From Podarcis pityusensis (lineage: Eukaryota): 64,000 bases of DNA. Positions within the stretch are counted from its first letter, which is position 1. Each line of letters starts with the position of its first letter. This document shows positions 1 through 64,000 of this stretch, in pieces. Made by a program: the position numbers and the translations under genes. The notes beneath the pieces were generated by a model. The model made no database searches, was not told the DNA's origin, and worked only from the letters and a program-made list of their open reading frames with translations. Location: NCBI GenBank assembly GCA_964106645.2, contig OZ067038.1. One strand, given 5' to 3'.

Positions 1-2881
1 ATTTACCCAAGCACTGCCACTGTAAGATTCTTTGGAACAGTACAAAAAAACAACAACCACGAAGGTGACTTTGTACTAAGCTGAGAAGCTTCAAGGAGGA
101 AGGGGGGGGGGGAGAATCTCTAGTTGCTGTGTCAGCATGGCATAATCAGCTATTAGATATCCCTCAGCGATACTGCTTGATGCTATCACACAGCAGCAGT
201 TCCTTTCAACTCCTTTTAAAGGAATTAACAGAGCACTGCATTACCTATGTTTGTCTAATATCTCAATGACCCAGACAACATTTTACTTTGCTGAAATCAG
301 AGAGTCTCCCTGCTTCTTTCAGTCTTACTCATCTCCGCATTTACTCACTACGCCAGTCACCAACAGATTCAAAACTAAGCTTAGCATAGGACTTTAATGT
401 ATAGGCCAAACACCACATCAGACCAAGCTTGGAATTTTTAAAGACCAATAATTACCTTTTCTGAGATCGACTTTTTGGGTCGTATCCAGGCTTAGTAATG
501 CTTATTGTTCAGCAGCGGCAGCCAATGTGGTGGCTGTGAGTGCAGTGGCCCTTGAGGTCTTCCTGTTGGTCCCAATGAAAGCTCTGAGTTCCCCACACAC
601 TGCCTTTGGTCAAGAGGTGATGAGAATAGTTACTTCTTTTTCCTCTTGAAAAGTACATACTGTTAAAGGAGGAAGTTGGAAGGGTGAAACTTTCCCGCCT
701 AACTATAGGCTTTTCAAGGTTCAAATTAAATCTACTGGATTTGATTTTTACTTAGATCCCTTGGAAAAGCAAATATTGTGTATATGTGTGCTTTTTCTCC
801 ATCTTTCTCTGGCTGATCCAGGTTAGGGGGTGTGGATAGAAGTGGCCGTGCATGATGGTACCCAAGGCACTAAAGCAAAAAAACCCAAATGTGTCCATGG
901 GTCTAAAACATTCTGTTTTCTGCTTCTCAAGTTCAAATGAGTCAGCTTAAAAGTTTGAGCCTAGGCTAAACTTTATACATGCACCTCAACCTAAAGTTTA
1001 CCTAATCTTAGGCTATGGAACAAAAGCATCTGAATTGGAACCTAGACTGTGGCTTCTTCTTTTCCATTTAAGGTGCATAAAACAGAATTCTGCTGGCTAA
1101 AACCATGTGGTAGTTTCTCCTTTTGAAATATATTTATTTATTTATTACTATACATCAGTTGAGTTTAGTCATTTTGTGATATTGTAGCAGAACCTCCCTC
1201 CTGTCCATATAATTTAGTTCATTATGGAATGTTATTATACTTGTTGGCTTTGCACATCGCATATTCATTCTAACGTACAACTTAATCCCACCAAATCAAT
1301 TTGCTGAAAAGGGGGCTTTGATAAGCTTCGAGGCAACAAATTAAACGTTTTACATTTGTTTTTCTCATGCGGACTTGAACCAGGAATAATACTTTTTTTA
1401 AAAAAATGACAAAATATATCATACAAGAACAAAAGAAGTGCCAAACTAAAACCACCCAATGGTCGCTGGTATGAGGCTTACACACACACACAAAAAGAAA
1501 TGCACAAGGAAGAAGAAAAGTTAGCTTTGCTTTCAGCTATGTTTGTTTTGCTGTAAACACAGTACAGCAGTGAGAAATGAAACATATGGCAAAACAGTAT
1601 CCCATTGCCAGCCTAATTTCACATAAGATAAAGCAAAAACCAGTAAGCAACCAAACTGACCTCCAAAAAATTAAAATTCATTATACAAAAATTATTATTG
1701 TGTCAATCTCTATTTATTCCAGATAAAATGAAGAAACAGTCTGCAAAGGTCTCTGAGGTAATTTTTTGCCTTTACTGAGGACCAAAATTACTATCTAAAG
1801 GCACCCAGTTATATATACTGCATGAAGTCATGATCAGGTATCATTAATTATGGAAAGGCCTCAAGATCTTTCACTAATACACATGATAATATAGGAAAGA
1901 ACAAGGGATCATCTCTAAATCTTACATCTTCAAAAGAGGAATACACTCTACCACAGTTGGCCCTCATTTAGCAAAACTTTTTTTAAAAATACTTTGATTT
2001 CCGATTGCAGCATTCTGAGATTATACACCTGTCTTTTTTTGGGACCAGATAAACTCGCACAGAGATTTCCTTTTGATTGCAACAACAAATACGCTTCACG
2101 ACCCCACCCCCAACCTGTCAACCCTCTGGTTAATAACTTGTCGTGCAACTGAATGTCAAAATGCAGTAAGCCTGCATGCAGCAATGCCTTCATGTTTCAT
2201 GGCATATTAAAAATATGCTGTTGAGCATCAAATAAGCATTTGCTGTGCAAGTGTTCCCTTTGCACCTTGCTTTGAAGGTTCAAAGAAAGCTATTATGGCC
2301 TACTTCTCTAAAACATTACACACCGCAGTAAACACTGAAAATTAAAAGGATAGATAAAAGAGATTCAGATGACAGCTTTTCTTAAAAAAATAAATGTAGT
2401 ACTGAACATAGATGTAGAAATAAGAGATTTGTTACCATAGAAATATCAGATAAACTCTGATAACTGTTTGGCAATTACTATTGTTCCAGAAGAGTGCTAC
2501 TACATTGTTTCACAGCAGTGCAATTGTCATACAGCTGACTGCCAACTGCAGCATTCTGTGTGTGAATGGTGTTACTTTAATCATCCTCAGCATCTCACAA
2601 TACTAACATTTGGGCTTAAAAAACCCCAGATAATTAAACTGAGAACAACATTCCTATGTTGTCAATGGTATACTGGAGAAAAAGGACTAGTACAAGTGGT
2701 ATGTGGGCATGTAATGGCTGATGCAGACAAAGCTTCATACCCAGCAATGTTTCCCTTCTGCTCCCAGCAATAAACTGTTCCCCTGCTAGAGCTAGAAACA
2801 AAGGGAACAGCTCCCCGTGCAATCTTACCCACTGGGGAAGAAAAAGTGCTTCCTGCTTTTATAGGAACTTGTCCCAGTATA

Positions 2882-3107
2882 CAGTGGTACCTCGGGTTAA
2901 GTACTTAATTCGTTCTGGAGGTCCGTTCTTAACCTGAAACTGTTCTTAACCTGAAGCACCACTTTAGCTAATGGGGCCTCCCGCTGCCGCCGCGTCGCCA
3001 GAGCACGACTTCTGTTCTCATCCTGAAGCAAAGTTCTTAACCTGAGGTAATATTTCTGGGTTAGCGGAATCTGTAACCTGAAGCGTATGTAACCCGAGGT
3101 ACCACTG
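2882..3107. mobile_element. Tc1/mariner (Tigger-like) MITE, ~226-bp family
   Basis: TIRs CAGTGGTACCTCGGGTTA / TAACCCGAGGTACCACTG, TA on both sides; inverted sibling of copies at 17526, 18776, 59463. Confidence 0.9.
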
Positions 3108-4918
3108 TACTTGTTACTAGTAAACGTACTTCTGCGTCTACTCCCGAACATGGCTTCAGAGAACTTCTCTTTCATTTTCTCTTTGTAGTTAGAAAAGCCC
3201 ATCCATAATATTTTCTTCTTTGGGACCTACCAATTCTACACAATTAAATGTGCATCACTGTATCTACCCTTAGGATTTCAATGCAGGTTTGAGCAGGTAA
3301 TAGGAATGAGCACATTTTACATAAGTTGTGTCAAACAGGGTTGTACTGAAAGATCACTGGGTTGTCGTTATTTTTAGTTCAATGCCTGCTTTCCAGAAAC
3401 AAGACAAATGTCAGTAAATTCCTCCAGATTTCAGCACCTCTGATTGGCACCAAGCTTTTGCATTTCTGTGCTTCAGTGTGCACTACTGATTCAGTCATAA
3501 CATAAATACAGTATAAAGTTGAAAAGCAAGCGAGCAAGCACCTATTTTCTGCAAGCAAGAATTTCCAGCCACACTTACAATCAACTAGGTCCAGCTAATT
3601 TCATCAGGGCTACCTTCCAAGTAGGTGTGATCAGCACCACAGCCCAAGACAATTAGTTCTCTGTTTTTGTCAAAGAATGCATAAATGAACAGCCGAACAG
3701 CGGTTGGAATAAAGTCTAACAAGCTCATGTCCATGATATTATTCTGCAGATTAATAGCCAGCTGGGCTGTACTGAAAGCCCAGATGGTTATTAATCTACA
3801 GGAAGTGTCCAGCAGCCAGCTTAGTGCTATTTTAAGATGTACAGAAAATGTTTAGATACCATATGCTTCGTTTCCAGCTGCATCCAACGTTCCTGAAGTT
3901 GATGAGTATATGTTAAATATGATGAGCGTATTTAGAGACTCGTCAGGTTCTCCCTTTGGCTTACAGGTTACTTTAAGAACATCTGAAAAGGCAAGTGATG
4001 TCTAGGAGGGAAGGGCTAGATTTGCAATAGTAAAAACCTGTGGCCCAGATTTAAATAACCAAGCGTGCCAGCAGAAGGGCTTCTACTAGCACAGTGGGGC
4101 TTTCCTCTCCTCTTCTCCTGCCGATGTCTCCCAAATCTGCTCGGGGGGGGGGGGTCGAGAGAACCACTGAACAGCACACAGTGGGAGGAGGGGAGGTAGT
4201 CTTCCATCTGGCAAGCTGCAATGTCTGCACTGATGGAACGTGATACTGAATGTTTCACTCTGTTCTTCCCTCAATTAACTTACTTGCACAGCTCTTTTGA
4301 CTTAAAAGATCCTTGGAAAAGGAAAGGAGAAATTTCTCTGGTTTTTGAAATTCCATTCCTGTTTTTAGAACAACAATTTCAGAAGAAAGTATTTCAACTT
4401 TTCAAAAAGTTCTGTTATAGTTTCTCAGTTCAGTGTTTATGGGGAACATTTTCTCATAAAAGAAACTGTTGGTTATTCCAGTTCGATTTTTTAATATATA
4501 CAGTACTGTTGGTTTTATTACATTTTGTTGTTTTCTGTTGTGAGACACCTTGAAATAAGTATTTTAAATACGTATTGTCTCAACTGCTTCATTGTAACAT
4601 GATTCTTAGGTAATAAGTAAAATCTGACAGTTCCTCTACTTCACTATTTAGCAGCTGTACACATCCTTCTCTCAATAACAAAAGCTATATTCAAGCCAAA
4701 AGACCCACTAGATTAACAGTTGTAGAACTTGCCTCCTTTTAATATTCAAAAATCCCTTCAGTCTTTTAATAATTTAGCAATGCCTAGGGAATTGTAAATT
4801 TGACTAAAATACAACCTCATTTTGAAGAAAAAGTTTTCAGAAAGCATATGACAATATACTTAATATCCTTTCACTCGCAAACATATTTCCAGCTGTGTAA
4901 AAATGCTTCCTTTACTGG

Positions 4919-5098
4919 AGGCAGAGGGCCTTCTCAGTAGCAGCTGTGGAACGCCCTCCCTTCAGATGTCAAGGAGATGTCAAGAATTACACAACTTTTA
5001 GAAGACACCTGAAGGCAGCCCTGTATCGGGAGGTTTTTAATGCTTGATGTTTTTATTATGTTTTCAGATATGCTGTAAGCTGCCTAAAGTGGCTGGGG

Positions 5099-5100
<2 letters not shown>
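4919..5100 (+). mobile_element. L2 LINE 3' end fragment
   Basis: Similar to L2 copies at 47237 and 55545 (GGCAGAGGGCCTT...CAGATGTCA...GAAGGCAGCCCTG...GTGGCTGGGGAA); followed by a trinucleotide tract. Confidence 0.75.

Positions 5101-5132
<32 letters not shown>
5101..5132. repeat. (TCA)n microsatellite
   Basis: Direct reading. Confidence 0.95.
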
Positions 5133-5133
<1 letters not shown>

Positions 5134-5679
5134 CCACTTGTTGGTTATTTTGCAGTACTAGACAAGACCATGAAATAAACACACTCAGTTCCTTTTTATA
5201 TTCATTTTTTGAATCATTTTAGTATTCTTACATTTTTTAGTTGCAGTCATTCATGTTATTCAAGGGCTGCTCAAATAGATCTAAATAATTCAGGTTTGGG
5301 GGCAATACACAGGCAACTCCCTATTTCCACAGGGGTTGAGTTCCACTTCAAAGCGCTCATTGGCAGAGCATGCATAAGCATACACCACCTCGTTCCACTC
5401 ACACACCCATTCTGCCCCCATTCCTCCCTCTTTTGGGTCCGAAAGTACCGTACTTTTCGCACCATAGGACGCACTTTTTCCGACTTAAAAACTAAGGAGA
5501 AAAGTCTGTGCGTCCTATGGAGTGAATGCAGGGGGGGAGGCAGGCAGGAAAAGCCCCCAAGAGCCCCACACAAGCTTCACGCGGCTCTTGCGGGCTTTTC
5601 CCCAGGAGGGAGAAGGGACTGACACCGCCAGTCAGTCCCTTCTCCCTCCTCTAGAAAAGCCTTGAGCAACCTCTCCAGC

Positions 5680-6475
5680 GGGGGGGGGGGGGGGAGGCTG
5701 CACAAGGCTAAAGAGGAAGCCAGGGTAGGGAGCGCAATCCATCCCGCTTGCTGCCCTGGCTTCCTCTTTAGCCTTGCGCGCCCCTCCAGCCGGGGGGTGG
5801 GGGGGAGCTGCGCAAGGCTAAAGAAGAAGCCAGGGCAGAGAGCGCGATCCATCCCGTTTGCTGCCCTGGCTTCCTCTTTAGCCTTGCGCGCCCCTCCAGC
5901 CGGGGGGGGGGGGAGCTGCGCAAGGCTAAAGAGGAAGCCAGGGCAGAGAGCGCGATCCATCCCGTTCAATCGATCCCATTCGCTGCCCTGGCTTCCTCGC
6001 CTCTCCAGCCGCAGGAGGCTGCGCAAGGCTAAAGAGGAAGCCAGGGCAGCGAGCGCAATCCATCCCGCTTGCTGCCCTGGCTTCCTCTTTAGCCTTGCGC
6101 GCCCCTCCAGCCGGGGGGGGGGCTGCGCAAGGCTAAAGAGGAAGCCAGGGCAGCGAGCGCAATCCATCCCGCTTGCTGCCCTGGCTTCCTCTTTAGCCTT
6201 GCGCGCCCCTCCAGCCGGGGGGGGGAGCTGCGCAAGGCTAAAGAGGAAGCCAGGGCAGAGAGCGCGATCCATCCCGTTCGATTGATCCCGTTCGCTGCCC
6301 TGGCTTCCTCGCCTCTCCAGCCGCGGGAGGCTGCGCAAGGCTAAAGAGGAAGCCAGGGCAGCGAGCGCAATCCATCCCGCTTACTGCCCTGACTTCCTCT
6401 TTAGCCTTGCGCGCCCCTCCAGCCGGGGGGGAGCTGCGCAAGGCTAAAGAGGAAGCCAGGGCAGCAAGCGCGATC
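5680..6475. repeat. GC-rich tandem array of ~105-110-bp palindromic units inside the Tc2-like element
   Basis: About 8 copies of GCGCAAGGCTAAAGAGGAAGCCAGGGCAG, most followed by its reverse complement, separated by G-runs. Confidence 0.9.
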
Positions 6476-6677
6476 CACCAGAGGTAGATCTTAACCCTTG
6501 CCTCACCTGGGAGCTTCTCTGGGCAGGAATTCCCTCAGCTTAAGTGGGGTGGGGGAAGTGTGGCAGGTAGGGGGGTACCTACCTAGACACTGAAGCCACA
6601 TGTCTCTCCCATGAAAATTGTGAGTGGGTATTGTGTGAAGTGGCTGTGGATCTCCTGCCGCAGAACTGTAGGACTGT

Positions 6678-6872
6678 ATAGAGTTGGGAGGGCCACCTGA
6701 GGGTCATCTAGCCCAGCCCCCTCACAATGTAGGAATCACAGCTAAAGAACGCCAGGCAGATGGTCCCCCAACCGCTGCTTAAAAACTTCCAGTGGTGGAG
6801 ACCCCCAACACCTTCCGAGGTTATAGAATTGCAGGGTTGGAAGGGAACCCCAGGAGTCATCTAGTCCAGCCC
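6678..6872 (-). mobile_element. Two CR1-type 3' end fragments inside the Tc2-like element
   Basis: ATAGAGTTGG(G)AAGG...GTCATCTAG(C/T)CCAGCCCC occurs twice; minus frame SPPLEVFKQRLGDHLPGVL resembles the C-terminus of the CR1 at 34172. Confidence 0.7.
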
Positions 6873-7883
6873 CGGTGGACAGCGGGCGCGATCCATCCCG
6901 TTGCGCAAGGCTAAAGATGCCGCGCAAGGCTAAAGAGGAAGCCAAGGATCGCGCTCGCTGCCTTGTCTTCTTCTTTAGCCTCGCTGGAGAGGTTTAGCTC
7001 CTGGCTGGAGAGGTTGCGCAGCTATGGATCCCGCTCGCTGTCTTGGCTTCTTTGCTCTTTGGGGCTGGGGGGGGGAACCCGGGCTTCCCCCGCAGCCCCG
7101 AGAAGCTCTGGGAGAAGCTTTTTTTCCCTTGATTTCCCCCTCTAAAAACTAGGTGCGTCCTGTGGTCCAGTGCGTCCAATAGAGCGAAAAATACGGTACT
7201 TGCATGTCTGCAGTCACACATCAACTGGACACACCTAAAATGGTCGCCACCAAGGTATATCCACTAATGCAACAAAAAGCTGAATTTTTAAATAATTTAA
7301 AAAGCACATACAATGGTATACATCTGTTCAACTGCATCCTGCTTTTTCTTCCCAAGTTTCCTGTCAGGATTGAAAGGAAGCTCACCACTAGCCTTAGAGG
7401 CAACCAGAGTCTCTCTCTTCCTTTTCTTGCCTGCTGCATCAGCATCAAAGCTCATCTTTTAGCAGCCGTGGCCTGGAAGCCATTTTGTTTCACTCATAAT
7501 GCCCCTGATGAAGAGGGTGGGGGAAATGGGGGCCACCACAAAGAACAGGGTTTGAAATTAGCTTAAGATCCTGGGTTAAACGGAGATGTTCATTGACAAA
7601 ACTGTTAACCCCTCTTAAGTCTTGGAAAATAGGCACCCCAGAAGAAGTAGGGGTGGGGTAGAGAAAGAGTGCAAAGGCTAGTTGCCCACTGACCTTAAAA
7701 GTTAAGTTATTTTTCATAGTTACACCCCTCCTCAGAGCCTATAGCCCCCAGGGCAGCTTTAGAAGGAGATGCAAAACTACAGACTTCAGAGAACAAAGAA
7801 ATGCAGATGAAATGAAATAACAAGCCTTTATTTCTTACACCAGTCCCAGCCAGCATGGTTAATAGTCAGGAATGATGGGACCA

Positions 7884-8022
7884 TAAAGGTAAACGTAAAG
7901 GGACCCCTGACAATTATGTCCAGTCGTGACAGACTCTGGGGTTGCAGCGCTCATCTCGCTCTATAGGCCGAGGGAGCCGGCATTTGTCTGCAGACAGCTT
8001 CCGGGTCATGTGGCCAGCATGA
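7884..8022 (-). mobile_element. Sauria SINE, 3' part
   Basis: AAAGGTAAA tail, GGGACCCCTG...GTCCAGTC...GGGAGCCGGC...CTTCCGGGTCATGTGGCCAGCATGAC; matches copies at 39470 and 62608. Confidence 0.85.
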
Positions 8023-9289
8023 CCACATGGGACCATATCTAGAGGCAAAAGGTCATCCACTTCTACTTTATTCCCCTCCTCTAAAAACACTAAACACTAT
8101 ATTCAGTCTTCCAGCCTTTATTTCAGATACTTTATGCAGTTAACCTGTGCAAACTGGGTTGTATCATACTGTACACTTATGCAAACAGGAGTCCTTCCAT
8201 TCACAGAAGTGTGTTGTGTCTTTACCCTAGAAGAGGTCTTTCCTAATAGAAGGAGGTGTGATTCTCTCCGCACCTTCTGTGCTACCTTCCACACACTTCT
8301 GGAGGGACCCCCCCCCCAAACCTGTGGAGCAGATTTTCAGGGGACAAAAGTGGTTGCAGGGGGAAAGGTGAATTGGAAAAATAACCCCCTTTCCATTACT
8401 AGAGGTGTGAGCAGGATCTGAAGTCCTTCCTTTCATGGAACAGAAAAACTGCATTCCACCCATTGGTGTTAACCTAGTACATCCATGTGACAACTTTAAA
8501 ACATATTAAAAATTGCTATTAAAGCCATTCAAACTATCACAAGCACTTAATTAAAATCTAACAGTGTACACAGAGAACATGCTTAAACATCTCTCAGTAA
8601 AACTGAGTGTAATTCCTAAAATTGGGTATCTGATACTTCTACCAACATAGACTACCATGATCTTATTAATCTGGGAACTATGGTATGCTACAGGAATGCA
8701 ATCATTCACACAAGAAGAAAATTAATTTATGGGACTATGAAAAGAATGCAAGCTTTTCAATCATTTCACTGTACTGCTTCCAAAAATGCAAGCAGCCAAA
8801 GGGGTGGGGGCAACCCTGAAGTGTCGTTTTTTCACAGAGCTCAGTCAGCATATGAAGCATATACAAAGGAAAGCCTTTGCATTGTGCATTTCTGTAAGCA
8901 TTCAGCACATTTTTGCTTTAGTTTTATAGAAGAGCCATCACATACATAAAACCCAGTCCTGGCTTACCATCTTCCTCAGTACACAGAGAATGGTTTATAG
9001 AAAGGCTGAGATTCCTGAAATCAGACAATGCCTGAAAGAAGGAATTGGGGGTGCAGGGTAGTGATCGAGGTGCCACTACTACAATAAGTGTAAGGTAAGC
9101 AAGCGATGGGGCCATTTCACCAGGACTGATCTCACCCCATTACCACCCCCTAGCTGGGGCTGGGCAAGGTCAGGTTTTCAACATCACAATGTTATCACCA
9201 GCCCAGTATCATGATTTGGCGATAAATTCCAATGGCCAAATGGGTTTCATATTTTGGAAATACGGATTTCTATCTGATTGGTGACCAAT

Positions 9290-11200
9290 CCTGGCAAAAC
9301 TTTTCACATCAATTAATTCAACTGGAATAATGTCAAATTGTTGGACATCTAGCATTATAGTTCCAATTTATAAGAGAGGTGATCAAGAAAACCCTTAGAA
9401 CTACCACCCCATAAGCCTCCCTGATGTCCCTGCTAATATATTTGCACAGCATATATACTGATCTACTAGACAACTCAGAACAGTGGATAGGAGAAAATCA
9501 GGTTTTGTCCCCATTACAGGCAGGTTTTGTATGGGGTATAGCACAATCCATCAGTGCGTTGTCTTGAATTACCTTATACAAAAGTATGGAAACAGCCCTT
9601 TAAAAAAGTTATGTTACATTTATTGAGCTTTCATCTTTGTTTGACTCAACAGACTGGCAACACTTATGGAAGAAACTAGATACCATTTCACTTGATAAAA
9701 CACCAGCTGTATCTTGTGAAACAACTTTATACCAATACTGACATTAAAAGTAGTGTTGGCAGGACAGGTTTTCTATCTGATTCAATCCCAACAGTAAAGG
9801 CAGTTAAACAGGGCTGCATCTTGGCACCACTTCTATTTAATCTTTACATAAAGAACATAGGCCAGGAGCTTTCCTCATCTGATGATTTCCCTCCTGCAGT
9901 TGGGAAACAGAAGATCCCAGCCTTGCTTTATGCAGATGACATGACACTCATCTAATTGGTATGAGAAGGTTACACATCAAATTTAGAAGCTACTGTAAGA
10001 GAGGACTTACAGGAAAACAAAGGTGTTTGCCAAAAGGAGGAAACACATATGGACCATGGATGGACATAATATCGAACAATGCCAATCATATAAATATTTA
10101 GGGCTTAATTTTTCTGAAAATACCCTATGCCACACCCACCTAGAAACAATAACACTTTCATCTACATGCTTTTGGGGCCCATAAAGAAACTGTATCACAC
10201 AGAGGGCCACTGTTTAGTCGAACCAGCATTTTAAAAAATTGCAGCCAAGATTGTGTCTCACCTTTTATATGGTTCACCAATCTGGGGTAATTACTGCAGG
10301 GAGGAACTTGATGTAATTCAAAATAAGTTTCTGTGTATGATATTGGCAGTGCTACATAGTACACCCGGAGCATTACTAAGAACTGCACTAGGTCTTCCTT
10401 CTATAAAAGCCCGTAGACACGAATCTAAATTTTTGTACTTGGAAAAAGTATCATTACAACCAGAACAACACTTAGCCAAAAGATGTTTTTTTGGATTGGA
10501 GATAGGGAAGGCTGGGTAAAATCCTGTAGAAGTCTGATGCAGAGTTATTTGATCTCTCCAACTTCTGGTCGTAAGATACGAAATATTGTGTTTAGCCAAG
10601 ATGCAAAAATAGATCCTGAATACATAAAAAATTGTAAATCTGCTATTTGGTATATTAAAATTAAAACAGACCACAAAAGGGCTATGTACTTGCAAGAACT
10701 AACTTTTCCCCCCTGTCAGACATGCTTTCACCCAGCTCAGCTTCCAGACCATGCCTACTGAATACCTGGCTGGGAGATATACTAGCAGACCTGCAAGAGA
10801 GCGCCTCTGTATATGTGGATCAGGGTCTGTTGAGGATATTGAACATTATATTCTAGATTGCTCGTTGTATGATTCACCCAGATCCAAATTTATCTCCCCT
10901 TTTCAGACCGCCTCAGAAGGTCAACCAGATGTCTTTAAAATTAAATAGCTGTTGGAAGATGTTGATAAATGCATCAGTTATAGGGTGGAACTATTTGCAC
11001 TAGAGGCAAGAAATATAAGGGCAACCTTTATGGATAGTGCAAGTGCCAAACCCTAAGGATGATATGAAGGTATGTTTTTTAAAAAAAATTCTGGACATTG
11101 CAGATGTGTCTTGGTCTAATGTGTGAAATGTCTTTCGTTCTGTAGTTATATGATTTGTGCTTATATTGTATTGTGATGGACATTGGCTATAAACAACAAA
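9290..11200 (+). mobile_element. Degenerate non-LTR retrotransposon ORF2, RTE-X-like (RT domain and C-terminus)
   Basis: IVPIYKRGD..NYHPISL, VKQGCILAPLLFNLYI, LLYADD, YKYLG, LYGSPIWG, ERLCICGSGSVEDIEHYILDC; many stops and frameshifts; boundaries approximate. Confidence 0.85.
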
Positions 11201-12366
11201 AATCTATTGAAAATTTTGCAGTGTAAGTAGCTTGTATTATTTTCTTTCTGAGCAAACAGCAGTATTTAATACACAGCAATGTCCATCATTCATAATGCAG
11301 CATGCATTTATAAGCTATAAAACAAGCATGGAGAAGTTTACCATTGATTGAGTCAAGACTTAAACAAAGAATTAAACTCCTGATTTAATTAGTAACTAAT
11401 CCATATCTCCCCCTTAAACCACAACCCGACATGCATGCACACTACATGAATGTGGTTAATATTTCATAATTTATATTATCCCTATTGAAAACTTTGCATT
11501 AATTAAATTGCATTGAATTGATTTTACGTCAACATTTTTAGAACTAAGATCTATAAACCTGCTGCTACTATTTGACAAAATAGTGACTGAATTAACTTTC
11601 GATATTAGTAAGATATGGGAGGTGGCATGGATTTACTAGGAATATATGTGATTTATTAACATTATTTATGTGCGGACTTTCAGGTTACAAATCCTCCCAT
11701 GGCAGCTTACAAGTAACATTAAACTATTTTTTAATAAATAAATAAATAACCACAACAATCAATATTAACATAAAATATCAGGATCATTCACTCAGGGTAC
11801 TTGTTAGAAGGGCCATGGTGGGGTAAGGGGAAGTGACTAGCTATAGCAGGATCGGACATGATCTTCACCTACATCCCGCGCCTCTCTTTGTGTATTCAAA
11901 ATAATGTGTGCTTTAAAAAAATTCTCATTAAAACACTTCAGCCACTCTCCTACTATGTGTTCTGGAACATGAACAAGTTTAACAGGGATACTAAAAAGCA
12001 ATTTCCCACAGTAAAATCCCCCATCTAGAGACATACTTCTACAATACCACCTGGTCCAGTCTGCCACCTCCAGGTCAAAAACTCAGGAATAACTTATCAA
12101 GGCTCCATGAATTCCACAGCAGGAATGATAGTAAAATTAATCTCTCATGGTAGCAAATCTATTTTGGGGTAACAGTAACCTTGCATGAGTCATTACCAGA
12201 TGCCCAGCAGGTGTTCTTTTGTGAAACCAATTTATAAGATATAAGCTAACAAAGTGGTTTCAGGCAGACATTTCTGAAGACAACTTATCAACACTTCACT
12301 GTGGATGTCTATACCGACTGACCAAATCCATGAAAAATGTGCTCATCACTAATTGTAAAATAGATG

Positions 12367-12548
12367 CAGTGGTACTTCGGTTTTCGAGCATCTCGGAAGC
12401 CGAACGTTTTGGTTTCCGAACGCCGAAAACCCAGAAGTAAATGCTTCCGTTTTCAAACGCACCTTGGAAGTCGAATGGCTTCTGCTGTCTGTACATGTTA
12501 TTTCCCCCCCAGTTTTCTGCAGACCATTAGAAAACCGAGGTATCACTG
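12367..12548. mobile_element. Tigger-like MITE
   Basis: Imperfect TIRs CAGTGGTACTTCGGTTTTC / GAAAACCGAGGTATCACTG; related to 31706 and 61970. Confidence 0.8.
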
Positions 12549-13395
12549 TATTGTGTCTAATACCTGCCTTTAACTCGTAAACAGAAATTTCAAATATCTA
12601 AGATTTTATTATTTTTTTATATTAAAAAAAATGCATATGATTACGTTCTGGACACTTTTAAAAGAAAAAGTTTATGGAATCAAGTACAGTACCCAAAAAT
12701 TCCTGCACCTTACACAAACCCCTCCTAGGAACTGCAGGAATACATCCTCTACCCTAAGAAAAATTGCATTTGGAGAAAGGTAGACAGAATGGATAGTAAA
12801 TCTTACTAACAGCAATTTTGTAAACAAGCTGCTTTTTCCCTTCCAGTCCATAAGCCCCTCAAATTCAGATCTTTGGCAGCCAAACTGGTTGCCCACCTTT
12901 TGACTATACCCTTGTTTCTTTCCAGGAAGTAAAACAGCTAGAGAATCGGCAGCAATGGCAGGAGGGAATTCTGTTCATCAGCTGGCTTAGGACTCTGCCC
13001 ACCCGCTGCTGCTCCCACCTTCCTTCCTATGACTAAAGGGCCAACAACTCTCTTCCAGTTGACAAAAAAATGTTCTGGCTGATTGCCGAAAAGGAAAAGT
13101 CTTCCACATAAAAAGCAGCAGGAAGACAGGCATCAAATTCCAAAGCATGGCCACAAAGAAAGCTCCCTCCTGCTTCCCCACAACCTCATCTCTTCACACA
13201 ATAGGTTGGCCAGATGCAAATGAAAGCAGGCTCATCTGATTAAAAACAAAAGCCAGCATGCTTGAATTGGGCCAGGAAACAGACTGAAAGGCCATGAAGT
13301 TGTCTCTAATGAGGAGTCACATGATCACGGAAGCCAGCTCCAGCCTTTAAGCTGCTGTATTGTGGCCCAGCTGAATTTTCTAGTTTTCAAAGGTA

Positions 13396-13692
13396 CAGTG
13401 GTGCCTCGCAAGACGAAATTAATCCGTTCCGCGAGTCTCTTCGTCTTGCGGTTTCTTCGTCTTGCGAAGCACGGCTATTAGCGGCTTAGTGGCTATTAGC
13501 GGCTTAGCGGCTATTAACGGCTTAGCGGCTTTAAGAAAAAGGAAACAAACTCGCAAGAACTCGCAAGACGTTTCGTCTTGCGAAGCAAGCCCATAGGGAA
13601 ATTCGTCTTGCGGAACGACTCAAAAAACGGAAAACTCTTTCGTCTAGTGAGTTTTTCGCCTTGCGAGGCATTCGTCTTGCGGGGCAACACTG
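13396..13692. mobile_element. Tigger-like MITE with internal minisatellite
   Basis: TIRs CAGTGGTGCCTCGCAAGACGAA / TTCGTCTTGCGGGGCAACACTG, TA flanks; repeated TTCGTCTTGCG motif; (GCGGCTATTAGCGGCTTA)n at ~13471-13530. Confidence 0.88.
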
Positions 13693-14483
13693 TAGTCCCA
13701 CCTAGAAAACATTCTAACTTCCAAATAAAGCTCTGTTTGTCAGCTATCAGCCAAGTGGATGTGTCCAAGCTTGATTTTAAAAAAATACATTCTGCAGTAT
13801 TTCTGAATTAGACAATCTCAAAAATATTTCAAGTACATATACCAGTACTTTGGTCTTGGGAGTTTTGACTTTCCCTGCAAGGATCTATTGTCATAGCTGG
13901 CAAGGTGCTAGGACCAAGAGCTTTGGCACAGTCAGAGAGAATATGGCCTGCATCTTCACTCATCCCACCAAATTTAAATTTTGTGACCAAAATTTCATCT
14001 TTCATGAATAAGGCTGCATGGCTGATATTCATGAGAGAGCTCTTCTCTGCACAGTTGTGAAGGTCCAGTGATGGTAACCAGCTGAGGATAACATTTGAGT
14101 TCCAAGACGGAATTAATCAAGGAATGGGACAAAAACATATCCATGTGTTTCCCAGAGACACTGATTTAATAAAGCTGCAGACTGTCTACTGACTGAGTCC
14201 AGAAAATTTCCTTTTGTACTGTTTCTAAATCTGTGTTTTCAATTTCTTTTGGGTCTACACTGCGATCAATAGCCTTCATCCTTTCTATTCCCAGAATTCA
14301 AATACATAAGGGTTTATATGTCTTTGCTTCTGCAGTAATATTATTCACAACATACATCTTAGACAACCACCATGCCTGGCAGGTCATACAGCAACAAATT
14401 CATCATTAATAGGATAGACGTTTTTCTAGGTTTAAAGTTTGAAACTACCCAGAGACCTTTCAGTATGAGTACAACTGAGAAAA

Positions 14484-14530
<47 letters not shown>
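14484..14530. repeat. Compound (CA)n(GA)n microsatellite
   Basis: Direct reading. Confidence 0.95.
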
Positions 14531-14534
<4 letters not shown>

Positions 14535-15576
14535 ATTCAAAGTTTACAACTTTCTTCCATAATACATAACATAAGTGCTAGCTAGCTCTTATGTTCCCAT
14601 GGTTATTGCCATAATGTTTTTATAACCAGAACGTAAGCAAGATTTTTTTAAAAATAAAAATAAAATGTGTGTGCCTGCTATTTTGCCAAGTGAATTCTCT
14701 TCACCTCCCCCCCACCATTGCCACTTCAGGGGGGAAAGGGGACAAAGATAAATGTGCAGATCCCTTTATAATTAAAATTCCAACCACAATACAGTGCATG
14801 AAAGTGCATTTATCACCCTTCTGAATGCAGTAAGAATGATTTAGAAAATATTTTATCCTTTACTGTCTTTCATTTGAAGTGAAAGCACAATTTATTTAGG
14901 ATGGATACACAGCAGAATTCTTAAATGCAGCCAATCTCTCTAGCCACATCAGAATAAGCTACAAATCTGAGCTAGGAAAGATTACAGCTGCTAGGGCTGT
15001 GCATCTTTTAAAATGATTGAAATCCCAGCAGACACTGCTGCAACAGGTCTAGAAATGTGCTGGTGAGAAGGAGAAAGCCTGTACCACATTATTCCTCTTC
15101 GGCCCTGTAAAAGGGGAGGTCACAGCTTAATTTTTAAAGGGATCAAGAAACCATTATGAAGAACAAGACTAGGTTAAGGGTCCCTTGACAGCTGCTCAAG
15201 TCGGGGAACCTACAAGCCTTTAAAGGATTTTGCATCTTGGTTTGTAAACAGTATGATACCAGTTAAGGCAAACATTTTAGATACTTTAAGACTTATTCAT
15301 CTGGATAAGCCCATCATACATCAGTTTGGAGCATAGTTTCCACAGGGATAAGCGGTCACTGTTCAGCAAAGACAAGTAGGTATCAGTTACCTAACGCGCC
15401 CCCCCAACACCAACCTAACCTTAAAACCTAAGACATAGGAACATGGAAGCTGGGCAACATCAAGGCTGAGCAGGAAGCAAGGCAAGAAACAAATGAAGGC
15501 TTAGTAAACTAGCAACCATGTGCAGGCTGTTCTTTATGCACAGGCAACTGCTTCAGGTCGGCAAAAAGGTTTAGAA

Positions 15577-16134
15577 CAATGGTTTCCAAGTACTGTGGAC
15601 CCCCTGTTTTTCAAAAGCCAAGCCATGGACCCCATACTTTTGAAATTGTTGATATCTCTATGGTAGTTTTTGTTATGTGGATGGTATATCGCCCAGGACT
15701 GGTATGAGGAGCAGACCGCAAAGTCGGTTTCACTCAGTGGTATATTCTGCTCCTGAGTCCCTCTGCTAGCAGCGTCCAATGGAGGAAGTCAAGAGTTTGC
15801 ATTCACATGCAAACGTTGAGAGCACGGGGCTGTCTCAGCTGGGAGGGGGGAACATTCCCTCACCCCAGCTGAGCAGCGCAAACAAGTTGCATTGTCCCAG
15901 CCTGCAAGCCTGGGTGAAACCACCTCAGCTCATGAGGTGAGAGCTTGGGCAGTTTCACCCGGTGTCTCGTGGACAGAGGCCAATGCATCTTGTTTTTTCA
16001 ACATTACGGTATATCGCCAAACCGCAATGTTGAAAAGCTGACATCCCCCAGCCCTAGTGAATGGTGCCACGGACCCCCTGAGGTGGGTTACACAGAGCCC
16101 TTGGGGTCCGCAGACCACTAATTAGGAACCACTG
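15577..16134. mobile_element. hAT-type MITE, probably composite with a nested second element
   Basis: Ends CAATGGTTTCCAA / TAGGAACCACTG, imperfect 8-bp TSD GTTTAGAA/ATTTAGAC, GGACCCC subterminal motifs; internal terminus-like CCCAGCCCTAG near 16047-16057. Confidence 0.6.
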
Positions 16135-16757
16135 ATTTAGACAACAGGAACTGGAACCACGCACAGAGAAAAAGGTGGTGGAAGGGAAGGGGTTACTGGG
16201 CTAGGCTAAAAGGACATGGTGATGGTAATAGAGTAGGGCACCACTCACATGAGCCCAAGTACAGGTCTCCTAACAAGGAGAAAATGTGTATTCTCTTGAC
16301 TCTCTGCACACGGTTCATACCTGATATTTTATGTAGGGGTCAATGCCACTGGGGAAGGTTTGTGTATCATCCTATTCTTTGTTACAGCTAATTACATTCT
16401 TGATCACACACACTGTGTTTCACCAGACTGCTTTCCAACAAGGAGGGGCATGCTGCCAATATTTTTATTCGACTTTGTAAAAATACTCAAGATATGATCA
16501 CATTTTTCAGAGGCATCCCTTTCCTGCACTGAGATTTTACACAGATAATGGGAAAAGCATTGATTGAAAACACAACAAAAGGAAATGAAACACAGGAGAG
16601 CAAAATGATGAAACATCAGGATGAAAAATAAGTTATTCCACCTACACGTTATAGGTTTTTCACTGCCTTAGTGAATGTAACTGTTACCTACCAACTTCTC
16701 CCCCAAACCCTATGTTTTCAAATACGCAAAGAAGTGTTTTCAGCAAATAACCACATC

Positions 16758-17018
16758 CAGTGGACACTCAGGTTGCGAACGTGATCCGTGCAGGATGCAC
16801 GTTCACAACCCGCAGCATCTGCAACCCACAGCGGTTAATCTGCGCATGCGCAGGTTGCTATTCGGCGCTTCTGCACATTCGCAAAGCGCAATTTAGCGCT
16901 TCTGTGGATGCACGGCCGCTGAAACTCGGAAGTAACCTGTTCCGGTACTTACGGGTTTCAGCAATCCGCAACCCGAAAAAAACGCAACCTGAAGCATCTG
17001 TAACCCGAAGTATGACTG
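16758..17018. mobile_element. Tigger-like MITE
   Basis: Degenerate TIRs CAGTGGACACTCAGGTTGC / GTAACCCGAAGTATGACTG then TA; CpG-rich interior. Confidence 0.7.
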
Positions 17019-17525
17019 TATTCCTGATACTTATATTTTGTGGAGCAAGCAAAAGGATATACTATATCATACCTAGCAATCTGGTCTGTTTAAACTGACT
17101 TGGAAAAAACAATAAAGGAAAAGTAGAATAAACTTTGAGCTATACAGAAGACAATATTGCACATATGGAAACAAATCTGTTGTACAGGTAAACATTTTTT
17201 AAAAAAATATAGCTTATAGGAGAAATAAGTGAAGGATACATACAACAGAGCAATTTCCCCCCTGAATAACCAGCTCAAATGTGCTAAAGCAGAAGTGTCA
17301 CAAGACAAGTTACATTCTTCAAACAAAGTATTCAGGAGACAAAACAATTGTTTACTGCACTGGTTTATATTTAGGACAGAAATACATGCCACAAAACAAG
17401 CTTTTTGAGACGGCTGCTTTACTGAAACATTTTTTTAAAAATCCTGCTTGCAACAGCACAGTCTTCCAACTTCAAATACAGCACAGGGAGAAACATGCTC
17501 TGTCGGAGAACTTCAAAATACACTA

Positions 17526-17755
17526 CAGTGGTACCTCAGGTTACAAACACCTCAGGTTACAAACACTTCGGGTTACAGACTCCGCTAACCCAGAAGTAGT
17601 ACCTCGGGTTAAGACCTTTACCTCAGGATGAAAACAGAAATCGTGCAGCAGTGGTGCAGCAGCAGCAGGAGGCCCCATTAGCTAAAGTGGTACCTCAGGT
17701 TAAGAATGGTTTCAGGTTAAGAACGGACCACCGGAACGGACCAGAGGTGCCACTG
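17526..17755. mobile_element. Tigger-like MITE (~226-bp family)
   Basis: TA+CAGTGGTACCTC ... GAGGTGCCACTG; aligns to 18776 copy. Confidence 0.88.
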
Positions 17756-18775
17756 TTTGTGCAATTAGAAAGAAAATATGGCATACTGTAACAGAGAAGT
17801 CATGCTTATTTGTAGACAGACTTGATTTCTTTTTAAATACTTTATGGGTGCAATGTAGAAAGTCTTGTGGCCAGAATTCCACAAATCCATCCACCAAACC
17901 ATCCCTCCATCTCTGGCAAGCATGAGGAGGCTACTTCCTTCTCCCAGGTTTACAGGCAGGCGGAGGGGGAGGAAATGGTATCACCCTCTTAGTCATGCTG
18001 CACTTCAGAGGAGCTCTCAGCATCACAGAACTTCGCACAACAGAGACAAGCCTCTAGTCTCCATGTCAGAGACCCAACCCCTTCTCCATGCTGAGGGAGG
18101 GGCAGGGTCATAGATATGACCCCCAGAAATTCTGGCTGGCTACCAAAGCTTGCCAAAGTTGTGACAAACTGCATATGCACTCAGGCTACCAATTTATTTA
18201 TGTTTAAAGAGTGGCCAAGCAAGCTGCTTGGTATCCTGTCTGGAATTTCAAAAGCCATTTGTGGTTTATTACAAGTACTGTGAACAAGAAAGCATGTCAT
18301 GAAGTTATACTTTGAGCACCCATTCAGGAGAGGAGGGGGCAAGATGGATGGAGAGGGAGATTGAGATTTACTAAGACAGGGTTGTATCCAATGGTGGAAA
18401 GGCTTCTGTCAGTGGAACTAAAAGGGAAGCAATTTTTGGTGATCCTTCTTTAGCCCTGCAGCTCCCTGCACCCCTCCTAAATGTGATCTAGAGGGTTGAT
18501 GGTGCTCTAGAGCAGTTTTAGGGGAAGCTGCAAAGGAAAGGGAGAATCACAGAAAATTGCTTCACTTCCCACTGCACTGGCTTACCATCAGTTGAATAAC
18601 ACCATTGGATACAACCCACAGATATTTTGGAAAATATATATCTGAATCCTGGCTGCTTGGCCTTTGGGTAGGCCAGGAGGGAGGGAAAGGGGCTAGCTAC
18701 CAGTATGAAGCCCTTTGCTATAAAGGAGAAGTGAAGCTTTACGTGAAGTCTGGGCAGGTTCCAGAGAAGGAAGTA

Positions 18776-19001
18776 CAGTGGTACCTCAGGTTACATACGC
18801 TTCAGGTTACAGACTCTGTTAACCCAGAAATAGTGCTTCAGGTTAAGAACTTTGCTTCAGGATGAGAACAGAAATCCTGCTCCGGCGACGCGGCAGCAGC
18901 AGGAGGCCCCATTAGCTAAAGTGGTGCTTCAGGTTAAGAACAGTTTCAGGTTAAGAACGGATCTCCGGAACGAATTAAGTACTTAACCAGAGGTACCACT
19001 G
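18776..19001. mobile_element. Tigger-like MITE (~226-bp family)
   Basis: TIRs CAGTGGTACCTC / GAGGTACCACTG with TA flanks. Confidence 0.9.
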
Positions 19002-19094
19002 TATAATTTTTTTAAGATGTGGCAAGCTTGGTCAGGTAGTAGTGAATAAAATGAAGTTATTAAATATGGCCATTCTATCAAGGAGTGGTAATTT

Positions 19095-19185
19095 AAAACA
19101 CGGTGATTCCCGGACCATCCGCGGGCTGGACTGAGAAGGTGACTGGGCAGTATCCAGCCCCCGGGCCTTAGTTTGCCTACCCATG
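19095..19185. mobile_element. hAT MITE terminal fragment
   Basis: Matches right end of the 63325-63570 element (GGGCCTTAGTTTGCCTACCCATG). Confidence 0.75.
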
Positions 19186-20894
19186 ATCTAGTTCATCAGA
19201 AATCCTGGCACTGGTTCCAACTAAGTGTCAAATGCTGCACAACAAAACAAAGCTGTGAATCTAGTAAGAGACTGGGATCAAGTGTGCCACTTACAGACAA
19301 CAGGAGAAGCCAAGCCCTGCTCATCTATTGTCAAAAGGTAGACATTTAAGAAAAACAACTCCAGATGGCTCAGGCTGTTTATACCATTAGTTACAATATA
19401 AATGAGCATGTAATGAAAGATACTCAAATGAACTCCAAATCCAGAAATGTTTATCGATATTTCAGTTTAGTAAACTAAATGTGGCATGCTTTAAAAAAGC
19501 AAAAGTTTCAGCTGCTAGGTAGGAGGGGGTTGCGAAATCCAAATCAGGGGCTCTAAAAATACCAAAATCTCCTTTTGCTTATCTTGCCCTGTTTTACTTT
19601 GGTAGAAACCTCAAATGGGTGGGGGGGGAGAGAAATGATAAATACCTTTCACAAGAGGAACCCAGTGATGTCATCGTTTAGATCTGCGTAATATATATCT
19701 GCATAATACTTTCTTTTCTTTTTATACTTTTCTCAGAGCTGCAACCTTTTTGGCTAGAACTGAAATGCATCACAACTCTGAAAACAGCCCCTCCATTTTC
19801 TTTTTCTTTAATGTTAAATTATAGATCTGCTGTACAAAACGGGTTTAAATTTCTTACAAAGTTCAAGTATGACACAGAAGGCCGCCTACACAGCAGAGAA
19901 AGTGATAAAAACCACTTGCCGAACTGGGTAAAAAACACAATAGTGTAGGCGTATATGGAAGCGAGAAGGAAGAAAACTGAACTCTATTGTAGCCTCTCTC
20001 CTCCCTCCTCAAACAGGCTTCACAAACATGGGTAACTGGTTGCCTGGAAACAAAAGGAGCTAACCCTTTAGTCCAAACAGGCATCACACGATAAAGCCAA
20101 GGACAACTCATATGAAACACATGAAGCAATCAGAAAGAATCAGACACAGTCCTGGCAATCCTATAGGCACGCCACAATTGTGGCCCACATACCCCAGTCT
20201 TAATATCTGCATTGCTTTTTGTTAGGATGCTATAGGGAACACTGCAACTCTGACAGCCATTCCCCAAGCACCCATAATAATCAGCTGCAGAGAACAAGGC
20301 AACATTTCCCTCAGATCAGTCATGCATGGGCTATGCAAATCCATACAGAGAGACACCGCCAATGTGTGTCACCACCACACACAAGCCAGCCAGAGATACC
20401 TCACTGCCCTTCAGTGCATGAGTCACTGTGGGGTCACTTACAACTGAGAGTCTCCAGGAATCCCTGTGGACACAGGAGTGATTCTCCTTATACCACTCTC
20501 AGTGAGTGTTAATAAGTACCCCTTTGACTGCACAATACGAAGGGAAGGACAGGTGGTATACCCAAAGAGATCACTTAGGAGGTGGCCTGCACCACAAACC
20601 TAATAGCAAATGAGAGCAGTAAAACAGGTGACCAAGTATGGTATAAACGTGTCATGTTTCTACAGTGTGTTGGTAGCTTTAAATTGTTTTACTGTAGGCC
20701 AACCACTAAGGTTGGTTCTCCAGAAAATTCTGAACTGTAAAACATAACCTATGAAAATTAGGGTTATTTGCATCAGAAAACTTACTGATGCCTCTAGAGC
20801 AGGAAGGAGGAACCTACTTGTGGTCCTCCAGGTCTTATTGACCTACAACAATACCCCCACCATACACAGTTTAAAACACCATGGATTGCTTAAC

Positions 20895-21085
20895 TAGCCA
20901 AAGGCCAGGGAGAAGAAGAATGTTTTTGCCTGGTGCCTAAAGATATGTAAGGAAGGTGCCAGACAAGCCCCCCTGGGGAGAGCCACCGCTGAAAAGTCTG
21001 TTTTCATGTTGCCACCTCTGGACCTCTCGCAGAAGAGGCACACAAATAAGGGTTTCAGATGATGATCACAGGGTCCAGGTCAGTT
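20895..21085 (-). mobile_element. Older L2-like fragment
   Basis: GAATGTTTTTGCCTGGTGCCTAAA...GGTGCCAG...GGGAGAG...GAAAAG pattern resembles a minus-strand L2 ORF2 3' region; diverged. Confidence 0.5.
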
Positions 21086-21900
21086 CATACGGTTCATTCC
21101 ATCATCCCTGATCATTGGTTCTCCATCCCAGCCTTTGAGAGTGATCTAATTTAGCACGTCTATTTTACAGGCATTTATTAAACAAACCTAAAAATGGTGA
21201 AAGTGCCAAGCTTTCTTAATATTGTATTTGCAACTGGCATCTGGTTCATTGTTGCAACCAAACTTTTAAAATGGCAAATTCTCCACAGAAAAATAAAGCA
21301 CTGGAAAGCTTTCCTCACATCTGCAGATGTTGGTGGACTCCCATCATCCCTGATTAGTAGCCATGCTGGTTGAGGCTGATAGGAGTTGGAATTTAACAAC
21401 ACCTAGAGGGTAACAAGTTCTCCATTTCTGGCAGCAAACATACTTACTGATTAGGCTATAACAAAAATGGGTACAAGTTTCAAATAAGCATATCAGAAAT
21501 GATCTAGGGCACAATGGTAACTGTGTGGAGGAGGAGGAGATGATGGTGATGATTCTGTAGTTGGATAATACAACTTTAAAATGATAATGAAAAGCATTGG
21601 CCTACATACTCATAATGTAATTTTTAATCATGTTCACAACCATCACTGTTTATTACTATCTATTATTCTTACTGCAGGCATAACAAGACTGAACACAGTA
21701 ATTAAGAATATCCTAAGATTTTGTGGGGGGGGGGGGGGACTACCATACATGTTTGGTTTACCACAAATTTACCCAACTGCATACCAAGAATTCTGCTCTG
21801 TTTGTGGCACACAAAACAAAGTGTACATTATACAGGGAAGATCAGACTAAATAACTGGTGAATTCCCTAGCTGCAGGTACAATGAGGCTAACAGCACTTA

Positions 21901-22187
21901 CCGTATTTTTCGCTCTATAAGACGCACCTGACCATAAGACGCACCTAGTTTTTAGAGGAGGAAAGCCTCTTGAGCGAAGGGGGAGGAGCGCTCCGGCTGC
22001 ACTCAAGAAGCTTTGCATGACTATCGCTGAAGCCAGAAGAACAAGGGGAATCACTGCGCACCGATCCCTCTCACTCTTCTGGCTTCAGCGATAGCTGTGC
22101 AGCCTGCATTCGCTCCATAAGACGCACACACATTTCCCCTTACTTTTTAGGAGGGGAAAAGTGCGTCTTATAGGGCGAAAAATACAG
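21901..22187. mobile_element. TcMar-Tc2 (Kanga-like) MITE
   Basis: TIRs CCGTATTTTTCGCTCTATAAGACGCAC / GTGCGTCTTATAGGGCGAAAAATACAG, TA flanks; internal 20-bp inverted repeat CTATCGCTGAAGCCAGAAGA. Confidence 0.9.
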
Positions 22188-22549
22188 TAGTTGTTGGATG
22201 GTGGCAGGACTAGACCATAACAGCTGGGAAACTCAGGAGCATTCCTAGACTACATCAACAGCTAGAGCATGTGGACAGGCTAGAACATGGTATTAGATGC
22301 CTACATCAAACATATGCAAAAGGTAGCAAATGTAGAGGAAAGAGAACAGTTTGAAGTAGAGAGCTGATCTTGCAATAAGATTGCCTAGTAACTGACAGCT
22401 TCCTTCACAGTCTATGAAAACAAAACTGATCTGTTCCATTTGCTGGAGGAACATATTGCATCCATTAAAAAAGCAAACCTGTGTGCAGTAGTTTGCGGGG
22501 GTCCAAATCCTATGCTCACCCAGCAGAAAGGACAAAAGTTCACACAAGG

Positions 22550-23104
22550 GAAGAAGGATAGAACTTTCTTTATGTATGCTACAACAGCAGCAAGAATACT
22601 TATTGCAAAGTACTGGAAGACACAAGACCTACCCACCCTGGAAGAATGGCAGATGAAGGTGATGGACTATATGGAATTGGCGGAAATGACTGGCAGAATC
22701 CGAGACCAGGGAGAAGAGTCGGTGGAAGAAGACTGGAAAAGGTTTAAAGACTATTTACAGAAATATTGCAAAATTAATGAATGTTAGAATGATGTTGGAT
22801 AGAAATTAAGTGGTTTTTAGCTGTAATATTATAAGGGAATATGAAAAATGGATTATTATTAGGTAAAAATTTAATGTTACAATATTTTAAGATTAAAGAC
22901 TAGGATAAACAAAGAGGGGAAGGATTTGCTGAACTAACAAACTGAATTGGAATACAAAAAAGGGAGGCGCGAGGAGGTCCAGGAAACAAGCAAATGAAAG
23001 ATAAGTAACGGAAAGATTGAGTTGTTTTTAATTACTTTTATTTTGTATTTTTCTTTTTTCTTTTTGTAATATTTTGAAAATTTTAATAAATATCTTTAAA
23101 AAAA
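22550..23104 (+). mobile_element. 5'-truncated L1-clade LINE (ORF2 C-terminus, 3' UTR, poly(A))
   Basis: ATTAARILIAKYWK...EEW...W..F..YL to stop at 22787; AATAAA and A-tail; exact 16-bp TSD AAAAGTTCACACAAGG (22534-22549, 23105-23120). Confidence 0.9.
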
Positions 23105-23454
23105 AAAAGTTCACACAAGGAAGCTGACACGTCTAATGATGTTTCATCCATCTAATGCAGCATGTACTGGGCACCAAATGTTCATGGTCAGATGGGACTG
23201 TGTCCAACGTCCAACACATTCCAGACAAATGCCCCAGGTACACTGCAGCATATAAAACTGCAACCACTTTGGGCTCAAGGAAATCATAGGTATTAACTAT
23301 GTTTCATGTGTTCACTGGCTGTGATGTGACCATATTCTTTGCCAAGAATAGCAAAAAGTCAGCTTGGGACACTTGGAACAAATTTATTGATGTCACAGGT
23401 GCACTTCTGATATTGGCATAAGCCTCAGCACTATCCCTGACAATTTCATGGTGC

Positions 23455-23502
<48 letters not shown>

Positions 23503-23550
23503 TTATTATTTGTACCCCGCCCATCTGGCTGGGTTTCCCCAGCCACTCTG
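23455..23550 (-). mobile_element. L2 3' terminus with (AAT)n tail
   Basis: (AAT)n followed by TACCCCGCCCATCTGGCTGGGTTTCCCCAGCCACTCTG, as at 47237. Confidence 0.85.
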
Positions 23551-23639
23551 TTGAAAACTTTGCAGGACCTCTGTATGACAGAATCAGTAGATTGTATAAA
23601 GTCAATGAGAACAGGCAGCAGCTGTTTTCAAAGTCACAA

Positions 23640-23815
23640 TACTATTGATCTGGTCTAGGGAACCACCCACAAACAGGGCCTCAGTCTTATCTGAACTGAG
23701 CTTCAGTTTGTTGGCTCTCATCCAACCCATTACTAATGCAAGATAACAGTCAAGCAGATCCACTGCCACACCTGGAGATGGTAATGGAGAAATACAGCTG
23801 CGCGTCATCATTTAT
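23640..23815 (-). mobile_element. Old L2 RT fragment
   Basis: Minus frame WMRANKLKLSSDKTEAL, typical of L2 ORF2. Confidence 0.75.
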
Positions 23816-24539
23816 GACAACCAAAGAAGTTTCTATGTGAAAACTGGGCCTAAACCCTGACTGAAATAGATATAGAAAATCTGTTTCCCCCAAGAGTACC
23901 TGGATCTGGTCTGCAACTCAAGAATCTTGTCCAAAAAGGGAACTGGCAACTGGTTGGTGATTATGTATGTGTGTTTGTGTATGTATTTCTGCTACTGAAT
24001 TATTATTGTTTTATTATTTATTGAATTTATATAGTACATTATATAATATAATATATAATTATATAGTACATTATGAACATACACGTCCCCTTGTTTTATG
24101 TTCACTGTTTATACACATACATTCTATATGTCTTTTAATTAGCATCACCATTGAAAACATTCTCTTGATTCAAAGTATATTTACTTAGGAGCAAACAGTG
24201 TAAAAATTAAAATTCATTTATTTCAGAATGGGTGTGAGAGTGCATCCATATGAAATATTTAGACATGGTTCATAACAGGTTTGATGCTTTTAACCCAAAG
24301 TGCATATATGGCCAATAATCTTGACTTAACTGCTGCACCATTTGGATGGGCAACTAACTGAGGAGAGAGAGTTTACAGTGGGCAGATAGTTCACAAACAC
24401 ATAAAAATTAAGACTCTTGCAGCACAATTGTATGTTATGCAAATACTGTATATAACAAATGTGTCCTGCAGCCAAAATGGTGTCCTCAGCTTGTTAGTTT
24501 TGTAGGGTATGAAGCATTATATGCATTATGCCACATATA

Positions 24540-25251
24540 CCGTATTTTTCGCACCATAGGACACACCGGACAATAAGACGCACCTTGTTTTAGAGGGGGG
24601 AGAACAAGAAAAAAAATTCTCCCCCTCTCTGCCCAGCGAAGAGGCGCTGCGCAGAGAGGGGGAGAACTTTCCCCCTCTTGTTTTCCCGCTCTAAAACAAG
24701 GTGCCGTTTAAGGTGCGTTCAGGCGGCTACCTTGGAAGCCTGGAGAGCGAGAGGGGTCGGTGTGCACTGACCCCTCTCGCTCTCCAGGCTTCAGGTTCCT
24801 TTCGACCTGCTCTTTGGGGCTGGCGGGGGGAAGCCCACCACCAGCTCCAAAGAGCAGGTCAGGGAGCAGCGGAAAGGCGCAGTGGAGAGGCTGCTGCCAT
24901 AGTCGCGCGTCACCTCTCCAGCTGGGAGAGGGTCGCGGGGGGCTTTTTTAGCCCCGCGCGCGCTCTCCCAGCTGGAGAGGTGACGCGTGGCTATAGAGGC
25001 TCCTGCCATAGCCGCGCGTCACCTCTCCAGCCGGGAGAGGGTCTTGGGGTTATGGCTTCTTTAGCCCCCCGCGTGCTCTCCCGGCTGGAGAGGTGACGCG
25101 CGGCTATAGAGGCTCCTTCCATAGCCGCGTGTCACCTCTCCAGCCGGGTGAGGGTCGCGGGGCTATGGTGTCTTCGCTCCATAGGATGCACACACATTTC
25201 CCCTTCATTTTTGAAGGGGAAAAAGTGCGTCCTATAGAGCGAAAAATACGG
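24540..25251. mobile_element. TcMar-Tc2 (Kanga-like) MITE with internal palindromic tandem array
   Basis: TIRs CCGTATTTTTCGCACCATAGGACAC / GTGCGTCCTATAGAGCGAAAAATACGG, TA flanks; ~120-bp hairpin units at ~24895-25168. Confidence 0.9.
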
Positions 25252-26063
25252 TAACTTTCAAGAAGACAAAAGGAGTTATACTTTAGAAATTTTGCTGGGA
25301 AAAGGATAGCAAATATGTTATTAAGAAGGAATACTACCACCAGTGAAATAAAAAATTAATAAAAACATATGTGTTTGATAGCATGAGACCAACATTAGAA
25401 GGGTCTTTGAAAGACAGAAGTTATTTAAGTAGCTACCGAGTTAAGTCATTTAAACATTACTAGCAATCTATAGTCTATAGTTTGTACTTCTGAAATTCAT
25501 AGTTTCATTTGCAAAAAAAACTCCAACATCACTGCATATTACTTTTAATCATCATAATCTAATAATAGATTTCTCCATTCCCCTCAAAATACTATACTGG
25601 AGGTATCTTAGAGATCTGTCATCTGATAAGTTCATTGCTACTCACCATCAAAACAGCTTTGCTGTGCTAATATATTTTGGGAAGTTCATTAGTTGTTCAT
25701 CTGTTCTTTTCTCCTCCCCCTCATCCTAAGAGGCTGCCATAATACAACATACCATTTCCCCAGCATGAAAAAAATGTCAGGGATCCTGACCTTAACGCCA
25801 GGAAAAAATGGAATGGAAGCCAATAGTAGCAACCGCCATAGCGTTTTATCCTTTAAGCAAATCTCATCACAGCTGAACTGTGATTTTAGCAACAGTATTT
25901 CTTTATTACAACTATTGCTTAGCAGCAGTAGTAATGCATTAATGATACTGCATTGTTAAGTGAATAGCTAAAGATGGGACAAGGATGAAACAGAAGTCTC
26001 AGTTCTCTGATAATAAAAAAAATCCTTCCAGTAGCACCTTTAAGACCAACTAAGTTAGTTCTT

Positions 26064-26103
26064 GGTATGAGCTTTCGTGTGCAAGCACACTTCTTCAGAT
26101 ACC
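26064..26103 (-). ncRNA. Minimal type I hammerhead ribozyme motif (copy 1)
   Basis: Minus strand GGTAT-CTGAAGA-A-GTGTG(CTTG)CACAC-GAAA-GC-TC-ATACC: stem I, CUGANGA core, stem II, GAAA, UH cleavage site. Confidence 0.8.
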
Positions 26104-26236
26104 TTTCATTTCATGCGGCTCAATGTGGTGCCTTCCATGGTTCCAGTTACAGATAGGTAGCCGTGTTGGTCTGCCATAGTCAAAATAAAAAAAATCCTTC
26201 CAGTAGCACCTTTAAGACCAACTAAGTTAGTTCTTG

Positions 26237-26274
26237 GTATGAGCTTTCGTGTGCAAGCACACTTCTTCAGATAC
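26237..26274 (-). ncRNA. Minimal type I hammerhead ribozyme motif (copy 2)
   Basis: Same motif on the minus strand with a 4-bp stem I (GTAT/ATAC). Confidence 0.78.
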
Positions 26275-26328
26275 TGTATCTGAAGGTATCTGAAGAAGTG
26301 TGCTTCAGGTATCTGAAGGTATACTTCA

Positions 26329-26368
26329 GGTATCTGAAGAAGTGTGCTTGCACACGAAAGCTCATACC
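26329..26368 (+). ncRNA. Minimal type I hammerhead ribozyme motif (copy 3)
   Basis: GGTATCTGAAGAAGTGTGCTTGCACACGAAAGCTCATACC; predicted cleavage 3' of C26363. Confidence 0.8.
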
Positions 26369-29049
26369 AAGAACTAACTTAGTTGGTCTTAAAGGTGCTA
26401 CTGGAAGGATTTTTTTTATTTTGACTATGGCAGACCAACACGGCTACCTATCCTTCTCTGATAATGTCAGTGATCACAGCAACAAAAAATTACTTTAAAT
26501 GAAAACAAAGATACAGTTACAGATGACCAGCAATAGTAAAACAGGTTATGTATTCTCATTACACTGGAGAATTAGAGTTCCATTTTGGCATACAGGATTT
26601 AATAAAGCGTACTTTTAGATTCATACAAATTTCATCCACCTTGAAGAACGTGGAAATAGCTTTAGAAATCTATTACCTGTTTCAGTATCATTAACAGAAC
26701 TCTTGACTAGTCTTCCAACAAAACAACATTACTTAAATAATGTAACTGAAGTAAGTAGAATACAGTCCAAGTTCTGCTACACAATTATAATTTCATCCAG
26801 ACAGACAAGTTCTGTTCCCTTCTGTTACCTACCTTTGGCTTGGCGGCATCTACCAGCCAATGTAGGCAACTCCCTCCCATCAGACAGGCGCCTCCTCTAT
26901 TGTTTTTTTGGTACCTGTTGAAAACACTTTTCTTTCAACAAGTCTTCGAAGTACTGTAGAGTCTTTTCCCCCAGCTGGTTTGGATTTGAACTGATTTTAT
27001 ATATCCGTTTTTGCTGTTGTTTTAAATTGTTTTGATATACATGGTTAGTTTTCTATACGAAAATGTTTTAGCTGTTCTGTGTATGTTTTTGTTGTCCTGT
27101 AAATTGCTTTGGGATGTCTCAGGAGAAGTGATCATAAATGAAATAAATTAATGAATGAGTAATACAAATTCAGCCAGAAGACCCCACAATGCTAGATAAG
27201 TTTGTGCTCAATCTTTCTCCAAAGATCCAGATCGTGTATATTCAGAGTGAGTAAAGATATGCAACCTCTGTCATTTCCATTGTGATCAACACCCTCACAC
27301 AAACATCTCTCAGGTCTTTAGTGATATACTATACAACTATAAATGCAACCTCCAACCTTATGATGCATTTCACTAGAACACTAGAAAGCCTTTAGTGTGC
27401 ATTTTTCTCCTGCTTTTTCTTTAATGCCGATAGTAAGCTCTAGCATCTCTCTTACATAACTTTCACACGTCACAATCGCCAGGCAAAATTTTAATAATTC
27501 TCTTGATGTTCTACACACCAGGATCTTAACTGAGAGGCTCATATGCACAGACCTTCTGTTCTCTTCTACAAGTACTACTAGACCTAGACCTTTCTCACAT
27601 TACAGAGTTCTCTCTTAGCCAGGATACGAAGCCACCTTCAAATCCCGGAAAAATGGAAACTATGGGAAGCCCTAGCCATGGTAAATCGTGGTGCCAGTGT
27701 AATAATGGATCAGGCCAGGAGGAATAGGGGAGAGGGAATTTGTTTTCAAGATGGGAAGGAGCACACACTCTTATACCCAGCACAATCCTTCAGCCACAAT
27801 TAAGAACAAGCCATATGACATCCTGGCAGATGCATAATATTAATCATAATCAGTACAACCAACGTTTCCCATCTCCTAACTACAGTTAGGAAATCTGAAG
27901 CATTCTCCATCTCCTTTCCCCCACCCCTTCAGATGCAAATTAACACTTACCTGTTCAGAACTATGAAGCAACATTATGCCTCTACTGATATCAGCACTAA
28001 ACCTTTAGTTGTTAAAACCAACCTGCTTCTAACAGTGGTTACAAGCTCTATTTTTGGAATTACCTCCAGTTAGTATTATTATATGCAAGGAAAGAAAAGG
28101 AGAGATCTTAATGAATCTGCAGCCCTCCTCAAATCATTCACTTCATTAATTAAAGGCCAAGCTGCATTTTCACGAGTTTCACTTTAAGGAGGAATGTGCT
28201 TGTTCAGTGAGAGACCTTCAACAGAGCTAAGAAAATCACATGAAGAGTGTTTCTCTGTTTGTCATCTAATTATAGCTTAGACAGAGCTATGTAGTAGTCC
28301 CAGGGCAATCCCTGGACTAACAAAAAGGGCAGAGCTCATGGAAGCTTCCATTCTCCCAACTCTTGGAAGCTGTGCTATCCCAGAGAAAGTAACAGCTTCA
28401 GCAGAACCTCTTAATTTACTCTCAGGAAGCAACCCTCAGAGCCATGATGTAATTAGTAAGAGTTCTGCATTAATCCTACACAAGACTTCAGGTTTCTACC
28501 TAGCATTAAGAAGACAAACTCAGGAATTTCACATCGCCTTTGTTCCAAAGGCCTGGGAGCTTCCCTAAGTCATGCCCCATGAGCTAGCACAGGGGCTGCA
28601 AAGGTCGTAGGAACCTTAGAAGTCAGTCTTTGGGAGCTTCTGAACACGTCCTTCTAGTGTCCATAATTTGGATGAAAAATAGAAGGCAGTTCTAAGGAGA
28701 CAGTTGAAAGCTTCCTGAAAAACAGAGATAATTTCTAACAACAGAAAACTAAACCAAACGTATTACTTCTTTGGCTCAGCTCTGTTTAATTTCCAAATCT
28801 TTTACATTAAGATTGGGCAATGGCTTTTCATTTGCAGCTGCATGCAAGACAAAAACCTGAGAATTATACCAGTCCCAACAGATGTCAAACTCATTATCAC
28901 TTTCCAGTGTGACCACTCAAAGATATGCTAAGTTACAGCTCCAAATAAAAACTGAGGATAGTGTCAACCTGATCATTCTGCCAACGTCAAGCCATATGGA
29001 CACCTCAACATGCTAACATTTTCTTTTAAAAAGTCTTATTTTAAAATGC

Positions 29050-29520
29050 ATTGTTTATTGGTTTTTCCCCTTATCAGCATGAAGAAGGAAAAAGAAAATA
29101 TATCAGCAAAACATGTCCATTCACAAAACCATTTTACAAAATCAGGCATATGTGGAAACCAATAATAAAAAAGAAGAAAGAGGGGAGAGGGAGTCAGAAA
29201 GGAAAGGATAAAGCTCTGACCGAGCTCATACTACATGCATATTGCACCAATAGCTCTAGATGGGATCTAAGAAAAGTTGTGCCCTTTGCACCTCTAGGCA
29301 AAAGCAGCTTTTTCATAAACTGCAAGAGAGGAAAGATTCTCCAACCAACAAGCTATGAGAGGAGCCATCCACTCCTTCCAATGCTGTAAAACCTGTTGGT
29401 TAGCTACCAATAAAGCGTGCAGGATCCAGCTGTGTTGTCTCTCCTTCAAGTTCCAAAACACTAGGATATAATGTGTAACATGAACATACAAAGATTTCAG
29501 AGACATTCTCAGGAGCAAAT
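29050..29520 (-). mobile_element. Possible old L1-clade 3' fragment
   Basis: Minus frame ILHALLVANQQVLQHWKEW resembles the L1 ORF2 C-terminal motif seen at 22550; AATAAA on minus strand at ~29054-29059. Confidence 0.45.
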
Positions 29521-31146
29521 TTATTTGAGATTTACACCCCCAAATAAGCCCCTACAGGGCAAAACCAGGTCATCCTCACCACAAAACTGGCAGGTGCCAG
29601 TGGATATAATGCAGTCACTCACTGAAGATTTCATGCCAAACAGTGGTTAGACTCACTTGTTTGTATATCAAATATTGCAGCATAAAAAACATTATTGTAA
29701 TCACCACTTAAGCAAGGCATAATATTTAACATGGTAAAAGAGCTTCTATATTTTATGTTACATAACATATCTAGCACTACTTACAGTGGCATTAAGCAGT
29801 AACTGCACCTAAGAAATAATACCTTCAGAAGCAGACAATTCTGATAGCATAGAACTATAATACTATGTCCAGGTAAAATACTATCCATACTGAAACAGTT
29901 AAAAGACCTGAAGATAAGCATTTACTATGAAATGTTATGTTCCACCCACATTTATCATTGTTCCATTTATAGCTGCTACCTCTCTGTTACCTCCTTGAAG
30001 ACAACAAAAAACACCCATCACAAATGTGAGGAAAAAAGAAACAGCGCCTATGAAAAGAATCTTCTTATTTCCTTATGATTTAGCATGAATACACCAATAA
30101 TTCATCCTCACTATTAGAAAAAGAAACTACAGCATACTAGTCATGTGAGTCTGTCTACCAATAGAGGCACCTCAGAAGGCATTTTCTGCTTAACAGTCAA
30201 CTAAATCCAATAAGAAAGGGTTTCCTCTTCATGTCCCACTGGGTAAATTAATATATACATGTGCTAAGTTATCCCTAAATCAGTAAGGACAACTCATTTT
30301 ACTGTTCCAAGTTTAGAAACAGTGCATTTGGAACTTTCAGCTCAGTACAAGTTGCATTCAACATGTAAAAAAACAGACCCATAAGCCTAAGAGCTGACCC
30401 CATCTCTGCAACTGCTTTGAACAGGTGTCAAACTTCTTCACTGTAGTCCAGAAAGCATAACTATCTGTAAGGAGAAATGTCTCTACCAAAGTACTCCAAA
30501 CACTAAGCCAGACTCAAGTGTCCACATTCCGTCACTTGAGTTTGTGATTTCTTTTCTGCTTGTCTTGTGACAGAATCCTATGCATGTTGATTTTCACTTG
30601 TCTCCCGCATGGAGCAATTGGTATTCCAAACAAAGTTTGAACACACAGCTGAAGTCCCTAAAGACCTTTAGCGGATTCAAGATAAATGCAGAAGTGAAAT
30701 TATTTTCAGGGCCAGGACCAAACAGCACACTAGTAAAATTTCTTTGATTTTTAGCCCATGACGAATGCACTTCTCTTTATGGCATTGAGTGATCTGCTTT
30801 CTAACATCATAGAGGAGTATCACAGCCTAGAAGCAAGCAGCTGAATACTCACGGGAACTGGAGATACCATATAATTCAGTCCTTTTTTTATAAAAAGAAG
30901 AATTCAGTTCTAAGCAATTATTGTTAAATTGCTGAACAATAAATTTCAACAAGTCTGAAACCACCACCTTGGCTGCACAAATCAGCTGAGCAGTTTCATA
31001 ACAGTGCTTGCTGTGTATGATATGCAACCAGGAGTTTGACTTTCCACCACCACCCATTTCCAAAAATAGGAGATTATGGCTTTTGGCTTAGGTAGGATTA
31101 AATCACATATTTGGCTTTGGCACTACGTAAGGACATAGAAAAATAA

Positions 31147-31149
<3 letters not shown>

Positions 31150-31183
<34 letters not shown>
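31150..31183. repeat. (AT)n microsatellite
   Basis: Direct reading. Confidence 0.95.
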
Positions 31184-31189
<6 letters not shown>

Positions 31190-31705
31190 CAGAGAGCTAG
31201 AGGTCTTGCTAATCAAACTCTTTATACTCTCAGCACTTCAAAATCTGCATTAGTTTACAACTTATTTTTCAAAGAGAGAATTGCTTTACCCATCTGCAGT
31301 ACAGATAATCATTACACCTTGATGTGCAAATGAAGCTCAAGAAACAAACTTGTTTCAGCAATCAACTCCATAATATATGCATGGAAATATGTTTTATTAT
31401 CTGTAAAATGCTTACATAACCTGCTTTACCGCATTACTGTTTGAAGAGAGTCAGGCAACAGAATTAATAACTGAATTTACTCTGTCAGTCAACATACTTT
31501 CATGAGACCAAAATAAATGGAAACTTCCTGAAATGGTTAAGGCAACCCAAACTAAAAGTGGGACTTACATTTTTTAAAATGAACGAGGATAGACTGTGGT
31601 ACAAAGTATACCTCAAAGACAAGTAGATTAATTTTGCTTTGAAAGACTGTACTTATCATTCAGTCATGACAACTGAAATAGTTTCTCTTTAAACTTCCAG
31701 AGATA

Positions 31706-31824
31706 CAGTGGAACCTCGGTTTTCGAATGTCTCAGCTGCCGAACGTTTCGGAAGCCGAACACCGAAAACCTGGAAGTGAATGCTTCCGTTTTCAAATGCG
31801 CCTCGGAAGTCAAATGGCTTCTGC
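31706..31824. mobile_element. Tigger-like MITE, one end only
   Basis: TA+CAGTGGAACCTCGGTTTTCG; aligns to the first ~120 bp of the 12367 element. Confidence 0.8.
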
Positions 31825-33786
31825 GGATATCAGCTCCAGCCAGCATGGCCAATGGGTCTGGAATGAAGGGAGCTGTGGTTCACAACATCTGGAGGCCATC
31901 GTGTTAGCTACCACTGTAAGTGAAAGATTTCAGAACCAATGTAATGATTTTATTTAATGAGCTGTCAAAGTATGACAATCTACTTAATACATTCCATTGT
32001 TAATAATGATATATACTGACTTACAACCAGTAGCATTAGATTTAACTGTTGGTTGCGTAACTTTTGTTATATAACTGAAGCTACTGTATACTTAAGTATA
32101 CAGTATGCTTTTTATACTGCACTTTTAAAAAGGAAATGTAGGTGGCATTTCATCACCCTTTTTTACATTTTAATTGTGGGACTAGGCAGGGCCAGCCCCC
32201 TATTAGCACCATGAGACATCTGTCTTATGCAATGCCTCAGGAGGAGAGGCAGATCAGGCCTCGCAGCCTGCCCACTACAGCCTGCTGCTGCTACTGCTTT
32301 TGCCAGTCAGCCTTCAGAGCTGCTCTGAGTTTTGCTGCCAGCTGCCGTCCCTGCCTTGCAGACCCACTGCTGGTCCACAGGGCTCCCTGCCTGGTGATGG
32401 GTTCCACCTCCTCTCTTCAGGCACCAGGGGCTGTCATTGTCTTCTCCACTGAGATGCCTGGACAACTGCTTCTAGGTGTACCCTGTGGCTGGCGTAGACG
32501 GAGAGGCTCTTGGCAAGGGAAAGAGCACAGGCAGTGCATATTTGTGGGCATCATGTGTGGGAAAGGCAATGGGGTGCTGATTTTGCTTTCATCTCCACCT
32601 TCCCATTTCTTTTTCAACATTAATAGGTGAAAGCGGAAGCAGCTTTTTTAAAATAAGAGGGGGGTGGCAGATGACAGGTGCAGAGATGGGGAGATAAATC
32701 CCCATGATCCGATTCGTGCATAGGTAAAAGAAAGCAAAGAACATAAAATACAAGGTCTCTAATGCAACATCTCCCTTCTTCTTACCTTTGGGCTGAGGGA
32801 GCTTTGGGCAACCAAGAAAGAAAAGTTTGTAGGAGTTTGTTTCCCTGGGAGGGAAGGAAAAGGAAGTCTAATTCAGATAAGTGGCCATATCCTGCTGCTA
32901 GCTTGAGTTCCAGTTTGACAAATGAAATTACTTTTCTTTTTCCCGGGCTAGTTCTTGTTGTGCTTGCCAAATCGTCATTGTCCTCCTCATTCCTCCACAG
33001 CAGGAAATTTCAAACACAGAAATTAATTTATGGCCAAAGGTAGAGTTTCGTTTCATTTCATTTCTCGCTTGCTGGCTTTCTAATACCCCCTTTCCTTGGA
33101 GGGCTGGCTGCTAAACAGGGCAGTCCCATGTAAGTCTACTCAGAAGTATACCCCAGTGAGCAAGTGTGCATAGGATGGCGCTGCACAGCAGCAACTTCTG
33201 TTGGGTTGCCATAGGGTGATTAACTATTTTTTTTGGTGTTTTGGGAAATGAGTAATGATTAGCCTCATGCAGCACCCTCACGTGTTCAAAGTGCTCCACA
33301 CACATTATCTAGGTAATCCTTGCAACAAACTTACAAGGTAGTTCAGTATCCTCATTATATTGCAAGTGGAAATTCCCTAGTAAGGGTGCTCTAAACTGCA
33401 ACCGGACTGAGTTCATCAGAACTGGAGGAATTCTCATTTCACAGCTTCAGTCTCATAGTAACTCATACTTAAAATAAAACTGATTTACACAAACTGTACA
33501 TATTTTTAAACACATAGACAGAAATGTTTTGAAGCAGAGAGTGCAAATGGCGGTCTGTGGGGGGAGGTCCTGCCCAAAAATATTTTCTTATGCAAACATA
33601 AGCTGGTGCAACAAAGGTGACTGGGGCTTGGGTACTATGCACTATGGCTGGTTCTTCTTCTGTGTGTGTGTGTACACTATTTGTTGCTTCACCTCTGAAA
33701 GGAAAATTTTGTGGGCCCAATACTTGGGACAGTAGGGATTCAGTTCTGTTTTTATTTTTGTACAAAATAAAACCCAGCCAGATGGG

Positions 33787-33935
33787 NNNNNNNNNNNNNN
33801 NNNNNNNNNNNNNNNNNNNNNNNNNNNNNNNNNNNNNNNNNNNNNNNNNNNNNNNNNNNNNNNNNNNNNNNNNNNNNNNNNNNNNNNNNNNNNNNNNNNN
33901 NNNNNNNNNNNNNNNNNNNNNNNNNNNNNNNNNNN
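33787..33935. other. Assembly gap (149 N)
   Basis: Run of N; left flank ends in the L2 terminal motif AACCCAGCCAGATGGG. Confidence 0.99.
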
Positions 33936-34171
33936 CTCATCAAACAAGTGAACACAGTGTGGGGTACATAAAATAAAAACAGATTGATTCAACAAAACAG
34001 GAATAAAAAAGGAATAAAGGATTACATAAAAGCACTATAAAACTCACTAACATTATAACTACTCACACTCCAAGGATCAGTGGCCTATCATTTCAAAATC
34101 AACATCATTAAAAGCCTGACTGAAGTAGTAAGCTTTTAGCTGGTGCCATTAGTAAAGAGGAGAGAACATCT

Positions 34172-35265
34172 TAGAATCATAGAATCATAGAGCTGGAAGA
34201 GACCACAAGGGCCATCGAGTCCAACCCCCTGCCAAGCAGGAAACACCATCAGAGCACTCCTGACATATGGTTGTCAAGCCTCTGCTTAAAGACCTCCAAA
34301 GAAGGAGACTCCACCACACTCCTTGGCAGCAAATTCCACTGTCAAACAGCTCTTACTGTCAGGAAGTTCTTCCTAATGTTTAGGTGGAATCTTCTTTCTT
34401 GTAGTTTGGATCCATTGCTCCGTGTCCGCTTCTCTGGAGCAGCAGAAAACAACCTTTCTCCCTCCTCTATGTGACATCCTTTTATATATTTGAACATGGC
34501 CATCATATCACCCCTTAACCTCCTCTTCTCCAGGCTAAACATGCCCAGCTCCCTTAGTCGTTCCTCATAAGGCATCGTTTCCAGGCCTTTGACCATTTTG
34601 GTTGCCCTCCTCTGGACACGTTCCAGTTTGTCAGTGTCCTTCTTGAACTGTGGTGCCCAGAACTGGACACAGCACTCCAGGTGAGGTCTGACCAGAGCAG
34701 AATACAGTGGCACTATTACTTCCCTTGATCTAGATGCTATACTCCTATTGATGCAGCCCAGAATTGCATTGGCTTTTTTAGCTGCCGCGTCACACTGTTG
34801 GCTCATGTCAAGTTTGTGGTCAACCAAGACTCCTAGATCCTTTTCACATGTACTGCTCTCAAGCCAGGTGTCCCCCATCTTGTATTTGTGCCTCTCATTT
34901 TTTTTGCCCAAGTGCAATACTTTACATTTCTCCCTGTTAAAATTCATCTTGTTTGTTTTGGCCCAGTTCTCTAATCTGTCAAGGTCATTTTGAAGTGTGA
35001 TCCTGTCCTCTGGGGTGTTAGCCACCCCTCCCAGTTTGGTGTCATCTGCAAATTTGATCAGGATGCCCTTGAGTCCATCATCCAAGTCGTTGATAAAGAT
35101 GTTGAATAAGACCGGGCCCAAGACAGAACCCTGTGGCACCCCACTAGTCACTCTTCTCCAGGATGAAGAGGAACCATTGATGAGCACCCTTTGGGTTCGG
35201 TCAGTCAGCCAGTTACAAATCCACTGAGTGGTAGCATAGTCAAGACCGCATTTTACCAGCTTCTT
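34172..35265 (-). mobile_element. Young 5'-truncated CR1 LINE (RT C-terminal half and 3' UTR)
   Basis: [49 protein letters not shown]; (ATTCTATG)n tail; one premature TGA at 34342-34344. Confidence 0.97.
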
Positions 35266-36937
35266 TAAAATCTCCATCCCCTCAGTAGCCTGGAAGACTC
35301 ACAACATAGCCTGCTCACGAGCACTTCCATTGGCAAAGAAGCATGCAGAAGAACAAGATTTTCCTAGGGCTGCTAACACTGTTTCCAAACTGTTTTTAAA
35401 TTACTCCATTATGATTTAAATTTGCCACGCAATTTACAATTATTAAAATCAAGTTCCTCTTGCTCGTTGTCACCAATTTTACGACCTTGGTTAGGATTCC
35501 CATACAAACAATTGTTAGCAGGCTGCTAATGTGATGATTTTCCTCTTCTTGGAAAAAATAGCACAGAACAATTTTCTCCCAATCGCAGCAGAGTCAAACA
35601 ATGCATTTGATGTTGGGCTCATCAGGAGGTCTGTGACTCAAAGTGTTGAATTCCCACGGTTTTGCAAAGTGGGATTTCAAAAACAAGAGTTTTAAAAATC
35701 AGTTGCTAAGTGCAAAAAGCAGTGACTTGTTAACTAGGTGTGGGTGTCAGAAAGAGAGGCAGAGACAGAGACACAGAGAGAGTAAGACAAAGGGAGAACT
35801 GCACAGAAACCTTTAAGGTAAAAAATCAAAATCTTCCTATTATGTCAGATGGGGGGGCAGGATCTAGGCTTTGCAGTTTGTGGACTATGGAGAGGAATTG
35901 GCAGCACATGACCTGAAATGTTTTATTTCTGATTATTGTGTGAAGTTTTAGGAGTTGTTTTTAAGAATATGTTCTGGTGCTTATGTATTTTTATTGTACT
36001 TAGCTTTATAAGCCAGCTCATGTGGTCATTTTTTCAGAGTGATTAGCAGCAGAAAAATAATATAATTCCATTACTTGTTTTTAAAAGGGTGGCAACATAT
36101 TGCCCTGTAAATTCAGCCTGAGCCCCTTGTAATATTTTTGTAGCTAGTAATTATATTGCTCCTGCAGGTCACTTAAACCAAATGTGTAGCCACATGAATT
36201 TCAGCAGTGCATGAATTTCAGCAGTGCACAGTGGTTGAGTGGCCATAAAAAGTAAATTGCTGCCCACCTTCAGAGCAGCAAAATATATTCAAAAACACAA
36301 ATGGAATTCCCTACTCTCTACCAACTCTCCTGAACTCACTGAGAAAAAGTGAGTGTTGAGGGAATATTTTGTTCTCCAATTCCCACACCCCAACAACAGC
36401 TACTTGAGCTTGAATAAACACGACAATCATATTCATGTTACCTAACATAAAATTATGACTAGGCTTTCTAGTATAAACTTTACAGAGATGTCACTAAAAT
36501 GAAAGTTCCTCAGTCTATGTTAAATATATGATCTTCAAAAATGCTTGCCTATTTGAACCCCTGAATACTAAAAAGCATCTGCTCAAGCCAACAAACTTAA
36601 GTGGACATACCTTCCATGTCTCTTGATTTTTAAAAAAGTTTTAAGTTAGGCCTTCAGTCAGCCTCCATGGAAATGCACTGACTACTTGTGCATTTTCTAG
36701 TCCTAGCTGTCGAACCGTGCAAATTCTCAACAAGTTAATCAAATCAGCATCACTTTTCAATAACGTCAATAACTGTTAAGCAGCAGTAGCAGGATGGGTT
36801 CTGGCTGGGAGGTGGATACTAACCTTAGCCTCCCCAGACCTTTTCTGTTGCATGGTACCTGGTGAATGGCAACCTACTGAAGCAGCCAGAAAGCCTGGCT
36901 AGCTCCCCCACTAAGGGCTTTTGGGAGGCAAAGGGTC

Positions 36938-37027
36938 CATAGCTGTCAACTTTTCCCTTTTCTTGCGAGGAATCCTGTTCAGAATAAGGGAATTTCCCTT
37001 TAAAAAAGGGGAACGTAGACAGCTATG
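36938..37027. mobile_element. 90-bp hAT-type MITE
   Basis: TIRs CATAGCTGTCAAC / GTAGACAGCTATG; exact 8-bp TSD AAAGGGTC. Confidence 0.9.
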
Positions 37028-39469
37028 AAAGGGTCATCTGTGGTGGGATAACCCCAAAAGCAAAGGATAAAAATCCCTTGGGATCTCTCCTTTGGGGTGT
37101 GACGAGGGCAAGGGCATTCCTCGTGGGTGAACAGTTATGGGCAGGCCTACTCCTAGATGAGAGATTGGAGCAATGGACAGGCGTTGAGAGGGAGAATTTG
37201 AGGTAGTTTACCTTGCTTTCAAGTGAGAAGTAGAATGATGAGGAGCGGCATCTGTAGTGAGAGCAGGAATACAACTCACAAATGCACCTGCAGTGTTATC
37301 GCAGGGTGATATTGCCATTTTATATAGCTTTATTGTACTTTTACTGTATCTTTCTTTTGTATTAGTTTATTACTTTGGGGGTGGTCTTTGGACCAAATAA
37401 GTAGTATATAAAACCACTTTTCAAAAAGCTTGTACTGAATATATTCAACGAAGATGTTATGCAAATTCTATAGCCAGTCAAAACAATAGCACAAAGAATA
37501 AAACAGCACTGTTCATTTCATGGTGATGTCAACATTAAGGTGTAAGATGCCAACATGGTTAGACATTTCACAAACACCACAAAAAGAAACAACTATTGTT
37601 AAGATCTTAAATATAGTTACGGTGGTGGTTTCATTTTGGCTTTTGAGATGGGTCAAGCTTTGTGGGTAGAACTGGAAAGTGTGCCACAGTAAGCTTTTTC
37701 CATCAATACAACCATTTTTCCACTTCATCTTCCTTCCGAAGAGCAATTGTGGTCTGAACTTAATTCTACAAAGGTTTCTTTCAAAACTAGTATATTTCTT
37801 CTTAGCTAAAAAATTGCCCCTAAGGAAATGTGGTTACAGCAACTGACAATTTTATCTCCTTTCCAATTTCCCATCATTAATATCCAAATTAACTTCCAAG
37901 AGTGAAATTAAAGCACTTACTATTATTAGAAGGGTAAATAAGTTGTATTTCAAAAAGGGAATCATCAGCTGCACCAGCTGACTTCTCTCAAGCAACACTG
38001 GATACAACCAAAGTTGCTTATTCTCTTCATCTTTGCATTCAATTCTAGCTTTAAATAGAAAACAATCTACATAAATTTTTTTGGCACCCATCTTTAATTG
38101 AAGAGCAGTTTTACAAACTATAGAATGCAGGACGACACAGGAAAAGCACAAGTGTTTTGTGTTTCCTGTTCTTCTGTGTCATCCAGAACGGAACTCGTGA
38201 GAGTTCCATTTTGGACAATGGCGAAGAGCCCAATAAACAGGAAGCACAAGGCATTTGGGCCTCCTGTTCCAAATAAAATTATATAATCTATATAATGCTA
38301 AGTGCTCTGTTAAAGAAAGGTGTAAGGATCACTGTGCCAGTCAAACAGCCAAAACTGGAATTGCTCCAGTACAGCCACACCCCCTGCACTGGTTTAGCAT
38401 CTCAAGACACTTCCTCTGAATTGGAACAGTGCAAATAATTCAGCTGCAGTGAGAAAGAGATGGGACAATACAGGTGTGCCCTGAAATCTAGGTGTGAGCA
38501 TGTGGAATAGTACAGCAGGATTCAAGAGCAATAACATTTAGTACAATCTAAAAAGGACAAAAACTCACCTTAAGCTGGTTCACATATACATTTATATTAG
38601 ATCAACACATCTCGACAGACTAAAGGTAGACACATAGAAACGGAATCACATCATCAGTTCACCACTAATACAAATCTCCCTTAGATGTCCATAGATATGT
38701 CAAAAGAAGGGGAACAGTGAAAGTGCACTGAAGTCTGAAAGGGAGACTGAAAACTTTTCAGAAGTATGCACTGGCATGCTGCATATTAAAACATAGTTTG
38801 CTTTTAACTAAAGTTCAATGTGATGTGCAAGCCAGGCCCATGAATGTCTACAAACTTTTGCTTGGTATCAAAAAGGCATAAAAAGCCAGTCCATAAAACA
38901 AACACAGGATATGCTTTCCATAACAAATCTAAGCAACACAAAATATCCCGAAGAAATAGAGGGGAAATTTGTTTACTACTCATAACATGCCCTATGTGGG
39001 TTTGCCAGACGGGACATGATAACAATAAAACCAAATCTAAAGGGGGATTAAGTGTATTATTCTAAAATAGCTTGGTGTCTGCAATGCAAGCAAAAAGAAA
39101 AAATCCCGAATGACTTTTTTGGCCTGTCTTTCAGCTGAAGGCAGATGTTCAGCACACATAGCATCTGTTAACTAGCCCAAGGTTTGGTGCCTCTCTCATA
39201 GCTGTCTCATTAAGTTCTGCTGTGCCTGCTCCATGTCATAAGGATACCTAGGGCACATTTATGATTGGGGGAAGGGTGTTTATTGTCCAAAAAATTAGGG
39301 CTCCTCCATACACGTTTGCATGTTCATAATCCTTTAACATGTTTTTATTTTCTTTTTAATAGTATTGTTTTATTGCTTGGTTGCTTGCCACCCTGGGCTC
39401 CTTTTGGAGAAAAGGCAAAACAGAAATTTAAAACAACAACAATAATACATCTGTACAGACAAACATCAT

Positions 39470-39812
39470 GTAAAGGACCCCTGGACAGTTAAGTCCAGTC
39501 AAAGGCGACTTTGGGGTGCAGCGGTCATCTCACTTCAGGCTCAGGGAGCCGGCGTTTGTCCACAGACAGCTTTCCAGGTAATGTGGCCAGCATGATTAAA
39601 ACGCAATGGAACACCATGATGGAAGCCAGAGCGTGCAGAAATGCCGTTTACCTTCCCACCACAGCAGTACCTAATTATCTACTTTCAAACTGTTAGGTTG
39701 GTAGAAGCTGGGACAGAGCAACAGGAGCTCACCCTGTCGCGCAGATTTGAACCGCCAACCTTCCAATCAGCAAGCCCAAGAGGCTCAGTGGTTTAGACTA
39801 CAGCGCCACCTG
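39470..39812 (-). mobile_element. Sauria SINE, near full length
   Basis: Reverse complement of the 62608 copy; flanked by near-direct repeat CAAACATCATGTA. Confidence 0.88.
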
Positions 39813-42319
39813 CTACCTCACAAACATCATGTACACATGTGACAAACGTGTTGTGCAGATATGCACAAGAGAACGAAGACTAACTTCAGTTTCCTGCTAT
39901 ATATTTAATATAACTAATATGAAAGTGCTTTCAGTACTTTTTTTTTTTTACTGCTAGGGCATAGGCTAAACCCAGGAATATTAATGTTTTTCTTTACTTT
40001 ATTTCTGGGTATTTTTTGTTATATGCATGTCTAACTCCTAAAAACTCACTGCATACTTAAAGTATGTTAACTTGAAGAATTGCTGCACCTTTTCCATATA
40101 ACACTAAGCAATAAAACTTAACATAAAATGGAACGTTATCTGGAACGTTGTCAAACACTGTAGCTACACTAAGATTATGATATCTAGAATGGCGGTTCCC
40201 AACCTGTGGGCAGGGACTGCAGAGTTATCTCAAGGGAGCCACAAAGCTTTGCATGCAATGCTTTGCCAGCTAATGTTTGGTTTTCATCTGCCATCCACTG
40301 CTATGAGCAAGGCATGTATGGATTTTGCAGACCAAGCAGAAACTTGTTTTACCTGTTCCTCATTAGAACTGAACTCCCTTTCAACAAGAAAACCATGGAG
40401 TGAGTGGCCAGACCAAAGGCACTCCCAACAACAGCTGCTACCTGGACCTCCATTGTCCCTAAATTAAGTTTTAACTTGCTTGACCTCATCCAACCCCAAA
40501 CAGTGGAAAAACACAGAGTTCAGAACCGACACCGAGTCCCTGATACCAGGAAAATATTTGTGAATGGACTAATTTCTCTCTCAGTCTGTTACAGCTCCCT
40601 CCCACCTATTTCATTTCTGTACGTAATGTGAATGGCCTCCAAACAGATAAACATTCTACTGGTGTATCACAAAAAAGGCCTGATTCCAGGTAGTCTGCAG
40701 CTACTAATAACCTTTCCAATTGTGCAAGACACACTATCTAAAATCCCCAATTTAAATACTGCTCACATTACATTTCACTTACACCTCAGCCAAAGGACTG
40801 CTTAAACCAAGTGTTTTGAGGTGCCTGAAAGGAAAGATTTTTACAACTAGCAAAATATGGTGCTCGGTGACAAGCATCAGTCAATTTTGTGTTGACTGAA
40901 AATGGGTGTCAAACTAGTATACAATTATGGAACGTAGAATTGTGCTCTGAACATATACCTCATTCTGGTCTCTCAAATAAGCTGGTTAAAAACTAGAGGC
41001 CTCAATTCACCCAGCTTTCCAAATATTGAATTGAACTTTGTACCTCCACATTATCTGTCTCTACAGCACAACTGCTAACAGACTGAGTCACTGGTTATGT
41101 ACTACTACATCAACATTAGAATATTATCAGCAATGCTAGCTTTGTCTAGTCAGTACAATTCATACAGCCATTAGTGAGCTGGGAGATGATTTATGGAAAT
41201 CGCGTTGTAATGGATATGCTTGAAATCTGGTCTTGTGAATGAGTTTGTGCATCACTGACTGAGCATGATTCATGCTCCCCTGTGGCCAAGCAAGCATGAG
41301 AGAAAGGAAACCAAGCAGACCTCTAGGATGAGCCAGCATACTGCGAAGTTTAGCCTCACAATTATCAGAATGCCTCCTAAATTGTGTATGGGCAGACTCC
41401 ATCCCTTTCATAAGAGAATCTGTGCATACCATTTAGCAACAGCCATCTCTGCTTGTGATGAGTGATTTGGTGGAGTGTTGGAAGAGACAATTTAAGGATA
41501 TTTTCTACGTTTGAAGGTGGAGTGTTATATTATAAGTCAAATGCTATATGGAAGATAAATAAACCATGTTGGTATTTGTGCATCTTTGCCCCTTTTCTTG
41601 TTAACATATCACCCAATTTTATTACTATAAATAAAAACACATCTTGGGATTCTTTATCTCGTTTGCTTGTTTTTCTGAATCATTAAGTTTTGTGTATCTT
41701 CACTATATGAGTTCTCTCGGTCTTAGTAAAATCTTTCTATGCTGTCATAATGTCTTTAATTTCTCTTCGCAAATATATTCCTTTAATTTGGAACAGTTTA
41801 TAGTTAACCATCATATATTTCAACAGTTTCACCATCAGAAGTCTTATTATTGTATTTACATTTTTCATTCCTGGGCTCATTTGGGAAGAAGGGTAGTATA
41901 TAAATTTAATAAATAAAGTAACATAAAAATAAAATTCTCTTCATTTCCTAAAAAAAATTTTTTTCCCTGATTATGGGCTGTAGTGCAACAGGAACCTCCA
42001 CTTCCTCCACCTGCACATGCCTCCACACCACCCCCAATCTGCTCTGAAGGGATGAGTGAACTCCCAGAACATATTTAGGAGACACTTGGTCATCATCACA
42101 GAGCACTTCCCACCATTTATCGTAGGTCCCAATCATAACCTGACCTGCCTCAATGTCCACAACACCACAATGTATGCATCCTCCTATCAGAATCAGAAGA
42201 ATCTTTATTTGCATCAGCCACTAGCCATAGCAATAAAATAAAATAAAATGTACTGAAGATTTAGATAAAAACTTAACTATACAAAAGACATTCTGGAGGT
42301 TTACACCAATAATCAAATA

Positions 42320-42517
42320 CAGTGGAACCTCTATTTGCGACCACAATCTGTTCCGGAGGTCTGTCCGGAGGTCAAAATGGGTCGCTGGGAGAGGTGCCAT
42401 TGTGCACAGGTGCGGGCAGCGATTGCCCGCTTCTGCACATGCACAAACGCAATCGCCGCTCCTGCGCGAACAGCGGCAAACCATAAGAAGAGGCAGTGGT
42501 AAGTGGAGGTTTGACTG
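42320..42517. mobile_element. Tigger-like MITE
   Basis: TA+CAGTGGAACCTCTATTT ... AAGTGGAGGTTTGACTG+TA. Confidence 0.75.
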
Positions 42518-44979
42518 TAATAGATCTTATCCTCCTGTCATCCAGGGCAGGTATCTCAGGACTTGTTTTAACCCAAACATGCATTTCAGGACCCATTTCT
42601 TAATTAATCTTTTACCATATATTTGCATGATGGTAGTGGTCTTGTTGTGACCCACCTTGAATCAGGCTGCAACCCGCTAGTGGGTCCCAACTGACCAGTT
42701 GAAGAGCAGTGTTCTTTAATGCAAGCCTTGTGTGTCCAGTGATAATATATCCAATGCATCTTGGCATTCAGCCAGCTATACTGCCTGCAGCAAAACTGAT
42801 TTGCTGGCCTCCTTTTCACCCAACACCAGGATTGTATACCCAGAGGTGAACCAATTGTGAATAAAAAGGTCAGGCTACATTGGAAGGAGAGAGACACCTG
42901 AGACTGCTTGCCTAACACCAGCTTGAGAAAGTGGCTGTGTGCGTTAGCTATGCAGCCACATATTATTTCAATTATATGAATCATTCGAATTACATAATTT
43001 AAAATACACAAGACCAAATAGTTGCTATACATGTTCAGAAGCCATCTTGAGCTAATGTTTATCAAATATCAAAACGTGACACACATGCACACAAAGCTTT
43101 CTTGGCAACTGCTAGTTAGGGCGTAACCAAAGAGAGACTTAACAACAAGTGTTATTTCTCCATGACCGGACCCTTAAAGTGCTGTTTCTGCCAGCCCAAT
43201 CAACTGTAACACAGCTGACATGGTTGGAACACTCTGAGGATTAGGCCACACAAACATTTCCAGTTCTACTGTTCTGATGGGTGCAGCAAGTTGCAACAAA
43301 TTCAGAATTACATCACAGGACTGAGAGAACTGTTCCTGGGATAGCCATGAGGCACACCTGGCCTATCACATTATTGGATCAGTTACTCTGCTGGTCATTG
43401 CCAGAGCCTTATGTGCTTCAAAGAAATGAGATTCATCATTAAGAGTTTTGCTTTAACGAGAAACAGCTGGTTTTCAACTGGAAGTAAAACCCCAACATTA
43501 ACACATATTTGTCTGTAACTGTAATTGCCTCATAATGGAAGAACTACAGGTATCAATCTGTTTATTAGGATTGGGAAGATAAGGTGGGAGAGACTCATTC
43601 CATTCAGTTCCATTGACAGAAAGTAACTTAGGATCCAAGCCACAGAAAGCTATCCCACACTCTGTGCTCTAACAGCAGTTTCCGTAAGGCTCTATGAGTC
43701 TTGCACGTGACAATCCTTGCTCACCAACTACCTCCACTCAGCGCTTCAGAGCACACTATGGCCCAGCAGGGTTATTCAATAGCAGCTGATGTCCTGCTGT
43801 GTTGCCAACTCTGCCCCAGGATTCAAATGTGCAGAAGAGCTAAAGAAGCATGAGAAGAGTGCCATACATGGGGGGGCCTGGGAAAGAGCCAGCAATGGGA
43901 GGATGCTACAGATATTCAAAAGGGCAATGGCTGCTATTGAATGGCCCTACAGCAGGGATGACTAGACTCTGCCCCCCCAAGATGTTGCTGGGCTCCAACT
44001 CTCATTAGCCCCAGACAGCACAACCAGTAGTCCAGACTGATGTAAACTGTAGTCCAGCAACTGCCCTACAATGTCACAACATGCTCAGTGAAGTTTTGTG
44101 GGAACAACTGGTGGGGTTGGAAAAGTTTATCTGTAGGAGTCACTCCATGAGCACAAGGTGCAATATTGCTCCCAGAGTAAAGTAACTTTAAAACGTCATT
44201 ATGTAAAGTTTAAAAAGAGAAGGAAAAATAGATCTTAGCCCTTTACATGAAGGTACTCTGGTAAAACATAAAAGGTTAACTTTAAAATAGTCCATTGTTT
44301 CTCTTGCAACATGTCTCCATTGTTTACAATCAGGTTTTTTTTGTGTTATAATTAGTCCAAACTACTTCCCTGAAGGATATGCTTAAGTTGCTAAAATAAT
44401 ACATTTGACACTCAACATACCACCTTTTGCCCCTTTCAAAAATGTGATACTTCCCCCTCAAAGCATCCTTTGCTATTGCAGGTGCCACATGGAATGCAGT
44501 TTGTACAGGTACCCTGGGCAACTATCACTTGTTGCCTGTAACGTTAACATAAACTATTCATAAAATGCTTAAACGAAACAAGGTAATGTGCAACACAAAA
44601 ACATAGAATAAAGAGAAAGAAAACCCTGCTGGCCAGCCCTACAATTATATTGTGACAAGTAGCACTACTCCCCTTTGTCAATCCCAAACTTAATTTCATT
44701 CACATTCTTCTGTGGCTGTTTACTCTCCCACTGCAAAACTCCTGTAACTAGTGTGTTCACCCAATATCTTTTCTTCCACGTGGCAAAGAGTAACAGATCG
44801 AAACCTAGGAATGCCATATTTCAAACAGTGAAAACCCGGACAGAAAGGTTGCTGAGCTTTTTTCTTTATGCCAAATCTATTGAGCTTTTTTAAGCTTTGC
44901 CAAAAACTGTTGAGCTTTTTGGGCAAAATTGCTTTTTTAAAAATGCCATTTTTAGCAATTTTTATGGAAAAACAGCAAT

Positions 44980-45111
44980 AACAGCACTGCCAACATGGGC
45001 TGCCAAAAGTCTAGATTGTACCAGACATTTTTTATGATTTCCGCCCAGGCACTGCTGCCAACTACAGTATTCCAAATATGTCCAGGAAAATCCGGACGTA
45101 TGGCAACCCTA
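44980..45111. mobile_element. hAT-like MITE terminal fragment
   Basis: Ends in TCCGGACGTATGGCAACCCTA, a TAGGGTTGCCA-type terminus; other end unclear. Confidence 0.5.
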
Positions 45112-46155
45112 TTGAAAACTCCCTGCCCCAAAGCTCATTCCTCTTTACTATGAGGGGCAGAATGTTGCCCTTGGATCAAGGCTTGTGGGAGATGAGTGTA
45201 AGGCCTGAGGAGACTGTGTGCTGTAAAATAAAGACATTTACAATGCGGTTTGTTCTTATATGAAGAATCTTGGGTATACAATGGAGCATCTCTTGCAGAT
45301 ATCTGCAAAATAACATGCTGGTTTATTTGTGTCTTTATATCGCAATGTATTGCTTCTGAAGCTCTTAGAGATGACTTACACACAGGCTATGTAATCAGTC
45401 TTGTACTCAAAGCACATAATCCAACAGATTATGCAACTGAATAGCTGTAGTAGCCTGAAGGTATTTTATGCTTGAAACACCAAAGCATCTGCAGAGATAT
45501 CCTTTAAGTCACAGTATCTCTTAACCTCAGTGTAACCACTACATGAGCTAACTTGTTAGGACTAAAACAAGACAGATAAAAGGATCAGATTAAAGAAGAT
45601 CAAAAGCACTAGTATTCACCCTGAAAAACAAAACTGATTCAGTTCTTTTATGCAATGAAGTTTCATGCCATTTGTCTAGAAGGGTCTTTATAAAGGCAGA
45701 ATCTGACCCAATGTGGGAAGGGAGAGAAATTCAAGACCCATAAAATGTAGACTATAAGAGCCAAAGCAGACTGGTTCTGGTGACTAAAACATCATGTAAT
45801 TGATAGCTGAGCATGTAATACCTTCAGAGATGTTACATAACTTAGAAAAATGGGCATGGGGCAAAGATATCGCTGCATCAAGATCACCAGTTCCAGGCAA
45901 GTCTTAGCTCCATGCAATATTAGCTCCATCTGGTATGTTATTTGAAGGGTCTACGAAAATAGTTAATCTCATTCCATTTCCATATGTTCAACATATTTTT
46001 ATCTACCACAACCAGCATACTGACTGTAAACCAAAGGATTAGCCACTGTTTAAATGTTTTTAGTTCTCCTTTCTCAAGATTGCCCTCAGAACAAGAATAA
46101 AATCAGCTAATGGCAGCAAGTATCAGTCTGCATTCCTACTGATTTTTACTTTAGA

Positions 46156-46342
46156 GAAAGGCTGTATTTCAGTGGTAGAGTGCATGCTTTTTTGTTCAGA
46201 CGATCTCGAGTGTGATCCCCTGCATCTCCAGGTAGGTCTGGAAAAGAACCCTTCCTAAAACTCTGGAAAACCGCTGACCACCAGTGCAAGCAATACTGAG
46301 ATAGATGGAACAATGATCTAACTTGATAGAAGACAACTTTCT
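46156..46342 (+). mobile_element. Degenerate tRNA-derived SINE (Squam3-like)
   Basis: tRNA-like head GGCTGTATTTCAGTGGTAGAG; body CATCTCCAGGTAGG...CAATACTGAGATAGATGGA. Confidence 0.65.
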
Positions 46343-46859
46343 AAACTGTCCCTCACTCCATCACACATTACACTAATCCTCTGTTTACAAATGTTTTATT
46401 AAGCAAATGAGTAATTTTTTCTGTTTCCAAACCAGTAAAATGCTGCTGATTTAAATTAACCATTTATTTAATGCTTCTGTTACAAAAAACTTGCCTTGGT
46501 GTTCATTTAAGCAGCCAACACTGTGATCTCTCTACAGAGAGGAAACCAACATTCAGCAGTTGGTTCAAAATCAGCAACTGCTCAGTAGCTCAAAAGGAAC
46601 CTTAGTGGCTCAGGTTTTGTTCCCATTGACCATGACTGATAGATAGCATTTAGGTGTAGCTTATTCCTCTTCCTCTGAAGATGAAGAATCAGTGATTTCT
46701 ATTCAGAGAGACCAGTGTCATAAGCAAGCCACCACTGGGTATCTGCCCTGGTCAAACAGCAGCATCTGTATACATTAAGCACCAATATGCGTGGGAACTA
46801 AGCAAGCTATAGTTCTGGACTAAGAAGGGTTAGGGTTAGAAGAGTGAAGACACAAAACT

Positions 46860-46860
46860 A

Positions 46861-46900
<40 letters not shown>
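46860..46900. repeat. (ATT)n microsatellite
   Basis: Direct reading. Confidence 0.95.
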
Positions 46901-46904
<4 letters not shown>

Positions 46905-47236
46905 GGTTGTAGGGGAGGAAGAAAGAGGGTGGCTGCGGGAACCCAAGGGTCACCCAAACTCATTCATGACAACCACAATTCCTGACCACAGCAAGTTGTT
47001 ATGGGAAGTGGGCTTATAAACTAGGTATCTATGACGAAAAAGAAATGTGTCTGCTTTGACTATACAAAAAAGCAAGTCTTTAAACCTTGGTCAGGATCGT
47101 TCCCCTTCCTCTAAAACCCCTTTGCAATGCCCTATACATCTGAAATGCTACCCCTTACCTCACTTAATTCCAGAAGGAAAAATTCAAGAGTAACTACAGA
47201 GCCAAACATCTGGAATTTGGGGCTGTCCATTCCACC

Positions 47237-47388
47237 AATAATAATAATAATAATAGCAATAATTTCATTATTTATACCCCGCCCATCTGGCTGGGTTTCC
47301 CCAGCCACTCTGGGCGGCTTACAGCATATATAAAAAACTGTAAAACACCAGACATTAAAACATTTCCTGATACAGGGCTGCCTTCAGA
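47237..47388 (-). mobile_element. L2 3' end with (AAT)n tail
   Basis: ATACCCCGCCCATCTGGCTGGGTTTCCCCAGCCACTCTGGGCGGCT...CAGGGCTGCCTTCAG. Confidence 0.85.
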
Positions 47389-47972
47389 CACATTGTGCTT
47401 CTTCAAAGTTTATATTCTTACCTCAAGTTTTGTTTGTCTGATCACTCATTAACATAATTGAAGTTCCTATTCCTTTTTTCAGCATCACTGTACAATATAC
47501 CCAGGGAGCATTTCAGCTGTAAAATACAGGGGGACAAAGAAAAGAGAAAGATTATTTTATAACCACGTAGGAAATGGTTTTAGAACAACCCTTATAGTAC
47601 ACTCTCACCCTTTTCCATACTGTTAAACTCATTTTCACTACACCATAAATATACATTAATGAGAGTGTTACTGGCTTTTGCCTTAAACATGTCCCTAGCA
47701 CCTTGACTCTAAAATCTCAAGTTGCTTGAGAAAGTATAAAAGGAAAAGCATAGGAGCCCAGGGCAAGCTAGTTGCAAGGGTGTACTTCCTATCTCTCATA
47801 TCCGCATGAAGTTCTTTCCCCCCTTCAGATCCATTCACAATGTTCCTTAATGAAACAGAGGGTGGAATTGAGGGGAGAAGATCCAATAAAAGGCCTCTTC
47901 TTCACTGTAATAGCCCAGCGTGCTGAATGCTCACACATGCATGCCATGGGGTGGGGTGACTGGACTCTATAG

Positions 47973-48468
47973 CAGGGGCCGGCAAATTTTTTTAGCCGTG
48001 GGCTGGTCTACTGTCCCTCAGACCTTGTGGCGGGATGGAGAAGCGGCCGGGGGGGGGAGCTGGAAGAAGAGGTGAAGGGGGCAAGTAGTCCTCCTCCCCA
48101 CCCCCACCTGCTGCGCTTATCTTCCCAGGGGCCACCGCCACCGCTGCTTCTCGTGGGTGAGCAGAGCGAGTTCATCCGCTCCGCTCTCTGGCCCACAGGA
48201 GCACCAGGGCAGCGGCGGAGGGACAATAAGTGGCGCAAAAGGGCTGGCTCCGGAGAGGGGCTGCTTAAAATGGCGCTCAGCCAGCCCAGCCCAGCCCAGC
48301 CCAGCCCAGCCCAGCCCCCTTCCTCCTCTAGGCAGGGCGGGGAGAAGCCAGGAGGGAGGAGGGGCCGTCGCGGTGTGTGGGAGGGGGGCGAATGGAATGG
48401 CTCAGGGGAGGATATGGCGCTGCCTGAACAAACAGAATCCCCATGCCCCTGGGGATTGCTGACCCCTG
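47973..48468. mobile_element. hAT (Charlie-like) MITE with GC-rich interior
   Basis: TIRs CAGGGGCCGGCAA / TTGCTGACCCCTG; 8-bp TSD CTCTATAG/GTCTATAG; left end shared with the 63325 element. Confidence 0.85.
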
Positions 48469-49755
48469 GTCTATAGGAATCTTGTGTATAAGTGCTGTCT
48501 TCACAGCAGGCTAGATTATACCAAATACAAATGCCAACATCTTAATACTGTATATTTTTCCTTTTTCTGCAGAGGAAATCTCAAAGATGGGCAGATTAGA
48601 ATCGATTCAGGAATGTTTTTTTCTATATCTAATTTAAACAGTCAGTTGCTTTGGCGCAAGAGATTAATTTTTATAGCAACATTCGTTATGTTTCAGGAGG
48701 CTCAAGCAAGGAAAGATCAGCCCTTGAACTAGTTTCTATGCCCTGGAAGATTTACATCTGTTAAGCTGCAAGAGAGGGGCTATAGCTTGTGTTGCTCACA
48801 TGATTTTCACGCAAAATGCCATAGGTTCTATCCTGGGTCTCAGCTGAAACTTTGCCAGTCAGTGTCAACAGTACTGACACTAGATGTACCTATGATCTGT
48901 CTCAGTTATTAGGCAGCTTCTTGTGTACTACTATTCCTGAAAAAATGACTGGACTGCGTGGTAAATTGGCTGCAGAAATAAAAACCTGTATTCAAATTAC
49001 ATCCAACAGGAGAACTGACATGGGGGGAAACAAGTGAATAATAATTACATTTTAAAAAATATTTATTTAATTTATACAGAAATTTCTATCCTACACTTCT
49101 GGTGCATATGCACAACTTAGCACAGCATACATTAACTTAAAATCACATCAACACTACCCATTTCACTGCCCCACTAAAAACATAACAAAAGCGAAGACCA
49201 AAAACATAATCCAACCTTTACACAAAGTTGCTGATACTTAGCAGGCAAAAGCCTGCTCAAAAAAGAATGTATTTACCAACAGGCAGCAGGCAGGCGGGGG
49301 GGGGTACATGTTTCAAGAAAAAAGATACAGTACTGTATTCCATAACATTGGTGCAGCCACTGAGAAGGCCCTATCTCATGCTGCTCTCAACCATGCCTCC
49401 ACCCAGGTTGAACACAGAGATGGGCATCTCCTTCTGATCTTAGGGAGTGAGCAAAAGACTACTATGGAAGGAAGTAACTCCTCCGATATTGTGGACCCAA
49501 GCTATTTAAAGCTTTAAAGACAATCACTGAAGTCTCAATTTGTGACCAGAAACAACTGACAACCAGTGCTGACATTGCCGGATAGGTGTTAAGACAGACC
49601 TACTGCTACATTCTGAGAAGTTCGGCAGAGCCCATAGGGATGTACATAGGGATGTACTCCCTCTGTCTAGTTCCCAGTGGAGGTTGTCTACAAAGCCAAC
49701 CAAAGATGCTTTGGTTCCAACTTCAGGCATGAAGCCAGACTGAAATGGATCATTT

Positions 49756-50237
49756 TGGACTCACAGCTGTCCATGGAGGCGAGGGTCAATTCTGTATCCA
49801 GGGCAGCTGTCTACCAACTCCATCTGGTACGCAGGCTGAGACCCTACCTGCCCGCGGACTGTCTCGCCAGAGTGGTGCATGCTCTAGTTATCTCCCGCTT
49901 GGACTACTGCAATGCGCTCTACGTGGGGCTACCTTTGAAGGTGACTCGGAAACTACAACTAATCCAGAATGCGGCAGCTAGACTGGTAACTGGGGGCGGC
50001 CGCCGAGACCACATAACACCGGTCTTGAAAGACCTACATTGGCTCCCAGTACGTTTCCGAGCACAATTCAAAGTGCTGGTGTTGACCTTTAAAGCCCTAA
50101 ACGGCCTCGGCCCAGTATACCTGAAGGAGCGTCTCCACCCCCATCGTTCTGCCCGGACACTGAAGTCCAGCGCCGAGGGCCTTCTGGCGGTTCCCTCATT
50201 GCGAGAGGCAAAGCTACAGGGAACCAGGCAGAGGGCC
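49756..50237 (+). mobile_element. Young L2 ORF2 fragment
   Basis: Uninterrupted LDSQLSM...ALVISRLDYCNALYVGLP...QNAAARLV...HITPVLKDLHWLPV...GTRQRA. Confidence 0.93.
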
Positions 50238-50319
50238 GTACACTGTCCCTCCATACCTCTTGTTCAGAACAAAAACAAAAACAAAACAAAATTCAAGCCC
50301 AAAGTATATCCGGTTATGT

Positions 50320-50620
50320 GAAGGAGTCCCAATATAATTTGGAATAGCCCCACAGTTGCTTTGGAGGGCAGAAAGTCCCGAGCCACTTCCAACAAGGTGG
50401 TCTTTGCATGGATGTCGAAATCACTCAGTAACAACAGGCTGGGAAACTCCAACAACATGGGAAACTACCCTAGCTAGGTCACATAAAGAGCCTGTTATAC
50501 AACAGAATCTCCCTTCTGTGCCCTCAAGAACAAAAACTAAATGATTCAAACAGGGCACTAGGTCAGGGTGGATGGAATCATGATAGACCACAGCAATTCT
50601 GCCTCCCTGCCTGCCCATAC
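50320..50620 (-). mobile_element. Old L2 endonuclease-domain fragment
   Basis: Minus frames GGRIAVVYHDSI and LLEFPSLLLLSDFDIH (degenerate GDFN.H motif). Confidence 0.65.
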
Positions 50621-52437
50621 ATGCACAGCCTCAGCTGATGGCTCTACAGAGAAACCTGGTACAGAGAGCTAAAATATGTTTACCCATCCACTTCTTCCAA
50701 CCATGCTCTGCAATACATTCTAGGTCAGATCCTAGGAGGTCATATTTTACCACGTACTGACATGGAATTCGAAAACACCACCTCCAGACTGGAAGGACTG
50801 CCACTATACGCACAAGGACCTCGGTTGACAGGTGAATTGGAAGGAAAAAAGGTATACCATCCAGTTATCCTTCCCTCTCTGGGACTCTCTGTGAAAATGA
50901 AAATAGCAGTTTGCAAATTGTGCAACTCTTTTTTCTCTCTTGCTTAATTTAATTTAAAGTACAACACCCCCAAAATGGGGGGGATCAAGCATTCGAGATC
51001 ATTATTCTTTTGAGATGAAACTAGATAGTAATCATCTTGTCATGAGTTTCTCTAATGATCTGCCACTTACAGACCAGACTGACAGGAGCCAACTCTCCTT
51101 ATGCAATAGAGTATTTTGTAGGGCGGGCAAGCAACCATGTGCTCACCTTCAGAATGCATAGTATCCTTTAAGCTGTACGCTTAAAATAAACCCAAAGCAG
51201 GTTCTCCAAGCATTCAACTCAATGCTCAAAGGAACAAGGACTAATGGACACTGTGCCTTGCTGGGGTGCTGGGAAATGTAGCTCTGTGAGGGAGAACTGC
51301 AGTTCCCAGGATTCTTTTGGGGTATGTGCATTAGATGTGCTTTAAGCGTCTGGTATGAATCTGCCCACATACTCCATGTGCCTCATATGCAAGAGCATGC
51401 TGTCAGAAGACAGGCAACAGCTAGAAACCATTCTGCCTTGAGGATTTCCCATTTTTTCCTGACTCCAGCCCTCAGTAAAAGAGCTGGTTCCAGGCAAGTA
51501 TGGGACAAGATGAAAAGGATGGAATTGAGGTAAGCGACAACACATCCGGACACTAGGCTAACAGCTGCTGGAAGGAGGATTCACTAAGTTCCTGACCGTC
51601 ACCTTTGTGCACGGTCACTGAACATGCACTGCTACTTCCTTAGACCCCTTCCACATCTGCAGAGCCTATTGGTTCTTCACTAGGGTCCTACAAGTGAACA
51701 TACAGTACAAAGTATTCCCCTGTCAAAGATGCTAGTCCTAGACAGATTTGTTCCATAAGTCTCCTTGGAGGTAGACCTCACAGGAGACTGAAACTGGAGC
51801 TTACCATGTGACGGGTGGTGGAGAGATGAAGGAGCACACCTGCTGATTGTGCATTTACTATTCCTACACAAAGATCTTCATGCACAACAGCTGAGGCACA
51901 CAAAAGAACGGAGCATGAGTGTATCTGTGTACACTTGCCATAAACAGAAGGCTGGAACAGGAGTAGTTGGGGAAGAGAATCTGCTGAGCAAATTTAGGCC
52001 AGAGACAAGTTCTGGGGATTTCAGGTTAGTGTCATTTGGCGGTAGCTTTGGTAAGCCCTAATGTGATCTACTAGATTTTTTAAATGAATCCAGGGGCCAG
52101 GATCGGTACATCTTTAAACAAAAATGAACTCAGTGCTTTAGACATACAACTCTTAAGAAGCATAATCTACAATTAAGAGTCAATGTGCCTAAACATTAAA
52201 AAATAATAACAACATCACGTTTTTGAGTATTTCATCTAATAAAACTTTGCAGATAGCCAGTCATCTGTGCTGAGTAGTTTCAGTGGCTGGGTTGGAATTT
52301 TAGAAACACAAAACCACACTGATCTTCAGAATACAACATGTAGCATTTCACCCCATTTATCCTTTCACTGCCGCCAGGGGCTTCACTGTAACAGTATAAC
52401 TACCACCATGAGCAGATGAAGTATAGTAGTTAAGAGC

Positions 52438-52438
<1 letters not shown>

Positions 52439-52477
<39 letters not shown>

Positions 52478-52572
52478 GTCGTTTAGTCGTGTCCGACTCT
52501 TCGTGACCCCATGGACCAGAGCACGCCAGGCAATTCTGTCTTCCACTGCCTCCCGCAGTTTAGTCAAACTTA
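52439..52572 (-). mobile_element. RTE-BovB 3' end with expanded (CAA)n tail
   Basis: Reverse complement of the 3' end of the 57316 copy; 12-bp TSD TAGTTAAGAGCT (52427-52438, 52573-52584). Confidence 0.9.
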
Positions 52573-54360
52573 TAGTTAAGAGCTACCCTTAGCCAAACAG
52601 TTTTGAGTTCAAATTTCTTCTCAGCTATGCTATACATTCACTGGATGTGCCAAAGCAAACCACTCTTTCAGCTTCAGCTTCCTTTTTTCAGAGTTGCCGT
52701 AAAGATTACTGAAAAAATGTAGATGAAGCTCTAGGAACATAGTAAGTAACTGCCCCAAGCAGAGATTTAAACCTGTCAAGGTCTCCCACATTCAATTCCA
52801 GCACAGTATAAATTACATTATACAGGTCCTCAAGGCACTCCATGATCAACTTACATATTTGTTCTACTGGTGCGACTACACAGCATTTATATTGCAGTTT
52901 CTACAACTAAGTTAACTAACTTACTGTTAATTTTGTTGTGATCCCCAGAGGTCAAATGAACAGACTTGCTACAAAAGCTGAAAAAATGACTGTATTTTTG
53001 CATCAAATTCATGCATTCAAAAATGGAAAGCACAGGAGTTTTGAAGTCATGTAATTGCCAAATTCAGCTTCCTAAGAGTGTCCATTTAGGAATAAAACAT
53101 TTCCAGTCCTTTCAAAGAATGAATAATTTTAAAAATGTAAGATTATATTATTTAAATAAGATTCAGTTTCAGTTATATTAAAAGATTAAAAGTTGTCCTT
53201 TAAACGAAATCTGCATGTAATATAAACATGTTAAGTATGCTGAATTAGTGGTAATTGGAGAACTTCAGCAAACCAAAGCAAAGTGGCTCACAGATTCCCA
53301 CCCACCTCCTATTTTCTTACTATTAGGCCAGCAGGAAGAGAGCAGCCAAAATTACTTTATTATCCTGAATCCCAACTTATCATTAAGTACAAACTAGAAT
53401 CGTATGTAAATCAGCTTTATAACCTACAGTTTGAAGCGGGCTTTTTTGAAAGTGACTAGTTTGTTTTACACCAAGATTCCTATCTGCTAAGATCCAGAGA
53501 AAGTGTAATATTTACAGTTCCTATGTGGAAAAGCACTCCCCCCCCCCAAAATAATTATCAGCCTAGCTTCTGGACACAGAATGCTGGACTATGGCCCTTC
53601 GCTCCAAATGATATTACTTACAGACTTTGCACATATACAAGAAAGCCAGTAAATTAATTTTCATAATCCCCACCTCATCTCTACAGGCAGATATAATTGA
53701 GTAGTGCAAAATACATGATCAGAGATCTTGGATTGTGCTTCAAGGTGGGATAATTTAGCTGCAAACCAATTTGTGTTCATTTGCTGCAGCAACTAAATCT
53801 TGTTCATAGAATATATGAATAACAAAATGGAAAAGTCAATGTACACCAGTGATTTTTAAAGGGCTCTAGTCTTAATGACTTACATCAACAACATTTAAAG
53901 TAATTCACATTTGCCCTTATGTTTGGGAAGATGTTACAGAAAGTGTGCAGCCAATGCCTGCTGAAAGCTCAGAAACCAGAAAGAAGCTGAGTAAGATTTC
54001 TGCTATCAGACTTGCCATTTAAGAATATAAGAAGAGTCCACTGGAGCAGGTTGATGCTCCATCTAGTCCAGCATCCTGTTCTCATAGCAGCCACAATATG
54101 TGGGAAACCTCCAAGCAGGGCCTATTTCAGACATTTACTCCACCTTGGATGCATCTTTCTAATCCACTTATTATGTGGTCTGGAAAGAATGGCAGAGAAA
54201 ATTGGTACCTATCTCTTCCCCTCTGACACCTATTGCATACAATGCTAGCTTAAAAAAAAATAATAATACAGATTTCTGGAAACTAGTAGAAGGCTTGGAC
54301 AAAAAAGGGTAATATAGACTGAAGGGCTTTTGGATTGACTTTTATGTTACTTTTATGTTA

Positions 54361-54725
54361 TAAAAGGTAAAGGTACCCCTGCCCGTACGGGCCAGTCGTG
54401 TCCAACTCTAGGGTTGTGCGCCCATCTCACTTAAGAGGCCGGGGGCCAGCGCTGTCCGGAGACACTTCCGGGTCACGTGGCCAGCGTGACGAAGCTGCTC
54501 TGGCGAGCCAGCACCAGCACAGCGCACGGAAACGCCGTTTACCTTCCCGCTAGAAAGCAGTACCTATTTATCTACTTGCACTTAAGGGTGCTTTCGAACT
54601 GCTAGGTGGGCAGGAGCTGGGACCGAACGACGGGAGCTCACCCCACAGCGGGGATTCGAACCGCCGACCATGCGATCGGCAAGTCCTAGGCGCTGAGGTT
54701 TTACCCACAGTGCCACCCGCGTTCC
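54361..54725 (-). mobile_element. Full-length young Sauria SINE
   Basis: B-box GGTTCGAATCC on minus strand, (ACCTTT) tail, CpGs retained; 13-bp TSD TACTTTTATGTTA (54348-54360, 54726-54738). Confidence 0.92.
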
Positions 54726-55539
54726 TACTTTTATGTTACTTAAGTACAATTTAGGCTAGATTACCCGGGAGTGGTTGCAAGCACATTAGTGGTTTTATTT
54801 TCTTTAAAAAATCCAAATTACAATCTGCCAGCCCATTAACAAGGTTTGAACTTCTGATCTAGAATTCTATTCTAAATGTTATGGGTCTAATCTCAAATAT
54901 ATACAACAAACTAATAGAAATTTCAACAGGAACCGTTGGCCGGTAAACATTATGAGAGACGGATTTAGGTTGGCAAGACCCAATGGCAAGTTATATGTAA
55001 TACGTAATAGTTTTGTTGTATTTTCCAGTTGTCACACAGACCATGCATATATTCTCGTTCAACATAGCAGCTTCAAAGTTTGAACTTCTAGCTAAGCAAA
55101 GTCTCTTTCACTGACCTTGGTGATTTGTCTTTTAAGAGAAGACATACATTTATAATTTACATCAGGTGTGGAATGATATTTTGACCTGTGCTATCCTAGT
55201 ACATAACTTTTTATTTTGTTTTATTTAAGTGAGTGTGCTCAATTTTATACCCATCACAATACCCAGCTTCTCTTGGCACAGATTTTTTTCTTATTTGCAC
55301 AGCTCTGAAAATAAGCTGCCTCTAGCCTAGCCTAGTTCTTTCATGTTTTGGATTTCTCATTTCCTCTCTCCTTCCACAGAAACCACGCACAGGATTTCTA
55401 GAACAGTTCTTCCATGGCTATGATTCTAAAAGTCTGTCCATTCTTTCAGAACCCTGACAATTTCAGCTTATATTTTAAGAAAGGACATTTCCAGATCTCT
55501 TGGTTCCACAAACAAGGGTGGAAAGGTTCTGTAAAATAA

Positions 55540-56062
55540 ACTATTATTAGTATTATTACCCCTTCCATCTCGCTGGGTTTCCCTGAACAGGGCTGCCTTC
55601 AGATGTTTTCTAAAAGTTGTGCAATTCTTTATCTCCCTGACATCTGATGTGAAGGCGTTCCACAGGGAGGGCGCCACTACCGAAAAGGCCCTCTGCCGGG
55701 TTCCCTGTAACTTTACTTCTCACAGGGAGGAAACCGCCAGAAGACCCTCAAAAGTGAACCTCAGTGTCCAGGCTGAATGACGGAGGTGAAGAAACTTCTT
55801 CAGGTATACTGGGCTGAGGCCATTTAGGGCTTTACAGGTCAGCACCAACACTTTGAACTGTGCTCAGAAACGTACTGAGAGCCAATGTAGGTCTTTCAGG
55901 AACGGTGTTATATGGTCTCGGTGGCCATTCCCAGTCACCAGTCTAGCTGCCGCGTTCTGGATTAATTGCAGTTTCTGAGTCACCTTCAAAGGTAGCCCCA
56001 CGTAGAGCGCATTGCAGTAGTCCAAGCAGGAGATAACCAGAGCATGCACCACTCTGGCGAGG
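55540..56062 (-). mobile_element. L2 3' fragment
   Basis: VHALVISCLDYCNALYVGLPLKV...QNAAARLV...LHWL and APSLWNA; 3' terminal motif with ATT-rich tail. Confidence 0.92.
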
Positions 56063-56079
56063 CAGAAGTATGTAAAAAA

Positions 56080-56156
56080 ATGATTTAAATCAAGTCTTAC
56101 TGATTAGTGATTTAAATCGTGATTTAAATCAATTTATTTAAATCAAATCCACCCTG
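56080..56156 (-). mobile_element. Probable hAT-type terminus with GATTTAAATC subterminal repeats
   Basis: Four (G)ATTTAAATC palindromes ending AAATCCACCCTG. Confidence 0.55.
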
Positions 56157-57315
56157 GCTGGAAGTTTATGATACAATACATTTTTCAATGCCTACATCCA
56201 AAGTAGTTTACATGGTACCCCCTGACATTGTTTAATTATAACAGCTATCATCCCCGATCTTTAGTCATGCTAGCGGGGCTTATGAGATTTTTATTTTACA
56301 ACATCTGGAAGGCATCCCATTGGCTAGCCCTGCCCTGGTTATTCAAAACACAAGTATAAGCCTTTGTTAGTGAACATGAAACCACAAATAAACCAAGTTA
56401 AGTACCCTACAGAAAACAAAACAGATAATACTTGTGATTTTGCTAGAAATATCACTTTACCTTAAAGATCTCAAAATGCACAGGGCAAACTGCAAAGCAT
56501 GCATTTGCAGCAGTGCGTAATTACGTAAATGGTGGCTATCGTGTTGGAGATTAAAGGGCGATGGGATAGTTCAGTTATGGGATTATACAGTTAACGGAAT
56601 TGTTTCACGGACCAAATTAATGAGTCAAACTTTAGTAAAGCATTGGTGTCTCTTCTCATTTAGAGAGGCTTATGATGCTAAAAAAAGTTTATTGAAGAAC
56701 CCAGCAACTCAACCCATCATTCATATTTTCAAATACTGAAACATGAGCATGTTTTTTCTCAAACCATAAGACAAGTTATCTATAGTCATATCTCTAACAG
56801 TATATAGGAAAATGTCCATGAAGTGTTTGTCTGAACATCATTCTCTATTGTGAGATAGAACAATAACCATTTATTTAAAAGAAGAAGATTCCATTTCTAG
56901 TTCTGGAATCGACTAAGTAGCTGGTAATCAGTATGAAATCACATACTTGCTAAGAGTTTATTACATTTATTAGCTGATTTTCTGAACAATCAACTGCACA
57001 CAAATCAACATACAAAAATAGAAGTCCTTTATTTCTTTTGCCTTAGTACTTATTTCTTCTGCCTTTGAGGCAGATAAATCCAGGGCAGCTAAGCCAGTCA
57101 TAACAGAATACTTAGCCAAGTCACTGATCAAGTAATGGCAGCACTCCTTCCATAACAGAAACGAGTAGCTGTTTTATGAAATCTGGAGCAAAAACAAACA
57201 TGCTGGTTTATAACTGTCTTGTTTTTAACAACTTGCCTAGGAGTCATAGGTGACCAGGAATGCAGACTACCAGCCTCTCTTAAAGGCTAGTAAAAAAATG
57301 TGCAGGCTAGTAACT

Positions 57316-57834
57316 GGTCTCATCACCTCCTGGCAAATAGAAGGGGACGAAATGGAGGAAGACATCGCCTTGCCAACAAAGGTCTGTATAGTGAAAGCTA
57401 TGGTTTTCCCAGTAGTGATGTATGGAAGTGAGAGCTGGACCATAAAGAAGGCTGATCGCCGAAGAATTGATGCTTTTGAATTATGGTGCTGGAAGAGACT
57501 CTTGAGAGTCCCATGGACTGCAAGAAGATCAAACCTCTCATTCTGAAGGAAATCAGCCCTGAGTGCTCACTGGAAGCACAGATCCTGAAGCTGAGGCTCC
57601 AAGACTTTGGCCACCTCATGAGAAGAGAAGACACCCTGGAAAAGACCCTGATGTTGGGAAAGATTGAGGGCACAAGGAGAAGGGGACAACAGAGGAGGAG
57701 ATGGTTGGATAGTGTTCTCGAAGCTACCAGCATGAGTCTGACCAAACTGCGGGAGGCAGTGGAAGACAGGAGTGCCTGGCGTGCTCTGGTCCATGGGGTC
57801 ACGAAGAGTCGGACATGACTAAACGACAACAACA
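57316..57834 (+). mobile_element. RTE-BovB LINE, 5'-truncated, with internal deletion
   Basis: PTKVCIVKAMVFPVVMYGSESWTIKKADRRRIDAFELWCW; LEKTLMLGKIEG; AWRALVHGVTKSRT; CTAAACGACAACAA tail; possible TSD AGTAACT. Confidence 0.95.
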
Positions 57835-58597
57835 AGTAACTTGTGTGCTTATTTCCAAGACTGGGTTCATGCAAAACTCAAATCAATTTTCAAATTGCAG
57901 TACTGTAACTAGATGAATGATGAACTATAAGCTTCTAAATCTCTCATCAAATCTCTGTGCTCATGGCAGAATTTTCCTAAAAGCCCTGGCTGTCCTTAAA
58001 TCTGATACCATGAGTCAACAGTAACATTCCTGATCTAAATTTCTGCTACTATATTGGGGCCTGCTAGCCTCAGCATGTGCTTTATAAAGCACCAAGAACT
58101 AAGGTTTGCAGTGAATTTGGTTGCTGTTAACATGCTGCTAACATGTGAGAGTGAGAACAAGGCACTCATTCAATAAGGGGCATCAAAAGAGCCTAAATAA
58201 TTCAGAAAAAGCCACTGATATTAATTGCTGTACAGTAAGTTTGTTCAAGAAGCCTTGGTATAACAATACCAAGCTGCCGCATACACCCCAGATCAAGTAA
58301 ATCAATAAAAATACTTATTAATTTACCCACTAAATTTGATTTATCTGACCCCCACTAACATGAAGCCTGCCCCCCCAACATAAATCCTGGCTACGCCCAT
58401 GAATAATAACTAACTGGGGAAAACAACTACAATACATTAATAAACAGGGAACATAAAAGGAAGAGAGGAAAGCTGTTATAGGAGAGAGAACTGAATGTAA
58501 AAGGATACGGGAGGTGAGATGAAAACAACTGGAGATAATAAGGTATAAGGAGAATGGGAGAAGAAATTACAGGGGCTGAGTAAAATACGTTCAGAGG

Positions 58598-59359
58598 TGT
58601 CAGGGGTTCAGGAGCAGAGGCAAGGGCAAGGGAGGAAACAGAGAGCGAGGGGGAGGAGGCAGAAGAAAAGATGAGTGATGACGACGACCCGAGATCTCCG
58701 AGTCTTTCCAGTGAATCAGAAGATTCACAGAAAGGAGCACCAGTGGCCAGGGCAAGGGGGGAGCCTAGGGGGACACCCCAGGAAGATAGAGCCAGAGGGG
58801 ACTCAGAGGGGAGCAGTTGGAAATCGGGACCAGCGTCACCGCCAGAGAGCAGGGAAGAGGAAGGGCGCCAGGGATCAAGCGCTGGCAGCTCACAACAGGG
58901 GGGAGGGCACGAGTCAGGAGTGGCCACACCTCCATCGGGGAGCGAAGAAACGGTCAGACGGAAGGTGGAAGGTTGGGCGCGCGCGCCAAGTTCAAATGCA
59001 CAGGAAGGTGGCGCAGTAGGCAGCCCGGAAAGGGAGCCAGGTCCTAAAGCCCGCCGAAAGGAGGGAGAAGAGTCAGGGGGGTCAGCATCAGCGTCAGAGG
59101 AATCCCGGAAGGAAGAGACCCCGGGGGGCAGAGGGACCCAGAGAAGAACAGTCAGGCGGAAAAGGTGGAGCAAGGCTAGGATATTAAGTTGGTGTACAAG
59201 GGGCAGAGACTCAGATGGAGCTTCGCCGATCTAACCATTAGACGTAGGGTTGCACGCAGCAGCTTGAGAATGGAAACTGTAACTCAATAAAGACTTTTAT
59301 TTAATGATCGCTGGCTAGCGTGATCCTCTGTGAGCTAGGATCTGGAAGCAACTCTGACA
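58598..59359 (+). mobile_element. Solo LTR (762 bp), probably Gypsy-type
   Basis: Termini TGTCAG...CTGACA, exact 5-bp TSD AGAGG (58593-58597, 59360-59364), AATAAA at 59286-59291. Confidence 0.9.
58671..59234 (+). CDS. Hypothetical LTR-encoded ORF, 187 aa, low-complexity S/E/G/R-rich with basic C-terminus
   Basis: ATG-initiated ORF wholly inside the solo LTR; frame already open from LTR base 2; stop ~50 nt before AATAAA; no recognised homology. Confidence 0.35.
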   Translation: MSDDDDPRSPSLSSESEDSQKGAPVARARGEPRGTPQEDRARGDSEGSSWKSGPASPPESREEEGRQGSSAGSSQQGGGHESGVATPPSGSEETVRRKVEGWARAPSSNAQEGGAVGSPEREPGPKARRKEGEESGGSASASEESRKEETPGGRGTQRRTVRRKRWSKARILSWCTRGRDSDGASPI

Positions 59360-59462
59360 AGAGGCATGTCAGGATGTGAAGGGAAAATATATATTTAAAA
59401 AAACCTTCTCTGCTTAGAGCCTTTGGATCAGCAAATTTGGGAGGTTGAGCCACATGTCTGTA

Positions 59463-59691
59463 CAGTGGTACCTCTGGTTACGAACGCTTCTGGTTACGAA
59501 TGCTTCAGGTTGCGAGCTCCGCTAACCCAGACGTAGCTGCTCCTGGTTGCGAACTTTGCCCCAGGATGTGAATGGAAATCATGCACACAGCAAGAGGCCT
59601 CATTAGCAAAAGCACACCTCAGGATAAGAACAGTTTCAGCTTAAGGACGGACCTGCGGAATGAATTAACTTCATAACCAGAGGTACCACTG
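59463..59691. mobile_element. Tigger-like MITE (~226-bp family, diverged)
   Basis: TIRs CAGTGGTACCTCTGGTTA / TAACCAGAGGTACCACTG, TA flanks. Confidence 0.9.
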
Positions 59692-61969
59692 TACTGAGAT
59701 TCTGGGAAACTACGGAACTCCTTCCACAATGAAAATTTTGAGGCAAAGAATTTAGATATCAGTAGACAGGGATGTCAGCAATTTCCAGCTGATTATGCCA
59801 AATTCTGACTCCATCTGTTTCCATTCTGTGATTGGCTCTACCCCTGCACCACCACTTTGTGATTGGTGGTCCTCAGTAATTTTCAACCATCTCAAGTTGA
59901 CCCTAGTGGTAAGAAAGTTTGAGAATCCCTGCTCTAGGGCATCAGAAAGTTTTCTGATGCAAGTTATCCTATGCAAATTTCCAGATGATTTTTCTAATTC
60001 AAATATTCCTGGAAAACCCACATCACTGGTACTGGGTTAAATAGGCAATGAGAGCAATGAGGCAAGGAGTTCACATTGCTACTGAAGCAAATAGTTGCTC
60101 ATACTGTGGAGCTGATTTGGAGGGGAAGGTTTTATAAGGCCTGTTACTGGCCCATTTGCTTGTGAGATTAGTGTGGGGTTAGTTAACAGTCAAGCCCCCT
60201 TGGATCAAAAAGTTTAATCTGTCTGGTTAACAGATGAGAGTGCTGGTGGGTACAGGCACTAAGACACTAAGTTATCCCCATTCAAGATCTTTCCTAGAAG
60301 AGTCTCTGTACCTTTAGAGCAGAGACTCCTTCCTCAACTCCAAGCTTAGCAGGAGATTATAATATTGTTCCTCAGTGTGCTTCCAAGCATAGGGTGGCAC
60401 AGAAGGTCCCAAACATTCTGCCTATGGCTTGGAAGGGATATATTAACTTTCACATCATACTGATCACAGACAAGTGCCTCCACAGTGCAGAGACAAGATC
60501 TCACCATTCTGGGACAAAGTCCTGGCAAGTATAAATTTTGGCTGATTACAAAGACCAGCCAACATTTAGGAACTATTAAATCCAGGTCTTCAACAAAAGC
60601 AAGCCATAATCTCTAACCCAGGGTGGGGAAACATTTTCAGCCCAAAGGCCACATTTCTTCATCAGTAACTTTTTTAGAGCTGCATGGAAAATATTTTTAA
60701 AGTGTTCGTCTGAAAAGAAACAGTCTGAGAACTTGGATTCAAAGACAATAGAATATATGTGAGAAGCCAGAGGACCAAGTCACAAATGTACACGTCTCTA
60801 ACTTTTGAAAGTTGGCAGCCTATCACAGTAAATAAGAGGAATGTTTGAGTAGGAGATGAATAATGAATGTGCTCTGAACACAACTGGAGTGTTTACAGTA
60901 GTAAACTAATTTGCACTGCTCCAACTGTTCTAACAAAATCAATAGCAGAAAGTGTCAAAAAAATAAAAGCTTTATGTGCAATTACAGCAATATAAATATT
61001 GATGCACAAAATATAACACATCTATCCACTAGATGATCAAACCTTCTTTTGGACAGCCTCCATGAGACGCACCATAAGAACTTCCAAACCAAATGCATCA
61101 AACCTCTTCATTGCTTCCTGTTTTGTTTATTTTCCAACCATGCAAGGGACTACCTGCTACTCTTATTCTCTTACTAAAGAAGTAGCTATACAAATCTCTA
61201 CAAGGAGACTAAGTAAGGCCTGCATGTGCCTGCCAGAATCAAATTGCAAACCCTAAATTATATAAATAAAAAGGCAGTATAAGTGCAGTATATGATATGA
61301 TATTGTTTTTATATTTCCTTTCAGTCCAGAAGAATCACCAATAAAATACACACCACAATAACACCAGGATTGCTTCTGCAGCGCATGGTACAGTTCTGAC
61401 AGTATATAAACCAGTAGTGCCTGAAGAGCACACATGTTAAGCAGTGAGAGTGATAAATTTAAGAACTGGGAAGAAAATCAGAAATGAATTACCCCAGATC
61501 AGAAAACTACCCTTCATGGGCAGGGCCCAAATCCTGTCCAATTTCAAAAATGGCTCATAACAGGCTCACCCCAGAATCAACAAGTCCTTCCTGCCACCTG
61601 TCTCTCCCCTTTCTCAGAAAGTGTCATTGCAAAAAAAGGAGGGGCCAATGGCAGGGAATACTGTAGAAATACTATCTTTACGAGTAGAGGTAATGTTTGA
61701 GACCCAGGTGCCCATCAAGAGGATCCATTACTATCAGGGAATATGAGAGGCTGTGTCACCAATGCCTCCCACTCCAGCAACAAAGAGGATATTGAGAACT
61801 CTATTTCCCAGGCTCCCCCAGCAACAATGGAAATCCCCTCTAGCATCCAGGCCTTTAAAAATATAGTATCTCTGGCACTGCTGAAATCTTCTACCCTACC
61901 CTTCCTGACACCATTAGTAATGGTAGGTTTGGGGGGGAAAGGGCTGGAGAAACCAGGGCTGAAGGGGTA

Positions 61970-62382
61970 CAGTGGAACCTCGGTTGCTGAATGTAATCCG
62001 TTCCAGAAGACAGTTCGACTTCTGAAATGTTCGACAACTGAGCATACCTGTCAACTTTCAGATTTGAAAATAAGGGATCAGCAGCCTCACCTGTCCCGGG
62101 GACAGTCTACAGGATATCTAACAATCCGGGATAGCAGCGGGAAGCAGCGGAAAATGGCGCTGGAATAAGGGAATTTCCGGCAAAAAAGGAAAGGTTGACA
62201 GCTATGCAACTGAGGCACAGTTTCCGGTTGTCAAATTCCTTTTTAAAAATGGAGAAAAGCGTCTCGGAAGCCGTTCAACTTCCAAGGCGTGTTCGAAAAT
62301 GGAAGCATTCACTTCCAGGTTGTCGGCATTCGGGTTTCGAATTCTTCAGCTTCCGAAGCATTCAACAACCGAGGTTCCACTG
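61970..62382. mobile_element. Tigger-like MITE interrupted by a hAT MITE
   Basis: TIRs CAGTGGAACCTCGGTTG / CAACCGAGGTTCCACTG, TA flanks. Confidence 0.9.
62043..62206. mobile_element. Nested hAT-type MITE
   Basis: TIRs CATACCTGTCAAC / GTTGACAGCTATG; exact 8-bp TSD CAACTGAG; same TIR family as 36938. Confidence 0.9.
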
Positions 62383-62607
62383 TACTTCACTGAGCCTTGT
62401 CATTCTGAACTCTCTCAAATAATTCTTGGAAAGGACTCCAGTTTCTGCAAGAAACTAGAGAAACAGGGAACCAATTGCAATGCGGCATGGTTGTGGAGCA
62501 GCCCACCTTTCACTGTTTTAACTACTTGTGAAACAAATAGTTTTCCCACTTTTCTTTATGTGTCACTAATGGGAACATTATTTTACAGGAAAGTAGGATA
62601 CATTGCT

Positions 62608-62960
62608 GGGACGGGGGTGGCGCTGTGGTCTAAACCACTGAGCCTCTGGGCTTGCCAATCAGAAGGCTGGCAGTTCGAATCCCTGCGACAGGGTGAGCAC
62701 CCGTTGCTCAGTCCCAGCTCCTGCCAACCTAGCAGTTCGAAAGCACGTCAGAGTGCAAGTAGATAAATAGGTACTGCTCCGGCGGGAAGGTAAACAGCGT
62801 TTCCGTGTGCTGCTCTGGTTTCGCCAGAAGCGGCTTAATCATGCTGGCCACATGACCTGGAAAAACTGTCTGCGGACAAACATCGGCTCCCTCGGCCAGT
62901 AAAGCAAGATGAGCACCACAACCCCAGAGTCGTACGCGGCTGGACTTTACTGTCAGAGTC
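62608..62960 (+). mobile_element. Sauria SINE
   Basis: Head GGGACGGGGGTGGCGCTGTGG (A-box), AGTTCGAATCC (B-box), typical body; flanking repeat TACATTGC. Confidence 0.9.
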
Positions 62961-63324
62961 TGAGGGTACATTGCAGGAAGGAAAGATTCAAGGATGTGTA
63001 ACAAGGTAAGATAATAAATATGAGCATAGTGTTTTTTCTGTTCTGGCACCTCAAATACACTAGGCATTTGGCTCGTTTGACCTTTGCAACACTTCTGTTA
63101 CTCCAAAGAAGTTTAAATCAGGAAAACAGTATGGATCTGTGCACGCTTTATCAGCAACACAGATAATAAACTAGTTGTACATAAGCTCCACTATTCTAAG
63201 CAGCCCTGTGCCAACCTGACAGAAGTCCAAACCTGAGAAGATTCTGTTAGACTGAAGTCTGGGGATTAGAGAAGCTAGTGACTTGGAAGTTACATCTGTT
63301 GCGACAATTTTTAAGATGCTACTT

Positions 63325-63570
63325 CAGGGGTCAGCAAACTTTATCAGCAGGGGGCCGGTCCACTGTCCCTCAGACTTTGTGTGGTGCAGGACTATATTTT
63401 GAAGGGGGGGGGGATAAACGAATTCCTATGCCCCACAAATAACCCAGACATGCATTTTAAATAAAAGGACACATTCTACTCATGTAAAAACACGCTGATT
63501 CCTGGACCATTTGCGGGCTGGATTTAGAAGGTGATTGGGCTGGATCCGGGCCTTAGTTTGCCTACCCATG
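63325..63570. mobile_element. hAT (Charlie-like) MITE
   Basis: TIRs CAGGGGTCAGCAAACT / AGTTTGCCTACCCATG; exact 8-bp TSD TGCTACTT. Confidence 0.9.
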
Positions 63571-64000
63571 TGCTACTTAAACACAAAAGCAGAATCCAAA
63601 CACACAAATGACGTCTAAAAACATATGCCTGAAATTAGCAGAGGGAAAATGCTGCCCTTGAAGTCATAAATCTGCCCCCTCAGTGAGGTTCTTAATGAGT
63701 CTTGGCAAGGCAGGTGCCCTGCTGTCTTGGACATGAAGTTCAGCACAAGACTCTGCTTGCAAATACAGCCTAAGACAGGCCTGGCAATGTGCATACAATG
63801 CTGCAATAGGGTAGAGCACACATCTGCATTACACCACTGCTAGGCAAAATGAAAGGTGAACTATTTTATTATTACGACACGTTTAATTATTCACTTCTTT
63901 TTAAGTGGTGCTGTGGGAATCAATGCCAACATTCACTTGAAGTTCTGCAGGTACACTGCTGATGCCTTCCTGCAACTTGCCCTTTAGTAATACAAAGGAA

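What the first reader, a model, noticed from the sequence alone, without database searches (positions are those of the whole stretch)
26064..26274. Two tandem same-strand hammerhead ribozymes that could excise a 172-nt retrozyme-like RNA
Seen: two minus-strand copies of GTAT-CTGAAGA-A-GTGTG(CTTG)CACAC-GAAA-GC-TC-ATAC, with predicted cleavage sites between 26241/26240 and 26069/26068, exactly 172 nt apart. Helix III is reduced to the palindrome AGCT. Established: Penelope-like pLTRs carry minimal type I hammerheads that are proposed to act as dimers through a palindromic helix III, and metazoan non-LTR retrozymes are short tandem hammerhead repeats that yield small circular RNAs. Inference: a minus-strand transcript could form an intramolecular double hammerhead and release a 172-nt monomer, which would be a retrozyme-like unit created by one insertion. 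The extra A before stem II and the short stem I may lower activity.
Basis: partly seen in the sequence, partly recalled or inferred. Interest (0 to 1): 0.85.

Follow-up and report, generated by a model that had tools for sequence, protein, structure and literature searches.

The report
Penelope-type mini-insertion with three hammerhead motifs
The two tandem hammerhead motifs are real, but they belong to one recent, non-coding Penelope-like retroelement insertion built in that family's usual partial-tandem plus inverted-copy form, a known kind of element, and nothing shows that this locus releases a 172-nt RNA.

Summary
Observation confirmed. Two identical minus-strand minimal hammerhead (HHR) motifs lie at 26065-26102 and 26237-26274, with predicted cleavage sites 172 nt apart. 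A third identical copy lies on the plus strand at 26330-26367.

All three belong to one 439-bp insertion (26015-26453) flanked by a 12-bp target-site duplication. Contigs of a sister species (about 1% flank divergence) run straight from 26002 to 26454, giving the empty site.

The layout is the published Penelope-like element (PLE) insertion pattern in miniature: a partial tandem, an inverted 5'-truncated copy, and a 32-35-nt "tail" at one end only. The motif has every published feature of PLE "min-HHRs" and the same architecture as the Anolis Poseidon_Ac HHR, which needs protein to cleave. The family is very abundant.

Evidence against a self-excising locus:
- cDNA ends in the central joint stop at the HHR's 5' edge, not at the cleavage site, and all three HHR sites were copied uncleaved.
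- A 123-bp perfect foldback would bury the upstream HHR in a read-through transcript.
- The double-hammerhead fold is 15 kcal/mol above the MFE.
- Rfam HHR models give no match.
- Family RNA reads show no ends at the cleavage site.

Reptile retrozymes of about 176 bp derived from PLEs are already described. Other first readers of this scan noted similar Penelope/HHR inserts elsewhere in this genome. Verdict: new member of a known kind, low to moderate interest.

The parts
26003..26014 (.). Target-site duplication, left copy (ATTATCAGAGAA read on the minus strand).
   Evidence: Identical 12-mer at 26454-26465. Sister-species contigs carry it once and jump from 26002 to 26454 (table 8, records 16 and 9). 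The organism A unique contig ends at 26014.
26015..26102 (-). Copy A: unit nt 1-88 (up to 91 if the ATT shared with the TSD is counted). It is the 3'-most partial unit and ends in the T8 run, without the tail. It contains HHR A at 26065-26102, with predicted cleavage between 26069 and 26068.
   Evidence: 91-nt direct repeat, 100% identical to copy B (D3). Min-HHR descriptor hit with a 5-bp helix I. Other family copies also end at unit nt 88 (loose ends at 26015 and 26417).
26103..26151 (-). 49-nt segment (unit nt 124-172) between copy B and copy A. It is the rarer part of the family: its first 6-8 nt are the end of the tail in other copies, and the last ~42 nt are the leader just upstream of the HHR.
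   Evidence: K-mer depth is about 26,000 here against about 1,000,000 in the neighbouring bins and 18 in unique flanks (table 2). Many other copies diverge at 26144-26146, which is unit nt 129-131 (table 7).
26152..26274 (-). Copy B: unit nt 1-123, the upstream tandem copy. It contains HHR B at 26237-26274 (4-bp helix I), with predicted cleavage between 26241 and 26240.
   Evidence: It is 100% complementary to copy C over 123 nt (I1).
26275..26329 (.). Head-to-head joint: 55 nt made of four or five short antisense fragments of the first 4-20 nt of the unit. Each fragment ends at unit nt 170-172 or nt 1.
   Evidence: Greedy decomposition against the unit. Short direct repeats D4 and D6 and inverted repeats I13 and I14.
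26330..26452 (+). Copy C: inverted 5'-truncated copy, unit nt 1-123 (two more upstream nt at 26328-26329). It ends with the 32-35-nt tail. It contains HHR C at 26330-26367, with predicted cleavage between 26363 and 26364. Position 26453 is one extra non-matching base.
   Evidence: (I1, I2).
26454..26465 (.). Target-site duplication, right copy.

Best explanation
This is one recent insertion (26015-26453, 439 bp, non-coding) of a very abundant, non-autonomous Penelope-like-element (PLE) family. It could equally be called a reptile non-LTR retrozyme family.

Inferred mechanism:
1. A longer-than-unit linear RNA (at least 264 nt of a 172-nt periodic template), with its 5' end at the 5' edge of the hammerhead, was used in trans by a PLE RT/GIY-YIG protein.
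2. The protein nicked both target strands 12 bp apart at an ATT-containing site and primed reverse transcription from both nicks. RT started inside the RNA at the two family-typical start regions: the U-run at unit nt 88, and nt 123 after the AC-rich stretch. The 32-35 nt between them is the 'tail'.
3. The plus-strand cDNA copied 1.5 units, giving copies A and B as a partial tandem. The minus-strand cDNA copied one unit, giving the inverted copy C, then re-copied the RNA's 5' end several times.
4. The two cDNA ends were joined head to head.

The three identical minimal type I hammerheads are passengers of this process. They have the same architecture as the Anolis Poseidon_Ac HHR, which cleaves only with PLE protein. 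At this locus the pair A/B could in principle delimit a 172-nt RNA, but the locus is most likely inert.

Shown here: the repeat anatomy, the TSD, the empty site, the family abundance, the motif fit and the joint anatomy. Inferred: two-strand priming, use of the protein in trans, the template form and the lack of activity.
For: - Anatomy and identity of the copies.
- The 12-bp TSD and the empty site in organism E: X8 record 16 and X15 record 9 are contiguous across 26002/26454, with 8 flank differences in about 650 nt. Organism A flanks are identical to the window.
- Family abundance and subfamily markers: element bins reach a summed k-mer depth of about 1e6 against 18 in the flanks. The window's loop-2 variant is carried by about 37% of organism A's depth and about 1% of organism E's (tables 2 and 3).
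- Other copies end at unit nt 88 and at nt 129-131 (table 7).
- Motif: it fits the min-HHR definition, with a 4-5 bp helix I, an unpaired nt between 9 and 10.1, G10.1-C11.1, no loop 3 and a palindromic 15.2-16.2.
- The Poseidon_Ac consensus shows the same layout, with CG in place of GC at 15.2-16.2.
- PLE insertion hallmarks are described in PMC8557442: partial tandem, adjacent inverted 5'-truncated copy, and a 30-40-bp tail at one end.
- PMC11167929 reports nicking and extension of both strands at ATT, two internal RT start sites, and an HHR that is dispensable for insertion.
- Joint fragments all end at unit nt 170-172 or nt 1.
- No ORF longer than 58 codons in the repeated unit; GC 42%.
Against: - No RT/GIY-YIG ORF is at this locus, and no autonomous partner sharing this 3' module was seen. 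Only one window is available.
- Two-strand priming is taken from in vitro work on a different lizard PLE.
- A 172-nt circular RNA copied by rolling-circle RT would also give a more-than-unit cDNA. It is disfavoured only because five or six cDNA segments stop at one point.
- The internal arrangement rests on the assembly. Short contigs confirm only the outer junctions.
- RNA data come from a species that lacks this insertion, so the locus's own expression is unknown.
Confidence: 0.85

Rival explanations
1. One reading: the tandem pair is a working retrozyme-like unit. A minus-strand transcript folds into an intramolecular double hammerhead through the AGCU palindrome, cuts twice and releases a 172-nt RNA that may be circularised.
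For: - Intact conserved core in both copies, H17 = C, and a palindromic 15.2-16.2.
- Each isolated motif folds into helix I plus helix II as its MFE.
- The same HHR architecture cleaves in Anolis PAc when PLE protein is present.
- Dimeric min-HHR constructs show some activity.
- Reptile retrozyme consensus lengths average 176 bp.
- The family was recently active.
Against: - The double-hammerhead fold is +15 kcal/mol over the MFE. HHR helices have probability <=0.002 in the 266-nt transcript.
- The upstream HHR is fully paired with the inverted copy in a read-through transcript (-277 kcal/mol hairpin).
- Published activity is low: min-HHRs cleave weakly in vitro, only 1 of 9 Xenopus dimers cleaved, and PAc does not cleave without protein.
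- No read-end pile at the equivalent sites in family RNA-seq of organism E (table 6).
- No Rfam hammerhead match.
- The templates of this very insertion were uncut at three of three sites.
Confidence: 0.1
2. The locus matters mainly as a hairpin-RNA source. The 123-bp perfect foldback (copy C with copy B), transcribed in either direction, gives long dsRNA that could feed small-RNA silencing of the family or be edited. The hammerheads are irrelevant.
For: - 123-nt, 100% complementary arms 55 nt apart (I1).
- Predicted hairpin of -277 kcal/mol.
- Rfam microRNA-precursor models give sub-threshold hits only because of this hairpin.
- Another first-reader note flagged the foldback.
Against: No evidence that the locus is transcribed, and no small-RNA data. 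Such foldbacks are a routine by-product of PLE integration.
Confidence: 0.1
3. The tandem and inverted arrangement is an assembly artefact caused by a high-copy repeat, and the real locus holds a simpler single copy.
For: - PLE structures are known to trouble assemblies.
- The three copies are 100% identical.
- No contig spans the interior.
Against: - Both outer junctions are confirmed by zero-mismatch contigs of organism A that end exactly at 26014 and 26454.
- Runs of organism A hold 0.79-0.80 of the sampled words, against 0.49-0.62 in the other species' DNA runs.
- The two outer ends have opposite orientations, so at least one sense and one inverted copy must exist.
- The joint has a specific, non-collapsed structure.
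Confidence: 0.05

Closest known systems
Poseidon_Ac (PAc), the Penelope/Poseidon-clade PLE of Anolis carolinensis, and its hammerhead (Frangieh et al. 2024, PMC11167929)
   Same: - Same HHR layout: short helix I, CUGANGA, one unpaired nt, 5-6 bp helix II, GAAA, a 2-nt palindrome, U, then C17.
- An AC-rich stretch about 100 nt downstream of the HHR.
- Two alternative 3' ends 30-40 nt apart (the tail).
- An ATT at the nicked target.
- Tandem organisation.
- Insertion from uncleaved RNA.
   Different: - No sequence similarity beyond the core.
- No ORF here. In PAc the ORF starts inside the HHR.
- 172-nt period instead of about 2.7 kb.
- GC rather than CG at 15.2-16.2.
- Nothing was tested biochemically here.
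Minimal hammerheads (min-HHRs) of metazoan PLEs (Cervera and de la Pena 2014, PMC4209133)
   Same: All four emergent features listed in that paper are present: an unpaired nt between 9 and 10.1, G10.1-C11.1, palindromic 15.2-16.2 and a short helix I. Occurrence is also the same: single, tandem or opposite-strand motifs in truncated PLEs, with reptiles mentioned.
   Different: Helix II is 5 bp here, shorter than the 7-8 bp reported for Schistosoma. The family is nearly invariant rather than highly variable, which resembles the D. virilis case of ongoing invasion.
Metazoan non-LTR retrozymes (Cervera and de la Pena 2020, PMC7229834; Li, Clavereau and Pollet 2026, bioRxiv 10.64898/2026.07.22.740005)
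   Same: A short (172 nt), non-coding, low-GC (42%) unit with a type I HHR in each repeat. PLE-derived. The reptile consensus length averages 176 bp.
   Different: - Only 1.5 units at this locus, plus an inverted copy.
- The HHR is the loop-less PLE type, without the loop 1-loop 2 contacts of canonical retrozyme HHRs.
- No unit-length linear or circular RNA has been shown.
Newt/axolotl satellite hammerheads acting as double hammerheads (cited in PMC7229834 and PMC4209133)
   Same: A weak helix III with a palindrome, so activity is expected only when two motifs pair.
   Different: The amphibian motifs keep a 1-2-bp stem with a loop and tertiary contacts, and sit in long arrays. Here helix III would be only 4 bp (AGCU/AGCU).

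Membership tests
Hammerhead ribozyme, type I (PLE min-HHR variant) | Conserved core C3 U4 G5 A6 N7 G8 A9 ... G12 A13 A14, A15.1, U16.1, H17 | tested here: met
   CTGAAGA ... GAAA-GC-TC in all three copies. H17 = C.
Hammerhead ribozyme, type I (PLE min-HHR variant) | Helices I and II flank the core, with G10.1-C11.1. Min-HHR traits: helix I of 4-5 bp, an unpaired nt between 9 and 10.1, no loop 3, palindromic 15.2-16.2. | tested here: met
   Descriptor hits only the three copies and none in 200 random sequences. Isolated motifs fold with helix I (4-5 bp) and helix II (5 bp) as the MFE. Definition taken.
Hammerhead ribozyme, type I (PLE min-HHR variant) | Match to curated Rfam hammerhead covariance models | tested here: not met
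   No hammerhead family at gathering score in the window. None at E<=10 on 1 kb or on 66 nt. The loop-less PLE variant appears not to be covered by these models.
Hammerhead ribozyme, type I (PLE min-HHR variant) | Site-specific self-cleavage | not testable with these tools
   Indirect evidence only. No read-end pile at the sites in family RNA-seq. The published relatives cleave weakly or need protein.
Penelope-like element insertion | Target-site duplication and an empty site | tested here: met
   12-bp TSD. Contiguous empty site in organism E.
Penelope-like element insertion | Partial tandem (pLTR-forming), an adjacent inverted 5'-truncated copy, and a 30-40-bp tail at one end only | tested here: met
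   Copies B and A are tandem and copy C is inverted. Copy C ends at nt 123 and copy A at nt 88-91, a 32-35-nt difference.
Penelope-like element insertion | ORF with a telomerase-like RT and a GIY-YIG endonuclease | tested here: not met
   Longest stop-free run in the repeated unit is 58 codons. The element is therefore non-autonomous or only a terminal module. The only RT ORF in the window (34342-35277) is 8 kb away and unclassified.
Metazoan non-LTR retrozyme | Tandem repeats of a short non-coding unit, each carrying a type I HHR | tested here: inconclusive
   Two HHRs lie 172 nt apart, but the second unit is only 53% complete. The joint anatomy implies a longer-than-unit template. Tandem arrays elsewhere could not be counted.
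Metazoan non-LTR retrozyme | Unit-length linear and circular RNAs in tissues | not tested
   No RNA run of organism A was offered. The organism E RNA-seq shows only read-through of family copies embedded in other transcripts.

The most novel reading that the evidence does not exclude
This lizard lineage carries a currently active 172-nt, ORF-less PLE derivative. Its transposition template is a longer-than-unit linear RNA that starts exactly at the hammerhead's 5' edge and is not HHR-cleaved. On this reading, loci like this one release a 172-nt hammerhead-bounded RNA or circle when PLE protein is present. That would make the insertion a natural in vivo record of two-strand target-primed reverse transcription, and a functional reptile retrozyme.
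Probability: 0.12. Interest if true: 0.5.

Novelty: new member of a known kind. Interest (0 to 1): 0.25.

Why it matters
The class is known: PLE min-HHRs were described in 2014, metazoan retrozymes in 2020, and their PLE origin, including reptile families of about 176 bp, in 2026. The locus therefore adds a member, not a new principle.

Its value is as a clean, dated specimen:
- The insertion is absent from a sister species at about 1% divergence and has zero internal differences, so the family was mobile very recently.
- Its anatomy agrees with in vitro findings for the Anolis PLE: priming from both nicks, internal RT starts with and without the tail, run-off at a defined RNA 5' end, and no use of HHR-cut RNA.

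That bears on the open question of what PLE hammerheads are for. It argues that cleavage is not part of the template pathway.

Tried and rejected
- **Rfam.** No hammerhead hit at any threshold. The sub-threshold microRNA-precursor hits (for example MIR2646, 99.6 bits against a gathering score of 245) only reflect the perfect foldback and were rejected.
- **Exact-pattern scans.** Scans for the HHR, allowing the loop variant, in JGI metagenome contigs and IMG/VR found nothing, so no outside copies were available for covariation analysis.
- **Within-window search.** No older or diverged copy of the unit exists elsewhere in the window.
- **Scan-notes look-up by sequence.** Blank.
- **Host-gene context.** Not resolved. 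Pfam on the ten longest ORFs gave only an RVT_1 fragment at 34342-35277 and two sub-threshold hits. PDB sequence searches were uninformative. The strand of any host transcription is therefore unknown.
- **Poseidon_Ac comparison.** Read by eye only. The HHR architecture is shared, but there is no sequence homology, so the element is not a PAc copy.
- **Circular 172-nt RNA as template (rolling-circle RT).** Considered. Judged less likely than a linear more-than-unit RNA, because five or six cDNA segments terminate at the same point.
- **Tandem made by a template jump at integration.** Considered. A jump from an RNA 5' end at nt 1 would not land seamlessly at nt 172, so a continuous template is more parsimonious.
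- **Complex prediction and the protein tools.** Not relevant, because the element is non-coding.

Full report
**1. The observation**

The 34-nt core occurs exactly three times in the window, with none expected in 100 shuffles: minus 26065-26098, minus 26237-26270 and plus 26334-26367.

The two minus-strand copies sit in a 91-nt direct repeat that is 100% identical and spaced 172 nt apart (D3). With helix I included, the motifs are 26065-26102 and 26237-26274. The C17 sites fall between 26069/26068 and 26241/26240, as stated. Helix III is only AGCT, and one A lies between A9 and G10.1.

I wrote a descriptor from the published min-HHR definition: helix I of at least 4 bp, CTGANGA, an optional unpaired nt, helix II of 4-8 bp closed by G-C, GAAA, a 0/2/4-nt palindrome, T, then H. 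It finds only these three places and nothing in 200 random sequences of the same first-order composition.

This finding did not mention the third copy, which is inverted. It forms a 123-nt, 100% complementary inverted repeat with the upstream tandem copy (26152-26274 against 26330-26452, I1).

**2. One insertion, and a recent one**

The whole structure is bounded by an identical 12-mer (ATTATCAGAGAA on the minus strand) at 26003-26014 and 26454-26465.

Laying public contigs on 25700-26800 gave the following:
- Organism A (zero flank differences, so the window's own species): unique contigs stop exactly at 26014 and start at 26454.
- Organism E (8 differences in about 650 flank bases, roughly 1.2%): a 2,218-nt DNA contig and a 446-nt contig of a second run pass without a break from 26002 to 26454.

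That is the empty site with a single copy of the 12-mer. The insertion is therefore 26015-26453 (439 bp) plus a 12-bp TSD.

Runs of organism A hold 0.79-0.80 of the sampled words. DNA runs of the other five species labels hold 0.49-0.62. This is consistent with the insertion being private to A.

The three copies show no difference over 216 paired positions. Together with absence from a roughly 1%-diverged relative, this places the insertion within the last few million years at most. This age is an inference and depends on the substitution rate.

**3. A very abundant family with typical ends**

Summed k-mer depth over the element reaches about 1,000,000, against 17.5-18.2 in the flanks of the same run (table 2). 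The tool warns that this is not a copy number, but it implies on the order of 10^4 copies.

The 26107-26143 bin, which lies between copies B and A, is about 40 times rarer (about 26,000).

Other copies diverge from this one at 26144-26146 (unit nt 129-131) and at 26015/26417 (unit nt 88, the end of the T8 run) (table 7).

The window's variants are subfamily markers. At loop 2 the window has CTTG, while the family majority has CATG. The window's state holds about 37% of depth in A and about 1% in E. A second site shows about 56% against less than 1% (table 3). This indicates a burst in lineage A.

No position of the HHR core varies at the 10% level or above. In so young a family that reflects recency, not selection.

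Other first readers of this scan independently noted 99-bp, 133-bp and palindromic Penelope-type hammerhead inserts with TSDs elsewhere in this genome, and took the genome to be a lizard's. I did not check those notes.

**4. What the architecture is**

Craig et al. (PMC8557442) describe PLE insertions as follows:
- highly 5'-truncated;
- often partial tandems (forming pseudo-LTRs);
- with a 30-40-bp 'tail' often present at one end only.

Read on the minus strand, this locus runs:
- TSD;
- inverted copy C (unit nt 123 back to nt 1);
- a 55-nt joint;
- copy B (nt 1-123) and the next 49 nt (nt 124-172);
- copy A (nt 1-88, or up to 91);
- TSD.

Copy C ends with the tail and copy A without it, a difference of 32-35 nt. 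Every structural hallmark is met.

The RT/GIY-YIG ORF is missing. The repeated unit has no stop-free run above 58 codons and is 42% GC. The element is therefore a non-autonomous PLE derivative, or only the terminal module of one.

**5. The hammerhead**

Cervera and de la Pena (PMC4209133) defined PLE min-HHRs as having no helix III or loop 3. They list as recurrent features a short helix I (4-5 bp), a conserved nucleotide between 9 and 10.1, a G10.1-C11.1 pair and palindromic 15.2-16.2. All of these are present here.

The Poseidon_Ac consensus (supplement of PMC11167929) can be parsed the same way: CCU, CUGAGGA, U, a 6-bp helix II, GAAA, CG, U, C, with the cut 26 nt after the ATG as that paper states. 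It also has an AC-rich stretch at ORF nt 111-118, where RT starts. The present unit has a similar CCAACACGG stretch at unit nt 105-113.

Rfam's curated hammerhead models give no match at all, even on 66 nt at E<=10. Membership rests on the published descriptor, not on a covariance model.

**6. How the insertion was probably made**

Frangieh et al. (PMC11167929) report for the Anolis PLE protein in vitro:
- it nicks and extends both DNA strands, preferentially at ATT in AT-rich DNA;
- reverse transcription starts at two adjacent internal sites of the RNA, and the sequence between them is the tail;
- the HHR cleaves only with protein, is not needed for insertion, and leaves no read ends in RNA-seq.

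Mapping that onto this locus is inference:
- The plus-strand 3'-OH at 26014 primed a cDNA that runs from unit nt 88 of one unit, through the whole preceding unit, to nt 1 (26015-26274).
- The minus-strand 3'-OH at 26454 primed a cDNA from nt 123 to the 5' end (26453-26328).

Decomposing the 55-nt joint shows that it consists of further antisense snippets: nt 4 to 170, 7 to 171, 20 to 170 and 7 to 1. Each ends within three bases of the HHR's 5' edge. Five or six independent cDNA termini at one point argue for a discrete RNA 5' end there, with repeated re-copying, before the two cDNA ends were joined head to head.

Two consequences follow.
- The RNA was not cut at the HHR.
- The plus-strand cDNA crossed one unit boundary seamlessly, so the template was already longer than one 172-nt unit. 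The period was most likely inherited from a tandem master, not created here.

A 172-nt circle copied by rolling-circle RT, as proposed in general terms in PMC4209133, would also give more-than-unit cDNA. It does not explain the common stop point.

**7. Would this locus self-excise a 172-nt RNA?**

In favour:
- The cores are intact.
- Each isolated motif folds into helices I and II as its MFE.
- The same architecture is catalytically competent in PAc with protein.

Against:
Forcing both monomeric HHRs costs 5.4 kcal/mol, and forcing the nested intramolecular double hammerhead costs 15 kcal/mol over the MFE.
- Two motifs in trans prefer to pair through the palindromic helix II rather than through AGCU.
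- A transcript of the full insertion forms a perfect hairpin of about 130 bp (-277 kcal/mol) that buries HHR B.
- Min-HHR dimers cleave weakly in vitro, and only 1 of 9 Xenopus retrozyme dimers cleaved.
- In 886 RNA-seq reads of organism E laid on the element, 98% run on into other flanks, so they come from copies embedded in other transcripts. Coverage is continuous over the cleavage positions, and the only start pile-up is at 26023 (tables 1, 2, 6).

Nearest-neighbour energies ignore tertiary contacts and protein help. The RNA run is from a species that lacks this locus. These points lower the odds of activity but do not exclude it. I put activity at about 10%.

**8. Comparison with the known, and novelty**

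The locus works like, and by structure is, a PLE-type insertion carrying PLE min-HHRs.

By the operational definition of Li, Clavereau and Pollet (bioRxiv 10.64898/2026.07.22.740005), it resembles a dimeric non-LTR retrozyme. Those authors already report such families in four of five reptiles, with a mean consensus of 176 bp, and argue that they derive from PLE pLTRs.

It differs from canonical retrozymes (PMC7229834) in two ways. It has the loop-less HHR, and there is no evidence of unit-length RNA.

It is therefore a new member of a known kind. Its modest added value is as an in vivo specimen that agrees with the in vitro PLE model and argues against HHR-cut RNA as the template.

**9. Limits**

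- Only one window of the genome was available, so family structure is inferred from k-mer depth and loose ends.
- The host gene and the transcribed strand were not identified.
- The species identity as a lizard rests on other readers' unchecked notes.
- The internal order of the insertion rests on the assembly.

Noticed in passing
window 24538-25253: A roughly 716-bp block bounded by 29-nt inverted termini (24538-24566 and 25225-25253, 90% complementary). Inside it are 113-nt tandem repeats (24941-25166) and many GC-rich nested inverted repeats. It looks like a MITE-like or foldback DNA element about 750 bp from the insertion.
   Followed up: no
window 34342-35277 (-): A 311-aa ORF with a reverse-transcriptase domain (RVT_1, E = 3.5e-17). 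Its only PDB sequence match is a weak one to group II intron RT LtrA. Whether it is a LINE or a PLE RT was not determined.
   Followed up: partly
window 26152-26452: The 123-bp perfect foldback draws sub-threshold hits from several Rfam microRNA-precursor models. It could give long dsRNA if transcribed. Another first-reader note covers it (s1-722603).
   Followed up: partly
organism E RNA run X23, reads laid at window 26015-26102 and 26330-26417: One copy dominates the expressed reads in the sister species. It is a simple monomer running from the HHR's first base to the end of the T8 run (unit nt 1-88), embedded in another transcript. The same flanking sequence is seen on both sides, as reverse complements, in 73-152 reads (table 7). 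This fits an RNA 5' end at nt 1 and an RT start at the U-run.
   Followed up: partly
window 5577-6338: A GC-rich stretch (54% GC over 6001-8000) with long overlapping ORFs on both strands. Pfam gives only a sub-threshold hit and PDB gives no match. It may be a CpG island or first exon, but this is unresolved.
   Followed up: partly
window 58427-59234: Overlapping ORFs of 187-248 aa on both strands with no Pfam hit. Another reader noted a solo LTR with an ORF here (s1-722525).
   Followed up: no

Follow-up and report, generated by a model that had tools for sequence, protein, structure and literature searches.

The 211-codon open frame that fills most of a solo long terminal repeat (LTR) in the window, the 64,000-nucleotide stretch of Podarcis pityusensis DNA analysed here, is almost certainly genuine coding sequence, namely the final 211 residues of Pol of a young Tf1/sushi-type Gypsy family, severed in this copy from the upstream part of the gene. 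The LTR (762 bp, 58598..59359, plus strand) was placed in subfamily A of that family by its identity to other copies; among 31 scored copies, 23 were 98-100% identical to it and 8 were 82-87% identical. It begins with TGTCAG, ends with CTGACA and is bracketed by the target-site duplication (TSD) AGAGG at 58593..58597 and 59360..59364, in agreement with an earlier note on this DNA that had recognised a TG...CA LTR with a 5-bp TSD. The positions given in that note also stand: the frame is open from 58599 to a TAA at 59232-59234 (211 codons, 58599-59231; 58599..59234 with the stop), an ATG lies at 58671..58673 and an AATAAA polyadenylation signal, kept in subfamilies B and C, lies at 59286..59291. 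T accounts for 97 of the 762 bases. The full elements at loci L031 and L032 are flanked by this same LTR. Of the repeats on either side of the solo copy, that at 57500-57840 resembles a Bov-B 3′ end, and that at 59460-59700 is short and abundant in RNA reads. Elsewhere in the window, a 317-codon frame on the minus strand (34342-35298) matches reverse transcriptase (PF00078, E 3e-17) and is likely a LINE piece.

The upstream part of the frame is present in full-length copies. In L032 a continuous 1343-aa frame with reverse transcriptase (RT), RNase H (RH), integrase (IN) and SH3 matches ends in the window's 211 residues, and the commonest open frame among 150 copies listed is 1558 aa long. Past the chromodomain, pol runs for about 160 more codons, then through the polypurine tract, where the crossing reads GGG GGG ATG GAT GTC, and then along the whole 3′ LTR frame. 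The frame was open across the tract in 11/11 3′ LTRs among L001-L030, seven of which were open for all ~490-500 upstream codons fetched. The earlier note had proposed that the frame might start in the internal region and reach the 3′ LTR across the polypurine tract, and this is the arrangement seen in the full-length copies. Its proposal of an extra, accessory ORF was not borne out, since the frame is continuous with RT-RH-IN and forms the C-terminal end of Pol. Nor did the ATG at 58671 hold as an alternative start: alignments place Val at this position in subfamily B and a residue other than Met in subfamily C, and a separate accessory ORF beginning there was rejected because the ATG is not conserved. 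No conserved start codon of the frame's own, separate from pol as in a retroviral-type accessory gene, is present. In the solo LTR the promoter sits behind 97% of the frame, and the window's copy would yield no protein from it.

Full elements of about 6.5 kb, recovered from two LTR pairs, encode a Ty3-type Gag and, in a second frame that overlaps it, protease, RT, RNase H, integrase, a Tf2-type SH3 domain and a chromodomain. The nearest protein matches carry annotation from Podarcis muralis, and an exon of the host gene PSIP1 matches that species without a difference, as expected for a lacertid-type host. The genome holds 1412 exact polypurine-tract/LTR junctions of subfamily A/B, or ~1,400 copies, and 3595 exact matches to the first 24 LTR bases, from which roughly 770 solo LTRs are obtained by subtraction. 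A profile of the chromodomain built from subfamilies A-C and a sister family, D, matches HP1/CBX chromodomains (best E 4e-7). PF00385 was found on P0007-P0009, and Pfam missed the chromodomain in subfamily A itself; in A-C a cage tryptophan of this domain is replaced by Lys or Arg. In L032, gag occupies 1188-2408 and pol begins at 2249, the two overlapping in a -1 relation. A G GGA AAC in frame near the end of gag (L031 5235-5225, minus strand) is presumably a slippery heptamer as in PEG10. The LTR at L024, at 86% identity, is intermediate between A and B and possibly recombinant.

No tRNA primer site was found in the full elements. In its place, an 11-base stretch of the LTR, AGATGGAGCTT (59213..59223), is complementary to the sequence immediately following the 5′ LTR in both A and B, and this putative self-primer and its partner co-vary, both sides differing yet still pairing in subfamily C and family D. 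Self-priming is given as a trait of the Tf1/sushi group in the relevant passages of PMC6317226. From the position of the self-primer, transcription was placed as starting at 59213, 31 bases after a TATA-like TATTAA (59182..59187), a spacing that is identical in family D. Read in this way from the sequence, U3 would extend over 58598..59212 and be coding from end to end, and the frame would stop 22 bases into R. In raw RNA reads from a related lizard neither a start nor a poly(A) site stood out. In four runs of related lizards, at low depth, LTR reads came from both strands at ~10x the depth of the internal region, and many of them carried host flanks of various kinds.

Conservation of the frame was assessed across the three subfamilies, whose LTR identity to A is 83-86% for B and 67-69% for C. 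The frame is open to the common stop in 79/81 A, 7/8 B and 6/6 C LTRs examined, where many loci were chosen by similarity, one A copy was scored by eye and one has compensating single-base indels; the only indel common among A copies is of 6 bases. In pairwise comparisons of three pairs of single copies (Nei-Gojobori, without transition correction), dN/dS of the LTR frame was 0.255 for A-B (P 4e-10), 0.26 for A-C and 0.24 for B-C, all with P of 4e-10 or less, as against 1.57 and 0.81 in the remaining sense frames and 0.07 in the integrase core; a DNA-level A-C alignment had unstable gap lengths and was left unused. When the 99 A-B differences were placed at random, 63 +/- 4 residue changes were expected and 43 were observed (0/10000 trials as low), and no stop arose in 2.8% of the same 10000 trials. 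Third positions carry 54/99 of these differences against 34 expected. Islands such as SLSSESEDSQKGAP, together with the basic end of the tail, are kept at 67% DNA identity. The frame-conservation check suggested in the earlier note, covering indels and dN/dS, thus found frame and stop kept in A, B and C under purifying selection. Part of the constraint acts on DNA, because in A and D the TATA-like box falls on codons of the terminal LLxW motif and because dS drops from 0.73 in the integrase core to 0.43 in the LTR part.

The earlier note had cautioned that T-poor, purine-rich sequence depletes stop codons, and whether such composition could by itself account for the open frame was examined by shuffling. 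A plus-strand frame of at least 211 codons appeared in 0.75% of 2000 dinucleotide shuffles of the whole LTR, in 3.0% of 2000 shuffles of its first 637 bases and in 2.7-2.8% of 1000 local shuffles (50 or 100 base). Long frames are therefore uncommon, but for one copy alone the frame is only modestly unusual, and it is the family data, not single-copy length, that make its coding nature decisive. With about 3% of local shuffles reaching such a frame, and with the antisense frame open too, composition has something in its favour; it was nevertheless rejected as an extremely improbable explanation, given that the frame is joined to pol in every 3′ LTR checked, is under purifying selection and has been kept up in four lineages. 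The antisense frame, which the earlier note did not mention, is likewise open for 211 codons inside the LTR and with its flank spans 58427..59230 on the minus strand. It is open in A and B with a dN/dS of 0.30, yet it shares its third codon positions with the sense frame, lacks an ATG inside the LTR part and is interrupted by one stop in subfamily C. We consider an antisense gene very improbable and read this frame as a shadow of the sense frame.

A sister family with a shorter version of the same arrangement, family D, was reached through P0007. It has a 410-bp LTR, an intact chromodomain and 53-54% identity over integrase, and is represented by 1371 copies by exact junction pattern. Its pol reads 100 codons into the 3′ LTR, in the same frame across the polypurine tract, and stops just past the self-primer; the stop lies 20-25 bases after the inferred transcription start in A and D alike. 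The proteins P0156 and P0163 end as in family D. In a quick midpoint-rooted tree of 40 rows, 3 of the original 43 having been removed because they overlapped too little, the families with the tail group in a single branch (SH-aLRT 100), which also takes in P0010, a chimeric gene model without the tail. All named members of this branch are Podarcis, and its neighbours are amphisbaenian and cobra sequences that lack the FxGF motif described below, one of them partial. At L105, a family D copy carries an inserted subfamily A LTR within its own 3′ LTR.

The LTR-coded part of the tail is of low complexity, with Ser, Glu, Gly and Arg making up 123/211 residues, and across families it ranges from 100 to 218 codons, being twice as long in A-C as in D. 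The 211 residues have no Pfam match and no look-alike in the ESM Atlas. AlphaFold2 models of five sequences fold only the chromodomain, and almost all of the LTR part has pLDDT <50. The LTR part is first acidic and then neutral, and closes with a +6 basic stretch that is kept in all families. This last stretch (59142..59192) consists of a basic cluster followed by S-x-x-x-[IL]-L-x-W, with a short helix predicted, and its final four codons overlap the TATA-like box. The basic, Trp-containing tail pointed out in the earlier note is accordingly conserved, but its ILSW part coincides with the TATA-like box; a putative nuclear localisation signal (NLS) is the simplest reading of the basic end. A possible resemblance between the C-terminal motif and Myb or calponin-homology helices was considered and set aside.

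Directly after the chromodomain, and upstream of the LTR, lies a second short motif, F-x8-FxGF, in a single register in A, B, C and D. FxGF is present in 9/9 tail-bearing proteins P0001-P0009 and in loci of all four groups. The 8-residue linker is Ser/Thr-rich in A-C and acidic in D and five further proteins (P0153, P0156, P0158, P0163 and P0168), which have strongly acidic versions of the motif; D-like families often carry a second copy. The predicted motif helix is 4 residues long, with pLDDT near 59. In the passages describing it, the TND-interacting motif (TIM) comprises a hydrophobic residue plus Phe, a linker, FxGF and an acidic flank (PMC9987994; 10.1101/624023). A TIM would be expected to have a short helix with a hydrophobic anchor and an acidic or phosphorylatable linker of 8-16 residues. 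By its shape F-x8-FxGF resembles a LEDGF/TND-binding motif and is a candidate TIM, and the strongly acidic versions agree with the description in PMC9987994. The entries P0168, P0158 and P0153, annotated in Podarcis as 'Chromo domain-containing protein', are incomplete members of additional families and have textbook helix-acidic-FxGF motifs.

By its features the element appears to be a Tf1/sushi-type chromovirus, the tree having been built without a named Tf1 or sushi reference. It shares with that group a Ty3-type Gag, the PR-RT-RH-IN order, a Tf2-type SH3 domain, a chromodomain after integrase, a 5-bp TSD and an 11-base self-primer replacing the tRNA site; the self-primer of Tf1 is 11 bases long. 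Of the LTR ends TGTYANR...CNTNACA given for Tf1/sushi elements in passages of PMC3601003, the 5′ end fits and the 3′ end fits at 6/7 positions in A and 7/7 in D. It differs from the group in the lost cage tryptophan of A-C and in the length of its Pol: the fish and fungal relatives found end 100-170 residues past GPY/F, whereas the lizard lineage continues for 280-520 residues, into the LTR. Two of these relatives, P0017 and P0020, are longer only via unrelated fused sequence.

The closest parallel for the extension itself is in plants. Passages of PMC3059260 and PMC3605345 describe a pol that reads into the 3′ LTR as the defining feature of CRM group A, with the LTR encoding the CR targeting motif, and the coding region of the lizard element extends into the 3′ LTR in the same way. 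CRM elements, however, are primed by tRNA-Met, carry the CR motif instead of a chromodomain and inhabit plants, whereas the lizard element is self-priming, keeps its chromodomain upstream of the tail and has a vertebrate host; the resemblance is convergence, not membership. The localisation of CRM is centromeric; the lizard clusters overlap a 503-bp satellite but also adjoin telomere repeats. The earlier note remarked that ORFs overlapping the LTR are not standard among Gypsy elements; as far as found this is true of vertebrates, but in plants such reading defines CRM group A, according to the passages on that group (PMC3059260). The literature searched yielded no vertebrate precedent for pol reading into the LTR and no report of an FxGF motif in a retrotransposon, a search whose scope excluded key older papers and Repbase, so that a prior description is possible.

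Other comparisons concern how tails and U3 are used. MMTV sag and lentiviral nef have coding sequence within U3, as does the lizard element, and each yields a distinct protein from a start and an RNA of its own, whereas the lizard frame is one with pol. In TIMs of the LEDGF/HRP2 partners MLL1, JPO2, IWS1 and JIL-1, a hydrophobic residue plus Phe, a linker of 8-10 residues, FxGF and an acidic flank are found as in the lizard motif; these were described in host proteins, whereas the lizard motif lies before the LTR and has a Ser/Thr-rich linker in A-C. The viral example given in a review is lentiviral integrase (PMC9987994). In the yeast elements Ty1 and Ty5, short motifs of the integrase tail likewise tether to host factors (titles cited in 10.1101/2021.07.27.453949), but these are Copia elements and their tail is not LTR-encoded.

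The genomic distribution of the two families differs. Among 150 copies listed for each, 54 of subfamily A and 7 of family D lie within 1 Mb of a chromosome end (P 5e-12); on C1-C5 only, the counts are 54/149 for A and 1/58 for D, with 1.7% expected. The other 96 of the 150 A copies listed are in chromosome interiors, as is the copy in the window. Of 85 A/B junctions on C1, 28 are terminal (5 in the first Mb and 23 in the last) and 57 lie in the 137.7 Mb between, while family D is found at 0.93 per Mb, the genome mean, across the first 108 Mb of C1. Element pieces were present in 20/32 contig-end stretches and in 9/12 of those with telomere repeats, some of them adjoining the repeats. Dense A clusters coincide with a 503-bp AT-rich satellite, located from 150 of 322 matches, at one end of C1, C2, C5, C9, C10 and C12 and inside C19, with blocks at C1:138.88-139.66 Mb, the C2 start, the C5 end and C19:10.4-10.6 Mb. 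Lacertid chromosomes are acrocentric, and the satellite, which subfamily A has heavily invaded (L087, L088, L092, L096, L082), is a candidate centromeric or subtelomeric repeat. Invasion of satellites by transposons is widespread, according to passages of 10.64898/2026.09.17.752431 that do not mention lizards. Seven end-region insertions have seven different TSDs, and the nested copies L089, L091 and L096 have no matching TSD pair. Clustering could also arise by slower removal or local duplication, and retention can mimic targeting (PMC12477314). Since family D has an LTR-coded tail but an even spread, read-through alone cannot account for the enrichment at ends.

We propose that the 211 codons are probably part of a predicted-disordered integrase tail that would act in nuclear import and in attachment to host chromatin proteins. 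Genomic RNA would start at the equivalent of 59213 in the 5′ LTR, so that only the U3 of the 3′ LTR would be translated, and the tail would be made as the end of Gag-Pol via a -1 frameshift. After protease cleavage, a tail of roughly 370 residues would stay on integrase, where its short motifs, the helix-linker-FxGF before the LTR and the basic cluster at the end within it, may bind host factors. In A-C, which have lost a cage tryptophan and have the longer LTR part, the tail might steer insertion to satellite blocks and chromosome ends. LTR-LTR recombination, an established mechanism, would have left the window's solo copy with its one TSD pair. Targeting of ends or satellites through the tail is conceivable rather than likely. 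A bolder and similarly tentative view is that this is a lizard counterpart of the plant centromeric retrotransposons, in which the integrase end moved into the LTR independently and came to mimic the LEDGF/TND motif found in host elongation factors, with one branch rewired to telomeric and centromere-side satellite chromatin and its sister branch, whose chromodomain is intact and whose motifs are acidic, inserting genome-wide. Against this are the Ser/Thr-rich linker in A-C, the position of the motif upstream of the LTR and the expected preference of LEDGF-type tethering for gene bodies, the opposite of satellites (PMC9987994).

Two other accounts accept that the frame is translated from the element and differ on what becomes of the product. 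The tail could be an inert spacer. Selection would then act only against premature stops, for instance since a stop close to the poly(A) site protects the RNA from the decay that long 3′ ends bring about, and in favour of promoter bases, and the clustering at ends would reflect retention. Its low complexity, the variable length of the LTR part, the position of the stop so soon after the inferred start in A and D and the TATA overlap are all compatible with this. Stop avoidance, however, does not yield a dN/dS of 0.25 with the observed excess of third-position changes, nor the islands and basic end kept in the most divergent subfamily, and family D, equally abundant, lacks end clustering; we therefore regard the spacer as unlikely. 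Less likely again is a free accessory protein, RNA-binding or anti-silencing, which the element's protease would release or a spliced RNA would encode. In A, B and C the 5′ LTR is followed by a donor-like A|GTAAG and the polypurine tract contains an ATG, and an acceptor-like pyrimidine run is present after the chromodomain. Both the donor and the tract ATG are absent from family D, the ATG at 58671 is not conserved, and no spliced joint from the donor was listed in the four related-lizard runs, at ~45 reads deep at the donor in bulk runs and with 6-12% of each raw run read.

The choice of insertion sites by vertebrate Gypsy elements is little known. Subfamily A/B and family D, both young and equally abundant in one genome, have an LTR-coded tail in common and contrasting distributions, and offer a natural paired test of targeting by the integrase tail. 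A LEDGF/TND-type motif, if borne out in the integrase of a retrotransposon, would bring endogenous elements within the HIV-LEDGF theme. In practical terms, lacertid genomes hold thousands of LTRs in which a frame of 200 codons could be mistaken for a gene by readers and gene finders.

Chromosome ends yielded some further observations. Copies of subfamily C run straight into telomere repeats or variants of these (L098 2340-2560; L100 4850; L069, minus strand, 2581), and at L098 the LTR stops half-way and gives way to degenerate repeats, as though a break had healed. At L068, the C5 start, the first 3 kb of the contig is a 46-bp GC-rich tandem array.
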